From contig JBGPIA010000001.1 in the NCBI GenBank assembly GCA_041484665.1, positions 128,001 to 192,000 on the forward strand: 64,000 nt of DNA. The letters run 5' to 3'. A model generated the notes under the pieces. It was not told the origin of the DNA. It searched no databases and saw only the letters and a list, made by a program, of their open reading frames with translations. The DNA comes from Candidatus Krumholzibacteriia bacterium. GTDB lineage: Bacteria; Krumholzibacteriota; Krumholzibacteriia; JAJRXK01. Shown in pieces: positions 1 to 64,000 of this stretch. Numbering within the stretch: position 1 is the stretch's first letter; each line of letters begins with the position of its first letter. A program made the translations under genes and the position numbers.

Positions 1-958
<958 letters not shown>

Positions 959-983
959 CTACCCTCGATCATCGTCACGGCAC

Positions 984-1015
984 CCTTTCGGATCTCGCTG
1001 GATCCGGCTTAAAGG
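984..1015 (-). promoter_or_regulatory. PyrR-binding RNA element (anti-antiterminator)
   Basis: Minus strand CCTTTAAG-C-CGGATC-CAGCGA-GATCCG-AAAGG fits the PyrR-site layout (CUUUAA, stem, UCCAGNGAG-type loop, AAGG); lies just 5' of the terminator. Confidence 0.8.
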
Positions 1016-1249
1016 CCGCGGCGCATCGGGTCGCCGCAAGGGTGCGTCGAGCCAGCGGCGCTGACGGACGCGGCGGGCGCGCAGTCGGGGGCCGCCGCCC
1101 GGAACTCCCCGTGCGCGAGAGTACCGCAATCCGGCGGCGGCGGGCAAGACCGGGGTGGCCGCGGTGCGGTGGCGGGAGTGTCCGGGCGGGGGGAGCCGCC
1201 GATGGGCGTCCCGCGGCGGGGGCGGGCTCGCGCCGGCTGCGACCGCGCG

Positions 1250-2020
1250 TCAGGGCAGCGCCCGCAGGTGGCTGCGCGCTTCCTGCGCCCACGCGCTCGT
1301 CCCGTCGAGCTCCAGGTACTTCTGCCAGGCCAGCCGCGCGCGCTCGCTCTCCCCCAGCTTCTCCAGGACCATGCCATGGGTGAAGCGCGCCCGCAGGAAC
1401 GCAGCGTCCAGGCCCAGCGCCGCCTCCAGCTCGGGCAGGGAGTCGGCGTAGCGCCCGAGGTGGAAGTAGGCCGAGGCGAGGGCGTAGCGCGCATCCTTGT
1501 CGGCGGGCCGCACTGCGACCACCTCGCGCAGCGGTGCGACGGCGTCCCCAGCCTTCTGCAGGCGCAGCAACGCCAGGCCAAGGTTGTACTGTGCGTCGAC
1601 GAATCCGGGAGCGCGGTGCAGCGCCTCCTGGAAGGACGCTGCGGCCTCCTTGTAGCGGCCGGCGTTGAGGTGTTGGAACCCCGTGTTGTAGGGCTCGCGC
1701 GCCTCGGCCAGCTGCCGCACGCGCGGCATCTCCGCCGCCAGGATGCGTACGCGCACCGTATCCCCCGGCGCGGGCGCGGAATCGATGGCACGGCCGTTGT
1801 CCCTGGCCAGGCGCGCGGCGGGCTCGGGGGTTCCAAGGTAGGTCTCCGCGATGCTCTGCCAGGTGTCGCCAGGGCCCACGGTGTGCGCGAGGGTCGTGCC
1901 CGACGGGGGCAACGCGGACGGCTCCGTCTGCACGCCCCTGGGATGCTTGCTGCACCCGGCCGCGAGCAGCAGCGCGAGTGCCCCGCAGCAAAGCGGGAGG
2001 CCGCGCGCGCGCCGCATCAT
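1250..2020 (-). CDS. LysM + TPR lipoprotein
   Basis: Lipobox LLLAAGC, LysM-like HTVGPGDTWQSIAETYLG, then TPR repeats; ATGA overlap with the dusB stop supports this start. Confidence 0.8.
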   Translation of the reverse strand: MMRRARGLPLCCGALALLLAAGCSKHPRGVQTEPSALPPSGTTLAHTVGPGDTWQSIAETYLGTPEPAARLARDNGRAIDSAPAPGDTVRVRILAAEMPRVRQLAEAREPYNTGFQHLNAGRYKEAAASFQEALHRAPGFVDAQYNLGLALLRLQKAGDAVAPLREVVAVRPADKDARYALASAYFHLGRYADSLPELEAALGLDAAFLRARFTHGMVLEKLGESERARLAWQKYLELDGTSAWAQEARSHLRALP

Positions 2021-3105
2021 GCGGCCTCCGCCGACGCCAGCGTGCGCTGGGGACGCGCGAGCGGCTGGCTCCCGTGCTCGGCGCGAAAGCGGTCGAAGGC
2101 CTCCACGATTGCCCCACGCTGCAGCAGCTCGAACACCATCCGGCGCAGCTCCGCCACGCCGGGGTAGCCCTTCAGATAGTTCGACATCTGCCGGCGCATG
2201 CGCAGGATGCCGTTGCGCTCCCCGCGCAATGCGATCTCGCGGTCGAGGTGGTCGATGATCGCGTCCACCACCTGGCCCACCGTGGGGGGCGACCACGCCA
2301 GCCCGCGCCTGGCGGCCTTCACCTCGCCGAAGATCCATGGATTGCCGATCGCCCCGCGAGCGATCATCACGGCGTCGCAGCCGGTCTCGCGCTTCATGCG
2401 CAGGAAGTCCTCGCCGGTCCACACGTCGCCATTGCCCACGATGGGGACGCGGGCGACCGCCTTGACCTGCGCGATGGCGCTCCAATCGGCGCGGCCGGTG
2501 AACTTCTGGTCGCGCGTGCGCCCATGGACGGTGACCGCGCACACACCCGCCTCCTCGAGCATGCGCGTGACCTCGAGGTGGTTGAGGCTGTCGTGGCTCC
2601 ACCCGATGCGGATCTTGGCCGTGACGGGCAGGCGTGTGGCCGCCACCACGGCCCGCACGATCTGCTCCATCAGAGGCACGTTACACAGGAGGGCCGAGCC
2701 GCCGTTCTTCTTGACGACCTTCTTCACCGGGCAGCCGAAGTTGATGTCGATGAGGTCGGGCTCGAGCTTCTCGGCTTCCACGGCCGCCTCAGCCAGCACG
2801 CCCGGCTCGCTGCCGAACAGCTGGATGCCGACCGGGTGCTCGTCCTTCGCCAGCTCGACCAGATCGAGGGTGGCCTGATTGCCTTGCAAGAGCCCGTTGG
2901 CACTGACGAACTCGCAGTAGGTCACGTCCGCACCGTGGGCGCGGCAGATGGCGCGGAAGACGAGATCGCTGACGCCGGCCATGGGCGACAGCAGGGCATC
3001 CGCAGGCTCGAGCATCGTGCGCACACGCGCGCGCTTCGCCTCCAGAGCGGACACGGTCGCGCCCAGCCGCTGCGAAGCGGTCCTTGCGAGCAGGTCGTAC
3101 GCCAT
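2017..3105 (-). CDS. dusB: tRNA-dihydrouridine synthase DusB
   Basis: SPMAGVSD, IQLFGS, DINFGCPVKKV, HGRTR, NGDV, MIARGAIGNPWIF motifs; start could extend to 3168. Confidence 0.93.
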   Translation of the reverse strand: MAYDLLARTASQRLGATVSALEAKRARVRTMLEPADALLSPMAGVSDLVFRAICRAHGADVTYCEFVSANGLLQGNQATLDLVELAKDEHPVGIQLFGSEPGVLAEAAVEAEKLEPDLIDINFGCPVKKVVKKNGGSALLCNVPLMEQIVRAVVAATRLPVTAKIRIGWSHDSLNHLEVTRMLEEAGVCAVTVHGRTRDQKFTGRADWSAIAQVKAVARVPIVGNGDVWTGEDFLRMKRETGCDAVMIARGAIGNPWIFGEVKAARRGLAWSPPTVGQVVDAIIDHLDREIALRGERNGILRMRRQMSNYLKGYPGVAELRRMVFELLQRGAIVEAFDRFRAEHGSQPLARPQRTLASAEAA

Positions 3106-3302
3106 GTCTGCGCCGGCTCCGGAATGCATCGAGTGCGTCGTCACGTCGCCCGCGGGGTCCCGCCGCACGTGGGAGGTGCGGGCGGCTGCCAGCGGCTCCC
3201 CCGAGCCGGTTTCCAGGGTAAGGCCTGCCTCTCACGCACGCCAGCCGTACGGCGCACGTACGGGCACCCGACGGATCGAGCCGGTCGGCCGCGCTTGCGC
3301 CG

Positions 3303-3716
3303 TCAGAGGTACAGGACGTGCCGCGCGCCGGCCATCAGGGACAGCACGGTCGGCCAGCCGACGATCTCGTCCACGGCGCGGCGCACGTCGTCCTGCGCCA
3401 GGCCCATCAGCGCCACCGAGGCGCTGCACGCGAGCAGGCGCACGCGCCCGGTGCGACGCGCAGCGTCGAGCATGGTGTCGAGCGCCGGAGTGCCGATCTC
3501 GTCGATCCGCTGCCGCAGGCGGGCCTCCCGGGCGGGGTCCTGCGGCTCGAGCGTGACCTCGTCGAGGCGACCCAGGGTGAGCTTCTCCAGGGCGGAGAAG
3601 TAGAAGACCAGCGTGACCGTGTCGCCTACGGACGCCGCGCTGGCCGCGGCGCTCACGGCCTGGTAGAGGCGGTCCCAGCTTCCAGTGTGGCAGAGCAGGA
3701 GCAGCGCGTTCGCCAT
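3303..3716 (-). CDS. DsrE/DsrF/DrsH-like protein
   Basis: 137 aa, VTLVFYFSAL and LLACSASVALMGL (conserved Cys), ends HVLYL. Confidence 0.7.
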   Translation of the reverse strand: MANALLLLCHTGSWDRLYQAVSAAASAASVGDTVTLVFYFSALEKLTLGRLDEVTLEPQDPAREARLRQRIDEIGTPALDTMLDAARRTGRVRLLACSASVALMGLAQDDVRRAVDEIVGWPTVLSLMAGARHVLYL

Positions 3717-3892
3717 GGTGCCCGCAAGCGTACCCTCCGGCCCGCCGTGCCGCCACCGTCAACGGCGATCGAGGGCGAAGACGCCCGGCGCCGCCGTGCT
3801 GGACGAAGACCCAGGCGGTCTTTGCGGACCGCAGAGGCGCCGGCGCTGGCCGCCTGCCCCCATCCTGCGGACCGGGCCGCGGCCGCTGTGCT

Positions 3893-5701
3893 ATGGTCCG
3901 TCCACGCGCCCGCGAGAGTGCGCACGGCAGGAGCATCGTGCAAGAGCCACGCCGCAAGCCAAGCGCCACCTCCGCTCGAACTGCAGGAGGGGCCCCAACG
4001 GACGCGCCGCTGCTGTGGCATGCGCTGCTGGTGGCCGCTACCGCGCTCGCGTTGTACCTGCCCGCCCTCCGCTACGGCCTGGTCTGGGACGACCCGCACT
4101 TGCTGGCGCAGGTGGACCGGGCGACGCACGATCGCGGCGCGGCTGGGCTGCTGCGATCCGAGTTCCAGCTGTTCGCGGACCGGCCCACCGGGTACTACCG
4201 GCCGGTCGTGACGCTGAGCCTGTGGGCCGATACGGGCCTGGCCGCGGCGCTGGGCGGCGATCCCCGCGCCCAACGGGCGCGGGTCCTCCACGCAACGAAT
4301 CTGGGCCTGCACGTCGCGTGCAGCGTGCTGTTGCTGTTGCTGGTGCGCTCGCTCGCGGGCGCCGGCTGGCCGGCGACGGTCGCAGCGTTGCTGTTCGCCG
4401 CCCATCCGGCGCACGTGGAATCGGTGGCGTTCGTGTCGGGCAGAACCGACCTGTGGGCGGCGTTGTTCGCCGTGTTGGCGATGCTCGCGTGGCTGCGCGC
4501 GCGGCGCGCCGCGGCGGCGGCATGGCCCTGGATCGCCGCCAGCGGAGCGACCCTCCTGCTGGCCACGCTCTCCAAGGAGACCGCCTTCCTACTCCCGGGC
4601 GTGCTCCTGGGATGGGACACGCTGATCATCGGGGAAGGCGCCGCCGGACCGCGGAAATGGTGGCGGCGCATGGGGCCTGGCCTGCTCGCCTGGGCTGTGG
4701 CCATCGCGCTCGCGCTCGCGCTGCGCGGGGCCGCGGGCGTTGGCGAGGGTGCCGCATCGATCGCCCGCGCAGCCGACGCCGCGCCGCGCGCGCTGCGTCT
4801 GGTGCTGCCGGCTCTGCTCACCTACCTGCGTCTGTTGCTGTTGCCCCGGCCGCTGAACGCCTACTACACGCCGGCGCAGCTCGCCGTGTCGGCGCTGACG
4901 TTGGCCGCGTGCATGATCGCTCTGCTGGCCGGCGGGCTCTGCGCGCGGCGCGGCCGGGGGCGGTTGGCGGCGGCCGGGCTGCTGGCCAGCGTGGTCTTCC
5001 TGCTGCCGGTCGTGCACTTCGTGCCACTGCAAGGAGCGGCGGCGGCCGAACGCTTCCTCTATCTGCCCTCAGTGGGGCTGGCGCTGGTAGCCGCGGCGAC
5101 GCTGCAAACAGCCCGGCCGTCCGCGCGCAGCCAGCGGATCGCGTGGATCCTGGCCGGCGGGGTGACCGTCGCCTGCGCGCTGGGGACGCTCCGCCGGCTG
5201 CCGGTATGGCAGAGCGAGGCGACTCTCTTCGCCGACATGGTGCGCACCTCGCCGGGCGCGCCGGTGGCGCACTACGGCCTGGCCAGCGTGCTGGCCGACG
5301 CCGGGCGCGACGCCGAGGCGGTGGAGCACTACCGAGAGACGCTGCGGCTGAAGCCCGACCACGTGGACGCGCTCAACGGGCTAGGCACGTCCAGCACGAG
5401 CCTGCGCAACTATGACGAGGCCCGCCGCGCACTGGAGACGGCGATCCGCCTGCGGCCCGAGCAGGCGCGGGCCTACACGAATCTTGGGATCGCCTGCGCC
5501 CTCTCCGGGGACGACGCGCGCGCCATCGAGCTGTTCCGCAGGGCGGTCGTCCTCGATCCGGGCGATCCGAAGGCGCGTTTCAATTTCGGGCTGGCGCTGG
5601 TCGGCGTGGGCCAAGCGGACAGTGCGCGCGTGCAACTGGCGATCCTGCAGCAGCTGGACGCTCGCATGGCGGAGCGGCTGCAGCGAGAGCTGCAGCGCTG
5701 A
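3893..5701 (+). CDS. TMTC-like GT-C membrane glycosyltransferase with C-terminal TPRs
   Basis: LVWDD, YYRP, HATNLGLH, LFAAHPAHVESVAFVSGRTDL, SKE, AERFLYLPS motifs followed by TPRs; start uncertain. Confidence 0.85.
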   Translation: MVRPRARESAHGRSIVQEPRRKPSATSARTAGGAPTDAPLLWHALLVAATALALYLPALRYGLVWDDPHLLAQVDRATHDRGAAGLLRSEFQLFADRPTGYYRPVVTLSLWADTGLAAALGGDPRAQRARVLHATNLGLHVACSVLLLLLVRSLAGAGWPATVAALLFAAHPAHVESVAFVSGRTDLWAALFAVLAMLAWLRARRAAAAAWPWIAASGATLLLATLSKETAFLLPGVLLGWDTLIIGEGAAGPRKWWRRMGPGLLAWAVAIALALALRGAAGVGEGAASIARAADAAPRALRLVLPALLTYLRLLLLPRPLNAYYTPAQLAVSALTLAACMIALLAGGLCARRGRGRLAAAGLLASVVFLLPVVHFVPLQGAAAAERFLYLPSVGLALVAAATLQTARPSARSQRIAWILAGGVTVACALGTLRRLPVWQSEATLFADMVRTSPGAPVAHYGLASVLADAGRDAEAVEHYRETLRLKPDHVDALNGLGTSSTSLRNYDEARRALETAIRLRPEQARAYTNLGIACALSGDDARAIELFRRAVVLDPGDPKARFNFGLALVGVGQADSARVQLAILQQLDARMAERLQRELQR

Positions 5702-5734
5702 AGCAGCGTCCCGCCGCGGGCCGTGGAGCCAGCT

Positions 5735-7159
5735 TTAAAGCTTCACAAAGATCCGCCGGCGATGCAACGCTGCAGCGACCGCTGCCCAAACCAGGACGAC
5801 GCAGAGCGCGAACGCGAGCGAGGCCGGCCGGGGCGGCGCCCACGACGCGAACAGCCGCTCATAGAGCCAGCTCTTCAGCGGCATGAGAGTCATTGCACCA
5901 TCGGCCGCGCGCGCAGGGACGCGCAGGTGCAGGCTGAGCGTCGCCGCTAAGCTCGATCCCAAGAACACCAGGATTGCATTGCGACCGTACCAGACCCAGG
6001 GCAGCGCCGGGCCGCGCCAGGCCCGGACCTCGATCGCGTACGCGCACGCCGCCAGGCAGCAGCACGCGAACCCGCCCATGAGCAGGGCATACGAGCTGGT
6101 CCACAGCTGCTTGTTGATGGGAATCCAGAGGCCCACCAGCCATCCCACAACGCACAGCGCCGCGCCGGCGGCCAACAGCCCGCGCAGCCGCCGCCGCACT
6201 TGGGTCAGGCCACCGATCAGGGCCCGCCCGCAGAGCACACCCATGAGCACGGTCGCGATCGCAGGGATCGTGCTCACCAGTCCTTCGGGATCGAACCCCC
6301 ACAGCATCGCCCCAGTGTGCGGATCGCGCACGGTCTGGTAGCAGCGGGTGCCGAACGCGCGCGCATCCACCCAAGCGCACCAGTTCGGCAGCACCGGGGG
6401 GGCTGCCCGGGACGCCGCTGCGAGATCGATGCTCAGGTCCGGCCGGCCGAAGCCCGGAACCGGAACGTACAGCATCCAGACCGCATATCCGCCCAGCAGC
6501 ACGGCGATCCAAGTGACCAGGCGGCGTGACTGCGGGCTGGTCAAGCCGATGGCCGCGGCCACGAGCGAGCAGATCCCGATGCGGAACAGTACGCCCGGAA
6601 CGCGCGACTCGGCGAGCTGCCGGCCGAGCCACTGCAGATCGCCGGCGCGCGCCCAGGGAAGCGAAGCCGCCGCAACGAAGACCGCCATCGCCAGCAGCCG
6701 CGCCCACCGCCGCCGGTGCGTCTGCGCGGACAACAGCGCGGCGGCGGCGAGCACGAGCGCAACGATCGCGCCTCGCAGCGCGACGCCAGCCGGGCCGACC
6801 GCCGCCAGCTCTGCCCAGAAGCCCTGCGGTGAGCGTTGCAGGAAGGGGAAACGGCTCTGGAACAACCCGAGCACCACCAGCGCCGCAGCGCGCCCGGCCA
6901 CGTGGCGCAGCAGGGCAGAGCGCTCACCAGGCTGCGCGAGCCGGCGCTCGAATGACAGGGCCATCGAGACACCGACGATGAACAGGAAGAACGGGAAGAT
7001 CGCGTCGGTGAGGGTCCAGCCATTCCAGGCGGCATGGCGCAGCTGCGCGTAGCCGGCCGATTCGGCCCAGAGACCGGGGTTGTTGACCAGCAGCATGGCC
7101 GCGATCGTCAGCCCGCGGAAGGCGTCCAGCGATTGCAGGCGAGGGGAAGCCGGGTTCAT
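5735..7159 (-). CDS. HGSNAT/NagX-family transmembrane acetyltransferase
   Basis: RLQSLDAFRG, LVNNPG...HAAWNGWTLTDAIFPFFLFIVG, FDPEG, PINKQLWTSSY motifs. Confidence 0.88.
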   Translation of the reverse strand: MNPASPRLQSLDAFRGLTIAAMLLVNNPGLWAESAGYAQLRHAAWNGWTLTDAIFPFFLFIVGVSMALSFERRLAQPGERSALLRHVAGRAAALVVLGLFQSRFPFLQRSPQGFWAELAAVGPAGVALRGAIVALVLAAAALLSAQTHRRRWARLLAMAVFVAAASLPWARAGDLQWLGRQLAESRVPGVLFRIGICSLVAAAIGLTSPQSRRLVTWIAVLLGGYAVWMLYVPVPGFGRPDLSIDLAAASRAAPPVLPNWCAWVDARAFGTRCYQTVRDPHTGAMLWGFDPEGLVSTIPAIATVLMGVLCGRALIGGLTQVRRRLRGLLAAGAALCVVGWLVGLWIPINKQLWTSSYALLMGGFACCCLAACAYAIEVRAWRGPALPWVWYGRNAILVFLGSSLAATLSLHLRVPARAADGAMTLMPLKSWLYERLFASWAPPRPASLAFALCVVLVWAAVAAALHRRRIFVKL

Positions 7160-7353
7160 GGCGTTTCGGCCGCGTGCGGGTCGGGCCAGGGGAGCTGCGG
7201 CGCCCAGGCTACCCCGCGCGCAGCGCTTCGTCATGCAGAAGCGCGGAAGGCGTCCACCCGCTGGCCGGCCGCCGCCTTCCCAGAACGAAACGGCCGGCCG
7301 CAGCAGTCGCCACGGCCGGCCATCCCCTCGCGGCCAGAGTGTAGAGCGAGCTG

Positions 7354-8604
7354 CTAGAGCTTCAACCCGAGGGTGACCCAGAGCTTGTTGGTGCCTGTGT
7401 CGTAGGTCTTGGCGTCGTACGCGGCGTACATGACGCTGGCGGTGTACGTCTCGTGGAAAGTGCGCTCGAGCGCCACGTCGATCTCGGTGCCGTACTCGGC
7501 ACCGCCGTTGTTGGCCTTGAACTGGTGGTAGACGCCGGTCAAACCGAAGGACGCGATCGAGGCCTGCGCCCCGGCGAAGACGTCCTCGAGCCCGTCGCTG
7601 GGCGTCGTCAGGAACTTGTCGGCCCAGCCGTTGAAGTTATGGAGCGTGGCGAGCGGCGTCTGGAACGAGTAGTCCCCGGCGAACGAGCTGAGCAGCTCGC
7701 GGCCCACCTTCAGCGTGCACTTGCCGATGCCGACGCCGAACTCACCGAAGTAATAGGACGCGTTGATCCGCGGGTCGCTGTCGGCGTATTTGCCCTGCGC
7801 GGCGTACTCGGCGGTGTACAGTGCCTTGAACCCGCCCGGCAGCGACGCTTGTCCGTTGAAGCGCAAGCCCAGGTCCCGGTGCGAGGACTGGGGTAGATGC
7901 TGCATGTTGACGAGATAGGCGTAGGCCGTCGCCGTCCCGATCGGGGTCTTGTACGCGAGGTTGAACAGCTCGCTCGAGACGTCGAGGTTTGCCAGGTTCT
8001 GGTTGGGGTTGTGCTCCCCATAGGACAGGTTCACGTTGGTGACGTGCGCGGCGAAGAGCGTGAGGTTCGGCAGCGGGCTGGTGTGCAACGTCAGTGCGTC
8101 GAAGGTCTGCTCGTTCTGGCGCCAGCCGCCGTTGCCGATGAAGCGCGAATTGTCGAGGATCATGCGCTGGCGGCCGAGCTGAAGCGATGTGTTGGGGATA
8201 CCCGACCACGAAACGTAGGCCTGGTTGACCTCCGTATCCTGGGGATCGGGCACCAGCGGCAGGTCGGTGCGCCCGTTGGCGGTGCTGTTGTACCGATCGT
8301 CCCCGACGTTCGCGATCGCCTCGATGTCGGCGTAGGCGTAGAAGTTGGCGAAGGGGGCTGTCTGATAGCCGAGCCTGGCCCGCACCGTCGATGCCAGGGC
8401 GCCCTCGGTCGCGCCCTTCTGGTCGACGCTCTCGGCCCGGTAGCGCAGGTCTACGCTCACCTTGCCGGTGGTGAGCGCGCGCGCGAACGCGTCCAGGTCT
8501 TCCGGACCGGCGGCGCTGGCGCTGGACGGCAGGCTTCCCAGCAACGCCCCAGCGGCCACGACGACGACGAGCAGCGTGCTCCTGCCCTCACTGCGAAAAC
8601 CCAT
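7354..8604 (-). CDS. Alginate-export-family outer-membrane beta-barrel
   Basis: GGAGGT RBS, signal peptide, GRQRMILDNSRFIGNGGWRQNEQTFD, FQTPLATLHNFNGWADKF, terminal beta-strand. Confidence 0.8.
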   Translation of the reverse strand: MGFRSEGRSTLLVVVVAAGALLGSLPSSASAAGPEDLDAFARALTTGKVSVDLRYRAESVDQKGATEGALASTVRARLGYQTAPFANFYAYADIEAIANVGDDRYNSTANGRTDLPLVPDPQDTEVNQAYVSWSGIPNTSLQLGRQRMILDNSRFIGNGGWRQNEQTFDALTLHTSPLPNLTLFAAHVTNVNLSYGEHNPNQNLANLDVSSELFNLAYKTPIGTATAYAYLVNMQHLPQSSHRDLGLRFNGQASLPGGFKALYTAEYAAQGKYADSDPRINASYYFGEFGVGIGKCTLKVGRELLSSFAGDYSFQTPLATLHNFNGWADKFLTTPSDGLEDVFAGAQASIASFGLTGVYHQFKANNGGAEYGTEIDVALERTFHETYTASVMYAAYDAKTYDTGTNKLWVTLGLKL

Positions 8605-8865
8605 GATCGGGACCTCCTGAGGTACCAGTGGGATGGGACGCAGCGGCCTGCGCCGTGCGGTCCCGGCGCGCGGGCGGTTGCAAGCGCCGCACCGAACCGA
8701 GGGACTTTGCGCGGTGAACCTGGCAAGTGCTTGCTGCACATCGAGATGTCGCGCCAGCGGAGGCTCGGTTCCCAGTACCAAGACCCCCGCGCGCAGGCGG
8801 ATGGACGCATGTTGGGTGGCCGGCTTCGGGCCAGTCGCGGCGTGCTGTTTCCCGAAGCGTACCGT

Positions 8866-10569
8866 CTACATGTGGACGTACCGCGGGCCGCCACCACCTT
8901 CTGGCGTCGTCCAATCGATGATCTGGTAGGGGTCCATGATGTCGCAGGTCTTGCAGTGCACGCAGTTGGAGAAGTTGATTTGGAAGGTCTGCCCGCCGCC
9001 TTCCTGGGGAAGCCACTCGTAGACGCTCGCGGGGCAGAAGTGCTGGCAGGGGTTGCCGTACTCGCGCGTGCAGCGGTCGTGGCACAGGTCGAGGTCGCGC
9101 ACCACGAGATGGCAGGGCTGGTTCTCCTCGTGGCTGGTGTCGCTGTGATAGACGTCGGTGAGCTTGTCGAAGGCGAGCGTTCCGTCGCACTTTAGCTTGT
9201 CGGGCGCAGCGCCCGCGCCGCCGGCCGCGCGCGCGTAGGGCCGCCCGTAATACTCCTGGACCGTGCGCATGTGCTCGTGGCCCGCGGGCACGCGCCACGG
9301 GTCGCGCAATCCGCGGCCGCCGGTGAGCAGCTGCAGCCCAGCGTGGACGAGCCCGGCGTACAGCCCGCCCGCGAACGCCTGGTGGAAGTTGCGCGCCTTC
9401 CAGAGCTCCTGCTTGGCCCAGCTCTGCTGGAAGCGACGCTCGTAGCCTGCCAGCGTCGCTGCGGAGAAGTCTCGCTTGCACAGCGCCTCGTAGATCGTCT
9501 CGGCCGCCAGCATGCCGCTCTTCATGCCCAGATGGATCCCCTTCAGCCGCATTCCGTTCAGGAACGCGGCCGAGTCCCCCACCACCAGCACGCCGTCGGC
9601 CCACAGCTTCGGCAGCGAGTAGTATCCGCCCTCCGGGAGGGTGGCGGCCCCGTAGTGCAGGAGCTTGCCGCCGGCCAGGATCGTCTTGAAGAACGGATGG
9701 CCCTTCAGCTGCTGCAGGCGCTCCTGGGGATCGAGGAACGGGTCCTTGTAATCCAGCCCGATGACGAGCCCCAGCGAGAGCTGTGTCTCGCTCATGGCAT
9801 ACAGGAAAGCGCCGCCGAACTCCTCGCTCTTGAGCGGATAGCCCAGCGTGTGCACGACGCTGCCCGCCCGGATGCGGCCTGCGGGAACCTCCCACAGCTC
9901 CTTGACCCCGATGGCGTAGAGCTGCGGCTGGACGGATGAGTGCAGCCCCAGCCGCGCAAACAGCTCCTTGCAGAGGCTGCCGCGTGCCCCCTCCCCAACC
10001 ACCGTGACCTTCGCGCGCAGATCGATGCCGGGCTCGAAGTTGCCTTTGCGCTGCCCCTTGCTGTCGATCCCCTTGTCACCGGTGCGCACCCCCACCACGC
10101 GCGTGCCGTCGTAGAGCATGGCAACTCCGGGAAATCCTGGAAAGATCTGCACGCCCATGTCGGAGACCTGGGGCGCCAGCCAGCGGACGACGTCCCCCAG
10201 GCTCACGACGTACTTGCCGTGGTTCTGCAGCGGCGGCGGGACGATCGGCAGCTTGAGCTTGCCGCGGCGGGTCAGCAGCAGCACGGTGTCGCCGGTGACC
10301 AGCTGATGGAACGGGCCGTCACCAGCGCGGAAGTCGGGAATGAGCTCGTCGAGGGCGCGCGGATCGAGGACGGCGCCGCTGAGGACGTGCTGGCCGACCT
10401 CGGCGGACTTCTCGATCATTGCGATCATGGGCTCGAGCTTGGGACTCTCACCGCGCTGGTTGTGCTCGGCGACCAGCCGGCCGAGGCGGTACGCCCCGGC
10501 CAGGTTGGCCGGTCCGGCACCCACGAAGAGGACGTCCACCTCGAGGGTTTCGCGCACGGTCTCCGTCAT
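8866..10569 (-). CDS. Electron-transfer flavoprotein:quinone oxidoreductase
   Basis: FAD motif VGAGPANL, SGAVLDP, KGIHLGMKSG, C-terminal 4Fe-4S FCPASVYE...NCVHCKTCDI. Confidence 0.95.
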   Translation of the reverse strand: MTETVRETLEVDVLFVGAGPANLAGAYRLGRLVAEHNQRGESPKLEPMIAMIEKSAEVGQHVLSGAVLDPRALDELIPDFRAGDGPFHQLVTGDTVLLLTRRGKLKLPIVPPPLQNHGKYVVSLGDVVRWLAPQVSDMGVQIFPGFPGVAMLYDGTRVVGVRTGDKGIDSKGQRKGNFEPGIDLRAKVTVVGEGARGSLCKELFARLGLHSSVQPQLYAIGVKELWEVPAGRIRAGSVVHTLGYPLKSEEFGGAFLYAMSETQLSLGLVIGLDYKDPFLDPQERLQQLKGHPFFKTILAGGKLLHYGAATLPEGGYYSLPKLWADGVLVVGDSAAFLNGMRLKGIHLGMKSGMLAAETIYEALCKRDFSAATLAGYERRFQQSWAKQELWKARNFHQAFAGGLYAGLVHAGLQLLTGGRGLRDPWRVPAGHEHMRTVQEYYGRPYARAAGGAGAAPDKLKCDGTLAFDKLTDVYHSDTSHEENQPCHLVVRDLDLCHDRCTREYGNPCQHFCPASVYEWLPQEGGGQTFQINFSNCVHCKTCDIMDPYQIIDWTTPEGGGGPRYVHM

Positions 10570-10648
10570 CGCTGCCCAGGCTCCGGTAGGTTGGGGTTCG
10601 AGCTGATGCCACGGTGCGGAAGGGGTAGCCCCTGCCGAGGGTCATGGC

Positions 10649-10677
10649 AGTGTAGTGGGGGGGTCCACTCGCAGCAA
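10649..10677 (-). promoter_or_regulatory. Putative sigma70 promoter for ETF-QO
   Basis: TTGCTG-17 nt-TACACT on the minus strand, about 80 nt upstream of the start. Confidence 0.45.
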
Positions 10678-10852
10678 CGGGGCGCTGCTTCCTCCATTGC
10701 CGGCGCGCTGCGCGCGAGACTAAGTTGATCCTCGCGCGTGACTTGGCCCGCGGGCAGCCCCGGCGGGGACGTCGGGGGAGGTGTACCGCGTCCGCGATCG
10801 CCGAAACGTCCAGCGTAGCCTCGCACCAGCGGCGGAGCGCCCGAACCCGACC

Positions 10853-12007
10853 ATGCCCAACGCAACCCCCGGTCTCCGCCTGCTGTTCGCCGACTCCGTG
10901 CGCGTCCTGGCGGGCGCGCAGCGCTTCGTGCTCGATGCCGCCGTCGGGCTGCGCGAGCGTGGACATGCCGTGACCGTCCAGACCCACAGGGGAGCGCTCC
11001 TCGCCCAGCGCGCACGCGCTGTGGGCCTGCCCGTGCGCGAGCTGACCATGCGCACCGACGCGGCGCCGTGGACCGTCCTGCCGCTGGCCCGGTTGCTGCG
11101 CCGCGCGCCCGTCGACGCGGTGGTGACGACCTACGACAAGGACCTGCGCACGGCCGGCCTCGCGGCGCGGCTCTGCGGCCGCCGGATCGCGGTGCTGCAC
11201 AGCCGTGAGTGCGACGACCCCCTGAAGGACCGACTGCGTTACCGCCTGTTCTACAACCGCGTAGCGGACCACGTGATCACCAATAGCGAGGCCACGCGCC
11301 GCACCACGCTCGCGTCGGCACGGTGGCTGCGGCCCGAGCGCGTGAGCGTGATGTACAAGGGGATCGATCCCGCAGTCTACGAACACGCGGGTGGGTCCGC
11401 ATGGCGGGCCAAACTTGCTGTGCCTGCTGGTGTCACGGTGCTGGGATTCGCCGGGCAGCTCGTGGAGCGCAAGCGCTGCGACCGACTGCTGCGCGTGCTG
11501 GCGACGAGCGGGCTCCAGCAGCGACCGTGGCTGCTCGCCATCGCCGGCTCCGGCCCACAGGAGGAGCGCCTGCGGCGCCTGGCGGTGGAGCTGGGGCTGG
11601 CGGACCGGGTGCGCTTCAGTGGCTTCGTCGATCCCATCGCCCCCTGGTTCGCCGCCATCGATCTCTTCGTGCTGCCCTCGTTGATCGAGGGATTCGGCTA
11701 CGTCCTGGCCGAGGCCATGGCTGCGGGCAAGCCGTGCGTGTCGTACGCTGCCAGCAGTACGCCCGAGGTCGTTGAGGACGGCGTGACGGGACTGTTGGCC
11801 GCGCCCGGCGATGAGGCCGGGCTCGGCCGCGCCCTCGCCCGGCTGCTCGATGACGCACAGTTGCGCGCAGCCATGGGGAGCGCCGCGCGCCACCGGGTGC
11901 GCGAGCGCTTCACGCTGCAACGCATGATCGACGCGCTCGAGCAGCGCATTCTCACGGAGGTGGAGCGCCGCCGCTGCGCTTCGTCGCCCAAGGAGGACTT
12001 CGCATGA
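10853..12007 (+). CDS. Glycosyltransferase family 4
   Basis: GAQRF, GQLVERKR, VLPSLIEGFGYVLAEAMAAGKP; start could be 10781. Confidence 0.9.
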   Translation: MPNATPGLRLLFADSVRVLAGAQRFVLDAAVGLRERGHAVTVQTHRGALLAQRARAVGLPVRELTMRTDAAPWTVLPLARLLRRAPVDAVVTTYDKDLRTAGLAARLCGRRIAVLHSRECDDPLKDRLRYRLFYNRVADHVITNSEATRRTTLASARWLRPERVSVMYKGIDPAVYEHAGGSAWRAKLAVPAGVTVLGFAGQLVERKRCDRLLRVLATSGLQQRPWLLAIAGSGPQEERLRRLAVELGLADRVRFSGFVDPIAPWFAAIDLFVLPSLIEGFGYVLAEAMAAGKPCVSYAASSTPEVVEDGVTGLLAAPGDEAGLGRALARLLDDAQLRAAMGSAARHRVRERFTLQRMIDALEQRILTEVERRRCASSPKEDFA

Positions 12008-12795
12008 GGCTGGCCCTCGTCCAGACCAATCCCGCGTTCGGCGAGGTGGAGCGCAACCTGAATGCTGCCGAGGCGCTGCTGCGCGGACCCAAGGCGGACG
12101 TCTACGTCCTGCCCGAGCTGTTCGCAACGGGGTATCTGTTCCGCGACCGCGCCGAGGCGGCCCAGTTGGCGGAGCCGCTGGATGGGGGCCCCACGCTGAG
12201 GCGCCTGCGCATCTGGGCCTGTGAGCTCAACGCGGCCATCGCCGCTGGGTGGCCCGAGCGCGACCACGAGCGGCTCTACAACAGCGCGGTGTTGGTGGGG
12301 CCCCAGGGCGTGCTGGCGCACTACCGCAAACTGCATCTGTTCGATCGGGAGAAGCTCCATTTCGAGGCCGGCGACAAGGAGCTGCCGGTGGTCGAATTCC
12401 GCGGCGCGCGGTTGGGGCTCATGATCTGCTTCGACTGGCGCTTCCCCGAGGCGGCGCGCACGCTGGCGCTCCAAGGCGCTGAGGTGATCCTGCATCCAAG
12501 CAACCTGGTGCAGCCCTTCTGCCCGGATGGGATGGTGACGCGCTCGCTGGAGAATTGCGTGTTCACCGCCACCTGCGACCGCTGGGGTGTGGAAGACCGC
12601 GGTGGCGGGCTGAAGATCGGCTACCTGGGGCGCAGCCAGGTGGTCGATCCCAAGGGCCGGCGCCTCGGCCAGCTCGGCGAAGCCGAGGATGGCGTCCTGC
12701 GCGTGGAGATTGATCCAGCGCAGGCGCGCGACAAGCGCGTCACCGAGCACAACGACGTGCTGGCGGATCGCCGCGTGGAGTGGTACCGCCATTAG
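12004..12795 (+). CDS. Carbon-nitrogen hydrolase (nitrilase superfamily)
   Basis: Catalytic triad in LPELF (E), YRKLHL (K), MICFDW (C); ATGA overlap with the upstream GT4. Confidence 0.92.
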   Translation: MRLALVQTNPAFGEVERNLNAAEALLRGPKADVYVLPELFATGYLFRDRAEAAQLAEPLDGGPTLRRLRIWACELNAAIAAGWPERDHERLYNSAVLVGPQGVLAHYRKLHLFDREKLHFEAGDKELPVVEFRGARLGLMICFDWRFPEAARTLALQGAEVILHPSNLVQPFCPDGMVTRSLENCVFTATCDRWGVEDRGGGLKIGYLGRSQVVDPKGRRLGQLGEAEDGVLRVEIDPAQARDKRVTEHNDVLADRRVEWYRH

Positions 12796-12882
12796 ACAGG
12801 GCAACGCCACGCCGGTGCGCTCGCGTCGACCTGGGCACTTGCCCCGGCCGGTGCGCCCAGTCCGGCCGGCGCCCAACGCGGG

Positions 12883-14058
12883 TCAGGACTGCGGGTCGCC
12901 GAACAACTCCAGGTTCTCCCCCGGACGCGGTGGAACGCGGAAACGCGTGACGTCCAGCGCGAAGGCCTCGTGCTCGTCGAGGCCCAGGCGGCGGCGCGCC
13001 AGGTCGAAGCGTTGCGCCAGCAGCTGTGCGCTGGGCCCCGTGCCGGTCATCCGCGTGCCGAACCCGGGCCGGTAGAGCCTTCCATCGCGCATCTCGCGCA
13101 GCAGGCCGAGCACCTTGTCGGCCTTGCGCGGATAGTGCGCGCGCAGCCACTCGCTGAAGAGCCCCTGCACCTCACCGGGCAGCCGCAACAGGATGTAGCC
13201 GGCGGTGCGGCAGCCGGCCTGCGCGGCAGATTCGAGGATTCCCTCCAGCTCCGCATCGGTCAGCCCGGGGACGACCGGCGACGCGAGCACTCCCACCGGC
13301 ACCCCCGCCGCCGCCAGGCGACGCATGGTCTCGATCCGGCCAGCGGGGCTGGTCGCTCGCGGCTCCATGCGGCGCGCCAGCTCGCGGTCCAGGGTCGTCA
13401 CCGAGATCATCACGGCGGCCAGCCGTTGCTGCGCCATCGGGACGAGCAGGTCGAGGTCGCGCAGCACGAGCTGCGACTTGGTCACGATCGCCACGGGGTG
13501 CCGGTGCGCGGCGAGCACTTCCAGGAGCGCGCGGGTGATGCGCAGGTCGCGCTCGGCCGGCTGGTAGGGATCGGTATTGGCCCCCAGGGCCACGACCTGG
13601 GGACGGTAGCCCTTGCGCGCGAGGGCTTGCCGCAGGCGCGCGGGAGCTTGCGGTTTGGAGAAGATCCGCGTCTCGAAGTCGAGCCCCGCCGACAGCCCCA
13701 GGTAGGCGTGGGTGGGCCGTGCGAAGCAGTAGACGCAGCCGTGCTCGCAACCCTTATACGGGTTGATCGAGCGGTCGAACGGGACGTCGGGTGAGTCGTT
13801 GCGAGCGAAAGGGTCGCGTGTGCGCTCCGGCGTGACGGTGGTGGCCAGGCGCGGCGCCTCTGCCTCCACCGTGCCCCATCCGTCGTCGACGCCGATGCGA
13901 TCACGCGCCTCGAACCGCCCGGTGCGATTGGTCACCGCGCCGCGCCCGCGCAGCGGGCGGAGCGCGTCCGGCAGGGCGGCCGGGCCGGGCGCGCCTGCGG
14001 GGGCGAGGGGAGCTGATGTGCGTGGTCTGCGGCTCACGGTGACACGACGGCGGGGCAT
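12883..14058 (-). CDS. PA0069-family radical SAM protein (SPL-like)
   Basis: GRGAVTN, SPDVPFDRSINPYKGCEHGCVYCFARPTH (CxxxCxxC), GANTDPYQP. Confidence 0.92.
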   Translation of the reverse strand: MPRRRVTVSRRPRTSAPLAPAGAPGPAALPDALRPLRGRGAVTNRTGRFEARDRIGVDDGWGTVEAEAPRLATTVTPERTRDPFARNDSPDVPFDRSINPYKGCEHGCVYCFARPTHAYLGLSAGLDFETRIFSKPQAPARLRQALARKGYRPQVVALGANTDPYQPAERDLRITRALLEVLAAHRHPVAIVTKSQLVLRDLDLLVPMAQQRLAAVMISVTTLDRELARRMEPRATSPAGRIETMRRLAAAGVPVGVLASPVVPGLTDAELEGILESAAQAGCRTAGYILLRLPGEVQGLFSEWLRAHYPRKADKVLGLLREMRDGRLYRPGFGTRMTGTGPSAQLLAQRFDLARRRLGLDEHEAFALDVTRFRVPPRPGENLELFGDPQS

Positions 14059-14103
14059 GCCGTACGGCGTGCCCCGCAGTCTAGAACCGCCGCCGCGCGG
14101 CCG

Positions 14104-14616
14104 CTAGCGCGGCGCATCCTGCCGATACGTGCCGGCGTTGGGGTCGCTGTCGCTCGGGTCGATCTCGGTGGAACGCTCTGCGAGGCTCGCCAGGCCGCTG
14201 CCCGTGGAGGCCGCGTGGAAGATCAGCAGGGTGGCGCGCACGCCCCTTGAGAGCTTGCGCCCGAACACCGTGGCCTGCACGCCGTCGAGCCCGCTGGGAT
14301 CCGTGGTGAGGTCCCGGTCGCCGATGGGGAAAAACCCCGTCTGCAGTCCCACGAACACGGGCTCGCCATCCAGCGTGAGCCCGTCGCGCGAGCTGTAGGC
14401 GAGCTGTCCCTGCAGCCGCACGGCCGGCGCGCCGGCCGCGCGCGCCGCGGACGCGTTCTGCCGCTCCACGGCGGCCTCGTTGGGGGAGGCCGCGCGGGCG
14501 CGCTCCAGACGCATCCGGTTGGACGCGGTGCCTTGGGCCGGCAGCATCAGCAATGCGGCCGCCAGCGTGGCCGCAACGCCGGCGAAGAGGGAGCGGGGCA
14601 ACGGCTGGGCGATCAT
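14104..14616 (-). CDS. Hypothetical secreted protein downstream of pilY1
   Basis: AAAGGA RBS, hydrophobic signal peptide, same strand and 60 bp after pilY1. Confidence 0.65.
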   Translation of the reverse strand: MIAQPLPRSLFAGVAATLAAALLMLPAQGTASNRMRLERARAASPNEAAVERQNASAARAAGAPAVRLQGQLAYSSRDGLTLDGEPVFVGLQTGFFPIGDRDLTTDPSGLDGVQATVFGRKLSRGVRATLLIFHAASTGSGLASLAERSTEIDPSDSDPNAGTYRQDAPR

Positions 14617-14675
14617 GGCGTGTCCTTTCTCCTGCGGTCGCGTGCCTGCCGCGGGCGTGCGGAGCCGGCCGCGCG

Positions 14676-17372
14676 TCAGTCGAACTTTTCCTTCCAGGCC
14701 TCCACCGTCAGCCGGCGGGGCTGGGCGTTCATGTCCAGCAGGTTGATCCGCGCGTCGCTGGTCTGCACGAGCACCTGCGACTCCTCGATCTGGACGACCG
14801 CCTTGGAGGCGACGCCCTCCCCCAGATCCGCGGCGCGGTCCTGGGTTGTATCGGCCGAGGGCGAGCTGCCGTCGCGGTAGTCGACATGGTAGAGCCAGGA
14901 GTGACCGCCGCCCTCGCAGGCCGTCGAGCTGGGCGCGAACGACGTGAAGTAGAGCACGCCCTCGACCACGCTGGCGGCCTCGACGACGCGCTCCCCTGGC
15001 GCCTGCACCAGGTCCAGCTTCCAGCCGGGCGCGTCCATGACGTCGTGGATCGAGCCCGTCTGGTCCACGAGATCCTGCGGCGTGCGCCCGGTCAAGGTCC
15101 CGTCATCGCGCACGCAGTAGAAGGCCTGCGCGCTGGTGTCGGCCAGATCGCCGCCCTCGACGTAGCGGCCGGTGCCGAAGTAGACGAGCAGATCGCCGTC
15201 GGGCCCCATGGCGAGCGTGGGGCGCGCCTGGATGGGCTGATCGCCCACGAAGAGCGGAGCAGCCGGCCAGTCCGTGGGTTCGCTCGCCCGCACGTCCCAA
15301 CGCCAGAGCGTGCCCGACAGGTCGCCTTGGTAGACGAAGTCGGCGTAGCCATCCCAGTCGGCGTCGTAGACGCTGGCCGCCGTGCACATGTTCGTGCTGG
15401 TGTGCTGCTCCCCAGTGGTCGCGGTGTACACCAGCGAGCCGTCCTCCATGTCCAGTACGGCGATGGAAGCGGTGCCGCCCGGGTCCGGGCCGCTGCCCGT
15501 CCACAGGAAGGTACCGACGTGCGTGCGGACCAGGGTGGGAACGGTGAACGACGAGCGGATGTCCGGGACCGCGGTCTCCCACATCACCTGCGGTGCGTAG
15601 GGATCGGTGACGTCGATGGCGAAGTAGGCATCGCCGCCCGTGCGTTGGCCGCCGACGATCACGGTGCGCCAGGTTCCGCCGAGCTTCAGCTCGTAGGCTA
15701 CGGGGCTGAGGTCCACGAACGCCTGGTGGCAGTAGGCGGGGTCGGTGAGCTTGACCAGCTTACCCAGCGCCGCCTGCGGCACGTAGGCCCATAGCTCGTC
15801 CCCCGTGGCAGCCACGAAGGCGTGGAGCATGCCATCGTTGGCACCGACGTAGATCATGTTGACGCGATCGCTCTGATCGGCCAGGTACTGCTGGTAGCTC
15901 TCGTCGAGATGGAACTCGGCAGGTCCGCCCACGACCAGCGGGGTCGAGCTGACCATGTCCCCCAACTTCCAGCCACCGCGGTCACGGTAGCCCGGCAGGT
16001 CCTCGCCGAGCACGTAGCTGATGATGTTCTGGGCCTCGGTCGGGTTGGCGGCACCCAGCGCGTCCTTGAGCTGGTCGGCGCTGCCCGGCACGAAATCCAG
16101 CGTCTGCCCGTTGTGGAACGTGAAGACCACCCGGTCGCTGGGCGAGCGCGAGCTCAGGAGAGCCCCTGCCTCCCAGACCGGCGGTGCCGACTGGGTCAGC
16201 GGCAACGCGTACGCCTCGAGGTAGCCGCGCCAGCTCCCCGGGAGGAACTTGCCGCGGTAGACGTGCCCGCCGGTCTGCTGCTCGGTAGATACAACGGCCA
16301 CGGCGGCGCCAGCGGACACGCGGCTCACGATGTTGCCCACCACCGTTCCCAAACTGGCTGCCAGGGTCTCGGTGTCCCACGCCGACTGGTACGTGCCGCC
16401 GCCATTCGCAGCCGTTGACACCAGCAGCGGGGCGTCGATGCCGAAGCCGATCGTATAAGTATGGACGTGCTGGGCGCCTGCCATGTCCGAGCGCAGGTCG
16501 GTGTGCGCGAGGTAGTACGCGACATCGTCGAGCCAGCCCGAGCAGTTGCTGGAGTTGGGCTCGGGCGCGCCGATGCTGGCACAGTTGCCCGGGTCGAGGC
16601 CATCGTGGTCGGCATCGCCGATCCAGGACGGAACGTTCAGATCCTGCGTTGGATATCCGTCGGTCACGAAGACGATGAAATTCTCCTGGCACGCGAACTC
16701 AATCGGCGCTCCCGCGCCGGTGCTCTTGAAGTAGTTCAGCGCATCCACCATCGTCTCGGCCGACGGCGTCCAGCTGTCGGCCAGTATCCCGGCCATCGCG
16801 GACGAGATCGCGCTCGCGGAGCTCCCCAGCGGTGAGACCAACGTCCCGCCCGTATCGCCGTTGAACCGCATGAGGCCGTAGCGCAGCCCGGTCGACTGCG
16901 CGAGGATGGCCTGCACCGCGGCCTTGCCCGACTCGATCTTCGTGATCTGCGGCAGCGCTGCGAGCTGGGCGGCGGTGGCGTGGAAGAAGATCCAATTCAG
17001 GTAATTGCCCAGGTAGCGGCCGGCCTGGCCCAGCTCGCACGCAACCAGCGGAGCCGAGGGACTGCTCGGCCAGGCGCTGTTGAACGAGTTCGGCGTGTAG
17101 CTCCCGGTGACCGCCACGCTGTAGGCGGTCATCGCAGTGAAGTTGCCGCTCCACGCGACGCTGGGATCGTAGTCCGGGTGGGTGAGGGCCTCGCGCATGG
17201 ACCCCGAGGAGTCGAGGATGATCAGCACGTTAGGCGGCACGACGCCCTGCGTCACCATCAGCGGGACGTCGCACTGCTGCGCCCCCACGCGCTGCGGCGG
17301 GCTCAGCCAGAGCCCGGCCGCGGCAAGGACGACAGGCGTGAGTCGTCGGAATGAGGGGTGGCGGATGTCCAT
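14676..17372 (-). CDS. pilY1: PilY1/PilC type IV pilus tip adhesin with vWA domain
   Basis: Signal peptide, PNVLIILDSSGSM (MIDAS), FVTDGYP, KLGDMVSSTP, YVGANDGMLHAF, ELWAYVP, Ca loop DADWDGYAD, VYFGTG, GWKLDL...GERV. Confidence 0.92.
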   Translation of the reverse strand: MDIRHPSFRRLTPVVLAAAGLWLSPPQRVGAQQCDVPLMVTQGVVPPNVLIILDSSGSMREALTHPDYDPSVAWSGNFTAMTAYSVAVTGSYTPNSFNSAWPSSPSAPLVACELGQAGRYLGNYLNWIFFHATAAQLAALPQITKIESGKAAVQAILAQSTGLRYGLMRFNGDTGGTLVSPLGSSASAISSAMAGILADSWTPSAETMVDALNYFKSTGAGAPIEFACQENFIVFVTDGYPTQDLNVPSWIGDADHDGLDPGNCASIGAPEPNSSNCSGWLDDVAYYLAHTDLRSDMAGAQHVHTYTIGFGIDAPLLVSTAANGGGTYQSAWDTETLAASLGTVVGNIVSRVSAGAAVAVVSTEQQTGGHVYRGKFLPGSWRGYLEAYALPLTQSAPPVWEAGALLSSRSPSDRVVFTFHNGQTLDFVPGSADQLKDALGAANPTEAQNIISYVLGEDLPGYRDRGGWKLGDMVSSTPLVVGGPAEFHLDESYQQYLADQSDRVNMIYVGANDGMLHAFVAATGDELWAYVPQAALGKLVKLTDPAYCHQAFVDLSPVAYELKLGGTWRTVIVGGQRTGGDAYFAIDVTDPYAPQVMWETAVPDIRSSFTVPTLVRTHVGTFLWTGSGPDPGGTASIAVLDMEDGSLVYTATTGEQHTSTNMCTAASVYDADWDGYADFVYQGDLSGTLWRWDVRASEPTDWPAAPLFVGDQPIQARPTLAMGPDGDLLVYFGTGRYVEGGDLADTSAQAFYCVRDDGTLTGRTPQDLVDQTGSIHDVMDAPGWKLDLVQAPGERVVEAASVVEGVLYFTSFAPSSTACEGGGHSWLYHVDYRDGSSPSADTTQDRAADLGEGVASKAVVQIEESQVLVQTSDARINLLDMNAQPRRLTVEAWKEKFD

Positions 17373-17438
17373 GGCCTTGCTCCTGGTGTGGCTGGCTCCC
17401 TTCCCGGGACCCTGGTCAGGGAGCCTGTCCGACAATTT

Positions 17439-17912
17439 CTAGAACCCCTGGTGGCCAGCGCGGCCGAGCTTGTGCACGACCAGCGCGATGTTGCTGCTGC
17501 CCTGGCGGCTGGCCTGCCCGCGGGAGTCGACGCCGTAGATGTAGTCCATGTGGCTCAGGTCGTAGCCGGCTCGGGGCCGCGTCTGCATGAACCGAATATC
17601 GAAGTCGTAGCGCTGCGTGCCGTGCAGGGTCTGCGTGGCGCTGGCGGTGACCCGCTTGCTGGCGAAATCGACGATCGGGACCGGCTTGCTGCGCACCAGC
17701 AGCCAGTTCACCGCCGCCTCGCCACCCGAGTCGGCCGACAAGAACGCGCCGGACCGGACGAACTCATTGAAGGCCCCGCGGCGCTCATCGACGGCCAGGT
17801 GCGCGGCGGCGAGCGCGAACACGGCGAGCAGGCTCAGGGCGAGCATTGCACTGACCATGCCGATGCCGTCCTGGGAAGCCAGCAGGGCGAAAAGTGGGTT
17901 GCGCCTGGACAT
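17439..17912 (-). CDS. PilX-like minor pilin
   Basis: Class III-type signal QDG|IGMVSAMLALSLLAVFALAA with no Glu at +5 (PilX/GspK trait), AFLSADSGGE; directly upstream of pilY1. Confidence 0.72.
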   Translation of the reverse strand: MSRRNPLFALLASQDGIGMVSAMLALSLLAVFALAAAHLAVDERRGAFNEFVRSGAFLSADSGGEAAVNWLLVRSKPVPIVDFASKRVTASATQTLHGTQRYDFDIRFMQTRPRAGYDLSHMDYIYGVDSRGQASRQGSSNIALVVHKLGRAGHQGF

Positions 17913-17960
17913 CTCGAACCTGACCTCAGCCGGTCCCCCCGGACCGTGCCTGCCCATAGC

Positions 17961-17975
17961 GCAGCCGGCGTGCCT
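17961..17975 (-). promoter_or_regulatory. Putative sigma54 (-24/-12) promoter of the pilX-pilY1 unit
   Basis: Minus strand AGGCACGCCGGCTGC = GG-N10-GC, two mismatches to TGGCACGN4TTGC, about 50 nt upstream of the ATG. Confidence 0.45.
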
Positions 17976-18328
17976 CGGCAGCGGCCCGACGGGCGACGAC
18001 CCCATAACTTTCGTAATGGGATTTGTTTAGAGACTTTCCCGCAGTAAGAGCTTCAACCCAGACGGCGCTGAATCGGTGGGTCCACACCCGCGACGCTGGC
18101 GGAGTTTCCCCCGCTCCCGCCGCGGGACAGCCCCCGGCGGCCGGCGCAGGGTGGTCGAGGTGCAAGCGCGGTCCCCGCTGCCGCGAAATGCCCTCTAGTG
18201 GCGGCGCCGGGTGATCCACCGAGCCGGCGGCCACCGGTCGGGCGGGCCGGCGCGCCAGGTTCGGACGCAACGCGCGCCAGCCGGAACGGTCAACCGCGCG
18301 GCCCACCCGGGCCGCGCGCCCAGTGACC

Positions 18329-19315
18329 TCAGCCCGGTAGATCCCCGGTCCGAGCGACCAGGGGCAGGTGGGGGCGCAGCTGCTCGGCCCAGGCTCCCAG
18401 CGTCGTCATGGGAAGCGACGCCAGCGCGCGGGTCAACTTGCCATGCAGGTCCCGCTTGCCGCCCTGGCTGCGCAGGTTCTGCAGCGCCCCGAGATCGACG
18501 TCGGGCAGGTAGGGGTCGAGCTCCCACGGGTGGAAGTAGAAGATGACCGGCTCGCGCTGCCCGCCCCGCACCCGCCGCGCGCAGGCACGCAACACGGGGA
18601 GCGGTAGCAGGCGGAAGTAGCCCCCGCCCGAGAAGGCGAGGTTGGTGCGGGCGACGCGCAGGGTCGTCATCGGCAACACGAGCAATCCGTCCTCGCGGCG
18701 GGGGCCCAGGATGAACGGCTCGCGCGGGCCCCGCGGATTGCCGTAGCGCGGATGGCGCACCGGAAACAGGCTGCTGTCGATGCGGAAGCCCTCTTCGCGC
18801 AGGACCTCCAGCGCCCAGTAATTGCGCCGCACGATCGTGAAGCTCGCAGCCCGGAACGCCACGGGTGCGCGCCCGCACGCCGTCCCGACGGCGTCCCGGC
18901 CGCGGCGCGTGTCGGCGCGGAACTGCTCGGGGGTCTGCTCGTAGGCCACGGGGTGGGCGTAGGTGTGGCAGCCGATCTCATGCCCGGCCGCTGCGATCCG
19001 GCGTACGATCCCCGGCTCGCGCTCCGCGAGCCAGCCGAGGATGAACCAGGTGGCCGCGATCCGCAGTTCGTCGCACAACGCCAGCAGCCGGTCCACGCCT
19101 TCGTGCGCGCGGCGGGCGCGTCCCTCCCAGCTCGCCGCGTCCACCTTCGCGGCATAGTTGTGCGCGTGGAACCACTCCTCCACGTCCAGGGTGAGGATGC
19201 ATGGCGGTGCTCCGCCGCCGGCGGCGGAGAGCGGCTCGCGCACGAGCGGCTCCGCCGCCGCACGCTGCGACGAGAGCGGCGAAGGCTGAGCTGGAGGCGG
19301 CGAGGATCCGCTCAC
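18329..19315 (-). CDS. XrtA/PEP-CTERM-system polysaccharide deacetylase (NodB + DUF3473)
   Basis: LTLDVEEWFH, ATWFILGW, GHEIGCH, FRAASF, GGGYFRLLP, FYFHPWELDP. Confidence 0.9.
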   Translation of the reverse strand: MSGSSPPPAQPSPLSSQRAAAEPLVREPLSAAGGGAPPCILTLDVEEWFHAHNYAAKVDAASWEGRARRAHEGVDRLLALCDELRIAATWFILGWLAEREPGIVRRIAAAGHEIGCHTYAHPVAYEQTPEQFRADTRRGRDAVGTACGRAPVAFRAASFTIVRRNYWALEVLREEGFRIDSSLFPVRHPRYGNPRGPREPFILGPRREDGLLVLPMTTLRVARTNLAFSGGGYFRLLPLPVLRACARRVRGGQREPVIFYFHPWELDPYLPDVDLGALQNLRSQGGKRDLHGKLTRALASLPMTTLGAWAEQLRPHLPLVARTGDLPG

Positions 19316-20544
19316 GGTGCACCTTGCGCCACGCCGGCGCTGCGGCTGGCGGCGGCGCGCTCGAGCAAGGCGGCGAGCTGCCGCGCCGAGGCCTCCCAGC
19401 TGTGGAAGCGTCGCACCATGTCCACGCCGGCGTCTGCCTGGGCGCGGGCCGACTGTGGATCGACAATGAGCTCCACCACCGCGGAGGCGAAGCTCCGCGC
19501 GTCGTCCGCAACCCGCACGTGGGGGCCGCGCGGCTCACCGAGCCCCCGTGTGGCCAGCGACGAGGCAACCACGGGCAACGAGGCCGCCATCGCCTCGATC
19601 ACCTTCGTCTGCGTCCCTTGCGCCACGCGCATCGGAACGACGGCCACGCTCGCCTCCCACAGATAGGTGCGCGCGTCCTCGACCCAGCCCGTCACGCGGA
19701 TCCCCGGCCGGCTCGCCAGTGCCTTCACGCGCGCGGACGGATGCGCTCCGACCACGACGAACTGCGCTGTCGGCAGCTGCAGGCGCACCAGCGGGAGGAT
19801 GTCATTGGCGAAATGGACCACGGCGTCGACGTTGGGTTCGTGGTCCATTGCGCCCACGAACACCATGCGCGGCGGGTCCGCTTTGCGCACGATCTGGGGC
19901 CGGGTGAAGTAGCCCTCGTCGGCCCCGACGCTGAGCGCCTCCGCCGGCAGCCCCGGCGCGACCTTGGCCTGGAAGATCGCGACCTCGGCCTCGCTCACGA
20001 AGACGCTGCAGAAGGCGGCCTGGGCCGTCGCGCGCTCGAACGCCGCCAGACGATGGTGCTCGCGGGCGTAGATCAACCGCATGGGCGAGTGCGTGTAGCG
20101 GGCGACCTGGGCCCACTTCTCGCTGTCGACGTCGATGAAGTCCATGACCGCGGGCAGTCCGCTCTGCGCTCGCAGCGCCAGCCAGTACGGCGCCATCGAG
20201 CTGCTGCAGACGTACGCGACGTCGAAGCGGACCGCGTTCGCCCATGCCCGCAGCTGGTGGCCGAGCATCGGATGGTGGAACCAGCCCAGGGTCAGGGGCT
20301 CACGCGCGAGCAGACTGTGGGCCGCGCCGGCGTAGCGGCGCAGCGGGCTCAGTCTGAACACAGCGTGGGCCTCGCAGAAGCCGGCCAGACCGGCGTGGGT
20401 CTGCTCCTCGGTGCCACTGTCGTCGACGCACCCCAGCCAGATCTCGTGCTCGCGGGCCAGGCGCGAGAGCAGGTTGAAGCTGCGGATGCGGTCGCCCTTG
20501 TTGGGCGGCAGCGGCGTGCGGTGGGTGATGGCGAGGATGTTCAT
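19312..20544 (-). CDS. TIGR03087-like PEP-CTERM/XrtA-system glycosyltransferase (GT4)
   Basis: MNILAITHRTPLPPNKGDRIRSF, MDFIDVDSEKW, FVGAMDHEPNVDAV, GTQTKVIEAMA. Confidence 0.9.
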   Translation of the reverse strand: MNILAITHRTPLPPNKGDRIRSFNLLSRLAREHEIWLGCVDDSGTEEQTHAGLAGFCEAHAVFRLSPLRRYAGAAHSLLAREPLTLGWFHHPMLGHQLRAWANAVRFDVAYVCSSSMAPYWLALRAQSGLPAVMDFIDVDSEKWAQVARYTHSPMRLIYAREHHRLAAFERATAQAAFCSVFVSEAEVAIFQAKVAPGLPAEALSVGADEGYFTRPQIVRKADPPRMVFVGAMDHEPNVDAVVHFANDILPLVRLQLPTAQFVVVGAHPSARVKALASRPGIRVTGWVEDARTYLWEASVAVVPMRVAQGTQTKVIEAMAASLPVVASSLATRGLGEPRGPHVRVADDARSFASAVVELIVDPQSARAQADAGVDMVRRFHSWEASARQLAALLERAAASRSAGVAQGAP

Positions 20545-20933
20545 GGGTGGGCTCCGGCGTCGGCGCGGGCTCCGCAGGGCAAACGCCCGTCGAGCCGGGT
20601 CGCGGGCCGCACACTCAGCGCAACGGGCGACCGGTGCGACGCGATCCCGGCCAGCGCGCGACGCGTGAGGTCGGCGGTTGGATCCGCCACAGCCTCCCCA
20701 TCCGCCCTCAGGGACTCCCCGTGGAGGAGTCCCCCGCTCGGGCCCGACTGGCCCCTCATTCTGTACGTGCCCCACTCCTTCGTCGAGCGGCCGGAATCGG
20801 ACTCGCACAGTCGCACGGCGATCGAGGCCTTCGGCAGCTGGTGCTCGAGCATCGTGAGCGGCGCGAGTCCGCGCTGCTCACGAAGGCTGGCGCCGATCGG
20901 GACCCGCCGACGCTGATGATAGCTCAGGGTCAC
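20541..20933 (-). CDS. Hypothetical 130-aa protein, translationally coupled at both ends
   Basis: Start GTG overlaps the upstream TGA (GTGA, 20930-20933); stop overlaps the downstream ATG (ATGA, 20541-20544); third codon positions mostly G/C. Confidence 0.5.
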   Translation of the reverse strand: MTLSYHQRRRVPIGASLREQRGLAPLTMLEHQLPKASIAVRLCESDSGRSTKEWGTYRMRGQSGPSGGLLHGESLRADGEAVADPTADLTRRALAGIASHRSPVALSVRPATRLDGRLPCGARADAGAHP

Positions 20934-22147
20934 GGCTGTGGACTATGTGACAGATCCTCACGCGACGCGGCCACCCCGGCCTGCGCCGGACGCGGCGAGG
21001 AGAGGTAGGGTGCCGCAACCCGATCGTAGAGCGCGGCCATCCGCTGCGCGTATAGCGCGCTGGCGAACTCCCCACGCGCGCTCCGGCCCCCGGCCTCACC
21101 CATGGCCCGGCGCCTCTGCGGATCGGCCAACAGCACATCGATGGCGGCCGCGAGCGCAGGGGCATCTTCCGCGGCGACGAGCATCCCGTCCACTCCGTCG
21201 CGGATGACCTCGGGGATGCCGCCCACACGCGCGGCGATCACGGGGACGCCGCACGCCATCGCCTCGATCAGCACCCGGCCGAAGGGCTCCACCCGCGACG
21301 GGCACAGCACGAGATCGAAGGCGCCCAGCAGCTGCGCGGCGTCGCGGCGGTAGCCCGTGAACGCGACGTGCGCGGCGATCCCCAGCCCCAGGGCCATGCG
21401 CTGGAGGATTGCCGCGTACTCGCCGTGCATCTGCGTGTCCTCCCCCACCACCGCCAGACGCACAGCCCGGCCACGCTTGCGCAGCGTCGCCACCGCCTCC
21501 AGCGAAAGGTCGATGCCCTTGATCGGGATCACCTGCCCCAGCTGCCCCAGCAGCAGCTCGTCGTCGCGCACGCCCAGCTCCTGCCGCAGGGCGAGCCGCC
21601 GCTGCGGCGGCAGAGCAGGGGGCGGATCGGTACCGTCGAGGATCACGGTGGCGGCGGCCCATCCGACTTGCGCGCGCAGGGATGCGCTGTTGAACACGAC
21701 GGCATCGGCCAGCGGCAGTCCCTGCCGGCGCAGGAACCGCCGGTCGCACGCGATGCGCACGTGCACGACGCACGGCAGGCGGCATAGGCGCGCGGCCGCG
21801 ATGAACGCCGGCGCCTCCATGGGACTGTTGACGTGCACCAAGTCCACTTGGGCACGGCGCAGCGCCCGCGTGACGCGCGCGATGCGCGCAAGCAGCTTTG
21901 CCGGGCGCCGCCAGTCGAGCATCCCCCCTTCCGACCGCACGCACGGCAGCCCGCGCTCCTGCGCTTGCAGCTCCAGCTCCCCGGGCTCGGTGATCCACAG
22001 CTGCGCGGTGTAGGGAGGAGGCAAGGCCCTCGCCAGCGACAAGAAGCTCACCTCTCCACCCGTAACGCACGCCCCACGAGCCACCAGAGCCACCCGAAGC
22101 ACTGCTGCCTCGGTTGAGTCGGGGAATGCTCTCATCGTCGTGTTCAT
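20930..22147 (-). CDS. Glycosyltransferase family 4
   Basis: TGGEVS, GQVIPIKG, PSRVEPFGRVLIEAMACGVPV. Confidence 0.9.
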   Translation of the reverse strand: MNTTMRAFPDSTEAAVLRVALVARGACVTGGEVSFLSLARALPPPYTAQLWITEPGELELQAQERGLPCVRSEGGMLDWRRPAKLLARIARVTRALRRAQVDLVHVNSPMEAPAFIAAARLCRLPCVVHVRIACDRRFLRRQGLPLADAVVFNSASLRAQVGWAAATVILDGTDPPPALPPQRRLALRQELGVRDDELLLGQLGQVIPIKGIDLSLEAVATLRKRGRAVRLAVVGEDTQMHGEYAAILQRMALGLGIAAHVAFTGYRRDAAQLLGAFDLVLCPSRVEPFGRVLIEAMACGVPVIAARVGGIPEVIRDGVDGMLVAAEDAPALAAAIDVLLADPQRRRAMGEAGGRSARGEFASALYAQRMAALYDRVAAPYLSSPRPAQAGVAASREDLSHSPQP

Positions 22148-22359
22148 GGGGAGCCACCGCCGGCGATCGCCAAGGGGGAGGCCCGGGCGTGCACGCCGGG
22201 ACCGATCAGCGAATCGCGATCCTACCGCCCACCACCCCACGGCGCGCGCCCGCGGCCACAACGGGGGGCCGCCGCCGTGCGCGCCGGCGCGGCTGCGCGG
22301 CCCCGCCGCGGCTCCCGACCACGGGGGCGATTGCCTCGGCAACGCTCGGGAGCCACGCG

Positions 22360-22647
22360 CTAGCCGGATCGGATGCGGAAGCCGCTTCCGAGGTCCTCGG
22401 CGGGGGTGACCCAGTGGATCAGGACGGCATCGACACGCGAGGAGGGCGGCCCGATGTGGCACCAGGCCACCAGCGACTCCAGGGCCTCCCGCTCTCCCTG
22501 GGCCACGATGAAGACGTCTCCCGCGGGCTCATTGCGCACCCACCCGCGCAGGCACAGGCGACGGGCGGTGTCTGCCGCATGCCAACGGAATCCCACTCCC
22601 TGCACCCTGCCCCGGATCGTCAGCTCGACGCGCGCAAGGTCACCCAA
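22360..22647 (-). CDS. acyP: Acylphosphatase
   Basis: GRVQGVGFR and GWVRN motifs, 95 aa. Confidence 0.93.
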   Translation of the reverse strand: MGDLARVELTIRGRVQGVGFRWHAADTARRLCLRGWVRNEPAGDVFIVAQGEREALESLVAWCHIGPPSSRVDAVLIHWVTPAEDLGSGFRIRSG

Positions 22648-22950
22648 GAAGACCTCCCGCCTCGCCCCCGGCCGGCCCGAGCCGGAGCGGGCGCGCCGTA
22701 GAGTAGCGCCGGGCCTCCTCCAGAGCCAGACGTTGTGCGGATGAGCACAGCCCCTCTCCCAAGAGCAGGTCGCGCAAGTGGGGCTGCCTGCGGCCGGCGA
22801 CGCAAGTGCTCGGCTTCGAGCGAGGCAGCCGACGGCGGGGGATCCCGGGGTGGCGGTTGGCGGGTGGCGGCCTGGAGGCTAGACTGGTCGCCATCGCCGG
22901 GCGGCCTCGCGGCGCCATGGCAAGCGATCACCCCCGGAAGGAGGCGCGAC

Positions 22951-23763
22951 GTGGATCCCCATGCCGACACCCTCAGAGACCGCTGGGCCCTGATCCTGGG
23001 GGCGAGCAGTGGTTTCGGAGAGGCTACTGCCCGCCACCTGGCCACGCGGGGGATGCACATCTTCGGAGTCCACCTGGACCGCCGGGCCACTCTCGATCAC
23101 GTGGGAGAGGTGAAGGCTGCCATCCAGGCCGCCGGCCGTCAGGCCTTCTTCGTCAATATCAACGCGGCCGACGACGAGGCGCGCGAGCAGGCCCTCGATC
23201 AGTTCGTCGCACAGCTGGGCGAGAAGGCCCCGCGCAGCCTCAAGCTCCTGATGCACTCGCTGGCCTTCGGGACGCTGAAGCCGTATGTGGACGAGGAGGG
23301 GCGCGCCGACCTCAATCGCAAGAACCTCGAGATGACCGTGGACGTCATGGCCCACAGCCTCGTGTACTGGGCTCAGGCCATCGTCAGCCGGCGTCTGATG
23401 GGTGAAGGCGGGCGCATCTTCGCCATGACCAGCAGCGGCGGCACCCGCGCGATCCGGACCTACGGCGCCGTCTCCAGCGCGAAGGCCGCCCTCGAGAGCC
23501 ACATCCGACAGCTGGCCTACGAGCTTGCGCCGTTCGGCATCCGCGCCAACGCCATCCGCGCCGGCGTCACCGATACGCCTGCCCTGCGTAAGATCCCCGG
23601 CCACGAGCAGCTGCTGAGCGAAGCGGCGCGCAAGAACCCGACTGGCCGCCTCACGACCCCTGCGGACGTGGCAGGGGCGATCGCCGCCCTCTCCGGGCCC
23701 GGCACCGACTTCATCAACGGCAACGTGATCGGCGTCGACGGCGGCGAGGACGTCGTGGGGTAG
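22951..23763 (+). CDS. FabL/FabI-like enoyl-ACP reductase (SDR)
   Basis: GGAGG RBS + GTG, ILGASSGFG, YGAVSSAK (Yx6K enoyl-reductase spacing), GVTDTPALRKIPG. Confidence 0.8.
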   Translation: MDPHADTLRDRWALILGASSGFGEATARHLATRGMHIFGVHLDRRATLDHVGEVKAAIQAAGRQAFFVNINAADDEAREQALDQFVAQLGEKAPRSLKLLMHSLAFGTLKPYVDEEGRADLNRKNLEMTVDVMAHSLVYWAQAIVSRRLMGEGGRIFAMTSSGGTRAIRTYGAVSSAKAALESHIRQLAYELAPFGIRANAIRAGVTDTPALRKIPGHEQLLSEAARKNPTGRLTTPADVAGAIAALSGPGTDFINGNVIGVDGGEDVVG

Positions 23764-23878
23764 CGCGCAGCGCGGTCCTGCCCATTGCCGCCCAGCGCTG
23801 CCCGCGCGACGGTGCGCGGCGGCTGGGTGGCCGCGCCAGGCCGGGCGCGGAAGCTCCCGGGCGGCCCGCGCGCGCGGG

Positions 23879-24259
23879 TTACAGCGCGCGCCCCGCGAGG
23901 AACCCCAGCACGAAGCCCAGCAGCACGCTCCAGGCGATGACGCGGGCGCGCATGACCTCGACCCTCTCGCCGCGTTTGAGCGCGATGAAGGTCACGAGCC
24001 ACGTCAGCCCGTTGATCACCAGCACGAGCGGCAAAGTGATCACCTGCGCGATCACGGGCCCCACGCCCGGCACCAGAGCGATCAGCCCGACCAGGGCCGT
24101 GAACGCCTTGGTGACCAGCCCGACGATCAGCAGCACGAGGGCGACCAGGCTCTTGTCTGCCTGCAGGTGCAGCAGGACCGCGGCCAGAGCCAGCAGCAGC
24201 ACCACCAGCCCTGCCGCGCGCAGGCGCGGGTGCTGGATCAACACGTGGGTCATGCGCAT
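23879..24259 (-). CDS. Small hypothetical membrane protein
   Basis: 126 aa, about four hydrophobic segments. Confidence 0.7.
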   Translation of the reverse strand: MRMTHVLIQHPRLRAAGLVVLLLALAAVLLHLQADKSLVALVLLIVGLVTKAFTALVGLIALVPGVGPVIAQVITLPLVLVINGLTWLVTFIALKRGERVEVMRARVIAWSVLLGFVLGFLAGRAL

Positions 24260-24287
24260 GCCGCGAGCTTAGTCCGGCGAGGCCGGT

Positions 24288-24316
24288 TTGACACTGCCCA
24301 AGGCGGTTGATAGCAT
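24288..24316 (+). promoter_or_regulatory. sigma70 promoter for the aldehyde dehydrogenase operon
   Basis: TTGACA-17 nt-TAGCAT with a TG extended -10. Confidence 0.65.
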
Positions 24317-24456
24317 GCCCGTGTTGCGGCCGCGGCGCGCGGCCGTGCCCCGTGGTCCTGGCCGGTGGCCACGGCCCGCAGGCGGACCGGCGCGGCATTG
24401 CGGCTGCGCGCCACGCCGGCGACGCGATCCCACCATTCCACCACCCGAGGAAATCC

Positions 24457-25926
24457 ATGGCCGAACCCGCGACCCTGCTGGAGCGCTTCCGCCCCGGGCT
24501 CCCGTTCATCGACGGCCAGTACGTCCAGCCGCAATCCAAGGAGAGTTTCTCCTCGATCAATCCCGCGTCCGGCAAGGCGCAGTGCGAGATCGCCGCGGCC
24601 GGACCCGCCGATGTCGACCGCGCGGTGGCGGCGGCGCGCAAGGCCTTCGATGAGGGGCCTTGGGGGAAGATGGCTGCGGCCGACCGCGGGCGCCGGCTGC
24701 TGAAGCTCGCCGACCTGATCGAGGCCAACGCGCAGGAGCTGGGGCTGCTCGAAACGCTGGACACGGGCAAGACGATCTTCGATTCGAGTCGCATCGAGAT
24801 CCCCTTCGCGGCGGCGCTGTACCGCTACTTTGCCGGCTGGGCGGACAAGATCCAGGGCGCCACCCTCCCCACGCGCGCGGGGTTCGTCTATACGCTGCGG
24901 CAGCCCGTGGGCGTCGTCGGGTTGATCACGCCCTGGAACTTCCCGTTCCTGCTGGCGTCGTGGAAGCTGAGCGCGGCGCTGGCCGCCGGCTGCACGGCGC
25001 TCCTCAAGCCCGCGCAGCTCTCTAGCCTCACCGCGCTGCGCCTGGGGTACCTTCTGGCGGAGGCGGACATCCCGCCCGGCGTGGTGAACGTCCTGCCCGG
25101 GCGCGGTTCGGTGGTCGGACAGGCGATGGCGGTCCATCCTGGCATCGACAAGCTCGCCTTCACCGGATCGACCGCGGTCGGCAAGCAGCTCATGGCGCAG
25201 GCCGCCGGCAGCGTCAAGCGCATCAGCCTCGAGCTGGGCGGCAAGTCGCCCAACATCATCTTCGAGGATGCCGATCTGCAGGCCGCGCTCAAGGGTGCGT
25301 TCACCGGCATCTTCTACAACAAGGGCGAGGTCTGCGCGGCGGGCAGCCGGCTCTTGATCCAGCGCTCGATCTACGAGCCGGCGGTTGCCCAGCTGGCCGA
25401 GCGCGCCAGCGCAACCGTGGTGGGCAACCCGCTGGAGAAGACCACGCGCATGGGCCCTCTGATCAGCGACGAGCAGCTGCGCTCGGTGCTGGGTTACATC
25501 GAGGCCGGCCAGCGCGAGGGCGCGCAGCTGGTGGCGGGCGGCCAACGCATCCTGCAGGAGACCGGTGGCTACTTCGTGCAACCCACGGTGTTCACGGGCG
25601 TGCGCAACGACATGAAGATCGCCCGCGAGGAGATCTTCGGGCCGGTCGTGGCGTGCATCCCCTTCGAGGATGAGGCCGACGCGATCCGCATCGCCAACGA
25701 CACGGTGTACGGGCTGGCGGCCGGCGTCTGGACACGCAGCGTGGCGCGGGCCCACCGCGTGGCGCGCGCTCTGGCCGCCGGGACGGTGTGGATCAACACC
25801 TACAACCTCTACGACCCGTCGGCTCCCTTCGGCGGCCTCAAGCAGAGCGGGTTCGGCCGCGAGCTGGGCCAGGAAGGGCTGCTCCCGTACACCGAAACCA
25901 AGACCGTCTGGACCGACCTGGAGTAA
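24457..25926 (+). CDS. NAD-dependent aldehyde dehydrogenase
   Basis: PWNFP, FTGST, LELGGKSP, GEVCAAG (catalytic Cys), EEIFGP. Confidence 0.95.
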   Translation: MAEPATLLERFRPGLPFIDGQYVQPQSKESFSSINPASGKAQCEIAAAGPADVDRAVAAARKAFDEGPWGKMAAADRGRRLLKLADLIEANAQELGLLETLDTGKTIFDSSRIEIPFAAALYRYFAGWADKIQGATLPTRAGFVYTLRQPVGVVGLITPWNFPFLLASWKLSAALAAGCTALLKPAQLSSLTALRLGYLLAEADIPPGVVNVLPGRGSVVGQAMAVHPGIDKLAFTGSTAVGKQLMAQAAGSVKRISLELGGKSPNIIFEDADLQAALKGAFTGIFYNKGEVCAAGSRLLIQRSIYEPAVAQLAERASATVVGNPLEKTTRMGPLISDEQLRSVLGYIEAGQREGAQLVAGGQRILQETGGYFVQPTVFTGVRNDMKIAREEIFGPVVACIPFEDEADAIRIANDTVYGLAAGVWTRSVARAHRVARALAAGTVWINTYNLYDPSAPFGGLKQSGFGRELGQEGLLPYTETKTVWTDLE

Positions 25927-25966
25927 TCCCCGGGCTGCCGCAGCCCCTTGCCGCAGGGAGTCGCCG

Positions 25967-26788
25967 ATGCCGCTTGCGTTCGAGAACATCGTGTTGGAGG
26001 TCCAGGACGGCGTGGCGTGGATCACGCTCAACCGCCCCGAGCAGCTCAATGCCTTCGCCGACGAGATGCGCGAGGAGTTGCTGCAGGCCATCCTCGCCGT
26101 GCAGGAGGACGACGCCGCGCACGTGCTGGTGATCACCGGCGCGGGCCGCGCCTTCTGTGCGGGCGGGGACGTACGCACCATGGCGGCGCTCAAGGAGGAC
26201 AACGCCGGCTTCGAGCGGCTGCGGCCGCTGCTGGACGCCGGGCGGCGCGTGATCACGGTGCTGCACCAGCTCCCCAAGCCCGCCATCGCCATGGTCAACG
26301 GCGTGGCCGCAGGGGCCGGCTGCAATCTGGCCCTGGCCTGCGACCTGCGAGTTGCCAGCGACCAGGCGTCGTTCGCCGAGAGCTTCATCAGCATCGGGAT
26401 GCACCCCGACTGGGGCGGGACATTCTTCCTGCCGCGACTGGTGGGCACCGGCCGCGCGCTGGAAATGATGTGGACAGGCGAGCGCATCCACGCCGAGATG
26501 GCCGAGGAGATCGGGCTGGTGCACCAGGTCGTGCCGGCGGCGCATCTGCGCGAGCACACCGAGCGCCTCGCGCTGCGCCTGGCGCGGGCGCCGCGCACGG
26601 CGGTTCGGCTGATCAAGCTCGCCGTCTACAACAGCCTGCACTACGACCTCGAGAGCATGCTCGACTACGAGAGCGAGGCGCAGTCGCAGTGCTGGAGCTC
26701 GACCGACTCCGCCGAGGGGATCGCCGCCTTCCTGGAGAAAAGGCCTCCCCAGTTCCATCAGGGTGAGGCCGGCCGCATGGAGTCGTGA
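25967..26788 (+). CDS. Enoyl-CoA hydratase/isomerase (PaaG-like)
   Basis: LNRPEQLNA, GRAFCAGGD, NGVAAGAG, GMHPDWGG (Asp in place of the second Glu), EGIAAFLEKR. Confidence 0.88.
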   Translation: MPLAFENIVLEVQDGVAWITLNRPEQLNAFADEMREELLQAILAVQEDDAAHVLVITGAGRAFCAGGDVRTMAALKEDNAGFERLRPLLDAGRRVITVLHQLPKPAIAMVNGVAAGAGCNLALACDLRVASDQASFAESFISIGMHPDWGGTFFLPRLVGTGRALEMMWTGERIHAEMAEEIGLVHQVVPAAHLREHTERLALRLARAPRTAVRLIKLAVYNSLHYDLESMLDYESEAQSQCWSSTDSAEGIAAFLEKRPPQFHQGEAGRMES

Positions 26789-27124
26789 CGGCATCCGCCA
26801 CCGTCGGGCTCGCGCGCCTCGCAGGAACGCTCCCCTGCGAATCCTGATCGTCGCCTTGGCGACGTCTGCACGGTTCGCCCTCAGCGCATCCGCGTCCGGA
26901 CATCCCACGCTGAGCTCCCCCGAGCTCGAAGGACACGATGGGCTAAGGGTGTGGGACCCGCGCACGGCGTGGGTCGAGCTGCCATCGCGGGTCACGCAGG
27001 CGCCGGCTGGCTCGATCGTCGTGTCGGTGACCGGCATTGCCGGACGAGGGAGGCTTGTGGGCGAGGCCCGGAGGTAGTATCCTCCATGCAAGTCGCCCCT
27101 GACCCCCCACTCGGGAGGTCGAAC

Positions 27125-27898
27125 ATGCGACGTCCACTCGCGATGCGGCCGGTGATCTTGGCCGCCGCTGGGTTGTTCGCAACCCTCGCCTGCTCCTCCC
27201 CATTCTCGACCGCGTCGGCCTGGGGCCTCTACAAGGGCAACGGTCGACACCATTCCAAGGAAGCCCTGGAGGCGCTCGCGCATCCATGGCAGGCGCGGCT
27301 CAATCTGTCAGGCGGCCTCCATGGAGCCTCCGACGCGCTCGGTGATGGCTACCGGTACGTCTACCCTTACGGCTACGGCTCCTACGGGCACTTCTACAAC
27401 TACGACTTCTGGCGGCTGGGCGGCTACGTGCAGGCGGGGCTGGAAGTCCGGCTCCAGAACGGATTCAGCCTGGAGCCCTATGGGATGTTCCGCAAGGTCG
27501 ACAACACCGACAAGTCCCGGCCCGGCATGCATGGCTATGGCGCCGGTGGAGCGTTCGCTTCGATCCGCGATCATGTCGACATCGAGGCCTGGAGCGGCGG
27601 CCTCACGCTGCGCCGGTACGCCGAGCCCTGGTACGGCTCGGCCTGGTGGGGCGCCGGCGGAGGATTCGTGCACAGCAAGTCCGCACGCTGGGAGTGGAGC
27701 TACGGCTCCCCCCCGGCCTACAAGCTGGATCATCAGGACAACGCCCCCGAGGTCCACTTCGTGGTGGGCTGGGAGGCGAATATGCTGCCGTCGGCGACCA
27801 TCGGACTCGAGGTCGGCTATCGCTACACTTGGCTCGACACGTTCGACGACTTCAGCGGGCTGATTCTCGGCGCGCGTGTGGGCTTGTTGTTCCGGTAG
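27125..27898 (+). CDS. Outer-membrane beta-barrel protein
   Basis: GGGAGG RBS, signal peptide, alternating amphipathic strands, C-terminal IGLEVGYRY...GARVGLLF. Confidence 0.7.
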   Translation: MRRPLAMRPVILAAAGLFATLACSSPFSTASAWGLYKGNGRHHSKEALEALAHPWQARLNLSGGLHGASDALGDGYRYVYPYGYGSYGHFYNYDFWRLGGYVQAGLEVRLQNGFSLEPYGMFRKVDNTDKSRPGMHGYGAGGAFASIRDHVDIEAWSGGLTLRRYAEPWYGSAWWGAGGGFVHSKSARWEWSYGSPPAYKLDHQDNAPEVHFVVGWEANMLPSATIGLEVGYRYTWLDTFDDFSGLILGARVGLLFR

Positions 27899-27943
27899 GG
27901 TCGGACGCGCGCCCTCACGTGCGGCATCAGAAGGAGATGGATC

Positions 27944-28684
27944 ATGCGCCAGAGAATGATTTCGTATCCACGGGTTGCCCGGGTCAGAACGGCGGCAGCT
28001 CTGCCGATTGCCATTCTGCTCGCGGTGGTCTCGATCCGTCCTGCTGCAGCGGGCTGGAACGCAGTCTCCTCGGACGCGACGCCCGCCTCATTCCCACGGT
28101 CCGCCGAAACACGGTTGACCCTGTTGACGGGTGTTCTGGGCGCCATCGAGGACAACAACGCTCTGGGCGGTGACAAGCTTGGCCCGCTCGTGCAGCTCGG
28201 GCTGGAGCTCCCCGTCGGCGCCCAGTTCGGTCTGGACGCATACGCGGGGTTTCGGATGGTGCAAGGGCAGCAGGGGCAGGCGTCGATCCTCCCGGCAGTG
28301 GGACCTGCCGCGGGGGCGTTGTTCGGTGATGCGCAGATCGTTCGGTCGAGAGTCCAGGCCTGGAACGCAGGTGTCGGCCTGCGCCGGACGGTGGTCGGCG
28401 CGCGGCACGAGACGTACGCGAGCGTCGGGGCGGGGATCGTCTACGCACGCACCAAGCTGTCCGACGCGGTCAATGTCCCGCTCGACTTCGTCGGTGATCG
28501 CAGTCGCGTCAGCGACCAGTTCCACGACCTGGCGCCCGAGGTCCAATTCATGGCCGGCTGGAATCTGCGGGTTTCCGGGAACTCGGTCGTCGGGCTCACG
28601 GCCGGCTACCGGCATGCGTTCCTGTCTGAAGCGACCAACCTCAGTGGACTCGTCCTCGGCGTGAAGCTCGGCCGGTCGCTGTAA
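27944..28684 (+). CDS. Outer-membrane beta-barrel protein (paralog of the upstream gene)
   Basis: AAGGAG RBS, signal peptide, YASVGAG, VGLTAGYRH...LSGLVLGVKLG. Confidence 0.7.
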   Translation: MRQRMISYPRVARVRTAAALPIAILLAVVSIRPAAAGWNAVSSDATPASFPRSAETRLTLLTGVLGAIEDNNALGGDKLGPLVQLGLELPVGAQFGLDAYAGFRMVQGQQGQASILPAVGPAAGALFGDAQIVRSRVQAWNAGVGLRRTVVGARHETYASVGAGIVYARTKLSDAVNVPLDFVGDRSRVSDQFHDLAPEVQFMAGWNLRVSGNSVVGLTAGYRHAFLSEATNLSGLVLGVKLGRSL

Positions 28685-28700
28685 CGCGCGGATCGCGGCC

Positions 28701-28729
28701 GCCGTGAGCCTGATCGCAGCGCTCACGGC
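28701..28729. terminator. Hairpin between convergent genes
   Basis: GCCGTGAGC...GCTCACGGC 9-bp perfect stem just after the 28684 stop; no U tract. Confidence 0.4.
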
Positions 28730-28839
28730 AGGATTCACCTGCGAGTTGTGGCGCTGCTGGCTGGAGCCGTCCAACAAACTTCAGCGGCCCGTTCTTCGCC
28801 AGGGCCTTGGCGCTGCGTTCCAGCTCCGCAGGCGCTCCC

Positions 28840-29634
28840 CTACCGTCCCGTGAAGTTCGCTTTGCGCTTCTCCAAGTAGGCGGCGACGCCCTCGCGGGAG
28901 TCGCCGCTCTCGAACAGCCGCTGCTGCAGCTCGCGCTCGAGAGCCAGACCCTCGCCGAGCGCGGCCTCCAGCCCCGAGCACACGGCTCGCTTGATGTGCC
29001 CGACCGCCTTGCTGGCCTTGCCCGGCGGAACGAACTGGCGAGCGTACTCCAGCACCTTCTCCCACCAGCCATCGCTCTCGAAGATCTCGGTGACCAGGCC
29101 CAGCGGCTTGGCCTCGTCGAATTCCATCGTGCGACCGGTCACCAGGAGCTCGAGCGCCTTGGCCTTGCCCAGCAGCCGCGCCAGGCGCTGCGTGCCGCCC
29201 GTGCCTGGCAGCACGCCGAGGGTCACCTCCGGCAGGCCGATCTTGCCGCCGCCGCGCCGGGCAATGCGCAGATCGGCAGCCAGCGCGATCTCGAGTCCGC
29301 CGCCCACCGCATGGCCGTTGAGCGCCGCGATCACCAGCTTTGGCGTCTGCTCCAGGCGATTGAGCGTCTCGTTGGCGTGCAGGCAGAAGGAGTACTTGAA
29401 AGCAGGCGTAGCGGCGTTGAGCATCGTAATGTTGGCGCCGGCGCAGAAGAACTTCTCGCCCGCCCCGCGCAACACGATCACATGCGCACCCTCGTCCATG
29501 CGCGCCCGCAAGATCGCGTCGTCGAGCTGGCGCATCATCGGGTAGCTGTAAGTGTTGGCAGGCGGATCGTCGAGCGTGATCACGGCCAGGCCGTCGTGCG
29601 TCTCGGTGCGGATGAGGGTCTTCTGCTCGGTCAT
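28840..29634 (-). CDS. Enoyl-CoA hydratase/isomerase
   Basis: FFCAGAN, NGHAVGGGLE, GLPEVTLGVLPGTGGTQRL (both catalytic Glu); GAGGTG RBS. Confidence 0.92.
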   Translation of the reverse strand: MTEQKTLIRTETHDGLAVITLDDPPANTYSYPMMRQLDDAILRARMDEGAHVIVLRGAGEKFFCAGANITMLNAATPAFKYSFCLHANETLNRLEQTPKLVIAALNGHAVGGGLEIALAADLRIARRGGGKIGLPEVTLGVLPGTGGTQRLARLLGKAKALELLVTGRTMEFDEAKPLGLVTEIFESDGWWEKVLEYARQFVPPGKASKAVGHIKRAVCSGLEAALGEGLALERELQQRLFESGDSREGVAAYLEKRKANFTGR

Positions 29635-29796
29635 GCGTCTCACCTCGGGGAACGCGGGGAATCGCAGATGCGCGCACCGGTGCGGCCGCGGCCCCGGACT
29701 GCGCGCCGGCAGCTGGCCGCTCGCGCCGCCGCGTGGACCGCAGGCGCCGGGGCCCAGTCTAGCGGGAGCGCGGCCGTTCTGCTAGCATCCGCCGCC

Positions 29797-30687
29797 ATGT
29801 CGGCCGAGCTTTTCACAGATTCCGTCGCGATCAACTCGATCGTCGTCGCCGGGGCCGGGGTGATGGGGCGCGGCATCGCACACGTGTGCGCCACCGGCGG
29901 CTACCGCACGTTGCTCTACGATGTCGACGCGCCGCAGCTGGCCAATGCCCGCGCCGGGATCGAGGCCAACCTCCACAAAGGCGTCGAGAAGGGGAAGCTC
30001 GCCTTGGCAGATGCGGGTGCGGCCACGCAGCGACTTGGCACGACGACCGATCTGGCCGCAGCCTGCGCCGGCGCGGACCTGCTCATCGAGGCCGTGCCCG
30101 AGCAGCTCGCCTTGAAACTCGAGTTCCTGCAGAGCGCGCAGCGGCATCTGCCAGCGCACGCGCCGATCGCCACCAACACGAGCGCCCTGTCCATCACCGA
30201 GCTAGCCTCCTGTCTGGCGGACCCCGGGCGCGCAGTGGGGATGCACTTTTTCAACCCCGTGCATCTCATGCAGCTCGTGGAGGTGGTGCGGGGCCTGCAG
30301 ACGCGCGATGCGACGATTGCGACCGTGCTCAGTGTGGCGCGCCGCATGGGCAAGACCCCCGTGGAGGTGAACGAAGCGCCAGGTTTCGTTACGACGCGCG
30401 TCAACGCGCTGATCGGCAATGAGGCGTTCTACATGTTGCAGGAGGGGGTGGCCAGCGCGCGGGACATCGACACCGCGCTGAAGCTGGGACTCAACCACCC
30501 CATGGGGCCGTTCGAGCTGGTAGACCTGGTAGGGTTGGACACACGCCTCTCGATCCTGCAGTACCTGCACAGGACGCTGGGCGAGAAGTTTCGCCCCTGC
30601 CCGTTGTTGGAGAAGTATGTCAAGGCCGGCCGGCTGGGCCGCAAGGTGGGGCGGGGCGTCTACGACTACAGCACGCCGCAGAGCTGA
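29797..30687 (+). CDS. 3-hydroxyacyl-CoA dehydrogenase (PaaH/Hbd-like)
   Basis: GAGVMGRGIA, IEAVPE, TNTSALS, GMHFFNP, HPMGPFEL. Confidence 0.93.
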   Translation: MSAELFTDSVAINSIVVAGAGVMGRGIAHVCATGGYRTLLYDVDAPQLANARAGIEANLHKGVEKGKLALADAGAATQRLGTTTDLAAACAGADLLIEAVPEQLALKLEFLQSAQRHLPAHAPIATNTSALSITELASCLADPGRAVGMHFFNPVHLMQLVEVVRGLQTRDATIATVLSVARRMGKTPVEVNEAPGFVTTRVNALIGNEAFYMLQEGVASARDIDTALKLGLNHPMGPFELVDLVGLDTRLSILQYLHRTLGEKFRPCPLLEKYVKAGRLGRKVGRGVYDYSTPQS

Positions 30688-30723
30688 GTGCACGCGCGCG
30701 CCGCAGCGTGCGCACCACTACCC

Positions 30724-31090
30724 CTACCGCCAATCCCCCGCCGCCACGAACGCGCCCCCGCTGAACGGGTGCGTGCTCCACCCGTGCGAGCGCTGCCGTC
30801 GCAGCAACTCCAGACTGGCGCTGCGGACCGCGCTGGCAGTCGTCTGCCCGTCGACCAGTCGCGCATGGTCGAGCGCCAGCATCCACCGCCGTGCCTGTTC
30901 GTCGTCCACGGCCCACAAGCCCATCACCACCGTGCGGGCGCCGGCGATCCGGAAGGCGCGGCGCAGGCCGAACACGCCTTCGCCCGCGGCCATCGTGCCC
31001 AGGCCGCTCTCGCACGCCGACAGCACGGCCCACTGCGTACCGGTGAGGCTGAGGGCGGCGATCTCCTGGGCGGTGAGAATCCCGTCCTTT
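30724..31090 (-). pseudogene. C-terminal remnant of a CHAT (caspase HetF-like) domain protein
   Basis: DGILTAQEI...VLSACESGLG...GEGVFGLRRAF..AGARTVVMGLWAVDD...HPFSGGAFVAAGDWR; no start, N-terminal His region missing, HPxxW eroded; cut off by the IS256 remnant. Confidence 0.85.
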
Positions 31091-31100
31091 CCGCGCCGAA

Positions 31101-31702
31101 ATGACGCGGGACTCCAACGCGATCGTCTACGCGCCCAGCCTGCAGGAAGCGCGCAAGGCCCGCGAGCACTTCGTACGCAAGTGGCGCGCCCTCAGCAGCG
31201 AGGTCGTGAAGAGCCTGGAGGAGGCGGGCCCCGAGCTGCTCACCTTCTACGACTTCCCCCAGAGCCCAGTGGGACGTGCTGGGTGACCACCAACGCGATC
31301 GAGCGGCTCAACGGGGAGTTCCGCCGGCGGACCAAGACGCAGGGCTCCTTCCGCAACGAGCAGACGGTGCTGGTGCTGCTGTACGGACTGATGATCTCGG
31401 GGCAGATCCGCATGCGTCGCCTCGACGGATGGAGCGACCTGGCGAAGATCCAGACGGCGCCGACGAGCGCAGCGGCGTAGGGCGGTCAGTCGATGATGCG
31501 AGACACCCGATATCTTGAACTACCCCCTACCTGGGAGATATCTTCGGAGCGATCGAACGCGTTCCTGGGGCATCCGGGGAGGTCGCTTCCACGGCTGACC
31601 GCCCTAGGAAGCGTATCCGGTGGTTGACGACGCTGACCTCGGCGTCGTAAGGAGGAACTTGGAGACTACGTCAGGGAAGTCCACAAGAAGCGGGACACGA
31701 CC
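31101..31702 (+). mobile_element. IS256-family remnant (3' part of transposase, frameshifted) with probable right end
   Basis: KSLEEAGPELLTFYDFP then, after frameshifts near 31265-31285, TTNAIERLNGEFRRRTKTQGSF; stop at 31480. TCCACAAGAAGCGGGACACGACC ending at 31702 resembles an IS256 terminal repeat (less certain). Confidence 0.8.
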
Positions 31703-31882
31703 CGAGGCGCGAATCCGGCGAAAAAACACCGAACCGTCGTGCGCTCCGCTGGCGTCAGATCACTCGGGCGGGCCTCTGGGTCCCTGGGCGCCGGCCCTTC
31801 ACAATCATTGATAGCCCCAAAGGCCCTGCGAGACTTCATGGACCCGTGCCAAACGCAGCTCGCGTACTTTGGCTAGCCAGTC

Positions 31883-32641
31883 ATGTTCAGCAGGATCTAC
31901 TGGATCAAGAAGCTCAAGGCGTGGTTCGTACGGCTGAGGCTGCACACCGTGTTCGGACCTCTGTCCCGCGCCGGCCTCTTCCTCGCTTATCTGTCACGAT
32001 TCTCCCGATGGGTGGCACAACACCGCGACGTGCCCTACAACGACTTCTACAATCGCGAGCTGGATCTGGAGTATCGTAACCGTCTTGGGATGTACGAGTT
32101 CCTTCTTCGTGAGGTCTTGAGGGGGGAGCCGTTCGACTACCTCGAATTCGGGGTTGCCTCCGGAACTTCGCTGCGCTGGTGGATCGAGCACGAGAAGGGC
32201 GCCGCATCGCGGTTCTACGGGTTCGACGTTTTCACGGGCCTTCCCGAGGACTTCGGCATCCTGAAGAGAGGGACGTTTGCCGTGGAAGGCGGGCTTCTCC
32301 CCATCGAGGACGACCGGTGCACTCTCGTCCTCGGACTCTTCCAGACTACATTGGATCGATTCCTAACCGTGGTCGGTCTGGATCGACGCACCGTCGTGCA
32401 TCTCGATGCCGACCTGTACAGCTCCACGCTATATGTGTTGACTACACTGGCAACTCGACTCAAGGCGGGGGATGTGCTGATCTTCGACGAGTTCGGTGTC
32501 CCGCTCCACGAGTTCCGTGCGTTCGAGGACTTTCGGGCCGCGTTCGGGATCAAGTACGAGGTGCTGGCCGCAGTGAACAACTACTTCCATGTCGCGGTCC
32601 AGCTCGTGAGCATCCGGCAAGTGACAGGGGACGGAGGCTAG
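31883..32641 (+). CDS. TylF/MycF-like class I SAM-dependent O-methyltransferase
   Basis: YLEFGVASG, FYGFDVFTGLPE, GLFQTTL, VHLDADLYSST, LIFDEF; visibly lower GC than the flanks. Confidence 0.85.
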   Translation: MFSRIYWIKKLKAWFVRLRLHTVFGPLSRAGLFLAYLSRFSRWVAQHRDVPYNDFYNRELDLEYRNRLGMYEFLLREVLRGEPFDYLEFGVASGTSLRWWIEHEKGAASRFYGFDVFTGLPEDFGILKRGTFAVEGGLLPIEDDRCTLVLGLFQTTLDRFLTVVGLDRRTVVHLDADLYSSTLYVLTTLATRLKAGDVLIFDEFGVPLHEFRAFEDFRAAFGIKYEVLAAVNNYFHVAVQLVSIRQVTGDGG

Positions 32642-34758
32642 CCTGGATTTCCACGGACCACAATTCTCCTAACAGTGCGCCGGGGGCGGTCGGTCAGCGC
32701 TCATGCGCATGGGCCGGTCGTTCCACCACGGGACCCTCACCGTCCGGTCGAGCAGACCGCAGGCCAGCAGGATCGGCAAGTGTGCGCGCCGCTCGAAGCG
32801 CACGTGCACCTCGTTGGGGGTCACCACCACGCGGGCCGGCATGTCGACGAGGTCGCGGAAGATCTGGCGGGCCTGCGCCGCGCTGTAGCCGCGCATGCGC
32901 CGCGCCAACAGACCATATAGGCCGCTGGCTACCACCAGCAAGGCCATGTCGAAGTCCACCTTGAGTCCGACCGACGACGACAGGGCGTCCGTGTGGAAGA
33001 AGCGCACGGCGTCGGACAGCGCGGTCTCGATCAGCATGCGTTGCGCGTAGCGCATGATCAACTTTGCGTGGCTGGTGTGCGCCTCGTTGGTCACCAGGAT
33101 GGTCGGCTCGTCATGCCCCTAGTCCAGGATGTAGAGCTGCCGGGAGCTGTGGCCCGCCAGGCGGACCTTCTGCTCAAACACCCGGAGGGTGCGGTACTTG
33201 CGCGCTGGCACATCCAGCTCCACGGTGCGCCAGGCCGAGCATGGCAACGCCTCGGCCTCCGCCAGCAGCTTGGGCGACCGTCGCCGCAGGGTGATGAAGG
33301 AGGTCCCCAGCTCGTCGAATTGGCCCAGGTTGGCATAGGTGGTCAACCGTGAGTCGAACACCAGGTGCCGGGGGCGCTCGCCGTGGTGGCGGTGCCAGAA
33401 GGCGATGAAGCGCAGCACCTCGTCGGGCTCCTCGCCCTTGCGCAGATCGGCGTTGGAGTAGCAGAAGCAGTGTCCGTGAGCATCCTGCGCCAAAAAGACC
33501 AGGATGCCGGGCTGGCGGCGGCTGCGTGCTGAGACGTAATGCCGCTCGATCACCGGGTGCTCGCCGTAATAGGGCACGGAGTGGAAGTCGAGGTTGAAGG
33601 AGCGGCTAGCAAACAGCTCGTCGCCGGCCACCTGGGCATGCCAGGCGGCCAACAAACCCGTCGTCTTGCTCGGTTCCAGCCGCGACGAATACTCGGACAA
33701 GTAGCTGTTCTTGGGGGTGGCGTTGAGTCCGGAGAACAGCGCCAACCCTTCGTCGGCCACCAGGGCCATGACCTGGCTCTTGCGCTCAATCGACCAGAGT
33801 TTGAGTGCGAGGCAGCTGCGCAACGCGTGACCGGCGGGGATCATCGTGGAGCCCGGCAGGCGTGCCCGCTGGGCGAGCTCGTCTATGCGCAGGCGGACCA
33901 GGTCGGGCACGAAGAGCAACAGCCCTCCGCAGCGGGTCAAGAAATCGCGCGCGGTCAGCGCGAAGGCGCGCACATCCGCCACGGGCTCGATGGTGGGGCG
34001 CACGCGCTGCGGGCGCTCCTCGTCGAGGCGGCGTGGCAGGGGCGCAAAACTTTCCGGCTTGAGCACCTCCCGGATCGCCGTGGGGCTGAGCGCTTTGCCC
34101 TCTTCCTTGAGCGCCTCGCTGATCTCGTAGACGGAGTAGTTCTGCTTGCACCACAGCACGATGCGCTCGCGGGCCGACGCCTTGCGGGGCTGCTGGCGCG
34201 GGCCCGGTTTGGGGGGAGAGGAAGAAGGTGGGGTCGGGGTCGCGGCGGAACTGGTGGCAGAGGACGCGGAAGGAGCCGGCGCAGTACCCGAAGGCGCGGG
34301 CCACCGCGTGGGAGGGGCGCCCCTCGACGAAGTAGGCGCGCAACGCCTCGTACATCCGCTGCTTGCGGTGACGGGGCTGCAGGAAGCAGCGGCGGCATCC
34401 CGTTAGAGACTTTGGTGCGCCGATAGGCGCAGGCTCGCGGGGCTACACACAACCCCTGGTGTCAAGTGGAACTCGCGCCCCCCAACGCCTGGAGGTGCGG
34501 GATCGCCCACTGAGCAAGGGCGCAGAGGGAGCTGGCAGCGCGACGTGGGCGGGAACGGCGCGGGACGGGCAGGAGCGGCTGAAAGCGCAAGGGGCCCCAG
34601 ATTGGCGCACCGATCCCCTAACGCGTCGAGCGGTGGAGTGCCTTCGAGCCGTGGACTAGGGTGCTACACTCCGTGCCGCTGCCCGCGCGAGGGGTCTGCC
34701 CCCGCGCGATGCACCGCGATGGCTGTGTTGACCGAATTGAGCTCCGTGGAAATCCAGG
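32642..34758 (-). mobile_element. About 2.1-kb insertion sequence, IS1380/ISEcp1-like ends
   Basis: Terminal inverted repeats CCTGGATTTCCACGGA (32642-32657) and TCCGTGGAAATCCAGG (34743-34758), extending inward to CAATTC with two mismatches; flanked by CTAG and CGAG. Confidence 0.85.
32669..34424 (-). pseudogene. DDE-type transposase pseudogene
   Basis: Three pieces: YEALRAYFVE (HTH-like); +1 shift in the C6 run at about 34211-34216; FNLDFH...LVFDS; in-frame TAG at 33119-33121; YAQRMLIE. Start approximate. Confidence 0.75.
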
Positions 34759-34970
34759 CGAGTGGTCATGATCCAGACGGCCGGAGTCAGCGCCCTCGCG
34801 CCGGCGACGGGGAATTTCGGCGTCGCGCCCATCCGGGGAGCGTGCAGGGCAGACCGTGACGGCACATCGCCTCTATCCTATTGTATCAGGTGCTGGCCCA
34901 CTCGGATGCGGACGGATGCCCGCTCGGTCCACCGCGACTTCCCTCCCCCCTGCGATCGAGGAGCCGCTCC

Positions 34971-36977
34971 GTGCCGACCCATGCCTCCGCCTGCCCGTTG
35001 GACTGCCCCGATGCCTGCAGCCTCGACGTCACCGTGGAGGACGGGCGCGTGCGCAAGATCGCGGGCAACACGCGCAACCCGATCACCGACGGGTACATCT
35101 GCGCCAAGGTGAGCCACTTCGAACAGCACATGTACTGCCCCGAGCGGCTGCTCTCGCCGGCCGTCCGTGCGGGGCGCAAAGGTGAGGGGCGCTTCGCGCC
35201 GGTCTCGTGGGACGAGGCGCTCGAGCGCGTCTCCCAGAAGCTGCTGGAGGTGCGCGAGCGCAGCGGCGGTGAGGCGATCCTGCCCTTCTACTATGGCGGC
35301 TCCAACGGCATGTTCACGCAGGAGGGCGCCGATGTGCGGCTGTTCCGGAGGTTGGGCGCCTCGCGCTTGCTGCGCACCGTGTGCGCCGCCCCCACCGGCC
35401 GCGCCGCCATGGGCCTCTACGGGAAGATGGCCGGCGTCGCCTTCCCAGACTACGTGCACGCGCGCCTGATCGTCGTCTGGGGAGCGAATCCGTCGGCGTC
35501 GGGCATCCACCTCGTGCCGTACATCCAGGAGGCGCAGCGGCGCGGCGCGAAGCTGGTGGTGGTGGATCCGCGCCGCACCCAGCTCGCGCGGCGCGCCGAC
35601 CTGCACCTGGCGCTGCGGCCGGGTACGGACCTGCCGCTGGCGCTGGCGACGTTGCGCTGGCTCTTCGAGAACGGCCGCGCCGACGACGATTTCCTGGCCG
35701 ACCACGCCACCGGCGCCCAGGAGCTGCGCCGGCGAGCGGCGGAGTGGACTCCGCGGCGCGCCGCCGCGGAGTCGGGCGTACCGGCCGACCAGATCGAGTG
35801 CTTGGCCCGGCTCTACGCCGACACGACCCCCGCGCTGATCCGCTGCGGCTGGGGGCAGGAACGCAGCCGCAACGGCGGGGCGGCCACAGCGGCGGTGCTG
35901 GCGCTGCCGGCCGTGGCCGGGAAGTTCGGAGTACGCGGTGGCGGCTACACGCTGAGTCAATCGGCGGTGTGGGGGCTCAACGCCGAGGCTGCGATCGCCG
36001 AGCCGGCGCCTGCGACACGCGCGGTCAACATGAACCACCTGGGCGAGGCGCTGCAGGGCCGCGACGGCGGCCGTGTCGACTTGCTTTTCGTCTACAACTG
36101 CAATCCCCTCCAGACCATGCCCGCACAGGAGAAAGTGCGCGCCGGGCTTTGCCGCGACGACCTGTTCACCGTCGTGTTCGACGCCGTGCTGACCGACACG
36201 GCGCGCTATGCCGACGTCGTGCTACCCGCGACGACCTTTCTCGAGCATGCGGAGATGTCGCGCGGCTACGGCTCGCTGATTCTCTTTCGCACCGAGCCCG
36301 TCGCGGCGCCGGTCGGCCAGGCGCGCTCCAACTACGATGTCTTCGCCGAGCTCTGCCGGCGCACGGGGGTGGCGCGTCCCGGCGACCCCCAGACACCCGA
36401 CGAGCTGGCCAGCGCGTGGTTCACCGAACGGGACGGCGATGGCCGCATCCGCCGCGAGCTACAGGCCGGGGCCGCGGCCGCGCCGGAGTGTGGTACGGCG
36501 CCCGTGCAGTTCGTCGACGTCTTCCCCAATACGCCCAATCGCAAGGTCCACCTCTGCCCTGAAGAGCTCGACGCCGAGGCGCCCGGCGGCCTGTACCACT
36601 ACCTGCCCGACCCGGCCACGACGGCAGCGCCGCTGGCGCTGATCTCCCCGGCCAGCGGCAAGACCATCAGCTCGACGTTCGGGCAGCTGATCCGCCGGCA
36701 GGTGCCCATCGAAATCCACCCGGACGATGCCGCCGCCCGCGGAATCCGCGACGGGGATGCAGTCCGCGTGTACAACTCCCTTGGCGAGGTGCGCTGCCGG
36801 GCGCGCGTGACCGACGAGGTACGGCCCGGCGTGGCCAGCCTGCCCAAGGGTCTCTGGAGCCAGCACACGCTCAACGGGGCCACGGCCAACGCGCTGGTAC
36901 CCGACACCCTTTCCGACCTGGGCGGCGGCGCTTGCTTCAACGACGCCCGGGTGCAGGTGGCGGCCGTCGAGTCCTGA
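34971..36977 (+). CDS. Molybdopterin-dependent oxidoreductase
   Basis: GAGGAG RBS + GTG, CPLDCPDAC...ICAK (4Fe-4S), WGANP, VVDPRRT, TDTARYADVVLPA, IHPDDA. Confidence 0.92.
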   Translation: MPTHASACPLDCPDACSLDVTVEDGRVRKIAGNTRNPITDGYICAKVSHFEQHMYCPERLLSPAVRAGRKGEGRFAPVSWDEALERVSQKLLEVRERSGGEAILPFYYGGSNGMFTQEGADVRLFRRLGASRLLRTVCAAPTGRAAMGLYGKMAGVAFPDYVHARLIVVWGANPSASGIHLVPYIQEAQRRGAKLVVVDPRRTQLARRADLHLALRPGTDLPLALATLRWLFENGRADDDFLADHATGAQELRRRAAEWTPRRAAAESGVPADQIECLARLYADTTPALIRCGWGQERSRNGGAATAAVLALPAVAGKFGVRGGGYTLSQSAVWGLNAEAAIAEPAPATRAVNMNHLGEALQGRDGGRVDLLFVYNCNPLQTMPAQEKVRAGLCRDDLFTVVFDAVLTDTARYADVVLPATTFLEHAEMSRGYGSLILFRTEPVAAPVGQARSNYDVFAELCRRTGVARPGDPQTPDELASAWFTERDGDGRIRRELQAGAAAAPECGTAPVQFVDVFPNTPNRKVHLCPEELDAEAPGGLYHYLPDPATTAAPLALISPASGKTISSTFGQLIRRQVPIEIHPDDAAARGIRDGDAVRVYNSLGEVRCRARVTDEVRPGVASLPKGLWSQHTLNGATANALVPDTLSDLGGGACFNDARVQVAAVES

Positions 36978-36978
36978 C

Positions 36979-37015
36979 CGGCATCGATGGATGTGGGCGG
37001 CAACCATCGATGTCG
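36979..37015 (+). terminator. Stem-loop immediately after the oxidoreductase stop
   Basis: CGGCATCGATGG...CCATCGATGTCG 12-bp stem (one G-U); no U tract. Confidence 0.4.
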
Positions 37016-37142
37016 AAGCGGCACCTACTTCCGGGTGGACCCGGGCACCGCGCAGGTGGGAACCGGTCGGGGCCTTCGCGGGTATCCTGTCTGCTCTGCG
37101 CGGCTGCGCCGTCCACGAGGGCGCGCCGCCCGTACCGGTGAC

Positions 37143-37171
37143 TTGCACGGGTTTCCGCCCGGGTCTACTCT
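37143..37171 (+). promoter_or_regulatory. Putative sigma70 promoter
   Basis: TTGCAC-17 nt-TACTCT upstream of the DUF1326 gene. Confidence 0.45.
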
Positions 37172-37289
37172 CGCGCCACCTTCGGCCCAGGGATGGCCAG
37201 GCCCCCTGCCCGCGGGAGTTCAACCCCCGATCTGCAGCGCAATGACGTCTCGCCACCCCAACGACGTTTCCCGTCCCCTAGGAGGTCCT

Positions 37290-38054
37290 ATGCCGAGATC
37301 CCTGCCAGCACGACCTGTGCTGCTCGCCCTGCTGCTGTTGGCCGTTGCGGCCCCTGCGCTACTGGGAGCAGCCGAGCCAGCCAAGCCGGCGTCGACGCCC
37401 GCCTGGCACATGAACGCCACGATCATCGAGGCGTGTTCGTGCCCGATGTTCTGCCAGTGCTATTTCAACAGCGAGCCCTCCGCCCACGCCGGACACGAGG
37501 GGCACGAAGGGCATGCCGCCGAGCACTTCTGCCGCTTCAACAACGCCCTGCGCGTGAACAGCGGCTCCTATGGCTCCGTAAAGCTCGACGGCGCCAAGTT
37601 TTGGGTCTCCGGCGACCTCGGTGGCGACTTCAGCCAGGGGCAGATGGACTGGGGGATCGTGACGTTCGACAAGGCGCTGACCAAGGAGCAGCGCGACGCC
37701 ATCGGCGTGATCCTGGGGTATCTCTACCCGGTCAAGTGGAACTCGCTCACGACCGGCGAGGGCGACATCAGCTGGACGCCGGGCAGGGACGAGGCCCACG
37801 CGCTGCTGGACGGCGGCAAGACCGCCGAGGTGGCGCTGAAGGCCTTCCCCGGCATGCGCAAGGACGAGCCGGTCGTGATGAAGAACCTGCCGTACTGGGG
37901 CGCACCCCGCAACGACGGTTTCGTCATGATGCCCAACACCGTGGAGGCCTGGCGCACCGGCACCAAGCCGTTCGAGTTCAAGGGCACCAACGGCTTCATG
38001 ATCACCCTCGACATCGACTCCCAGTCGGTGGCGCCCAAGAGCAGCGGCTCCTGA
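37290..38054 (+). CDS. DUF1326-like secreted metal-binding protein
   Basis: AGGAGG RBS, signal peptide, IEACSCPMFCQC, His-rich loop, GSYGSVKLDG, EQRDAI. Confidence 0.75.
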   Translation: MPRSLPARPVLLALLLLAVAAPALLGAAEPAKPASTPAWHMNATIIEACSCPMFCQCYFNSEPSAHAGHEGHEGHAAEHFCRFNNALRVNSGSYGSVKLDGAKFWVSGDLGGDFSQGQMDWGIVTFDKALTKEQRDAIGVILGYLYPVKWNSLTTGEGDISWTPGRDEAHALLDGGKTAEVALKAFPGMRKDEPVVMKNLPYWGAPRNDGFVMMPNTVEAWRTGTKPFEFKGTNGFMITLDIDSQSVAPKSSGS

Positions 38055-38085
38055 CGGGGGCGTCGGCGTGGGCAGACGCAGCCCG

Positions 38086-38871
38086 CTAGCCTCGCCCATA
38101 GACCGGGAGCGCGGCGCCGTGCACGGCGCCCGCTCCCGGGGACGCCAGGAACAGGATCACCTCCACGATCGCTTCGGGCGTCACCCACGCGCGCGGATCG
38201 GCTTTGGGCATCGCCGCGCGGTTCTGTGGCGTGTCGATCAGGGCGGGCAGCACGCAATTCACGTTGATGCCCTTGCCCCCGAGCTCGGCGGCGAGGCTTT
38301 CGGTGATCCGCAGCACCGCTGACTTCGACGAGCTGTAGGCCGCGTGTCCGGCGAAACCGGCCAACGCCGCCCGTGCCGCGACGCTCACGATCCTCCCCGA
38401 CCCTGCGCGCAGCATCACCGGCACCACCGCGCGGCAGGCGTGCAGCACCGAGCGCGCGTTGAGATCCATGAGGAAGTCCCAGTCGTCCAGCGGGGCCTCG
38501 TGCAGTGGAACCCCGCCCCGGTATCCACCGGCCGCATTGACCAGCACGTCGATGCGGCCGAAGCGCCCCACGGCCTGCCCAGCGGCGCGCTCCACGTCCG
38601 CGAATCGGGTGAGGTCGACTCCGTCCACGAGCAGCGCCCTCGGGGAAAGGGCGAGCTCCGGGAACTGCTGCGCCAGCCGCCCTGAGCCGCGGTCCAGCAG
38701 CACCGGACGCGCGCCGCGGCCGAAGAAGCCCCGGGCCGCGGCGGCGCCGAGATTACCGGCAGCGCCTGTGATGAGCACGACCGAATCGGCGAGATCGCTG
38801 GATCCGCTCAAGGTAGACCTCCGTGGAAGCAACGCGTGGGCGCCATCGGTGGGCGCCATCCCTCGTAGCAA
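38086..38871 (-). CDS. SDR oxidoreductase
   Basis: TGAAGNLG, NAAG, YSSSK, PALIDTPQNR; start uncertain. Confidence 0.9.
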   Translation of the reverse strand: MLRGMAPTDGAHALLPRRSTLSGSSDLADSVVLITGAAGNLGAAAARGFFGRGARPVLLDRGSGRLAQQFPELALSPRALLVDGVDLTRFADVERAAGQAVGRFGRIDVLVNAAGGYRGGVPLHEAPLDDWDFLMDLNARSVLHACRAVVPVMLRAGSGRIVSVAARAALAGFAGHAAYSSSKSAVLRITESLAAELGGKGINVNCVLPALIDTPQNRAAMPKADPRAWVTPEAIVEVILFLASPGAGAVHGAALPVYGRG

Positions 38872-39399
38872 TCGCTGGCGGGGCCATCGGGTTCCCGCAG
38901 GGCGCGGCAGTCAGACGCGCGGCGGGCGGCGGGATCGACACCGCGGCGGCTTCGGGCCGGGGCCAATCCTACTACGGTGCACAGCCCCGGTTCCATTGAC
39001 CGCGGGCTATGCCGGGCCGCATGCTGGTTGAGCCATGCGGACCACGCCCTACGGTCGAGCCCGTCGGTAGGCCGGCCCGGCTGCCGTCGTGACCTGAGAT
39101 GGCCTTGCACTCGCGCCGGGTGGCCGCGACGACGCGCAGTGGGGCGCTCTAGATGACCAGACGGTGCGCCTGCCGGACGGCGCCGGGTCCGGACGCTGGG
39201 GGCGTAGGCGGCGGGAGCGCTCCGGGGTTCGGCGGGGGTGCCGGCAGAGGCCGCGGCACGGGCACGGGGTCGCATACGACCCCTTGCGCGGCGCGCTGGC
39301 AGGTCGTCCCCGACTCGATCCTCGCCGAGCCGTGAGCGGTTGCGCGTCGTGAGCGAACATGGGCCTCGAAGGACAACGAGCCGCCGGCGGGACAGGGTC

Positions 39400-40317
39400 A
39401 TGAGCGACACCGCACTGCTCGTCGACGGCACGGGCTGCCTGTTCCGCAGCTTCTACGCGGTGGGCCCGGTGGCCGCGCCCGACGGCACGCCGGTGAATGC
39501 CGTGCTCGGGCTGGGGATGACGCTCCACCGGCTGCTGCGCGACGTCGGACCGGCCTACGCGGTGGTGGCCTTCGATGCGGGTCCCACCACCTTCCGCAAC
39601 GAGCTCTATCCCCAGTACAAGGCCAACCGTGGCGAGCCACCCGACGAGCTGGTGCCGCAGTTCGATCTGAGCGTGGCGCTCACGCGAGCGCTGGGGCTGG
39701 CGACGGCGCGGATGGCGGGCTACGAGGCGGACGATCTGCTGGCCACGCTCACGCGTCGGCTGCTGCGCGCGGGCAAGGAGGTGATCGTGGCCAGCGCGGA
39801 CAAGGACCTGGCGCAGCTGGTGCGCCCCGGGGTCACGCTGCTGGATCCCGCCAGCGGTGAGCGCTGGGGCGTCGCGGAGATCCCGCGCCGTCTGGGCGTA
39901 CGCGCCGAACAGGTGCGCGACCTGCTGGCGATCATGGGCGACGCGAGCGACAACATCCCGGGCGTGCGCGGTATCGGCAAGGTCGGCGCCTTGGCGCTTC
40001 TGGCGGCGTTCACCGATCTCGACGCGATCTATGCCGACCTGGACGCCGTCGAGCGCCTGCCCGTGCGCGGCGCGGCAGCCCTGCGCCGACGCCTGGCCGA
40101 GAGCCGCGGGCTGGCCTATCTCAGCCGGCAGCTGGCGACCGTGGACCACGACGCGCCGTGCTCGCTGCGGCTGTCGCAGATGCGCTTCCACGGGGCAGAA
40201 GGGGACGCGCTGGACGCGTTCGCACAGCAGTGGGGGCTGCAGGGGCTGGCGCGGCGTGCGGCGCGGCGGGGCTCGCATCCAACGGGCGACGACGCCGCGA
40301 GGGGGCGATCGGCGTAG
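39400..40317 (+). CDS. Stand-alone 5'-3' exonuclease / flap endonuclease (Xni/ExoIX-like)
   Basis: LLVDG, FRNELYPQYKANR, EADD, SADKD, GDASDNIPGVRGIG; no polymerase domain. Confidence 0.92.
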   Translation: MSDTALLVDGTGCLFRSFYAVGPVAAPDGTPVNAVLGLGMTLHRLLRDVGPAYAVVAFDAGPTTFRNELYPQYKANRGEPPDELVPQFDLSVALTRALGLATARMAGYEADDLLATLTRRLLRAGKEVIVASADKDLAQLVRPGVTLLDPASGERWGVAEIPRRLGVRAEQVRDLLAIMGDASDNIPGVRGIGKVGALALLAAFTDLDAIYADLDAVERLPVRGAAALRRRLAESRGLAYLSRQLATVDHDAPCSLRLSQMRFHGAEGDALDAFAQQWGLQGLARRAARRGSHPTGDDAARGRSA

Positions 40318-40409
40318 CCGCTGCGAGCGCGGCTGCCACGCGCGTCGCAGCCGGAGCGAAGTAGCCTCCCCGTCACAGCCAGAGCGAAGCAGCCTGCCTC
40401 AAGCGGCCG

Positions 40410-43400
40410 TCAGCGTAGCAGCGCCAGCTTGCGGGTGACCGTCTGGTCGAAGCCGGAGACCTCGTACAGGTAGATACCGCTCGCCAGCGCCGCGCCGCTC
40501 GCATCGGTCCCCTTCCAGACGAAGACGTGCCTGCCGGCATCGACCACCCCATCGACCAGCGTGGCCACGCGTTGGCCGCGGAGGTTGTAGACCCTCACGG
40601 TCACCCGCCCGCGCGATGGGGCGCTGAACTCGATCGACGTGATCGGATTGAACGGGTTGGGGTGGTTCTGAGCCAAGACCAGCTCGCCGCTGCCGACGGG
40701 ATCTGCCGCCACTGCGCCACCATCGTGGATCGCACCCTGCTGACGGAACTTGATCAGCAGCTCGCGGAGCAGCTCCGCCCGCGCCGAGCGGCCGTCGGCC
40801 TTGGGGAACACGTCCTGGACGAACATGAACCCGTAGGGAAACGTCACGTTGACGCGGTCGTACGCCGTGCCCGCAATCGTGTCCTGCCTCGCGCTGTGGA
40901 CGCTGGCGGATGGAGCGTATGGGCCCGGGAGAAACTGATGCGCCTTCAGGGCAGTCGCAGCGCCCGGGTTGATGTTGTCGAACAGGTTGATGGATAAGCA
41001 CCCACCGAACGCGATGAAGTGCGTGGCGAAGCCGGTCACCGTACCGGTCGGAGCGACCTCGGGAGCAGTCTGGTTCCCGATGGACGGACGGACGTTGTCG
41101 CCGACCGGCTGCACGCCCATCACGTTGCTACGGAAGGTGACGCCGCCGCCGCCCAGGCCGTTCACGATGTTGTCGCCCCAGTACGCGGCGTATCGGTTGC
41201 CCGCCTGCGCCATCCAGCCCGTCAGGGCGGCGATGTCGTTGCCCTTGTCGTTCTGGCCCGTACTGCTGCCATCGCTGATCAGCCCACTGGCGAGATTGGC
41301 GCTGTCGTAGAAGAGACAGTTGTAGCCTGCCAGCTGGCCCGGGTTGGCGCCGTGGGCGCCCGCCGAGCCCAGGCCGTTGGACACGACCGAGCTCGGCCCA
41401 TTGGTGCGGTACGTGTCGTACTCCTTGTGCAACCGCAACCCGTTCTGGCCGAATGCCTGGATCCACTCGTCGTTGCCACCGCGATCCGGCTGGTCGTTCC
41501 AGAACAGGATGCTGGGCTGCGTGCAAGGATCGGTATCCGCCGCGCCACAGGTCAAGGTCGGTAGGCCGTAGACGGTGAAGATGCGGTTGTAACCGGTGCC
41601 GCTGCTGAAGCCGCTCGTGTCGGCAGGCAGCGTGGAGGTCTCCGCCGGGTTGATCGTGGAGGCCTTGAGGAAGTAGCGGATCTGATCGCCGGGAAAGAAC
41701 AGCGCGGCCTCCGCAGACTCGTAGGCAGCCAGCGTGACCGGGCCGTCCGGCAGGTCGAAGCAGTAGCGGTTGGCAACGATCGAGCCGGAAGCCGTCCTGG
41801 ACGGCTGGCCCTTCACGTAGCCGCGATACTTGTTCCCTCCGATGGACTGGATGTCGGACGTTCCGCCGCCGGCACCGGCCCGCAGAGTCGCGATGCCGCC
41901 CGCTCGCTCGGTCGCGAAGCACGGATTGGCGTCCAGCAGGAACTCCATGCGGATGGAACTTGCATCCACCGAGGACCCCGGTTTGCCGGCCACGAAGTCG
42001 CAGATGATGGAGTCGCCGGGCACGTTCCTCGGTTGCGAGATGGCGCGGATGTCGCGGGCCATGTCCATACGGATGGCCAGCGGTGTATCGTCGGCTCCGG
42101 CACAGGAGATCGCGCCCAAGGTCGGGAAGCTATCATTGAACAGGTCGATTTCACGCGCAACAGCGCGGGGACCCGACGCCTCGTACTTGGCCACGGCGAC
42201 GTTGTCGAACGTCGGGGAGGGAGTCGCGTCGTTCGCAACAAAACTGAATATATCCGCCAGGTCGGTCACCCCCAGCGCGATCTGGACCTTCGTGGGAGAT
42301 GCCACCAGCAGGTCACGAACCTCGGGCTGGACGTTGTTGTAGAGCGCAACACCGCCACCGTAGTAGACGAAGTTACGATCCTTGAAGACCGTCCACGCAC
42401 CGGAGACCGGGTCCGGGAAGCTGCGCACGTGCCACACCCAAAAGATGCCGTTGATCAGCGGCAGGTGCTGCCACACGCTGAAGCGCAGGAAGCAGCCACC
42501 TTCGACGGAATCATCGGCCGTACCGGGCTGATCCCAGTTGATCTCCGGCGACCAGACCTCGTTGCTCAAGGGGGACTGACCGAGGGTCAGGCCGCCCGTA
42601 TAATTGACGACCCAACCGCCGGGTATGCCGTACGTATTGGTCGGCGAGGTGCTACCACCGGTGCTGCGGTGCTGGGGGTCGTTGTTGGGCGGGGTGCCGT
42701 CGTCGATGAAGGTCATCTGCGGCGAGAGATCGTCGCGACAGGGATCGATGTCCTGGAAGTAGGCGAAGATCTTGGAGAAGTCCCCGCAGAAGTCGTGCAG
42801 GACGAGCGTCCAGCCGCCAAGGCTGCCCCCCTGGAACGTGGCCTGGCTCAGGCCCACACCGTTGGTGCCCTGCAGCTGGATGTTGTCGAGCTGGACCGCA
42901 CCGTCGCCGGTGACGTTGAGGCCGTCCTCGTCGGACGCGGCGCCGTCGGAGTCGAACCGACAGCGCAGGTGGACCTGGTCGTGGCCGAAGCCGACGTAGT
43001 CGCCCGCGTGGTAGGTGATGACGCCGTGGAAGACCACGGGCGCCGCGAACACGCCGCCGACTTTGTTGGTGCCGGTATAGCGCGCGAGGTTGATCATCGA
43101 CCCCGCCGAGTCCCACTGCACGTTGAAGAAGTCGTAACCGTTCTCGCTGTCGTGGTTGAACTGCAGATCCCAGCTGATGACCGTGCTATCGGCGGGGTTG
43201 CTCACCGTGAAGCTCTGGTCGAGCAGTTCGTGCCATTGGTTCCCGTAGCCCGTGGTCGAAAAGCCCGTAGGCCCTGCCGGAAGACCAGCCCAGATTGCGT
43301 GATTCGTAACGGGCACCGTGGAGGGGCCCGACCAGTAGGCGGGCCGTGCGGCCATGTTCGCCGCATTGAACGAGTCGATGTGCCAGTGCGGCGGCACTCC

Positions 43401-43715
43401 GGTCAGGTCGACACCCGTCCAGCCCTGCCGGTCGGGGTAACCGAGCGTCGTCTGGAACTTGCCGCTGAGCGAACCCGGCCCCCCGTACAGGAAGACCGTA
43501 TCGCCGGCCGCCTTCGCGGTGGATCCGGTCGGACCGCCGAAGAGAACGGGCTCGGTCCGCCGGTCGGCGATCTGGGGCTGCTCCCACTGCTGGGCGGGGC
43601 GGATGCCCGACGCCAAAGAGGCAGCAGAGGCTCGACCGGCCGCGCCGTGTTGATGCGCGGCGAGCATGAGCGCGAAAAGACCACAGCAAGCGTTCGCGCG
43701 TTGCGCCAGCGCCAT
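40410..43715 (-). CDS. Large secreted protein (about 1100 aa) with C-terminal FlgD-Ig/T9SS-like domain
   Basis: GAAAGGGG RBS, signal-like N-terminus, G/D/N/T-rich body, C-terminal AQNHPNPFNPITSIEF...ASGIYLY...RKLALLR. Confidence 0.85.
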   Translation of the reverse strand: MALAQRANACCGLFALMLAAHQHGAAGRASAASLASGIRPAQQWEQPQIADRRTEPVLFGGPTGSTAKAAGDTVFLYGGPGSLSGKFQTTLGYPDRQGWTGVDLTGVPPHWHIDSFNAANMAARPAYWSGPSTVPVTNHAIWAGLPAGPTGFSTTGYGNQWHELLDQSFTVSNPADSTVISWDLQFNHDSENGYDFFNVQWDSAGSMINLARYTGTNKVGGVFAAPVVFHGVITYHAGDYVGFGHDQVHLRCRFDSDGAASDEDGLNVTGDGAVQLDNIQLQGTNGVGLSQATFQGGSLGGWTLVLHDFCGDFSKIFAYFQDIDPCRDDLSPQMTFIDDGTPPNNDPQHRSTGGSTSPTNTYGIPGGWVVNYTGGLTLGQSPLSNEVWSPEINWDQPGTADDSVEGGCFLRFSVWQHLPLINGIFWVWHVRSFPDPVSGAWTVFKDRNFVYYGGGVALYNNVQPEVRDLLVASPTKVQIALGVTDLADIFSFVANDATPSPTFDNVAVAKYEASGPRAVAREIDLFNDSFPTLGAISCAGADDTPLAIRMDMARDIRAISQPRNVPGDSIICDFVAGKPGSSVDASSIRMEFLLDANPCFATERAGGIATLRAGAGGGTSDIQSIGGNKYRGYVKGQPSRTASGSIVANRYCFDLPDGPVTLAAYESAEAALFFPGDQIRYFLKASTINPAETSTLPADTSGFSSGTGYNRIFTVYGLPTLTCGAADTDPCTQPSILFWNDQPDRGGNDEWIQAFGQNGLRLHKEYDTYRTNGPSSVVSNGLGSAGAHGANPGQLAGYNCLFYDSANLASGLISDGSSTGQNDKGNDIAALTGWMAQAGNRYAAYWGDNIVNGLGGGGVTFRSNVMGVQPVGDNVRPSIGNQTAPEVAPTGTVTGFATHFIAFGGCLSINLFDNINPGAATALKAHQFLPGPYAPSASVHSARQDTIAGTAYDRVNVTFPYGFMFVQDVFPKADGRSARAELLRELLIKFRQQGAIHDGGAVAADPVGSGELVLAQNHPNPFNPITSIEFSAPSRGRVTVRVYNLRGQRVATLVDGVVDAGRHVFVWKGTDASGAALASGIYLYEVSGFDQTVTRKLALLR

Positions 43716-43957
43716 GACCGCACCCCTTTCCGCGCGGATATCGCGGGGGCGTGGCCTCCGACTGCTGGCTCCAACCGTGACAAGGAGGGAAGTGAGGTCG
43801 TCACGCCCGCGCTGCGCATCGCCTCGCCGCACCAGGCTGGATCCAGCGATCAACAGGCTAGCACCGGGGGCAGCCCGTGTCAATGAGTTTACCGCTGCGA
43901 GTAGTCCTTTTCGACGGGCGGCCCGAACGGTCCGACGCGGGCCTGCGGCGCGGGCGC

Positions 43958-45103
43958 CTAGACCCCCAGCAGCGACGCGATCAGGACCCGCTGGATCTCC
44001 GAGGTCCCCGAGTAGATGCGGCCGGCGATGGCATCGCGCAGCTCGCGCTCCACCTCGTACTCGGCCATGTAGCCGTAACCGCCGTGGATCTGGATGGCAT
44101 CCTGCGCCGACCGCACCCAGCTCTCGCTGATGTGCAGCTTCGCCAAGGCCGCCTCCAGGTAGATGCTCTTGCCCCTGCTGCGCAGCCAGCCGGCGCGGTA
44201 GAGCAACGCGCGGGATGTCTCCACCTGCAGCTTCATGTCCACCAGCTTGGAGCCGATCAGCTGGAACTTACCGATCGCCTGCCCGAACTGCTTGCGCTCG
44301 TTGGTGTAGCGCACGCAGGTGTCCAGCAGGCGCTGCATCGAGCCCACCGCGCTGGCCAGGATGCAGCTGCGCTCCCAGGTCATGGAGTCGGCGAAGAGGC
44401 TCTTGCCCGCCCCCTCGCGCCCCAGCCGGTTTTCCACGGGCACCTCGCAGTCGTCGAAGAACAGCTCGCTCATGGGCGATGTGCGCAGCCCCATCTTGTG
44501 CGCGTGTGGGCCAACCGTGAGCCCCGGGGTCTCCCGCTCGACCAGGAATCCGCTGATGCCGTTGGGTCCTTTGGCCCGGTCGACGGTGGCGTACACCAGA
44601 TACAGGCCGGCGATCGGGCCGTTGCTGACGAAGATCTTGCTGCCGTTGAGCACGTAGCGATCACCGCGCAGCTGCGCCGTCGCGGTGAGGCCGTAGGCAT
44701 CCGAGCCCGAGCCCGGCTCGGACATGGCGTTGGCGCCGATCAGCTCGCCGCTGCACAGCCGCGGCAGGTAGCGGCGCTTCTGCTCCTGCGTACCGAAGCC
44801 CAGGATGGGGATCTCCAGCGTCCACATGTGCGCGTTAATGGAGAAGATCAGCCCGTTGTCCCGGCAGCCGTAGCCAAGGCTCTCCAGCACGCCCACGGTG
44901 GTGAGGGCGTCCTGCCCCGAGCCACCATACTCTTGCGGGATCGGCAGCCCGTGCACCCCCATCTCGGCGCACTTGCGCCAGCCATCGGCATTGAACTCGC
45001 CGCGCTCGTCGCGCCCCAGCAGGTCGCCGTTGAGCTCGGCCTTCGCGAAGGCGTAGATGGTGTCGCGCAACTGCGTTTGATCGTCGCTCCAGGCGAAGTC
45101 CAT
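43958..45103 (-). CDS. Acyl-CoA dehydrogenase family, L-prolyl-[carrier protein] dehydrogenase-like (AnaB/PltE/RedW type)
   Basis: ACAD motifs SEPGSGSD, NGSKIF, KMGLR, RKQFG, IHGGYGY, IYSGTSEIQR; N-terminus MDFAW and WERSCILA resemble AnaB-type enzymes; adjacent to an A domain and carrier protein. Confidence 0.85.
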   Translation of the reverse strand: MDFAWSDDQTQLRDTIYAFAKAELNGDLLGRDERGEFNADGWRKCAEMGVHGLPIPQEYGGSGQDALTTVGVLESLGYGCRDNGLIFSINAHMWTLEIPILGFGTQEQKRRYLPRLCSGELIGANAMSEPGSGSDAYGLTATAQLRGDRYVLNGSKIFVSNGPIAGLYLVYATVDRAKGPNGISGFLVERETPGLTVGPHAHKMGLRTSPMSELFFDDCEVPVENRLGREGAGKSLFADSMTWERSCILASAVGSMQRLLDTCVRYTNERKQFGQAIGKFQLIGSKLVDMKLQVETSRALLYRAGWLRSRGKSIYLEAALAKLHISESWVRSAQDAIQIHGGYGYMAEYEVERELRDAIAGRIYSGTSEIQRVLIASLLGV

Positions 45104-45206
45104 CGTGCTCTCCCGTCCGGCGCGGTCGGTGGCGCTGGGCGCGCGGTGCGCAGAGCGCGAGCCCTCGCGCGTGGCGCCCGCCGTTCCCCGCGCGCTGCCG
45201 CGCCGG

Positions 45207-46763
45207 TCAGCCCAGGCTCAGCAGCCGCTGGTAGTCGGTTTTGTCGGTGGAGGTCTTGGGTAGCTCCCGGTGGAACGCGAACAGGTCGGGGATCATGTAC
45301 AGCGGCAGGTGTTGCGAGCAGTGCCGCTTGAGCTCGATGATGGACATGCGCTCACTGCCCTTGACGTAGATGTGGGCCTTGATCCGCAGCCCGGCCTGCG
45401 GGTCGGGCAGCGCCACGACCGCCGCCTCCCACACCTGCGGATGTCGGTAGAGGCAAACCTCGATCTCGCCGAGCTCCACGCGATAGCCGCGCTTCTTGAC
45501 CATGCGGTCCTTGCGGCCCAGGAAGCGGAGGTTGCCGTCAGCCTCCTCGATGACCAGGTCGCCCGTCTTGTACCAGCGTCCGCCGTCGGGCAAGGTGACG
45601 AAAGCCCGCTGCGTCAGCTCGGGAAGGCTCCAGTAGCCCTGCATGACGCCGGAGCCGCGGATGCACAGCTCCCCCTCCTGCCCGTGCCCCACCGGCGCGC
45701 CCCGGTCGTCCAGCACGACGCCTTCCAGGTGCGAGCACACCCGGCCGATCGGAACTGGCTCGGTGCGGTCGGCGGCAATCGTTGCAGGGATCTCGTACCA
45801 AGTGCAGACGTTGGTCTCGGTGGGGCCGTAGAGGTTGTAGTAGCGCGGCGCGGGCCACTGCTCTTTGAGCGCTCGCAAATGCACGACCGGGAAGACCTCG
45901 CCGGCGAACAGCACGGTGCGCACGCTCGAGCAGTCGTGGGTCTCCAGCTTGCCGTACTGTACGAGCAGCGTGAGGATCGACGGCGTGGAGTACCACACGG
46001 TGATGCGCGCGTCGGCGATCAAGTTCGACAGCGCCAGCGGATCCTTGCCGATGTCCTCCGGGATGAGCGCGAGCATCGCTCCATGCTTGAGCGGTGTGTA
46101 GATGTCCAGGATCGAGAGATCGAAGTGGAACGGCGCGTGGGACGAGAAACGGTCCTCGGGCGTGGGTGAGAACGTCGCCGTGCACCAGTCCACGAAGCTC
46201 TGGGCATTGCGGTGCGAGAGCATCACGCCCTTGGGCTTTCCCGTTGAGCCCGACGTGTACAGGATGTACGCCAGTTCGTCGGGCTGTGACTCGACCGTGG
46301 CTGTGGCCGGCGCGGGCCCCGCGGCGTCGAGGCGATCCAGCGCACCGCCCAGGGCGGCCCCTGCGCCCACGCCCTCCAGCGACAGCCAGGCCGGCGTTGC
46401 CCCGGCACGGTCCAGCTCCTGCGCCAGCGGGGCCTGCAGCGCCGCCTCGGCGACCACCGCGCGCACCGTACAGTTGCCCAGGATGTAGCCATTGCGCGTA
46501 GCCGGCGCCGTCGGATCGACCGGCACGTAGGCGGCCCCGCACTTGAGGACGCCGAAGATGGTGGCCACCGAGTCGATGGACTTGTGCAGGCACAGACCCA
46601 CGCGGTCGCCGCGCCGCACACCCAGTGCAGCCAGGCGGTCGCGCACCCGCTCAGACAGCCGGTCGAGCGCCTGATAGGTGATGGTCTGACCCGACGGCTC
46701 CCGGATCGCGATGCGCGAGCCGTAGCGTGAGGCCGCCGCGGTGAAATCGCCGTGCAGCGCCAT
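45207..46763 (-). CDS. Stand-alone amino-acid adenylation enzyme, predicted L-proline:carrier protein ligase (PltF/AnaC/RedM type)
   Basis: YTSGSTGKPKG, FDLS, NLYGPTE, YKTGD, GYRVELGEIE, PKTSTDK; hand-aligned specificity residues DLLYLALVCK. Confidence 0.88.
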   Translation of the reverse strand: MALHGDFTAAASRYGSRIAIREPSGQTITYQALDRLSERVRDRLAALGVRRGDRVGLCLHKSIDSVATIFGVLKCGAAYVPVDPTAPATRNGYILGNCTVRAVVAEAALQAPLAQELDRAGATPAWLSLEGVGAGAALGGALDRLDAAGPAPATATVESQPDELAYILYTSGSTGKPKGVMLSHRNAQSFVDWCTATFSPTPEDRFSSHAPFHFDLSILDIYTPLKHGAMLALIPEDIGKDPLALSNLIADARITVWYSTPSILTLLVQYGKLETHDCSSVRTVLFAGEVFPVVHLRALKEQWPAPRYYNLYGPTETNVCTWYEIPATIAADRTEPVPIGRVCSHLEGVVLDDRGAPVGHGQEGELCIRGSGVMQGYWSLPELTQRAFVTLPDGGRWYKTGDLVIEEADGNLRFLGRKDRMVKKRGYRVELGEIEVCLYRHPQVWEAAVVALPDPQAGLRIKAHIYVKGSERMSIIELKRHCSQHLPLYMIPDLFAFHRELPKTSTDKTDYQRLLSLG

Positions 46764-46838
46764 GGGGATGACCTCTTGCTGCGAGATGCCGTCGCCCGGC
46801 CCGTGCCATCGTGCGGCGAGCTGCTGACTTCCAACGGA

Positions 46839-47093
46839 TCAGAGCTTCGTGAGCACGAGGCTCGCGACATCGGCGATCGTGCCGAGGTTCTCCACGTCGG
46901 CCTCGTGCGCCTCCACTGAGATGTCGAACTCCTTCTCCAGGAAGGAGATCAGCTTCAGCGTGGCGATGGAGTCCAGGATCCCGGTCGTGTACAGCGGAGT
47001 GTCCGGCGCAAGCGCGGCCGGATCTTCGCCCTCCAAGAACTCCCGCAGGATGAACCCCTTCACCTTTTCCTGGACGGCCTGGCGATCATGCAT
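46839..47093 (-). CDS. Stand-alone acyl/peptidyl carrier protein
   Basis: 84 aa, acidic, GILDSIA phosphopantetheinylation Ser; AGGAG RBS. Confidence 0.92.
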   Translation of the reverse strand: MHDRQAVQEKVKGFILREFLEGEDPAALAPDTPLYTTGILDSIATLKLISFLEKEFDISVEAHEADVENLGTIADVASLVLTKL

Positions 47094-47131
47094 GTCATCG
47101 CTCCTGTGGTGTTGTCAGTCCCGTCGCCCGC

Positions 47132-47191
47132 TGTCGTCAGTGCTGTCGTCCGCTGTTGTCCGTGCTCTTGTCCGGTGTCGTCAGTGCTGTC
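47132..47191. repeat. 16-bp direct repeat in the MBOAT-carrier intergenic region
   Basis: TGTCGTCAGTGCTGTC at 47132-47147 and 47176-47191. Confidence 0.8.
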
Positions 47192-47220
47192 ATCTCGCCG
47201 CGTCGGTCCGGTCGTGGCGA

Positions 47221-49839
47221 TCAAAGCCCCAGCTGCGGCGCCAGCGCCGGGTACAGCGCCTCGGCGATCATGCGGTGCGCCATGGCGTTGGGGTGCCCAT
47301 CCCACTTCGCAATCTGGAGCTGCTCCATGGACGGCGCGCTCTTGTAGACGTCCAGCAGGTCGATCGCCGTGATTCCAGCCTGCCGGGCCAGCTCCATCTG
47401 CCGGCGCATCTCGGCGGTGCTCTCGGCGCTCTCGACGCGCGGCTGTGGCATGAAGACGCCCAGCGGCTTGATCCCGCGCTGCAAGCACCGCTGCGTCATC
47501 TCCTGGTAGACCCAGAGCAGAGCCTGTTCGCGGTATGGCCGCAGCTTCGCGTCTGCCTCCGCCGGCGACATGCCGTTGCGGATCCCGGACTGCCGCACCA
47601 GCTCGGTCAGCGGCGCGTAGGGCAGCGCGTAGCCGGCCTCCACGCTCTCGGCGAGCTCCTTCGCCACCCAGTAGAGGTCGTTGATGCCGACGGTGAGCAG
47701 CGCGTCGGGCTGGAACTCCAGGGCCTTGCGATCCAGCACGCACAGCCGCGCGACGGGCCCGTACCCCCCCACCGAGAAGTTGAGGATCTCGTAGCGGCGA
47801 TGCTCCTGCGCCCCGTGCTCGGCGTTCAGGCGGTCCTCGACGAGGCTCTCGAAGTCCTGGCCGTCTTCCACGCCTGTGCCCATGGCGTGGGAATCCCCCA
47901 GCAGCGCCACGCGGTATGTGCGGGACGGCTTCTGTTGCTCGTAGTCGCGGTCGCGCATGGCCCAGCGATTGGTCGTCATCATCGCGCCCTTGAACGCGAC
48001 GTGGCGCGACGGCAACAGCTCGTGGGTAGGGAAGCTCCCCGTGCGATGGATGGCCCAGCAGCGGTCCCAGTTGGGCGGCTTCTCGGCGTAGAGCGCGGCA
48101 AGCTGCGGGTTGAAGCGCGTGACGTCGGTGAGGTCCTCGTAGTAGCCGCGGTCGAGCATCTGCGCGTCGGTGCGCGAGAGGCGCAGCGGGTTTTTGAGCC
48201 GGTCCACCACGTCGGCGACGGCCGGATCGTAGTGCAGCACCAGCGAGCCGTACGCAATCACGAGCAGGCCGCAGCTGGCCAGCCCCACGCGCACCGCACT
48301 CCACGGGATGGGGAGCCCCGCAGCGACTTGGGGTGCGGCCGGGACCGCGCCCCGCGCGCCAGCCAGTGCAGCGGCCGTCGCAGCAGCCGTTGCAGCCGCT
48401 GTCGCGGCCTTCTCCCTGCGGTCGTACCAGACCGCGGCCAGCCCCAGCGCCACCAGACCGCCCAAGATCCAGGCGGCGTCGGCCACTCCCATCACGCGCA
48501 GCTTGCCAGCGGCCAGGCGCAACTCGCCCAGCGACGGAGCCGACCAGATCGCCCAGCTCGCGCAGATCACGGCAAATGTCCCCACCGTGCGCAGGGCGAG
48601 CTGCAGGTCGGACCCCAACGTGCGGCGCGCTGCGGTCAGGCTGCGGCGGCGACCGTGGCGGGCCTCCCGCAGCATGTTGGCCAGCACCACCAGGCCCATG
48701 ACCGACCAGAAAACGATGTCCTGCCAGATCACGGGAAAGCTGCCCCGGATCCAGAACCACTGGTAGGAGTGCAGCGCCCAGGTGGCGAAGAAGGCGACGA
48801 ACGTGGCCAGCACCAGCGCGGCCGTGGCGCCCATGCGCTTGCTGAGCCGGAAGTAGACCGGATTGAAGAAGATCTTCTGGAGGAACTCCTTCCAGTAGAT
48901 GTTGATGCGCCGCCAGTAGTCGGTGAAGCTGCTCGCCAGGAAGTACCTGTGGTTGGTCTGCGGCAGCGCGAACCCGAACGCGCGCATCATCCCGATCGCG
49001 AGATGGAAACTGCCGGAGATGCGCAGGTACAGCAGGTAGGGCCGGACCAGATAGAGCGCCGCGCCCCCTGCGCTCTTGACCGAGGCCGGATCCACCGACA
49101 AGTACTGGTACACGAGGCGGTACAGCAGGAGCTGCATCAGCCCGCGGAACATCCACTCGATTCCGCTCTGGGCAATGTGCAACTCGTCGACGGAGCCGCG
49201 CGACCGGCAGAATGTCTTGTAGTCGACCACCGGGAAGAGCGGGAAGCAGAGATTGGGCAGCATGAAGAAGTACGCGAGCGCCCGCCAGGCGCCAAACGGC
49301 GCGGTGCGGTTGCGCAGGTCGTACAGGTAAACGATCAATCGGAACATGAACATCGCGCCGAAGATCGGCCAGATCGAGGACGACCACGGCGCGTGCCACC
49401 ATCCGGCGCGCAGGCAGGCCAGCGCTACGCCCGCCACGAGCACGAGCCCCAGGCGCAACGCAAACGCCACCGGCAGGTGAATCAGCGCGATGAGCACGGC
49501 GCCGATCGCCAGCAGCCACGCGCCTTGGGCGAATCCGAAGACGACGACCGTACCGGCGGCCGAGAGCAGCACGAAGAACGGCAGGCGAGCGCGCTCGGGC
49601 AGCCAGTGGAAGACGGCGAAGCCGCCGCAGGCCAGCTCCAGCACGCGGAAGAACGCCGCGCTCTCGATGGCATACGCCTGGACCAGCAACACCAGCAGCA
49701 CGAACTGCGCCGCAGCAACCACGAACGGCAGCAGCCGCGCCCCATGCGGCGCGACGGTGGACGCGCCCGGCGCGCCGGGCGAGAGGGGTCGCGCGCGCAG
49801 GGCTCCCGCGGGCGGCCTGGCGAGCGGCGAGTCCGTCAT
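47221..49839 (-). CDS. MBOAT O-acyltransferase (DltB/AlgI-like) fused to an SGNH domain (DltD/AlgJ-like)
   Basis: Multi-TM N-terminus with FMFRLIVYLYD, FLASSFTDYWRRINIYW, TWALHSY; soluble C-terminus with GDSH, VGGYG, GIND, DGHPN; start uncertain. Confidence 0.85.
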   Translation of the reverse strand: MTDSPLARPPAGALRARPLSPGAPGASTVAPHGARLLPFVVAAAQFVLLVLLVQAYAIESAAFFRVLELACGGFAVFHWLPERARLPFFVLLSAAGTVVVFGFAQGAWLLAIGAVLIALIHLPVAFALRLGLVLVAGVALACLRAGWWHAPWSSSIWPIFGAMFMFRLIVYLYDLRNRTAPFGAWRALAYFFMLPNLCFPLFPVVDYKTFCRSRGSVDELHIAQSGIEWMFRGLMQLLLYRLVYQYLSVDPASVKSAGGAALYLVRPYLLYLRISGSFHLAIGMMRAFGFALPQTNHRYFLASSFTDYWRRINIYWKEFLQKIFFNPVYFRLSKRMGATAALVLATFVAFFATWALHSYQWFWIRGSFPVIWQDIVFWSVMGLVVLANMLREARHGRRRSLTAARRTLGSDLQLALRTVGTFAVICASWAIWSAPSLGELRLAAGKLRVMGVADAAWILGGLVALGLAAVWYDRREKAATAAATAAATAAALAGARGAVPAAPQVAAGLPIPWSAVRVGLASCGLLVIAYGSLVLHYDPAVADVVDRLKNPLRLSRTDAQMLDRGYYEDLTDVTRFNPQLAALYAEKPPNWDRCWAIHRTGSFPTHELLPSRHVAFKGAMMTTNRWAMRDRDYEQQKPSRTYRVALLGDSHAMGTGVEDGQDFESLVEDRLNAEHGAQEHRRYEILNFSVGGYGPVARLCVLDRKALEFQPDALLTVGINDLYWVAKELAESVEAGYALPYAPLTELVRQSGIRNGMSPAEADAKLRPYREQALLWVYQEMTQRCLQRGIKPLGVFMPQPRVESAESTAEMRRQMELARQAGITAIDLLDVYKSAPSMEQLQIAKWDGHPNAMAHRMIAEALYPALAPQLGL

Positions 49840-50022
49840 GACGAGCGGGAGCGGCGGGTAGACAAGCCCGCGACCGAGCTGGACGGCTCGTGGATGCAGA
49901 CGCAGGAATGCATGGGCGCAGTCGGATCTCCCTGACCGATCCCGCGGGACGGCGGCCAGGTGGAGCCTGATCTCCTGAGCTGCTGGGTGTGATGTTCCGG
50001 GGGTATGTCGTTCGCGCGAGCG

Positions 50023-50052
50023 AGCATACCATCCGGCGCGACCGCCGGGCAA
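50023..50052 (-). promoter_or_regulatory. Putative sigma70 promoter of the MBOAT-carrier-A-domain-dehydrogenase operon
   Basis: TTGCCC-18 nt-TATGCT with a TG extended -10 on the minus strand. Confidence 0.5.
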
Positions 50053-50157
50053 GCCGACGGCCGGCGAAGGCGCTGCTTTACCGGCCGTCCTCGAGCCGCA
50101 CGGGCACCCTCGCGGGCAGGGCCGCGGCGGCCGCAGCCCTCCCCGGGGTGCCCCCGC

Positions 50158-53157
50158 CTACTTCACCAGGCTCATGCTGCGAGTGGCCTGGAAATCACCC
50201 GCCTCGATCCGGTACAGGTACGTACCGCTGGCCACCGCCGCGCCGTTCGCGTCGCGACCGTCCCAGCGCACACTGTGCGAGCCCTCGGTCAGCTCCCCCG
50301 CCAAGAGGGAGCGGATCATCCGGCCCGAAACGTCGTAGATCCGCAGCGTCGCGTGACCGGCCTGCGGCAGGTCGAACGCGATCATGGTCGACGGGTTGAA
50401 CGGGTTCGGCCGGTTCTGCGCCAGGAGATACCGCTGCGGCAGGCCCGACGACGGCGTGCCCACGTCCGTGGCGTCGAAGCTGACGATCTCGAAGTCATCG
50501 ACCGCCGCCTCGACCAGCGATCCCGGCGGCGCGTCCTCGGCAATGAACCGCAGCCGCACCTGGTCGGTCGGCGCGAGGATATCCTCCACGCGCACGATCA
50601 CCTTCGACCAGACGTTGGCCGATAGCAGCGTGTTCTCGACATCGGACCACGTGGTGCCGCCGTCGTTGCTGATCTTCACGCGCCACACGTCCGTGCCCGG
50701 CGCGCTGCCCAGGTTGTTGGTGTACCAGCGCCAGTACCGGATGGCCGGGTGGTGCATTCCGGAGAGGTTGAACACCGGCGTCTGGAGCGTCGTCTTTCCC
50801 CCGTCGACGTCCTCGGTGCCTGCCGGATCGGCCGGCGACGCAGCGTTACCGGTCACGAAGCACTGCACTCCGGCCAGTGTATGGTCGTCCTCCGGCTGCG
50901 CGGGCACGCCGTCGACGTTGCTGCCGATCGGATCGGCTTGCACCCACCGCCCGGTGGTGGCCGTGTCGTCAGCATTGGGGTTTACGGTCCAGGATGCCGC
51001 CGCCTCGAACGTCTGTAGGACTTGCTGGATCTGCGGTCCGACCAGGAATGAGAAGGGCAGCACCTGCGGCGTCTCCGGCAGCGTGATCGGCGACCCTCCG
51101 GCTGCGCTGGCGCGGAAGGAGTAGCGCACCAGCGTCCCCAGCGGCTGCGCGGGGATGGCCCCGTTGAACACGCCGCCGCCGGCCGGCGTCATGGGCGCGA
51201 CGGTCTCGGAGCCGCCGTCGAGTGTATAGACCAGCTGCACCGAGGAGGGATCGACGGCGAACAACGCGCTGCCGCTGGTCACCGTCGCAGCGATCGCCAG
51301 CGAGTTGGCCATGTCCACGGTGTCGGCGTGCTCCGTGTGGGCGATCGCGACATAGAGCGATGGCCCGATGCCGTGCTGGTTGAAGGCCTGCAGGATCTGG
51401 CTCCAGTGCGGTGTCTGGTTGGCCAGGTTCCCGTCGTCGTCATCGGCCACGAGCGTCTCGAGGAAGACCTCCTCGTAGGCGATGTGCGTGTCCACATCGT
51501 CGGGCAGCCCATACTTGGCGAAGTGGGCCAGATGCTGCGTCGTGGACAGGCCGACCAGCAGCCGCAGGTCCCAGAAAGCCCCTCCGATGATCAGGCCGTC
51601 GGTATGCACCTCGCCGGAGACGTCGCGCGGCCAGGTATTGGTGTTGACCAGGTCGCGGATGTGACCGCCGCCGACGAAGAATCCCTGGCCGATGACTGGG
51701 TCGTCCTCGACCATCGCCGCGTTGATGTCGGCCGTGCCCTCGTGGAGCGCGCCGTTGATCATCCCTAAGGGGCTGCCCAGCGACACGTAGAGGTTATCGT
51801 TGATGCCGTGGCCGTACTCGTGGAAGACGACGTCAGAGACCGACCCCGTGTTGTTGCATCCGGCGCCCGCCGCAAAGAAGTTGAGCCCCGTCCCATCCCA
51901 GAACGCGTTGCAGGTCTGGGGGATGTTGACCAGCACCGGGATGGCGTGGTCCAGCGCGACGAAGGATGGATCGATCCCCTTGATGTACGCGTGGGCGCGG
52001 GTGGTGTTGTAGAACGTATCGCGCTCGGGCTGGATGCTGTTCGCATTCGTGAACGGGATGTCCACGACCGGACTCACGTTGGGGTTGATGCCGGACTGGC
52101 TGAACAGGGCGGTGCTGCCGCCATCATTGCGGCTGACGGCGGCGAAGGGGCCGCGCATACGGGCGGTCAGCGAGATCGTTCCGCTGACCCCCGTCCGGCT
52201 GTAGAGGCCTGTGACATCGCTCTGCACGACGGCGCCGCCGGTCCCGGTCACCGTGACGGCGCAATCGCGCACCGGCAGGGTCTGCGGAACGTCCTCGGGT
52301 GACTGCGGATGGACCAGCCCGGTGACGGTGCCGCTCACGCTCGCGTAGCGCACGCGGTCGAAGCGCCAGCGCACCAGACCGCTGTGGGCGTCCACGAACG
52401 TATCCCACTCGTGGGGCGGCTCGGCCTGGCTCACGCGCACCCGGCGCACCAGCGCGTAGTCTGCGGCGGTGGCCGTCTCCAGCGGGAGCACGTAGAGCTC
52501 GTCGCCGCCGCTCGCGGAGTCGGCGTTAGGGTCGAAGACCAAGCCGGCGCGCGCCAGCACGCGAGCCGTCGCGGCGTCCACCGTCGGCACCACGTCGAGC
52601 TGTATGCCGGTGCGCGTGTCGGAGCCGAAGGCGAACACGCTGCCGTCGACGTCCAGGCGCACGGTGACGTCGGTGAGCAGCAGCGGCACGCCCTGGAAGC
52701 GCTGCTGGAAGTGGACATACCAGACGCGTCCCGCCTGCTCGGTGGCCGCCAGCTGGAGATCGGCCCCGGCAGCCCTGGTTAGCGCCGACTCCGAGCGCAA
52801 GAACCCGAGCGCGGCGGCCTGCGCTTGCTGTGGCGTGGCGATCGTGCCGGCGACGCGGATGCCGGCGCCAAAGGCGCGGTGCGGCGTCGCGGTCAGCGCG
52901 TTCCAGAGCACGTCCCAGCCGGAGTGGCGAGCGGTGAAATCGCCCCAGATGGCCGCGGCCTTGGCCGGCCCTGCGGGCGGGGCGGCAGTGATGAACGCGG
53001 CGCGGCCGGATTCCTGGGGCAATGGCACGGCGCCGTTGGCGGGCGATCCGGGCGTCTGGACTGCGAAGGCGGGCGAGGCACAAACCAAGAGGACAAACAG
53101 GAGCAGCGAAAGGCGGCCAACGTGGCGCGCTCTCCGGGACGGACGGGTCCGGATCAT
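50158..53157 (-). CDS. Secreted M4/M36-type zinc metalloprotease with propeptide and FlgD-Ig/T9SS-like C-terminal domain
   Basis: Signal peptide, FTP-like VHFQQRFQGVP, NAFWDG, HEYGH, GALHEGTAD, EVHTDG, C-terminal QNRPNPFNP...ASGTYLY. Confidence 0.9.
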   Translation of the reverse strand: MIRTRPSRRARHVGRLSLLLFVLLVCASPAFAVQTPGSPANGAVPLPQESGRAAFITAAPPAGPAKAAAIWGDFTARHSGWDVLWNALTATPHRAFGAGIRVAGTIATPQQAQAAALGFLRSESALTRAAGADLQLAATEQAGRVWYVHFQQRFQGVPLLLTDVTVRLDVDGSVFAFGSDTRTGIQLDVVPTVDAATARVLARAGLVFDPNADSASGGDELYVLPLETATAADYALVRRVRVSQAEPPHEWDTFVDAHSGLVRWRFDRVRYASVSGTVTGLVHPQSPEDVPQTLPVRDCAVTVTGTGGAVVQSDVTGLYSRTGVSGTISLTARMRGPFAAVSRNDGGSTALFSQSGINPNVSPVVDIPFTNANSIQPERDTFYNTTRAHAYIKGIDPSFVALDHAIPVLVNIPQTCNAFWDGTGLNFFAAGAGCNNTGSVSDVVFHEYGHGINDNLYVSLGSPLGMINGALHEGTADINAAMVEDDPVIGQGFFVGGGHIRDLVNTNTWPRDVSGEVHTDGLIIGGAFWDLRLLVGLSTTQHLAHFAKYGLPDDVDTHIAYEEVFLETLVADDDDGNLANQTPHWSQILQAFNQHGIGPSLYVAIAHTEHADTVDMANSLAIAATVTSGSALFAVDPSSVQLVYTLDGGSETVAPMTPAGGGVFNGAIPAQPLGTLVRYSFRASAAGGSPITLPETPQVLPFSFLVGPQIQQVLQTFEAAASWTVNPNADDTATTGRWVQADPIGSNVDGVPAQPEDDHTLAGVQCFVTGNAASPADPAGTEDVDGGKTTLQTPVFNLSGMHHPAIRYWRWYTNNLGSAPGTDVWRVKISNDGGTTWSDVENTLLSANVWSKVIVRVEDILAPTDQVRLRFIAEDAPPGSLVEAAVDDFEIVSFDATDVGTPSSGLPQRYLLAQNRPNPFNPSTMIAFDLPQAGHATLRIYDVSGRMIRSLLAGELTEGSHSVRWDGRDANGAAVASGTYLYRIEAGDFQATRSMSLVK

Positions 53158-53322
53158 AGCAGGTCCACACCTCCAGAGGTCCACGGGTGGTGAAACGCTC
53201 ACGGTGCCAAGGCGAGCCCGGGGGACCAGGGGAGAGGGGCCGGCCGCAGCGGCGAGAGCCGTCGAGTTCGATCGTCCGCACGCGAGACCCGGAGGGGAAG
53301 GAATCTGCCGCGGTGCCTGGTG

Positions 53323-53351
53323 ATTATATCATGGATACAGGGAGTTGTCCG
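53323..53351 (-). promoter_or_regulatory. sigma70 promoter for the protease gene
   Basis: CGGACA-17 nt-TATAAT (perfect -10) with TG extension. Confidence 0.6.
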
Positions 53352-53477
53352 CCGGGCCGGGAACGCGCGGGCGGCGTCGCACGACTGCGCGGACAAAGCT
53401 TTGGCAAAGCGGGTGCGGCGCCCCCGAGCTGCGCGGCACTGCGGGGCAACACGCGGGAGCGCGCGGTGCTCCGGGCG

Positions 53478-53822
53478 TCAGCGCACGGCGACCGAGAGCG
53501 AGTCGGCGGCCAGCACGGCGACGTCGTTGCGACTGGCCATTCCCGGCGTGAAATAGCCGCCCTTGGCACAGGCGCGCCCGCCGCCGGCAAAGCGTACCCA
53601 GACCTGCAGGGGGCCCTCGGTGGCCAACGCGAGCGGCGCCTCGATCACGGCTCCAGGCGCGACCGCGGGAAGGACCGTCGCTTGCGCGCCGACCACCACC
53701 GTCACCGATGCCACCGGCCGCGCCGACCGGTTCCACACTCGAACCGTTGGAAGGTCGTCGCGGCTCATGCCCAGCCCCAGCACCAGGAATGCGAAGCCAA
53801 CCACGATCAGGAGGATTCGCAT
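53478..53822 (-). CDS. Small hypothetical membrane-anchored protein
   Basis: MRILLIVVGFAFLVLGLG anchor then a beta-rich domain with VWNRS and GYFTPG. Confidence 0.65.
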   Translation of the reverse strand: MRILLIVVGFAFLVLGLGMSRDDLPTVRVWNRSARPVASVTVVVGAQATVLPAVAPGAVIEAPLALATEGPLQVWVRFAGGGRACAKGGYFTPGMASRNDVAVLAADSLSVAVR

Positions 53823-54027
53823 GGCGAACGTTCGCGTAGCAGGATTCGCTCCAGACGCTGCGCAGCCTGGCCCGGGGATCTTGGGTCCTGGCCTTTCGCC
53901 TTGCCTCCCCCCGGGCGGTCCCCTAAGCTGTACCGTCTGCGCCGCGCCGCGGGCGCACCCGACGCTGATGCTCGGCGGAGCGAGTGCCGGATCTTCCGCA
54001 TTCAGAATGGTTTGAAGGGGTTCGTCC

Positions 54028-55179
54028 ATGAGATACCTGCTCCTGGGCGCAGGCCAGCAGGGCCGTGCCATCGCCTTCGATCTGCTCCGCGATCCCGACA
54101 CCGAGGTCGTGCTCGCCGATGCGGATCCGGACCACCTCGAGGAGGTCGTCGCGTGGTTGGACGACCCGCGGGTGTCCCCCGAGCCAATCGACGCCACCCG
54201 CCGCGACGAGTGCCGCGCCGCCATGGACGAGATCGATTGCGCGATCAACGCGTTGCCGTACGCATTCAACTACGACCTCACCCTGGATGCGATCGCCACC
54301 AAGACGCGCCTCGTCGACCTGGGTGGAAACACTTCGGTCGTGCATAGCCAGATCGAGCTCGACGCTCAGGCGCGCGAGGCCGGCATCACCGTCATTCCCG
54401 ACTGCGGACTGGCGCCTGGGCTGGCGGTGATCCTCGCCGCCGATGCCTGCAACCGCCTCACCCGCGTGGAGGAGCTCAAGATCCGCGTCGGCGGGCTCCC
54501 CCAGAAGCCCCAGGGCGCGCTCCAGTACATGCTGACCTTCAACGTCGAAGGGCTGCTCAACGAGTACAGCGAGCCCGTGCTGGCCGTCCGCGCCGGCGAA
54601 ACGGTGCGCCTGGAACCCCTGACTGAGGTCGAGACGCTCCGATTCCCGGAGCCCTTCGGGGACCTCGAGGCGTTCCTCACCAGCGGGGGCCTCTCGACCC
54701 TGCCGCGCACGCTGGCGCACAAGGTCGAAAACATGGACTACAAGACGATCCGGTACGCGGGTCACGCGGCGTTGATGCGCTCGTACTACGAGCTGGGGTT
54801 GTTCAGCCGCGAGTCCCGCTCCCTTTCGGACGGCAGCAAGGTGCGCCCGCGCGATGTGCTCGCGAAGCTCGTCGAGGACACCTGCTCCTACCAGGAAGCC
54901 GACGTGGTGCTGCTGCGCATCACGGCCGACGGTGTGAAGAACAACGTGCCCGTCACGGTGCGGACCCAGATCATCGACCGATTCGACAAGGAGAACGGGA
55001 TCACGGCCATGATGCGCCTGACGGGCTATCCCACGGCGATCATCGCGCGCATGCTGGCCGCCGGGGTGATCGTCGAGCACGGTGTGCTGCCCGGCGAGCG
55101 CTGCGTTCCCGTAGATCTCCTGCGCACCGAGCTGAAGCACCGTGACATCCAGCTCGAGGAGATGGTGAAGGTCGTCTGA
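54028..55179 (+). CDS. Saccharopine dehydrogenase family (lysine 6-dehydrogenase-like)
   Basis: LLGAGQQG, VDLGGN, PDCGLAPG, VGGLPQ, EGLLNEY, YKTIRYAGH, TAMMRLTG. Confidence 0.9.
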   Translation: MRYLLLGAGQQGRAIAFDLLRDPDTEVVLADADPDHLEEVVAWLDDPRVSPEPIDATRRDECRAAMDEIDCAINALPYAFNYDLTLDAIATKTRLVDLGGNTSVVHSQIELDAQAREAGITVIPDCGLAPGLAVILAADACNRLTRVEELKIRVGGLPQKPQGALQYMLTFNVEGLLNEYSEPVLAVRAGETVRLEPLTEVETLRFPEPFGDLEAFLTSGGLSTLPRTLAHKVENMDYKTIRYAGHAALMRSYYELGLFSRESRSLSDGSKVRPRDVLAKLVEDTCSYQEADVVLLRITADGVKNNVPVTVRTQIIDRFDKENGITAMMRLTGYPTAIIARMLAAGVIVEHGVLPGERCVPVDLLRTELKHRDIQLEEMVKVV

Positions 55180-55190
55180 CGCCGCGCGGC

Positions 55191-56948
55191 ATGAGCGCTC
55201 CCACACTGCGCTACAGCCTCCGCATCGCCGACATCCCGGGCAAGCGCCTCGAGGTGCGCATCGCCGTACCGTCCGCGCCCGGCGAGCCGCTGCGCCTGCG
55301 CATGCCGGCGTGGATCCCCGGCAGTTACCTGATCCGCGAGTTCGCCGGCCACGTCGTTGGCGTCACGGCGCAGGCGGGCGGCCGAGCTGTAGCGGTCCAC
55401 AAAGAGGACAAGGCCACCTGGCGCGTGACCGCGCGCGCCGGAGAGTCGCTGGAGATCGCCTATCAGGTCTACGCGCCTGAGCTGAGCGTGCGCACCAACG
55501 ATGTCTCCGACGATCACGCCTTCGTTAGCCCCGGCGCCACGTTCATGGCGGTGGAGGGCCTGGAGGGCGTGCCGGCCACTTTGCGCGTCGAGGCCCCCGC
55601 GGGCTGGCACGCGGCGGTGGCGCTGGAGCCCGTGGCGCGGTCGGCCGACACGTTCTACGTGCCCGACTACGAGACCCTCGTGGACAGTCCACTGGAGATC
55701 GGCCCCCACGACGTCCACGTCTTCGAGGTGCAGGGAAGACGCCACGAGGTGGTCTGCCACGGCGACGGCAACCTGGACGTACCGCGGTTCTTGGGCGACG
55801 TCCGGCGCATCGTCGAGGCCGAGGCGGCGCTCTTCGGCGAGCTCCCCTACCGGCGCTATCTGTTCATCGTGCACCTGACCCACGATCGCAGCGGCGGGCT
55901 GGAGCACGCGCAGTGCTGCGCCGTGGCCTGGCCAAAGCTGAAGTTCCGGCCCGAGAAGGAATATCGCCGCTTCCTGACGCTGGTTGCCCACGAGTTCTTC
56001 CACCTGTGGAACGTCAAGCGCATCCGCCCCGCGGCTCTGGTGGGCGCCGACCTGGCGCAGGAGACCTACACACGCCTGCTGTGGGTGTTCGAGGGAATCA
56101 CCAGCTACTACGACGAGCTCATTCCTCTACGCGCAGGGCTCTTCGCTCCCCGCGACTTCTTCGAGCTGCTGTGCGAGCGGATCGTTGCCGAGGCGTCCCG
56201 CCCGGGACGTGCGGTGCAGAGCCTGGCCGAGAGCAGCTTCGACACCTGGATCAAGCTCTACCGTCCCACCCCGGACAGCCTCAACAGCCAGGTGAGCTAC
56301 TACGAGCGCGGCGAGCTGGTGGCGTTGTTGCTGGATCTCCTGCTGCGCCACGCCAGCGCGGATGAGCGCAGCCTCGACGACGTGATGCGCGCGCTTTACA
56401 GCGAGCTGGGCCGCTCCGGGCGCGGCCTGGAGGAAGACGCGCTGCCGACGCTGGTGCACACGGTAACCGGCGTGGACGTGAGCGAATTCCTGCGCGAGCA
56501 CATCGAAACCACCGTGCCGCTGCGCTTCGACGCGGCGCTGGCCCACGTCGGGCTGCGCCTGCAGCCCAAGCCGCGCGACCCGGCGCAGCCCGAGTCGGGC
56601 TGGCTGGGCCTGCGCATGGAGAACGGTGAATCGCCCAATCGCGTGGCCGCCGTGCTGCTGGGCGGCCCGGCCCACGCCGGCGGCCTCACGGCCGGTGACG
56701 AGATCGTGGCCCTGAACGGTCACCGCGTCGGCAGCAACTTCAAGGAGCAGATCGAGCTCTTCCGTCCCGGCGAGACGGCCACCTGGGCCGCATTCCGGCG
56801 CGACCGACTGGCGCAGGGCACGGTGATCTTCGGGCGCGATCCGAATCCGCCGCTGGAGATCATTGCGGTGGAGAGCCCGTCCGTGCTGCAGTGCCGCAGC
56901 TTCGCTCGCTGGAGCGCAGCCGAGTGGCCGTTCGATCCGGGCGTGTGA
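55191..56948 (+). CDS. M61 aminopeptidase with PDZ domain
   Basis: [47 protein letters not shown]-terminal PDZ. Confidence 0.93.
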
Positions 56949-57066
56949 GCCGCCCCGGTCGTCGCGCGGGGCCGCGCCGCGCCGGCAACTCCCAGCCAGC
57001 TTTCACGTAATTGGATCCAAGCGGCCCGTGGCGGGCCGCCCGCAACCGCAAGCCAGGAGGGACACG

Positions 57067-57867
57067 ATGCCTCGCATGCACGAGGTGGACTTCCAGATCT
57101 TCGGTGACGACATGCAGTTCGTCGAGATCGAGCTCGATCCCATGGAGGCCGTCGTGGCCGAGGCCGGCGGCATGATGTACATGGACGACGGCATCGCTAT
57201 GGAGACGATCTTCGGCGATGGCTCCCCCCAGCAGCAGAAAGGCCTGATGGGCGCTCTGATGGGCGCGGGCAAGCGGCTGCTGACCGGCGAGTCGCTCTTC
57301 ATGACCGTGTTCCAGAATCAAGGCCAGGGCAAGCGCCGCGTCGCCTTCGGTGCGCCGATCCCCGGCAAGATCGTGTCCGCGGACCTGGCGCAGCTGGGCG
57401 GTGAGCTGATCGCGCAGAAGGACTCGTTCCTGTGCGCCGCGAAAGGGGTCAGCATCGGCATCGCCTTCCAGAAACGTCTGGGCGTGGGGCTGTTCGGCGG
57501 CGAGGGCTTCATCATGCAGCGGCTCCAGGGAGACGGGCTGTTGTTCATGAACGCCTGCGGCACGCTCTACCAGCGCGACCTGCAGCCGGGCGAGCTGTTG
57601 CGCGTCGACACCGGCTGCATCGTCGCCCTGCAGCCTTCGGTGGAGTACAACATCGAGATGGTGCGCGGAATCAAGAGCGCGCTGTTCGGCGGCGAAGGGC
57701 TGTTCTTCACCACGCTGCGCGGTCCCGGGCACATCTGGCTGCAGTCGCTGCCGTTCAGCCGGCTGGCCGGGCGTATATTCGCGGCGGCGCCGCAAGTGGG
57801 GCGCGGAGGGCGCGAGGAGGGCTCGATCCTGGGCGGGCTGGGCAGGCTGATCGACGGGGACCGTTGA
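57067..57867 (+). CDS. TIGR00266 / AIM24 family protein
   Basis: [53 protein letters not shown]. Confidence 0.92.
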
Positions 57868-57953
57868 TCACGCCGCAGAGGGCGCGGTGGGCCGGCGCTG
57901 CTGGGGGCACGCGCCGCGCCCGCGAGGCTCTGATCGCCGCACCGCGCCCCCGC

Positions 57954-59108
57954 TCACGGCAGCGCCTGTTTCAGATCGGCGATCAGATCGTCGGTCCCCT
58001 CGACTCCCACCGATAGCCGCACCAGCCCGTCGACGATGCCCAACCGCTGGCGGTCCGCCGACGTGAGCCCTGCATGGCTGGTGGTCGCCGGCAGCGTGAT
58101 CAGCGATTCCACGCCGCCCAGGCTGGGCGCGACCGCAGGCAGCGTGAGCTTGCGCAGGAAGGCGTCCACCGCCGGGCGGCCGTCCTTGAGCTCGAAACTG
58201 AGCATCCCGCTGAAGCCATCGAACAGCTTGCGCGCGCGCTCGTGGCGCCGGTGGCTGGGCAACCCGGGGTAGCCCACCTTGGCCACGGCTGGGTGCTGCT
58301 CGAGGAAGCGTGCGATCGTCAGCGCGCTCTGGTTCTGGTGGCGCACGCGCAGGGCGAGCGTCTTGAGACCCCGGTGCAGCAGGAAGCACGCGTGCGGATC
58401 CAACGAGCCGCCCAGATGGTTGAGCGCGTGGAGGGTCTTCTCGACCAGATCTGCGCGTCCGATCACGGCCCCGCACACCAGATCGCTGTGCCCATTGAGG
58501 TACTTCGTGGCGCTGTGCAGCGAGAGGTCGAACCCCCACTCGGCCGGCCGGAAGTTCACGGGGCTGGTAAAGGTGTTATCGATCATGCTGACGAGCTTGT
58601 GCGCCTTGGCGAAGGCGACGACCGCCTCGAGATCGACCACCTCCATCAGCGGGTTCGTGATCGACTCGACGTAGACCGCGCGGGTGTTCGGCCGCAGTTT
58701 CTGCTCCCAGCCGCGCGGGTCGTCGGCATCGATGAAGTCGACCTCCAGCCCGAAGCGGGCGAAGTCCTTGGTGAGGAAGTCGTGGGTCCCGCCGTAGAGG
58801 CTCTTGTGGGCCAGCAGGTGCCCTCCCCTGTCCAGCGCTGCGAAGAGCGCTGTCGTGATGGCCGCCATGCCGCTGCCCGTCACCAGCGCGGCCTCGGCGT
58901 TCTCCAGGGCCGCGAGCTTGCGGTGCAACACCAGGTGATTGGGCGTGTTATTGAGGCGGATGTACTTGACGTCGTGATACCCGGCCTCGCCAGCGTACTC
59001 GTAGGTGGCCGACTGGAAGATGGGCATGGCGACGGCGCCGCCGACGCGCGGCTCCATCTCGCCGGCATGGATGAGGCGGGTATCGAGCTGGGTGAGGGGC
59101 TTGGGCAT
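57954..59108 (-). CDS. PLP-dependent Cys/Met-metabolism lyase (cystathionine/methionine gamma-lyase family)
   Basis: SGMAAI, YGGT, ESITNP, DNTF, HSATKYLNGHSD, SLGGVESL, RLSVGVE. Confidence 0.93.
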   Translation of the reverse strand: MPKPLTQLDTRLIHAGEMEPRVGGAVAMPIFQSATYEYAGEAGYHDVKYIRLNNTPNHLVLHRKLAALENAEAALVTGSGMAAITTALFAALDRGGHLLAHKSLYGGTHDFLTKDFARFGLEVDFIDADDPRGWEQKLRPNTRAVYVESITNPLMEVVDLEAVVAFAKAHKLVSMIDNTFTSPVNFRPAEWGFDLSLHSATKYLNGHSDLVCGAVIGRADLVEKTLHALNHLGGSLDPHACFLLHRGLKTLALRVRHQNQSALTIARFLEQHPAVAKVGYPGLPSHRRHERARKLFDGFSGMLSFELKDGRPAVDAFLRKLTLPAVAPSLGGVESLITLPATTSHAGLTSADRQRLGIVDGLVRLSVGVEGTDDLIADLKQALP

Positions 59109-59159
59109 GTGCGGACTCCCGTCTGGGCAAGGGGGGCTCCCGAAGCGGGGGGTGCACCC

Positions 59160-59189
59160 AGTATATTCGCGGTGCCGTAGGGGAAGCAA
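59160..59189 (-). promoter_or_regulatory. Putative sigma70 promoter for the PLP lyase
   Basis: TTGCTT-18 nt-TATACT on the minus strand; overlaps a TATATT on the plus strand in this short divergent gap. Confidence 0.4.
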
Positions 59190-59228
59190 AACCGCAACCT
59201 GTCGTCCGTTGGCCTGGACGGGGTTCCT

Positions 59229-61943
59229 GTGCGGAAGGCTGCGTGGAAAGTGCTCTGGACCGTGCTCTTCCGCTTGCGAGGCCTGCGCGCGCTGGCGCTG
59301 GGGCTTCTGGCCACAACCTGCCTCAGCGGCGGACCGCCGCGCTGCGGGCCGCAGCACTGCACGCCGTGGCACTTCGGGCCGCCAGCGGAGGACGAGCGAG
59401 GCTCCGCGGCGATGGACGCGCTGCGGATGTGGGCGGGCGCCCGCGCCTGGCCCTACCCCGCGATCCCCAGCGATGGCCACGCCCGGGCGTTCGACTACGC
59501 TCAAGCGGTGCTCGCGCCCGCACAGGGACTGCAGCAGCAACGGGGTGGCCGGGCTCGGGGACCCGACGGTGTCACGCCGGAATCGGAGGTCTTGGCGGCC
59601 GCACCGGGTTGGCGGGCACTGGGACCGATGAACGTCGGCGGCCGCACGCTGGCGTTGGCATTCAACCCGCAGAATCCCAGCACGCTGTGGGCGGGATCGG
59701 CCAGCGGCGGGCTATGGCGCAGCGCCACGGGCGGCCGCGGCGCCGCGGCCTGGACCTACGTGCCCACCGGTTTCCCCGTGCTGGCGGTGAGCAGCATCGC
59801 CGTCGACCCGGCCGATTCCAACACCATTCTCATTGGAACCGGCGAGGTGTACGGCCACCAGGCAGCCGACGGCGGCGTGGCGGAGCGCCTGGCCCGCGGC
59901 AGCTACGGTATCGGCATCCTCAAGAGCAACGACGGCGGGCGCACCTGGGTGAAGAGCCTCGACTGGTCGCGCCACCAGCAGCGCGGCGTCTGGAAGGTCG
60001 CCCTCGATCCGCTGAATCGGTCTCGCGTGTGGGCAGCCACGACCGAGGGGGTCTACCGCTCTTCCGACGGCGGATCGAGCTGGACGCAGTTGCTCGACGT
60101 GATCATGGCCACCGATCTCGAGATCCACCCCACACATCCCGATACCGTCTACGCGGCCTGCGGCAATCTGTTGAGCGCCGGGCGCGGGGTCTATCGCAGC
60201 ACCGACGGCGGCGCAACGTGGTCGCTGCTCGCCAACGGCTGGCCCGGGGACTTCGAGGGGAAGATCGAGCTGGCGCTGGCTCCCTCGGCGCCGCGCACCA
60301 TCTTCGCCAGCGTGGGCGTCTTCGCGCGCACCGGCACGACGCTCATCGACGGCAAGGGCAGTTGGCTCCTGCGCTCGCTGGACGGTGGGGACACCTGGAC
60401 CGTACAGACCAGCCAGGACTACGCGATCTACCAGGGTTGGTACTCCCACGATGTCGCGGTGCACCCGCTGGACCCACAGCGCGTCTACTTCGCCGGCCTG
60501 GACATCTGGCGCTCCGATGACGCCGGCGCCAATCCGCGCCAGATCAGCTTTCAGCAGAACGGATTCAACGGCCCGGTCCCGCCGGGCGGGCCGGAGGGTG
60601 AGCCCACCTACTCCCACGCCGACCACCACGTGCTGCTGTTCCACCCCACCAACCCCGACGTGCTGTACGAGGCCAACGACGGCGGCGTATTTCGCACGCT
60701 CGACGGTGGCGCGACTTGGCAGGGCTGCAACGGGGGTTACCAGTCGAGCCAGTTCTACAATGGCTTCAGCTCCAGCCCGCAGGACACCGTGCCCGCGATC
60801 GGAGGGCTGCAGGACAATTCCACGGTGATCTACCAGGGCGGCCCGGCGTGGAGCCGCGTGATCGGCGGCGACGGTGGTTGGGCGGCCATCGATCCGCGCG
60901 GTGCCAGCACCATGTACGGCACGATCCAGTACATGAGCCTGTGGCGCTCCACCAACGGCGGTGCGAGCTTCGCCAACATCAGTCCGCCTCCGGTCGGCGA
61001 CGTTGCGTTCATCGCGCCCTTCGTCGTCTCGCCAGCGTTCACGCAAGCGCTCTATGCGGGGCGCGATGTCGTATACCGCTCGCTCGACCGCGGCGGCAGC
61101 TGGACTGCCGGTGGCGCGCTGAACGGCAACCCGTTGCTGTGCCTGGCCACCTCCACCAAGAACGTAGCGCTGCTCTACGCCGGGGCCGTCCCGACACCGG
61201 CCGGGCACCACGTGTTCCTCTCCGCCGACCGCGCGACGACCTGGCTGGATATCTCGGCCGGACTCCCCAATCGCTATCCAATGGACATCGCCATCGATCC
61301 GGTCGACGAGCTCACGGCGTACGTGGTCCTCTCGGGCTTCGGCACGTCGCACCTGTTCCGCACCGGCAATGGCGGTGCGAGCTGGGAGGACATCGGGACG
61401 ACCCTGCCCGACGTTCCCACCTCAGCGGTGCTGCTGGACCCCGAACAGCCCGTGACGATCTACGTGGGCAACGACCTGGGGGTGTACGCGTCGCAGGACG
61501 GCGGCGGGTCGTGGCAGGCTCTCGGTGACGGGTTGCCCGACGCCGTGATCGTGATGGACCTCTCCTTGGTCCCTGGGGCGCGGCGGCTGCGTGTGGCCAC
61601 CCACGGCAACGGGGTCTACGAGCGGCCGCTGCTGCCACCGGCGCCGTCCACCCCGCAGAGGGCGGGCGTGGTGCTGGAGCAGAACCACCCCAACCCGTTC
61701 AACCCTCGCACGACGATCGAGTTCACGCTCGCGCGCTCGGCGCCAGTAACGCTCGCGATCTTCGATGCGGCGGGCCGGCGGGTGCGTACCCTGCTGCGCG
61801 GCGAGATGCGCTCGGCTGGAGGCAACAGCGCGGACTGGGATGGCACCGACGAAGCGGGGCGGCGCGTGGCCTCAGGGACGTACTACTACCGCATCGAGGC
61901 GAATGCTGCCTCGCAGGCACGGGCGATGACGCTGGTGAAGTGA
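59229..61943 (+). CDS. Secreted BNR/Asp-box (VPS10/sialidase-like) beta-propeller protein with FlgD-Ig/T9SS-like C-terminal domain
   Basis: WRALGP..VGGR, many SxDGGxTW Asp-boxes, HADHH, ATHGNG, C-terminal QNHPNPFNP...ASGTYYY; start uncertain. Confidence 0.88.
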   Translation: MRKAAWKVLWTVLFRLRGLRALALGLLATTCLSGGPPRCGPQHCTPWHFGPPAEDERGSAAMDALRMWAGARAWPYPAIPSDGHARAFDYAQAVLAPAQGLQQQRGGRARGPDGVTPESEVLAAAPGWRALGPMNVGGRTLALAFNPQNPSTLWAGSASGGLWRSATGGRGAAAWTYVPTGFPVLAVSSIAVDPADSNTILIGTGEVYGHQAADGGVAERLARGSYGIGILKSNDGGRTWVKSLDWSRHQQRGVWKVALDPLNRSRVWAATTEGVYRSSDGGSSWTQLLDVIMATDLEIHPTHPDTVYAACGNLLSAGRGVYRSTDGGATWSLLANGWPGDFEGKIELALAPSAPRTIFASVGVFARTGTTLIDGKGSWLLRSLDGGDTWTVQTSQDYAIYQGWYSHDVAVHPLDPQRVYFAGLDIWRSDDAGANPRQISFQQNGFNGPVPPGGPEGEPTYSHADHHVLLFHPTNPDVLYEANDGGVFRTLDGGATWQGCNGGYQSSQFYNGFSSSPQDTVPAIGGLQDNSTVIYQGGPAWSRVIGGDGGWAAIDPRGASTMYGTIQYMSLWRSTNGGASFANISPPPVGDVAFIAPFVVSPAFTQALYAGRDVVYRSLDRGGSWTAGGALNGNPLLCLATSTKNVALLYAGAVPTPAGHHVFLSADRATTWLDISAGLPNRYPMDIAIDPVDELTAYVVLSGFGTSHLFRTGNGGASWEDIGTTLPDVPTSAVLLDPEQPVTIYVGNDLGVYASQDGGGSWQALGDGLPDAVIVMDLSLVPGARRLRVATHGNGVYERPLLPPAPSTPQRAGVVLEQNHPNPFNPRTTIEFTLARSAPVTLAIFDAAGRRVRTLLRGEMRSAGGNSADWDGTDEAGRRVASGTYYYRIEANAASQARAMTLVK

Positions 61944-61998
61944 GGGGTGAAACCGGGACGACCGCAGGGGCGCGACCGCGACGACCCATGAGTCTGCG

Positions 61999-62030
61999 GC
62001 GGGCTCGTGCATACGCGGGCTCGTGCATAC
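61999..62030. repeat. Perfect 16-bp tandem duplication
   Basis: GCGGGCTCGTGCATAC twice (61999-62014, 62015-62030). Confidence 0.85.
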
Positions 62031-62054
62031 AATTTGCTCACGCGAATGCGCTCC

Positions 62055-62173
62055 TTGCAGCGATGCGCCCCTGCCGTCAGCGCGGTCTTTGAGCCGTCGC
62101 GGCCGTTGCGTCGACGCGCTCGTTGCACCGACGCACGCCTTGCACGGACGCACACCTTGCACCGAGGCCGGTG
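62055..62173. repeat. Degenerate 17-bp tandem array, about 7 units
   Basis: Units in phase at 62055, 62072, 62089, 62106, 62123, 62140, 62157; consensus about TTGCRNCGACGCRNNCN. Confidence 0.7.
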
Positions 62174-62344
62174 TGTGTAAGCACAATGTGTTTACGGCCC
62201 CACCGGAGATATGGAGCATCGCCCGCCACGGCTGGTTGTGCGCGGCGAACAGCCGTCTCCAGTCTTGGCCCGGGCCGCTCGTATCGCGTTCAATCCGCCG
62301 CCCCGCGCTCGCCGGTCAGGGATCGGCGGCGGCCCCCGGGGCCA

Positions 62345-64000
62345 TCAAATCGGCGCGGTAGCGCGCTTCAGCCACCGCCGCTCCGCCGCGTCCACCAGCG
62401 GCGACAGCGTGCGCCATACCCGAGCGTGGTACTCGTTGAGCCAGCGCCGCTCGGGCGGCGCGAGCGCGCGCCTGTCGATCAGGCGCGTCTCGATCGGGCA
62501 CATCGTCAACGTCTCGAAGGCGTAGAAGTCGCGCTCCTTGCTGGAGAGCCGCTCGTCCTTGACCACCAGGATCAGATTCTCAATGCGGATGCCATAGGCG
62601 CCCGCCTCGTAGTAACCGGGTTCGTTGGATTGGATGTTGCCCGGTTCCAGCGCGTCACCCACGTCGCGGGTTGGGCTGATCGCCTGCGGGCCTTCGTGCA
62701 CGTTGAGGTAGGCCCCGACGCCGTGACCAGTGCCATGGTTGTAGTCCAGGCCAGCCTCCCACAGGTACAGGCGCGCGAGCGTGTCCAGGCGCATTCCGCG
62801 CACACCTTGCGGGAACTTCACGCGGGCGAGCGCGACATGGCCGCGCAGCACGCGCGTGTAGCGGTCGGTTTGCCCGCGGGTGGCCTTGCCGCCCAGCAGC
62901 AGCGTGCGCGTGATGTCGGTCGTCCCATCGAGGTATTGTGCGCCCGAGTCGAGCAGGTAGATTCCGCGCGGCTTCAGCGGGACGTTGGTCTGCTCGCTGG
63001 AGGCGTAGTGAATGATCGCGCCGTGCTCGGCGTAGCCCGAGATCGTCCGGAAGCTCAGCCCCTGGAATCGAGCCCCTTCGGCGCGGAAGGCCTCGAGCTT
63101 GTCCTCGGCGGAGAGCTCGGTCACCTTGCCCGAGGGAACCGCCTGGTCCAGCCAGTACAGGAAGCGAACCATCGCAACTCCATCGCGCACGTGGGCAGCG
63201 CGGCTGCCATCGATCTCGGCGTCGTTCTTGCGCGACTTCATGCGATAGACTGGTGACGGCATCATGAGCAGGTCGGCGCCCTGCAGCAGATCGACGATCC
63301 AGCGGCTGGCCGTCCCCTCGTCCACCCAGACGCGGGTGCCCGCCGCGCCGAGGGCCCGCAGGGAGTCGGCGACCGCCGCGTAGGGCGCCAGATCCACGTG
63401 GCGCCCGAGTGCCCGCTGCACCTGCGGCGTCAGCTTCTGCGGATCGATGAAGAGCTGCGCGCGATCGTGGGTCACCAGCGCGTAGGCGATCGCCACCGGG
63501 TTGTACTCCACGTCGCGCCCACGCAGGTTGGTCAGCCAGGCGATGGCGTCCAGCGTCGTGAGCACGTGGGCTTGGGCGCGCTGCACCCGCATTTCCTTGC
63601 GCAGACGGGCCAGCTTGGAGGTCACGCTCTCACCGGCGTACTTCACGGGCAAAACGGCCAGCGGGCTCGGGGACGCCGCCGGCCGGTCGCGCCAGAGGGC
63701 GTCGACCAGGTTGTCATCGAGCAGCTGCAGACGCGCGCCCGACTCCTGCAGCGCCGCCTGCAGCGAACGCGCCTGGCGGGGCGAGAGCACGCGCGGATCC
63801 GCGCCGAGGGCCTCGCCGCTCCCCAGCGCGCCCTTGAGGTAGTCCGGCAAGCTGGGAACCCCGGGGTTGCCCTGGCGCTGCAGGCGGATGCCGCTGCCGC
63901 GCAGCTCAGACTCGGCCTGTAGCCAATAGCGCCCATCGGTCCATAGCTCGGCGCCCTTGCGGGTCACCAGCAGGTCGCCAGCCGAGCCGCTGAAACCGCT
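62345..64000 (-). CDS. Xaa-Pro aminopeptidase P (M24B), 5' end outside the window
   Basis: GFSGSAG, WTDGRY, LDSGAQYLDGTTDITRT, HGTGHGVG..LNVHEGP, SNEPGYY, GIRIEN. Confidence 0.95.
   Translation of the reverse strand, partial: SGFSGSAGDLLVTRKGAELWTDGRYWLQAESELRGSGIRLQRQGNPGVPSLPDYLKGALGSGEALGADPRVLSPRQARSLQAALQESGARLQLLDDNLVDALWRDRPAASPSPLAVLPVKYAGESVTSKLARLRKEMRVQRAQAHVLTTLDAIAWLTNLRGRDVEYNPVAIAYALVTHDRAQLFIDPQKLTPQVQRALGRHVDLAPYAAVADSLRALGAAGTRVWVDEGTASRWIVDLLQGADLLMMPSPVYRMKSRKNDAEIDGSRAAHVRDGVAMVRFLYWLDQAVPSGKVTELSAEDKLEAFRAEGARFQGLSFRTISGYAEHGAIIHYASSEQTNVPLKPRGIYLLDSGAQYLDGTTDITRTLLLGGKATRGQTDRYTRVLRGHVALARVKFPQGVRGMRLDTLARLYLWEAGLDYNHGTGHGVGAYLNVHEGPQAISPTRDVGDALEPGNIQSNEPGYYEAGAYGIRIENLILVVKDERLSSKERDFYAFETLTMCPIETRLIDRRALAPPERRWLNEYHARVWRTLSPLVDAAERRWLKRATAPI

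Follow-up and report, generated by a model that had tools for sequence, protein, structure and literature searches.

A proline-carrier-oxidase cassette linked to a fused MBOAT-SGNH protein points to a candidate Dlt-like system for pyrrole acylation of the cell surface

We examined a 64,000-nucleotide stretch of a Candidatus Krumholzibacteriia genome (the window) and found a cassette that joins a proline-type adenylation enzyme, a carrier protein and a flavin oxidase homologue to a large membrane protein. Judged from its sequence, the cassette is real, is a variant of Dlt-type acylation and is undescribed in the literature searched, in which we found no description of cell-surface pyrrole acylation of this kind. 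We lean, by a little, towards a route in which proline would be converted to carrier-bound pyrrole-2-carbonyl and passed through the MBOAT, a tyrosine on the periplasmic side and the SGNH serine to hydroxyls of extracytoplasmic polysaccharides. An earlier, sequence-only reading of the window had proposed a dltABCD-like architecture with an oxidised prolyl group in place of D-Ala; the proline code, the oxidase clade and the linkage reported below all support that proposal.

The four minus-strand open reading frames were present over 43958..49839 as the co-oriented unit that had been claimed (Table 1), with intergenic gaps of 127, 75 and 103 nt from the MBOAT-SGNH gene to the oxidase gene. The start of the MBOAT-SGNH gene was set at ATG 49839 and not at TTG 50052, because the homologues begin at ATG 49839. 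Pfam matches across the unit were SGNH/GDSL (aa 647-856), PP-binding, AMP-binding with its C-terminal domain, and ACAD N/M/C. The promoter candidate named earlier was recovered as a motif, TTGCCC-18 nt-TATGCT, its -10 box preceded by TG and 8 of its 12 bases agreeing with the consensus, but the promoter scanner found none above its threshold at the locus; a promoter at this position is plausible, not established. Of 13 close relatives, 10 have an extended -10-like word no more than 330 nt upstream of the gene, a raw count that includes chance matches.

Table 1. Genes, residues and motif of the cassette, in window coordinates.
Feature	Position	Strand	Length	Remarks
MBOAT-SGNH gene	47221..49839	-	872 aa	divergent MBOAT ~aa 35-440, SGNH aa 644-862
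Carrier protein gene	46839..47093	-	84 aa	Pfam PP-binding; phosphopantetheine site Ser42
Stand-alone adenylation enzyme gene	45207..46763	-	518 aa	code DLLYLALVCK, L-proline type
Prolyl-carrier oxidase homologue gene	43958..45103	-	381 aa	ACAD fold, Glu244
Glu244 of oxidase homologue	44372-44374	-		catalytic Glu at AnaB position
His357 of MBOAT half	48769..48771	-		in register with conserved catalytic His of canonical MBOATs
Tyr566-Tyr567	48139..48144	-		candidate acyl-shuttle residues (putative role)
Ser650, SGNH nucleophile	47890..47892	-		Ser conserved in 97/97 homologues
Asp847 of SGNH triad	47299-47301	-		Asp conserved in 95/97, 2 gaps
His849 of SGNH triad	47293-47295	-		His conserved in 95/97, 2 gaps
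Promoter-like motif, extended -10, weak	50023..50052	-		sequence motif; below scanner threshold

The membrane protein comprises, in this order, the MBOAT, two further predicted membrane helices, a Tyr-Tyr linker and the SGNH domain. Pfam PF03062 matched none of 26 homologues at E 0.1 and did not match the window's protein, which also went unmatched when the whole genome was searched with PF03062. The MBOAT half escaped NCBIfam and a sequence search of the PDB as well. Profile comparison, on the other hand, gave clear matches: hhalign against 27 canonical MBOATs returned a probability of 97.97 (E 2.6e-13, 283 columns), the same canonical-MBOAT profile matched 25 of the 26 homologues with hmmsearch, and the Atlas placed the membrane half with PF03062 clusters (0.91). 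In the hhalign alignment Asn313 was in register with the second active-site position of canonical MBOATs, and both His357 and Asn313 were conserved in 97 of 97 full-length homologues. The MBOAT-SGNH fusion named by the sequence-only reading thus stands on profile homology, the aligned His and Asn and the SGNH triad, and not on a Pfam MBOAT match; by these criteria it combines a divergent MBOAT and an SGNH domain in one chain. Many of its homologues carry the label DltB at JGI.

The Tyr566-Tyr567 pair is located about 35 aa past the last predicted membrane helix and is invariant among the 97 homologues, as are other tyrosines (Y240 and Y315, 97/97). It stays with the SGNH half in all five split forms examined. 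In these, the MBOAT is the size of DltB and lacks a Tyr motif at its C-terminus, while the conserved Tyr is borne by the second protein, which is anchored in the membrane. The FxYxxF shuttle motif, found at the end of 26 of the 30 canonical MBOATs compared, is absent from both fused and split forms, and the internal Tyr-Tyr is a candidate substitute for this acyl shuttle.

D-Ala or a fatty acid had been named as substrates that would speak against the proposal, and the adenylation enzyme points to neither: its code is identical to that of PltF and fits the stand-alone L-proline code L(L/F)YLALVC (PMC3874040), and its pocket region scored 164.5 bits to PltF vs 97.3 to the best DltA. All 79 cassette A domains read D-L-(L/F)-Y-x-A-L-V-C, with x = L in 66. 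In a FastTree analysis of 40 out of 51 rows, after 11 truncated rows were dropped, the cassette A domains (31 rows) grouped in a separate clade with support 99; AnaB, PltE, RedW, PltF and DltA were compared as PDB alignments only and are not in the trees. With NCBIfam, the DltA models gave 282 and 274 bits (cut-offs 476 and 560) and the DltC model 33.6 bits (cut-off 68). The best PDB matches of the carrier were the pyrrolyl/prolyl carriers of 6cxt, PigG and PltL, followed by DltC; its Ser42 is invariant (28/28), and two PPTases are encoded elsewhere in the genome. An assignment of the carrier as 'ACP for OlsHI' (NCBIfam, 105 bits, cut-off 130) was dropped, since OlsH needs neither ACP nor CoA (PMC12493201); the same paper has no passage on MBOAT or proline.

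Linkage of the MBOAT-SGNH gene to the trio, at first seen in the window, extends to several phyla and gene orders. All three partners were found beside it in 67 of 121 loci, in 31 of the 38 informative loci (those with both flanks long enough), and in 26 of 29 loci from genome samples, whose genomes partly overlap the 121-locus set. Gene order is shuffled in several loci (L012, L028, L033, L041, L138, L146, L153, L156, L239), therefore the linkage survives rearrangement. Five of the 38 informative loci had no trio nearby. Of these five, L199 has the trio alone at another place in its genome, and the genome of L200 encodes an additional complete cassette, divergent but of identical code. Two loci (L014, L174) had the carrier and the A domain with the dehydrogenase absent from the flanks examined, and a minority (L034, L167, L238) paired the MBOAT-SGNH gene with a different AMP ligase. 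The cassette was present in Aromatoleum anaerobium and Microvirga makkahensis, while Aromatoleum aromaticum EbN1 has close A-domain and oxidase relatives under consecutive accessions (CAI08575.1, CAI08576.1).

The sequence-only reading had seen neither PKS, condensation domain, halogenase nor thioesterase in the window. The genome of the window (93.65% complete) contained no match to a condensation domain or to Trp_halogenase; for ketosynthase, we found one full match in a 419-aa frame and three partial ones. With no condensation or halogenase match and one full ketosynthase, there is thus no apparent assembly line to take the acyl group.

Glycan genes flanked 9 out of 34 de-duplicated loci; random windows drawn from one genome, the window's own, gave 2.1 on average (2000 draws, 9 being reached in at least one draw). 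No glycan markers were found near the other 25, nor near the window locus, where no acceptor-glycan genes are adjacent. Flippases and glycosyltransferases were the commonest recurring neighbours of the cassette loci: in Microvirga (L012) the cassette is located amid glycosyltransferases, a sugar transferase and a flippase, and in L239/L240 a flippase directly follows the SGNH gene. These neighbours argue against an acceptor other than secreted or capsular polysaccharide, as does PMC12148441, where every characterised MBOAT/SGNH pair that is listed acts on an envelope glycopolymer. Transfer of the pyrrole-2-carbonyl to LPS, peptidoglycan, lipid or a surface (glyco)protein is unlikely, though the most serious of the alternatives, given that most loci, the window's among them, stand apart from glycan clusters and that several adjoin exosortase-associated genes or secreted FlgD-Ig-tailed proteins.

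The dehydrogenase, checked against generic ACADs, grouped with prolyl-carrier oxidases, in a clade separate from all 7 host ACAD paralogues (support 100/100) and with the catalytic Glu kept in 32 of 32 rows. Its nearest solved relative was AnaB (4irn, 470.8 bits), followed by the pyrrole-forming enzymes 6cxt (337.9) and 5zw0 (318.8) and the best generic ACAD (301), and its best NCBIfam model was PigA (447.7, cut-off 500), with RedW at 410.7 (cut-off 650), both under cut-off. AnaB yields pyrroline-5-carboxyl-carrier (PMC3252866), and its large lead, together with the split of the cassette dehydrogenases into two subclades, speaks for a version of the same route in which a pyrroline carboxyl group would be exported, at least in the subclade of the window. 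PltA-type halogenases are present in some cassettes, namely in the operons of L028 (PltA 546 bits, next family 177) and L235 (398 bits, next family 178), therefore the aromatic pyrrole is favoured over pyrroline: the PltA substrate is pyrrolyl-S-carrier, according to a reference cited in PMC10849742. The halogenase loci counted were L028/L025, L235/L234 and the partial L013, and the L028 dehydrogenase belongs to the subclade other than that of the window. L153 and L173 were rejected as PltA-type halogenase loci, with only 27-32% likeness to the L028 enzyme and, in L153, no operon context. Chemical reasoning also suggests a lower stability for pyrroline esterified to a surface polymer. With PigA as the best NCBIfam model pointing the same way, we consider export of pyrroline improbable, if only slightly more so than the other acceptors.

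The Ser-Asp-His triad of the SGNH half is intact, with the block I Ser and the block V Asp and His all present. The block II Gly (Gly692, a position read from the sequence alignment) is kept in 81 of the 97 homologues and is Ala in 11; the window's protein does not show the Gly -> Ser/Asn replacement of the SGNH transferases PatB and OatA (PMC12148441). Pfam and the Atlas group the domain with GDSL hydrolases and not with AlgX/DltD, and some cassettes carry methyltransferase add-ons (methylated variants) which, like the halogenases, are typical of small-molecule pathways. All these would suit a hydrolase, with the cassette exporting free (halo-/methyl-) pyrrole-2-carboxylic acid or acylating a small molecule outside the cytoplasm. 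We hold this to be decidedly unlikely: by our reasoning a cytoplasmic thioesterase would be a simpler way to the free acid, and glycan genes are enriched around cassettes, some of which are embedded in polysaccharide loci. Finally, a chance proximity of the trio to the membrane protein gene, or transfer of a D-alanine or acyl-CoA-derived group as in Dlt or AlgI/J, is very improbable despite the DltB labels and the five trio-less informative loci, in view of the proline code, the oxidase clade, the linkage kept through rearrangements in several phyla and the DltA and DltC scores far below cut-off.

The Dlt pathway (DltA, DltC, DltB, DltX, DltD) carries out D-alanylation of teichoic acids. The cassette shares with it a stand-alone adenylation enzyme, a phosphopantetheinyl carrier, an MBOAT with a conserved His and an SGNH protein, and the Tyr-bearing partner of the split cassettes resembles a DltX fused to DltD. 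Unlike Dlt, it has a proline code and an extra carrier-bound oxidation, usually combines MBOAT, shuttle and SGNH in one chain with Tyr-Tyr instead of FxYxxF, and is found mainly in diderm phyla. The type II pyrrole modules (PltF/PltL/PltE(/PltA), PigI/G/A, RedM/O/W, AnaC/D/B, Bmp4/1/3) have in common with it the A code, the carrier, the Glu-dependent flavin oxidase and, in some loci, the PltA-type halogenase, whereas the cassette has a membrane acyltransferase as partner and A domains in a clade of their own; the window genome gave no match to a condensation domain, to a halogenase or, apart from the ketosynthase matches above, to a PKS. In aminocoumarin biosynthesis, CloN4/5/3 with CloN2/CloN7 bring a carrier-made pyrrole-2-carbonyl into ester linkage on a sugar hydroxyl, but there the group is moved within the cytoplasm to a small antibiotic, by enzymes unrelated to those of the cassette. 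The PatA/PatB and AlgI/AlgJ-type systems share the MBOAT core with two extra helices, the outer-side Tyr that follows and the Ser-Asp-His triad. Those systems use acetyl-CoA, and non-Dlt MBOAT/SGNH pathways have no carrier, separate MBOAT and SGNH proteins and a C-terminal FxYxxF (PMC12148441, 2025), whereas the cassette has an internal Tyr and encodes a carrier.

In the preferred reading, export of pyrrole-2-carbonyl to a polysaccharide, the A domain would adenylate L-proline and load the Ser42-phosphopantetheine of the carrier, and the flavin enzyme would oxidise the prolyl-S-carrier via Glu244, two steps strongly supported by homology. The oxidation would probably be a four-electron one, giving the pyrrole, and not a two-electron one. 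The carrier may then dock at the cytoplasmic face of the MBOAT, where His357 would help to acylate Tyr566 or Tyr567, a step that we infer from Dlt/Pat chemistry, conservation and the split forms. From the Tyr, the acyl group could move to Ser650 and on to a polymer hydroxyl.

As a broader and more tentative proposal, which we put slightly short of an even chance, many diderm phyla may esterify surface polysaccharides with pyrrole-2-carboxylate, in some cases halogenated or methylated, through a one-chain equivalent of DltB-DltX-DltD with a Tyr-Tyr shuttle, as a new carrier-fed branch of MBOAT-SGNH systems. The cassette leads us to predict a substituent of the envelope that the literature searched does not mention, offers a function for a family at present annotated as hypothetical or as DltB, and cautions genome mining that proline-carrier-oxidase trios need not signal a diffusible antibiotic. 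If true, this would be a second carrier-fed MBOAT/SGNH class, set apart by the fusion, by its own type of shuttle and by an acyl group that is aromatic and may be halogenated, and a carrier-made building block of natural products would be displayed on the cell envelope.

Four co-oriented genes had been claimed at 43958..49839, and all four were found there. Their GC content is that of the window, and their flanking genes encode unrelated proteins with FlgD-Ig tails (Pfam). The promoter proposed at 50023-50052 was upheld in part: it holds 8 of 12 consensus bases with an extended -10, but stays under the promoter scanner's threshold. Both flanking genes (window 40410-43883 and 50158-53202) code for large proteins in which the FlgD-Ig domain is C-terminal, and the product of the upstream gene also matches M4 peptidases weakly. 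The downstream flanking ORF has a TTGACA word where its start is listed, which points to a separate promoter and a true start further on. Short imperfect GAC-rich repeats lie at 47110-47200, between the MBOAT-SGNH and carrier genes.

Genes of the cassette in the window
Feature	Length	Position	Strand
Membrane protein (MBOAT-SGNH)	872 aa	47221-49839	minus
Carrier	84 aa	46839-47093	minus
Adenylation enzyme	518 aa	45207-46763	minus
Acyl-CoA-dehydrogenase homologue	381 aa	43958-45103	minus

From the protein sequences we predict, with slightly better than even confidence, a route from proline to an acylated extracytoplasmic glycan. Proline would likely be adenylated and loaded on the carrier, the carrier-bound prolyl group would be oxidised to pyrrole-2-carbonyl, this would pass through the MBOAT to Tyr566/Tyr567, and the acyl group would then move to Ser650 and on to a glycan hydroxyl.

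Recurrent neighbours across loci were GT4 (12 loci), sugar transferases (10), flippases (9) and GT2 (8). After removal of own-locus and close-sister matches, a glycan marker was present in 9 of 34 de-duplicated loci; 2000 random draws from the window's genome alone averaged 2.1 (95th percentile 5, maximum 9). This enrichment, measured against a single control genome, gives moderate support to a glycan acceptor; the window locus is among the loci with no glycan neighbours, and transfer to another envelope component is unlikely. A large polysaccharide locus of the same genome (G000:C2:225000-275000), with a canonical FxYxxF MBOAT, SGNH proteins and a second stand-alone A domain of different code, is a candidate source of the acceptor.

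The adenylation enzyme proved to be of the proline rather than the DltA type, as the sequence-only reading had it. Among single-domain PDB entries it matched the proline ligase PltF best (358.7 bits, with 221.7 for the best DltA), and the pocket region scored 164.5 with PltF, 101.1 with a second proline ligase and 97.3 with DltA. The nine pocket positions were identical to PltF in the printed alignment, and the ten-residue code, DLLYLALVCK, fits the consensus of stand-alone L-proline adenylation domains, L(L/F)YLALVC, given in PMC3874040. The same code was present in 65 of 79 cassette A domains, with the F variant in 1 and a different fifth position in 13. In a FastTree phylogeny of 40 of 51 rows, the 31 cassette enzymes formed a single clade (support 99) that excluded natural-product and exosortase-type ligases. 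At one homologous locus (L250:11524-14625) the A-domain gene is seemingly broken by a transposase.

The dehydrogenase matched AnaB best in the PDB (470.8 bits), followed by 6cxt (337.9), 5zw0 (318.8) and the best ordinary ACAD (301). The top NCBIfam models were PigA and then RedW, both below cut-off. In the IQ-TREE phylogeny, 32 of 39 rows formed a 100/100 clade apart from the seven other ACADs of the host genome, in agreement with the proposed grouping with prolyl-carrier oxidases; it comprised cassette enzymes, themselves in two subclades, a prodigiosin-cluster enzyme (recognised from its annotated neighbours) and other cluster enzymes. Glu244 is in register with the AnaB Glu, the base in AnaB and Bmp3 according to PMC10849742. 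The oxidation level is not fixed by sequence alone, since AnaB yields pyrroline-5-carboxyl-carrier (PMC3252866) and RedW, PltE and Bmp3 yield pyrrole (PMC10849742). The operons of L028 and L235 include halogenases that match PltA and two close relatives of PltA best; because PltA chlorinates pyrrolyl-S-carrier (title of a reference in PMC10849742), the product at these loci is most likely a pyrrole. A pyrroline donor is rather unlikely.

Electron-transfer flavoprotein subunits are encoded next to the A and oxidase genes, or between them, at L145:12571-16399, with a membrane Fe-S partner, and at L033:17279-19035, which suggests that the oxidase can hand electrons to ETF. An O-methyltransferase-family gene was found within the operons of L234, L235, L132 and L233, together with a halogenase in L234 and L235; L233 also has an AT3 acyltransferase gene, a halogenase gene that is more distant, and genes resembling Asp/Asn beta-hydroxylases.

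In the membrane protein, Pfam identified the C-terminal SGNH domain but no MBOAT match in the N-terminal part (0 of 26 homologues); the latter was therefore compared by profile with canonical MBOATs, 30 of which were gathered from related genomes and the 27 longer than 380 aa aligned. The match was strong (probability 97.97, E 2.6e-13) and aligned His357 with the catalytic His and Asn313 with the second polar position. Atlas also supports the assignment (0.91), so that the proposed fusion holds by these comparisons, though not by Pfam for its MBOAT half. His357, Asn313, Ser650, Tyr566 and Tyr567 were invariant in 97 full-length homologues, and Asp847/His849 of the SGNH triad were present in 95. 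A rough hydropathy and charge estimate puts two further helices past the MBOAT core; by the same estimate the SGNH domain and the Tyr-Tyr linker face outwards. The FxYxxF motif, an acyl shuttle according to PMC12148441, ends 26 of the 30 canonical MBOATs and is missing from the cassette's family; Tyr566/Tyr567 may take the shuttle role, with the limit that Tyr240 and Tyr315 are likewise invariant.

Five split forms (L239:8645-13061, L240:1944-6348, L033, L041 and L167) have a separate MBOAT of 422-442 aa, which in 5/5 stops at profile position 433-436, and in 5/5 a second gene that runs from one N-terminal hydrophobic helix through Tyr-Tyr to SGNH. The L239 and L240 splits are not frameshifts, because carrier and A genes separate the halves. 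This layout is that expected if a DltX-like shuttle were fused to a DltD-like domain. Some family members (L034:7619-9609, L167:10516-12511, L238:1667-5079) have as partners a carrier and an AMP ligase of another kind that resembles a fatty acyl-AMP ligase in appearance (Pfam gives AMP-binding only), possibly a fatty-acyl branch of the same exporter. At L013:1757-12740, three MBOAT-SGNH paralogues in tandem and a pair of carriers come before a single A domain and a halogenase truncated where the contig ends; at L032:9758-13020, from Anaerolineae, a 609-aa MBOAT carries Tyr-Tyr twice and no SGNH, and the next gene is of the sulfatase family.

Of the 97 homologues, 81 retain the Gly of SGNH block II, which speaks against a transferase and would suit hydrolytic release. 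That outcome, or a small-molecule product, is improbable. The window's genome (93.65% complete) has no condensation-domain or Trp_halogenase match, one full ketosynthase match (419-aa frame) and two PPTases.

Linkage was scored by tblastn in 121 loci, 41 from GTDB genomes and 80 from metagenomes, the latter being the best of 436 confirmed stretches. All three partners (carrier, A domain and oxidase) were present in 67 and carrier plus A domain in 83, while many of the remaining loci run into contig edges. In 38 loci the flanks reached at least 5.5 kb upstream and 4.5 kb downstream; 31 of these had the full trio, 2 missed the oxidase alone and 5 missed the trio. For 3 of these 5 the genome was searched: in one, a different contig carried the trio by itself, in the next there was a further, divergent cassette with the proline code, and the third gave NRPS-type matches only. 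The full trio was also present in 26 of 29 loci with flanks, partly from the same genomes as the 121 and from related, non-independent ones; these were drawn from 35 matches in the family of Aromatoleum, the genus of Microvirga and two further phyla, with four centre genomes and two contig-edge cases set aside. The claimed linkage in other genomes is borne out by both sets, and an unlinked trio and membrane protein, or a Dlt-like donor, is very improbable. On a Rhodobacterales plasmid (L103:7564-11741), a carrier, a related dehydrogenase, a methyltransferase and an A domain with another code adjoin polysaccharide export genes, with no MBOAT-SGNH match there.

A protein search that scored 8000 candidates gave 2076 proteins at E 0.001, partial matches included. 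Named hosts include Krumholzibacteriota, Eisenbacteria, Pseudomonadota, Methylomirabilota, Planctomycetota, Verrucomicrobiota, Gemmatimonadota and Acidobacteriota. The cassette is a patchy trait: full-length matches were found in 13/208 genomes of its own phylum, 15/251 of the family of Aromatoleum, 9/76 of the genus of Microvirga, and 3/401 and 8/301 of the two further phyla.

In the literature searched, mostly outside subscription papers and supplements, where surveys could mention the cassette, we found no paper describing it and none combining MBOAT, SGNH and pyrrole, in line with the suggestion that no such system had been described. Aminocoumarin pyrrole transfer offers one comparison, and pyrrole natural-product clusters another: the cassette would use the pyrrole module of such clusters, yet is none itself. 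It would work as Dlt does in the D-alanylation of teichoic acids, but with a different donor, shuttle motif and fusion.
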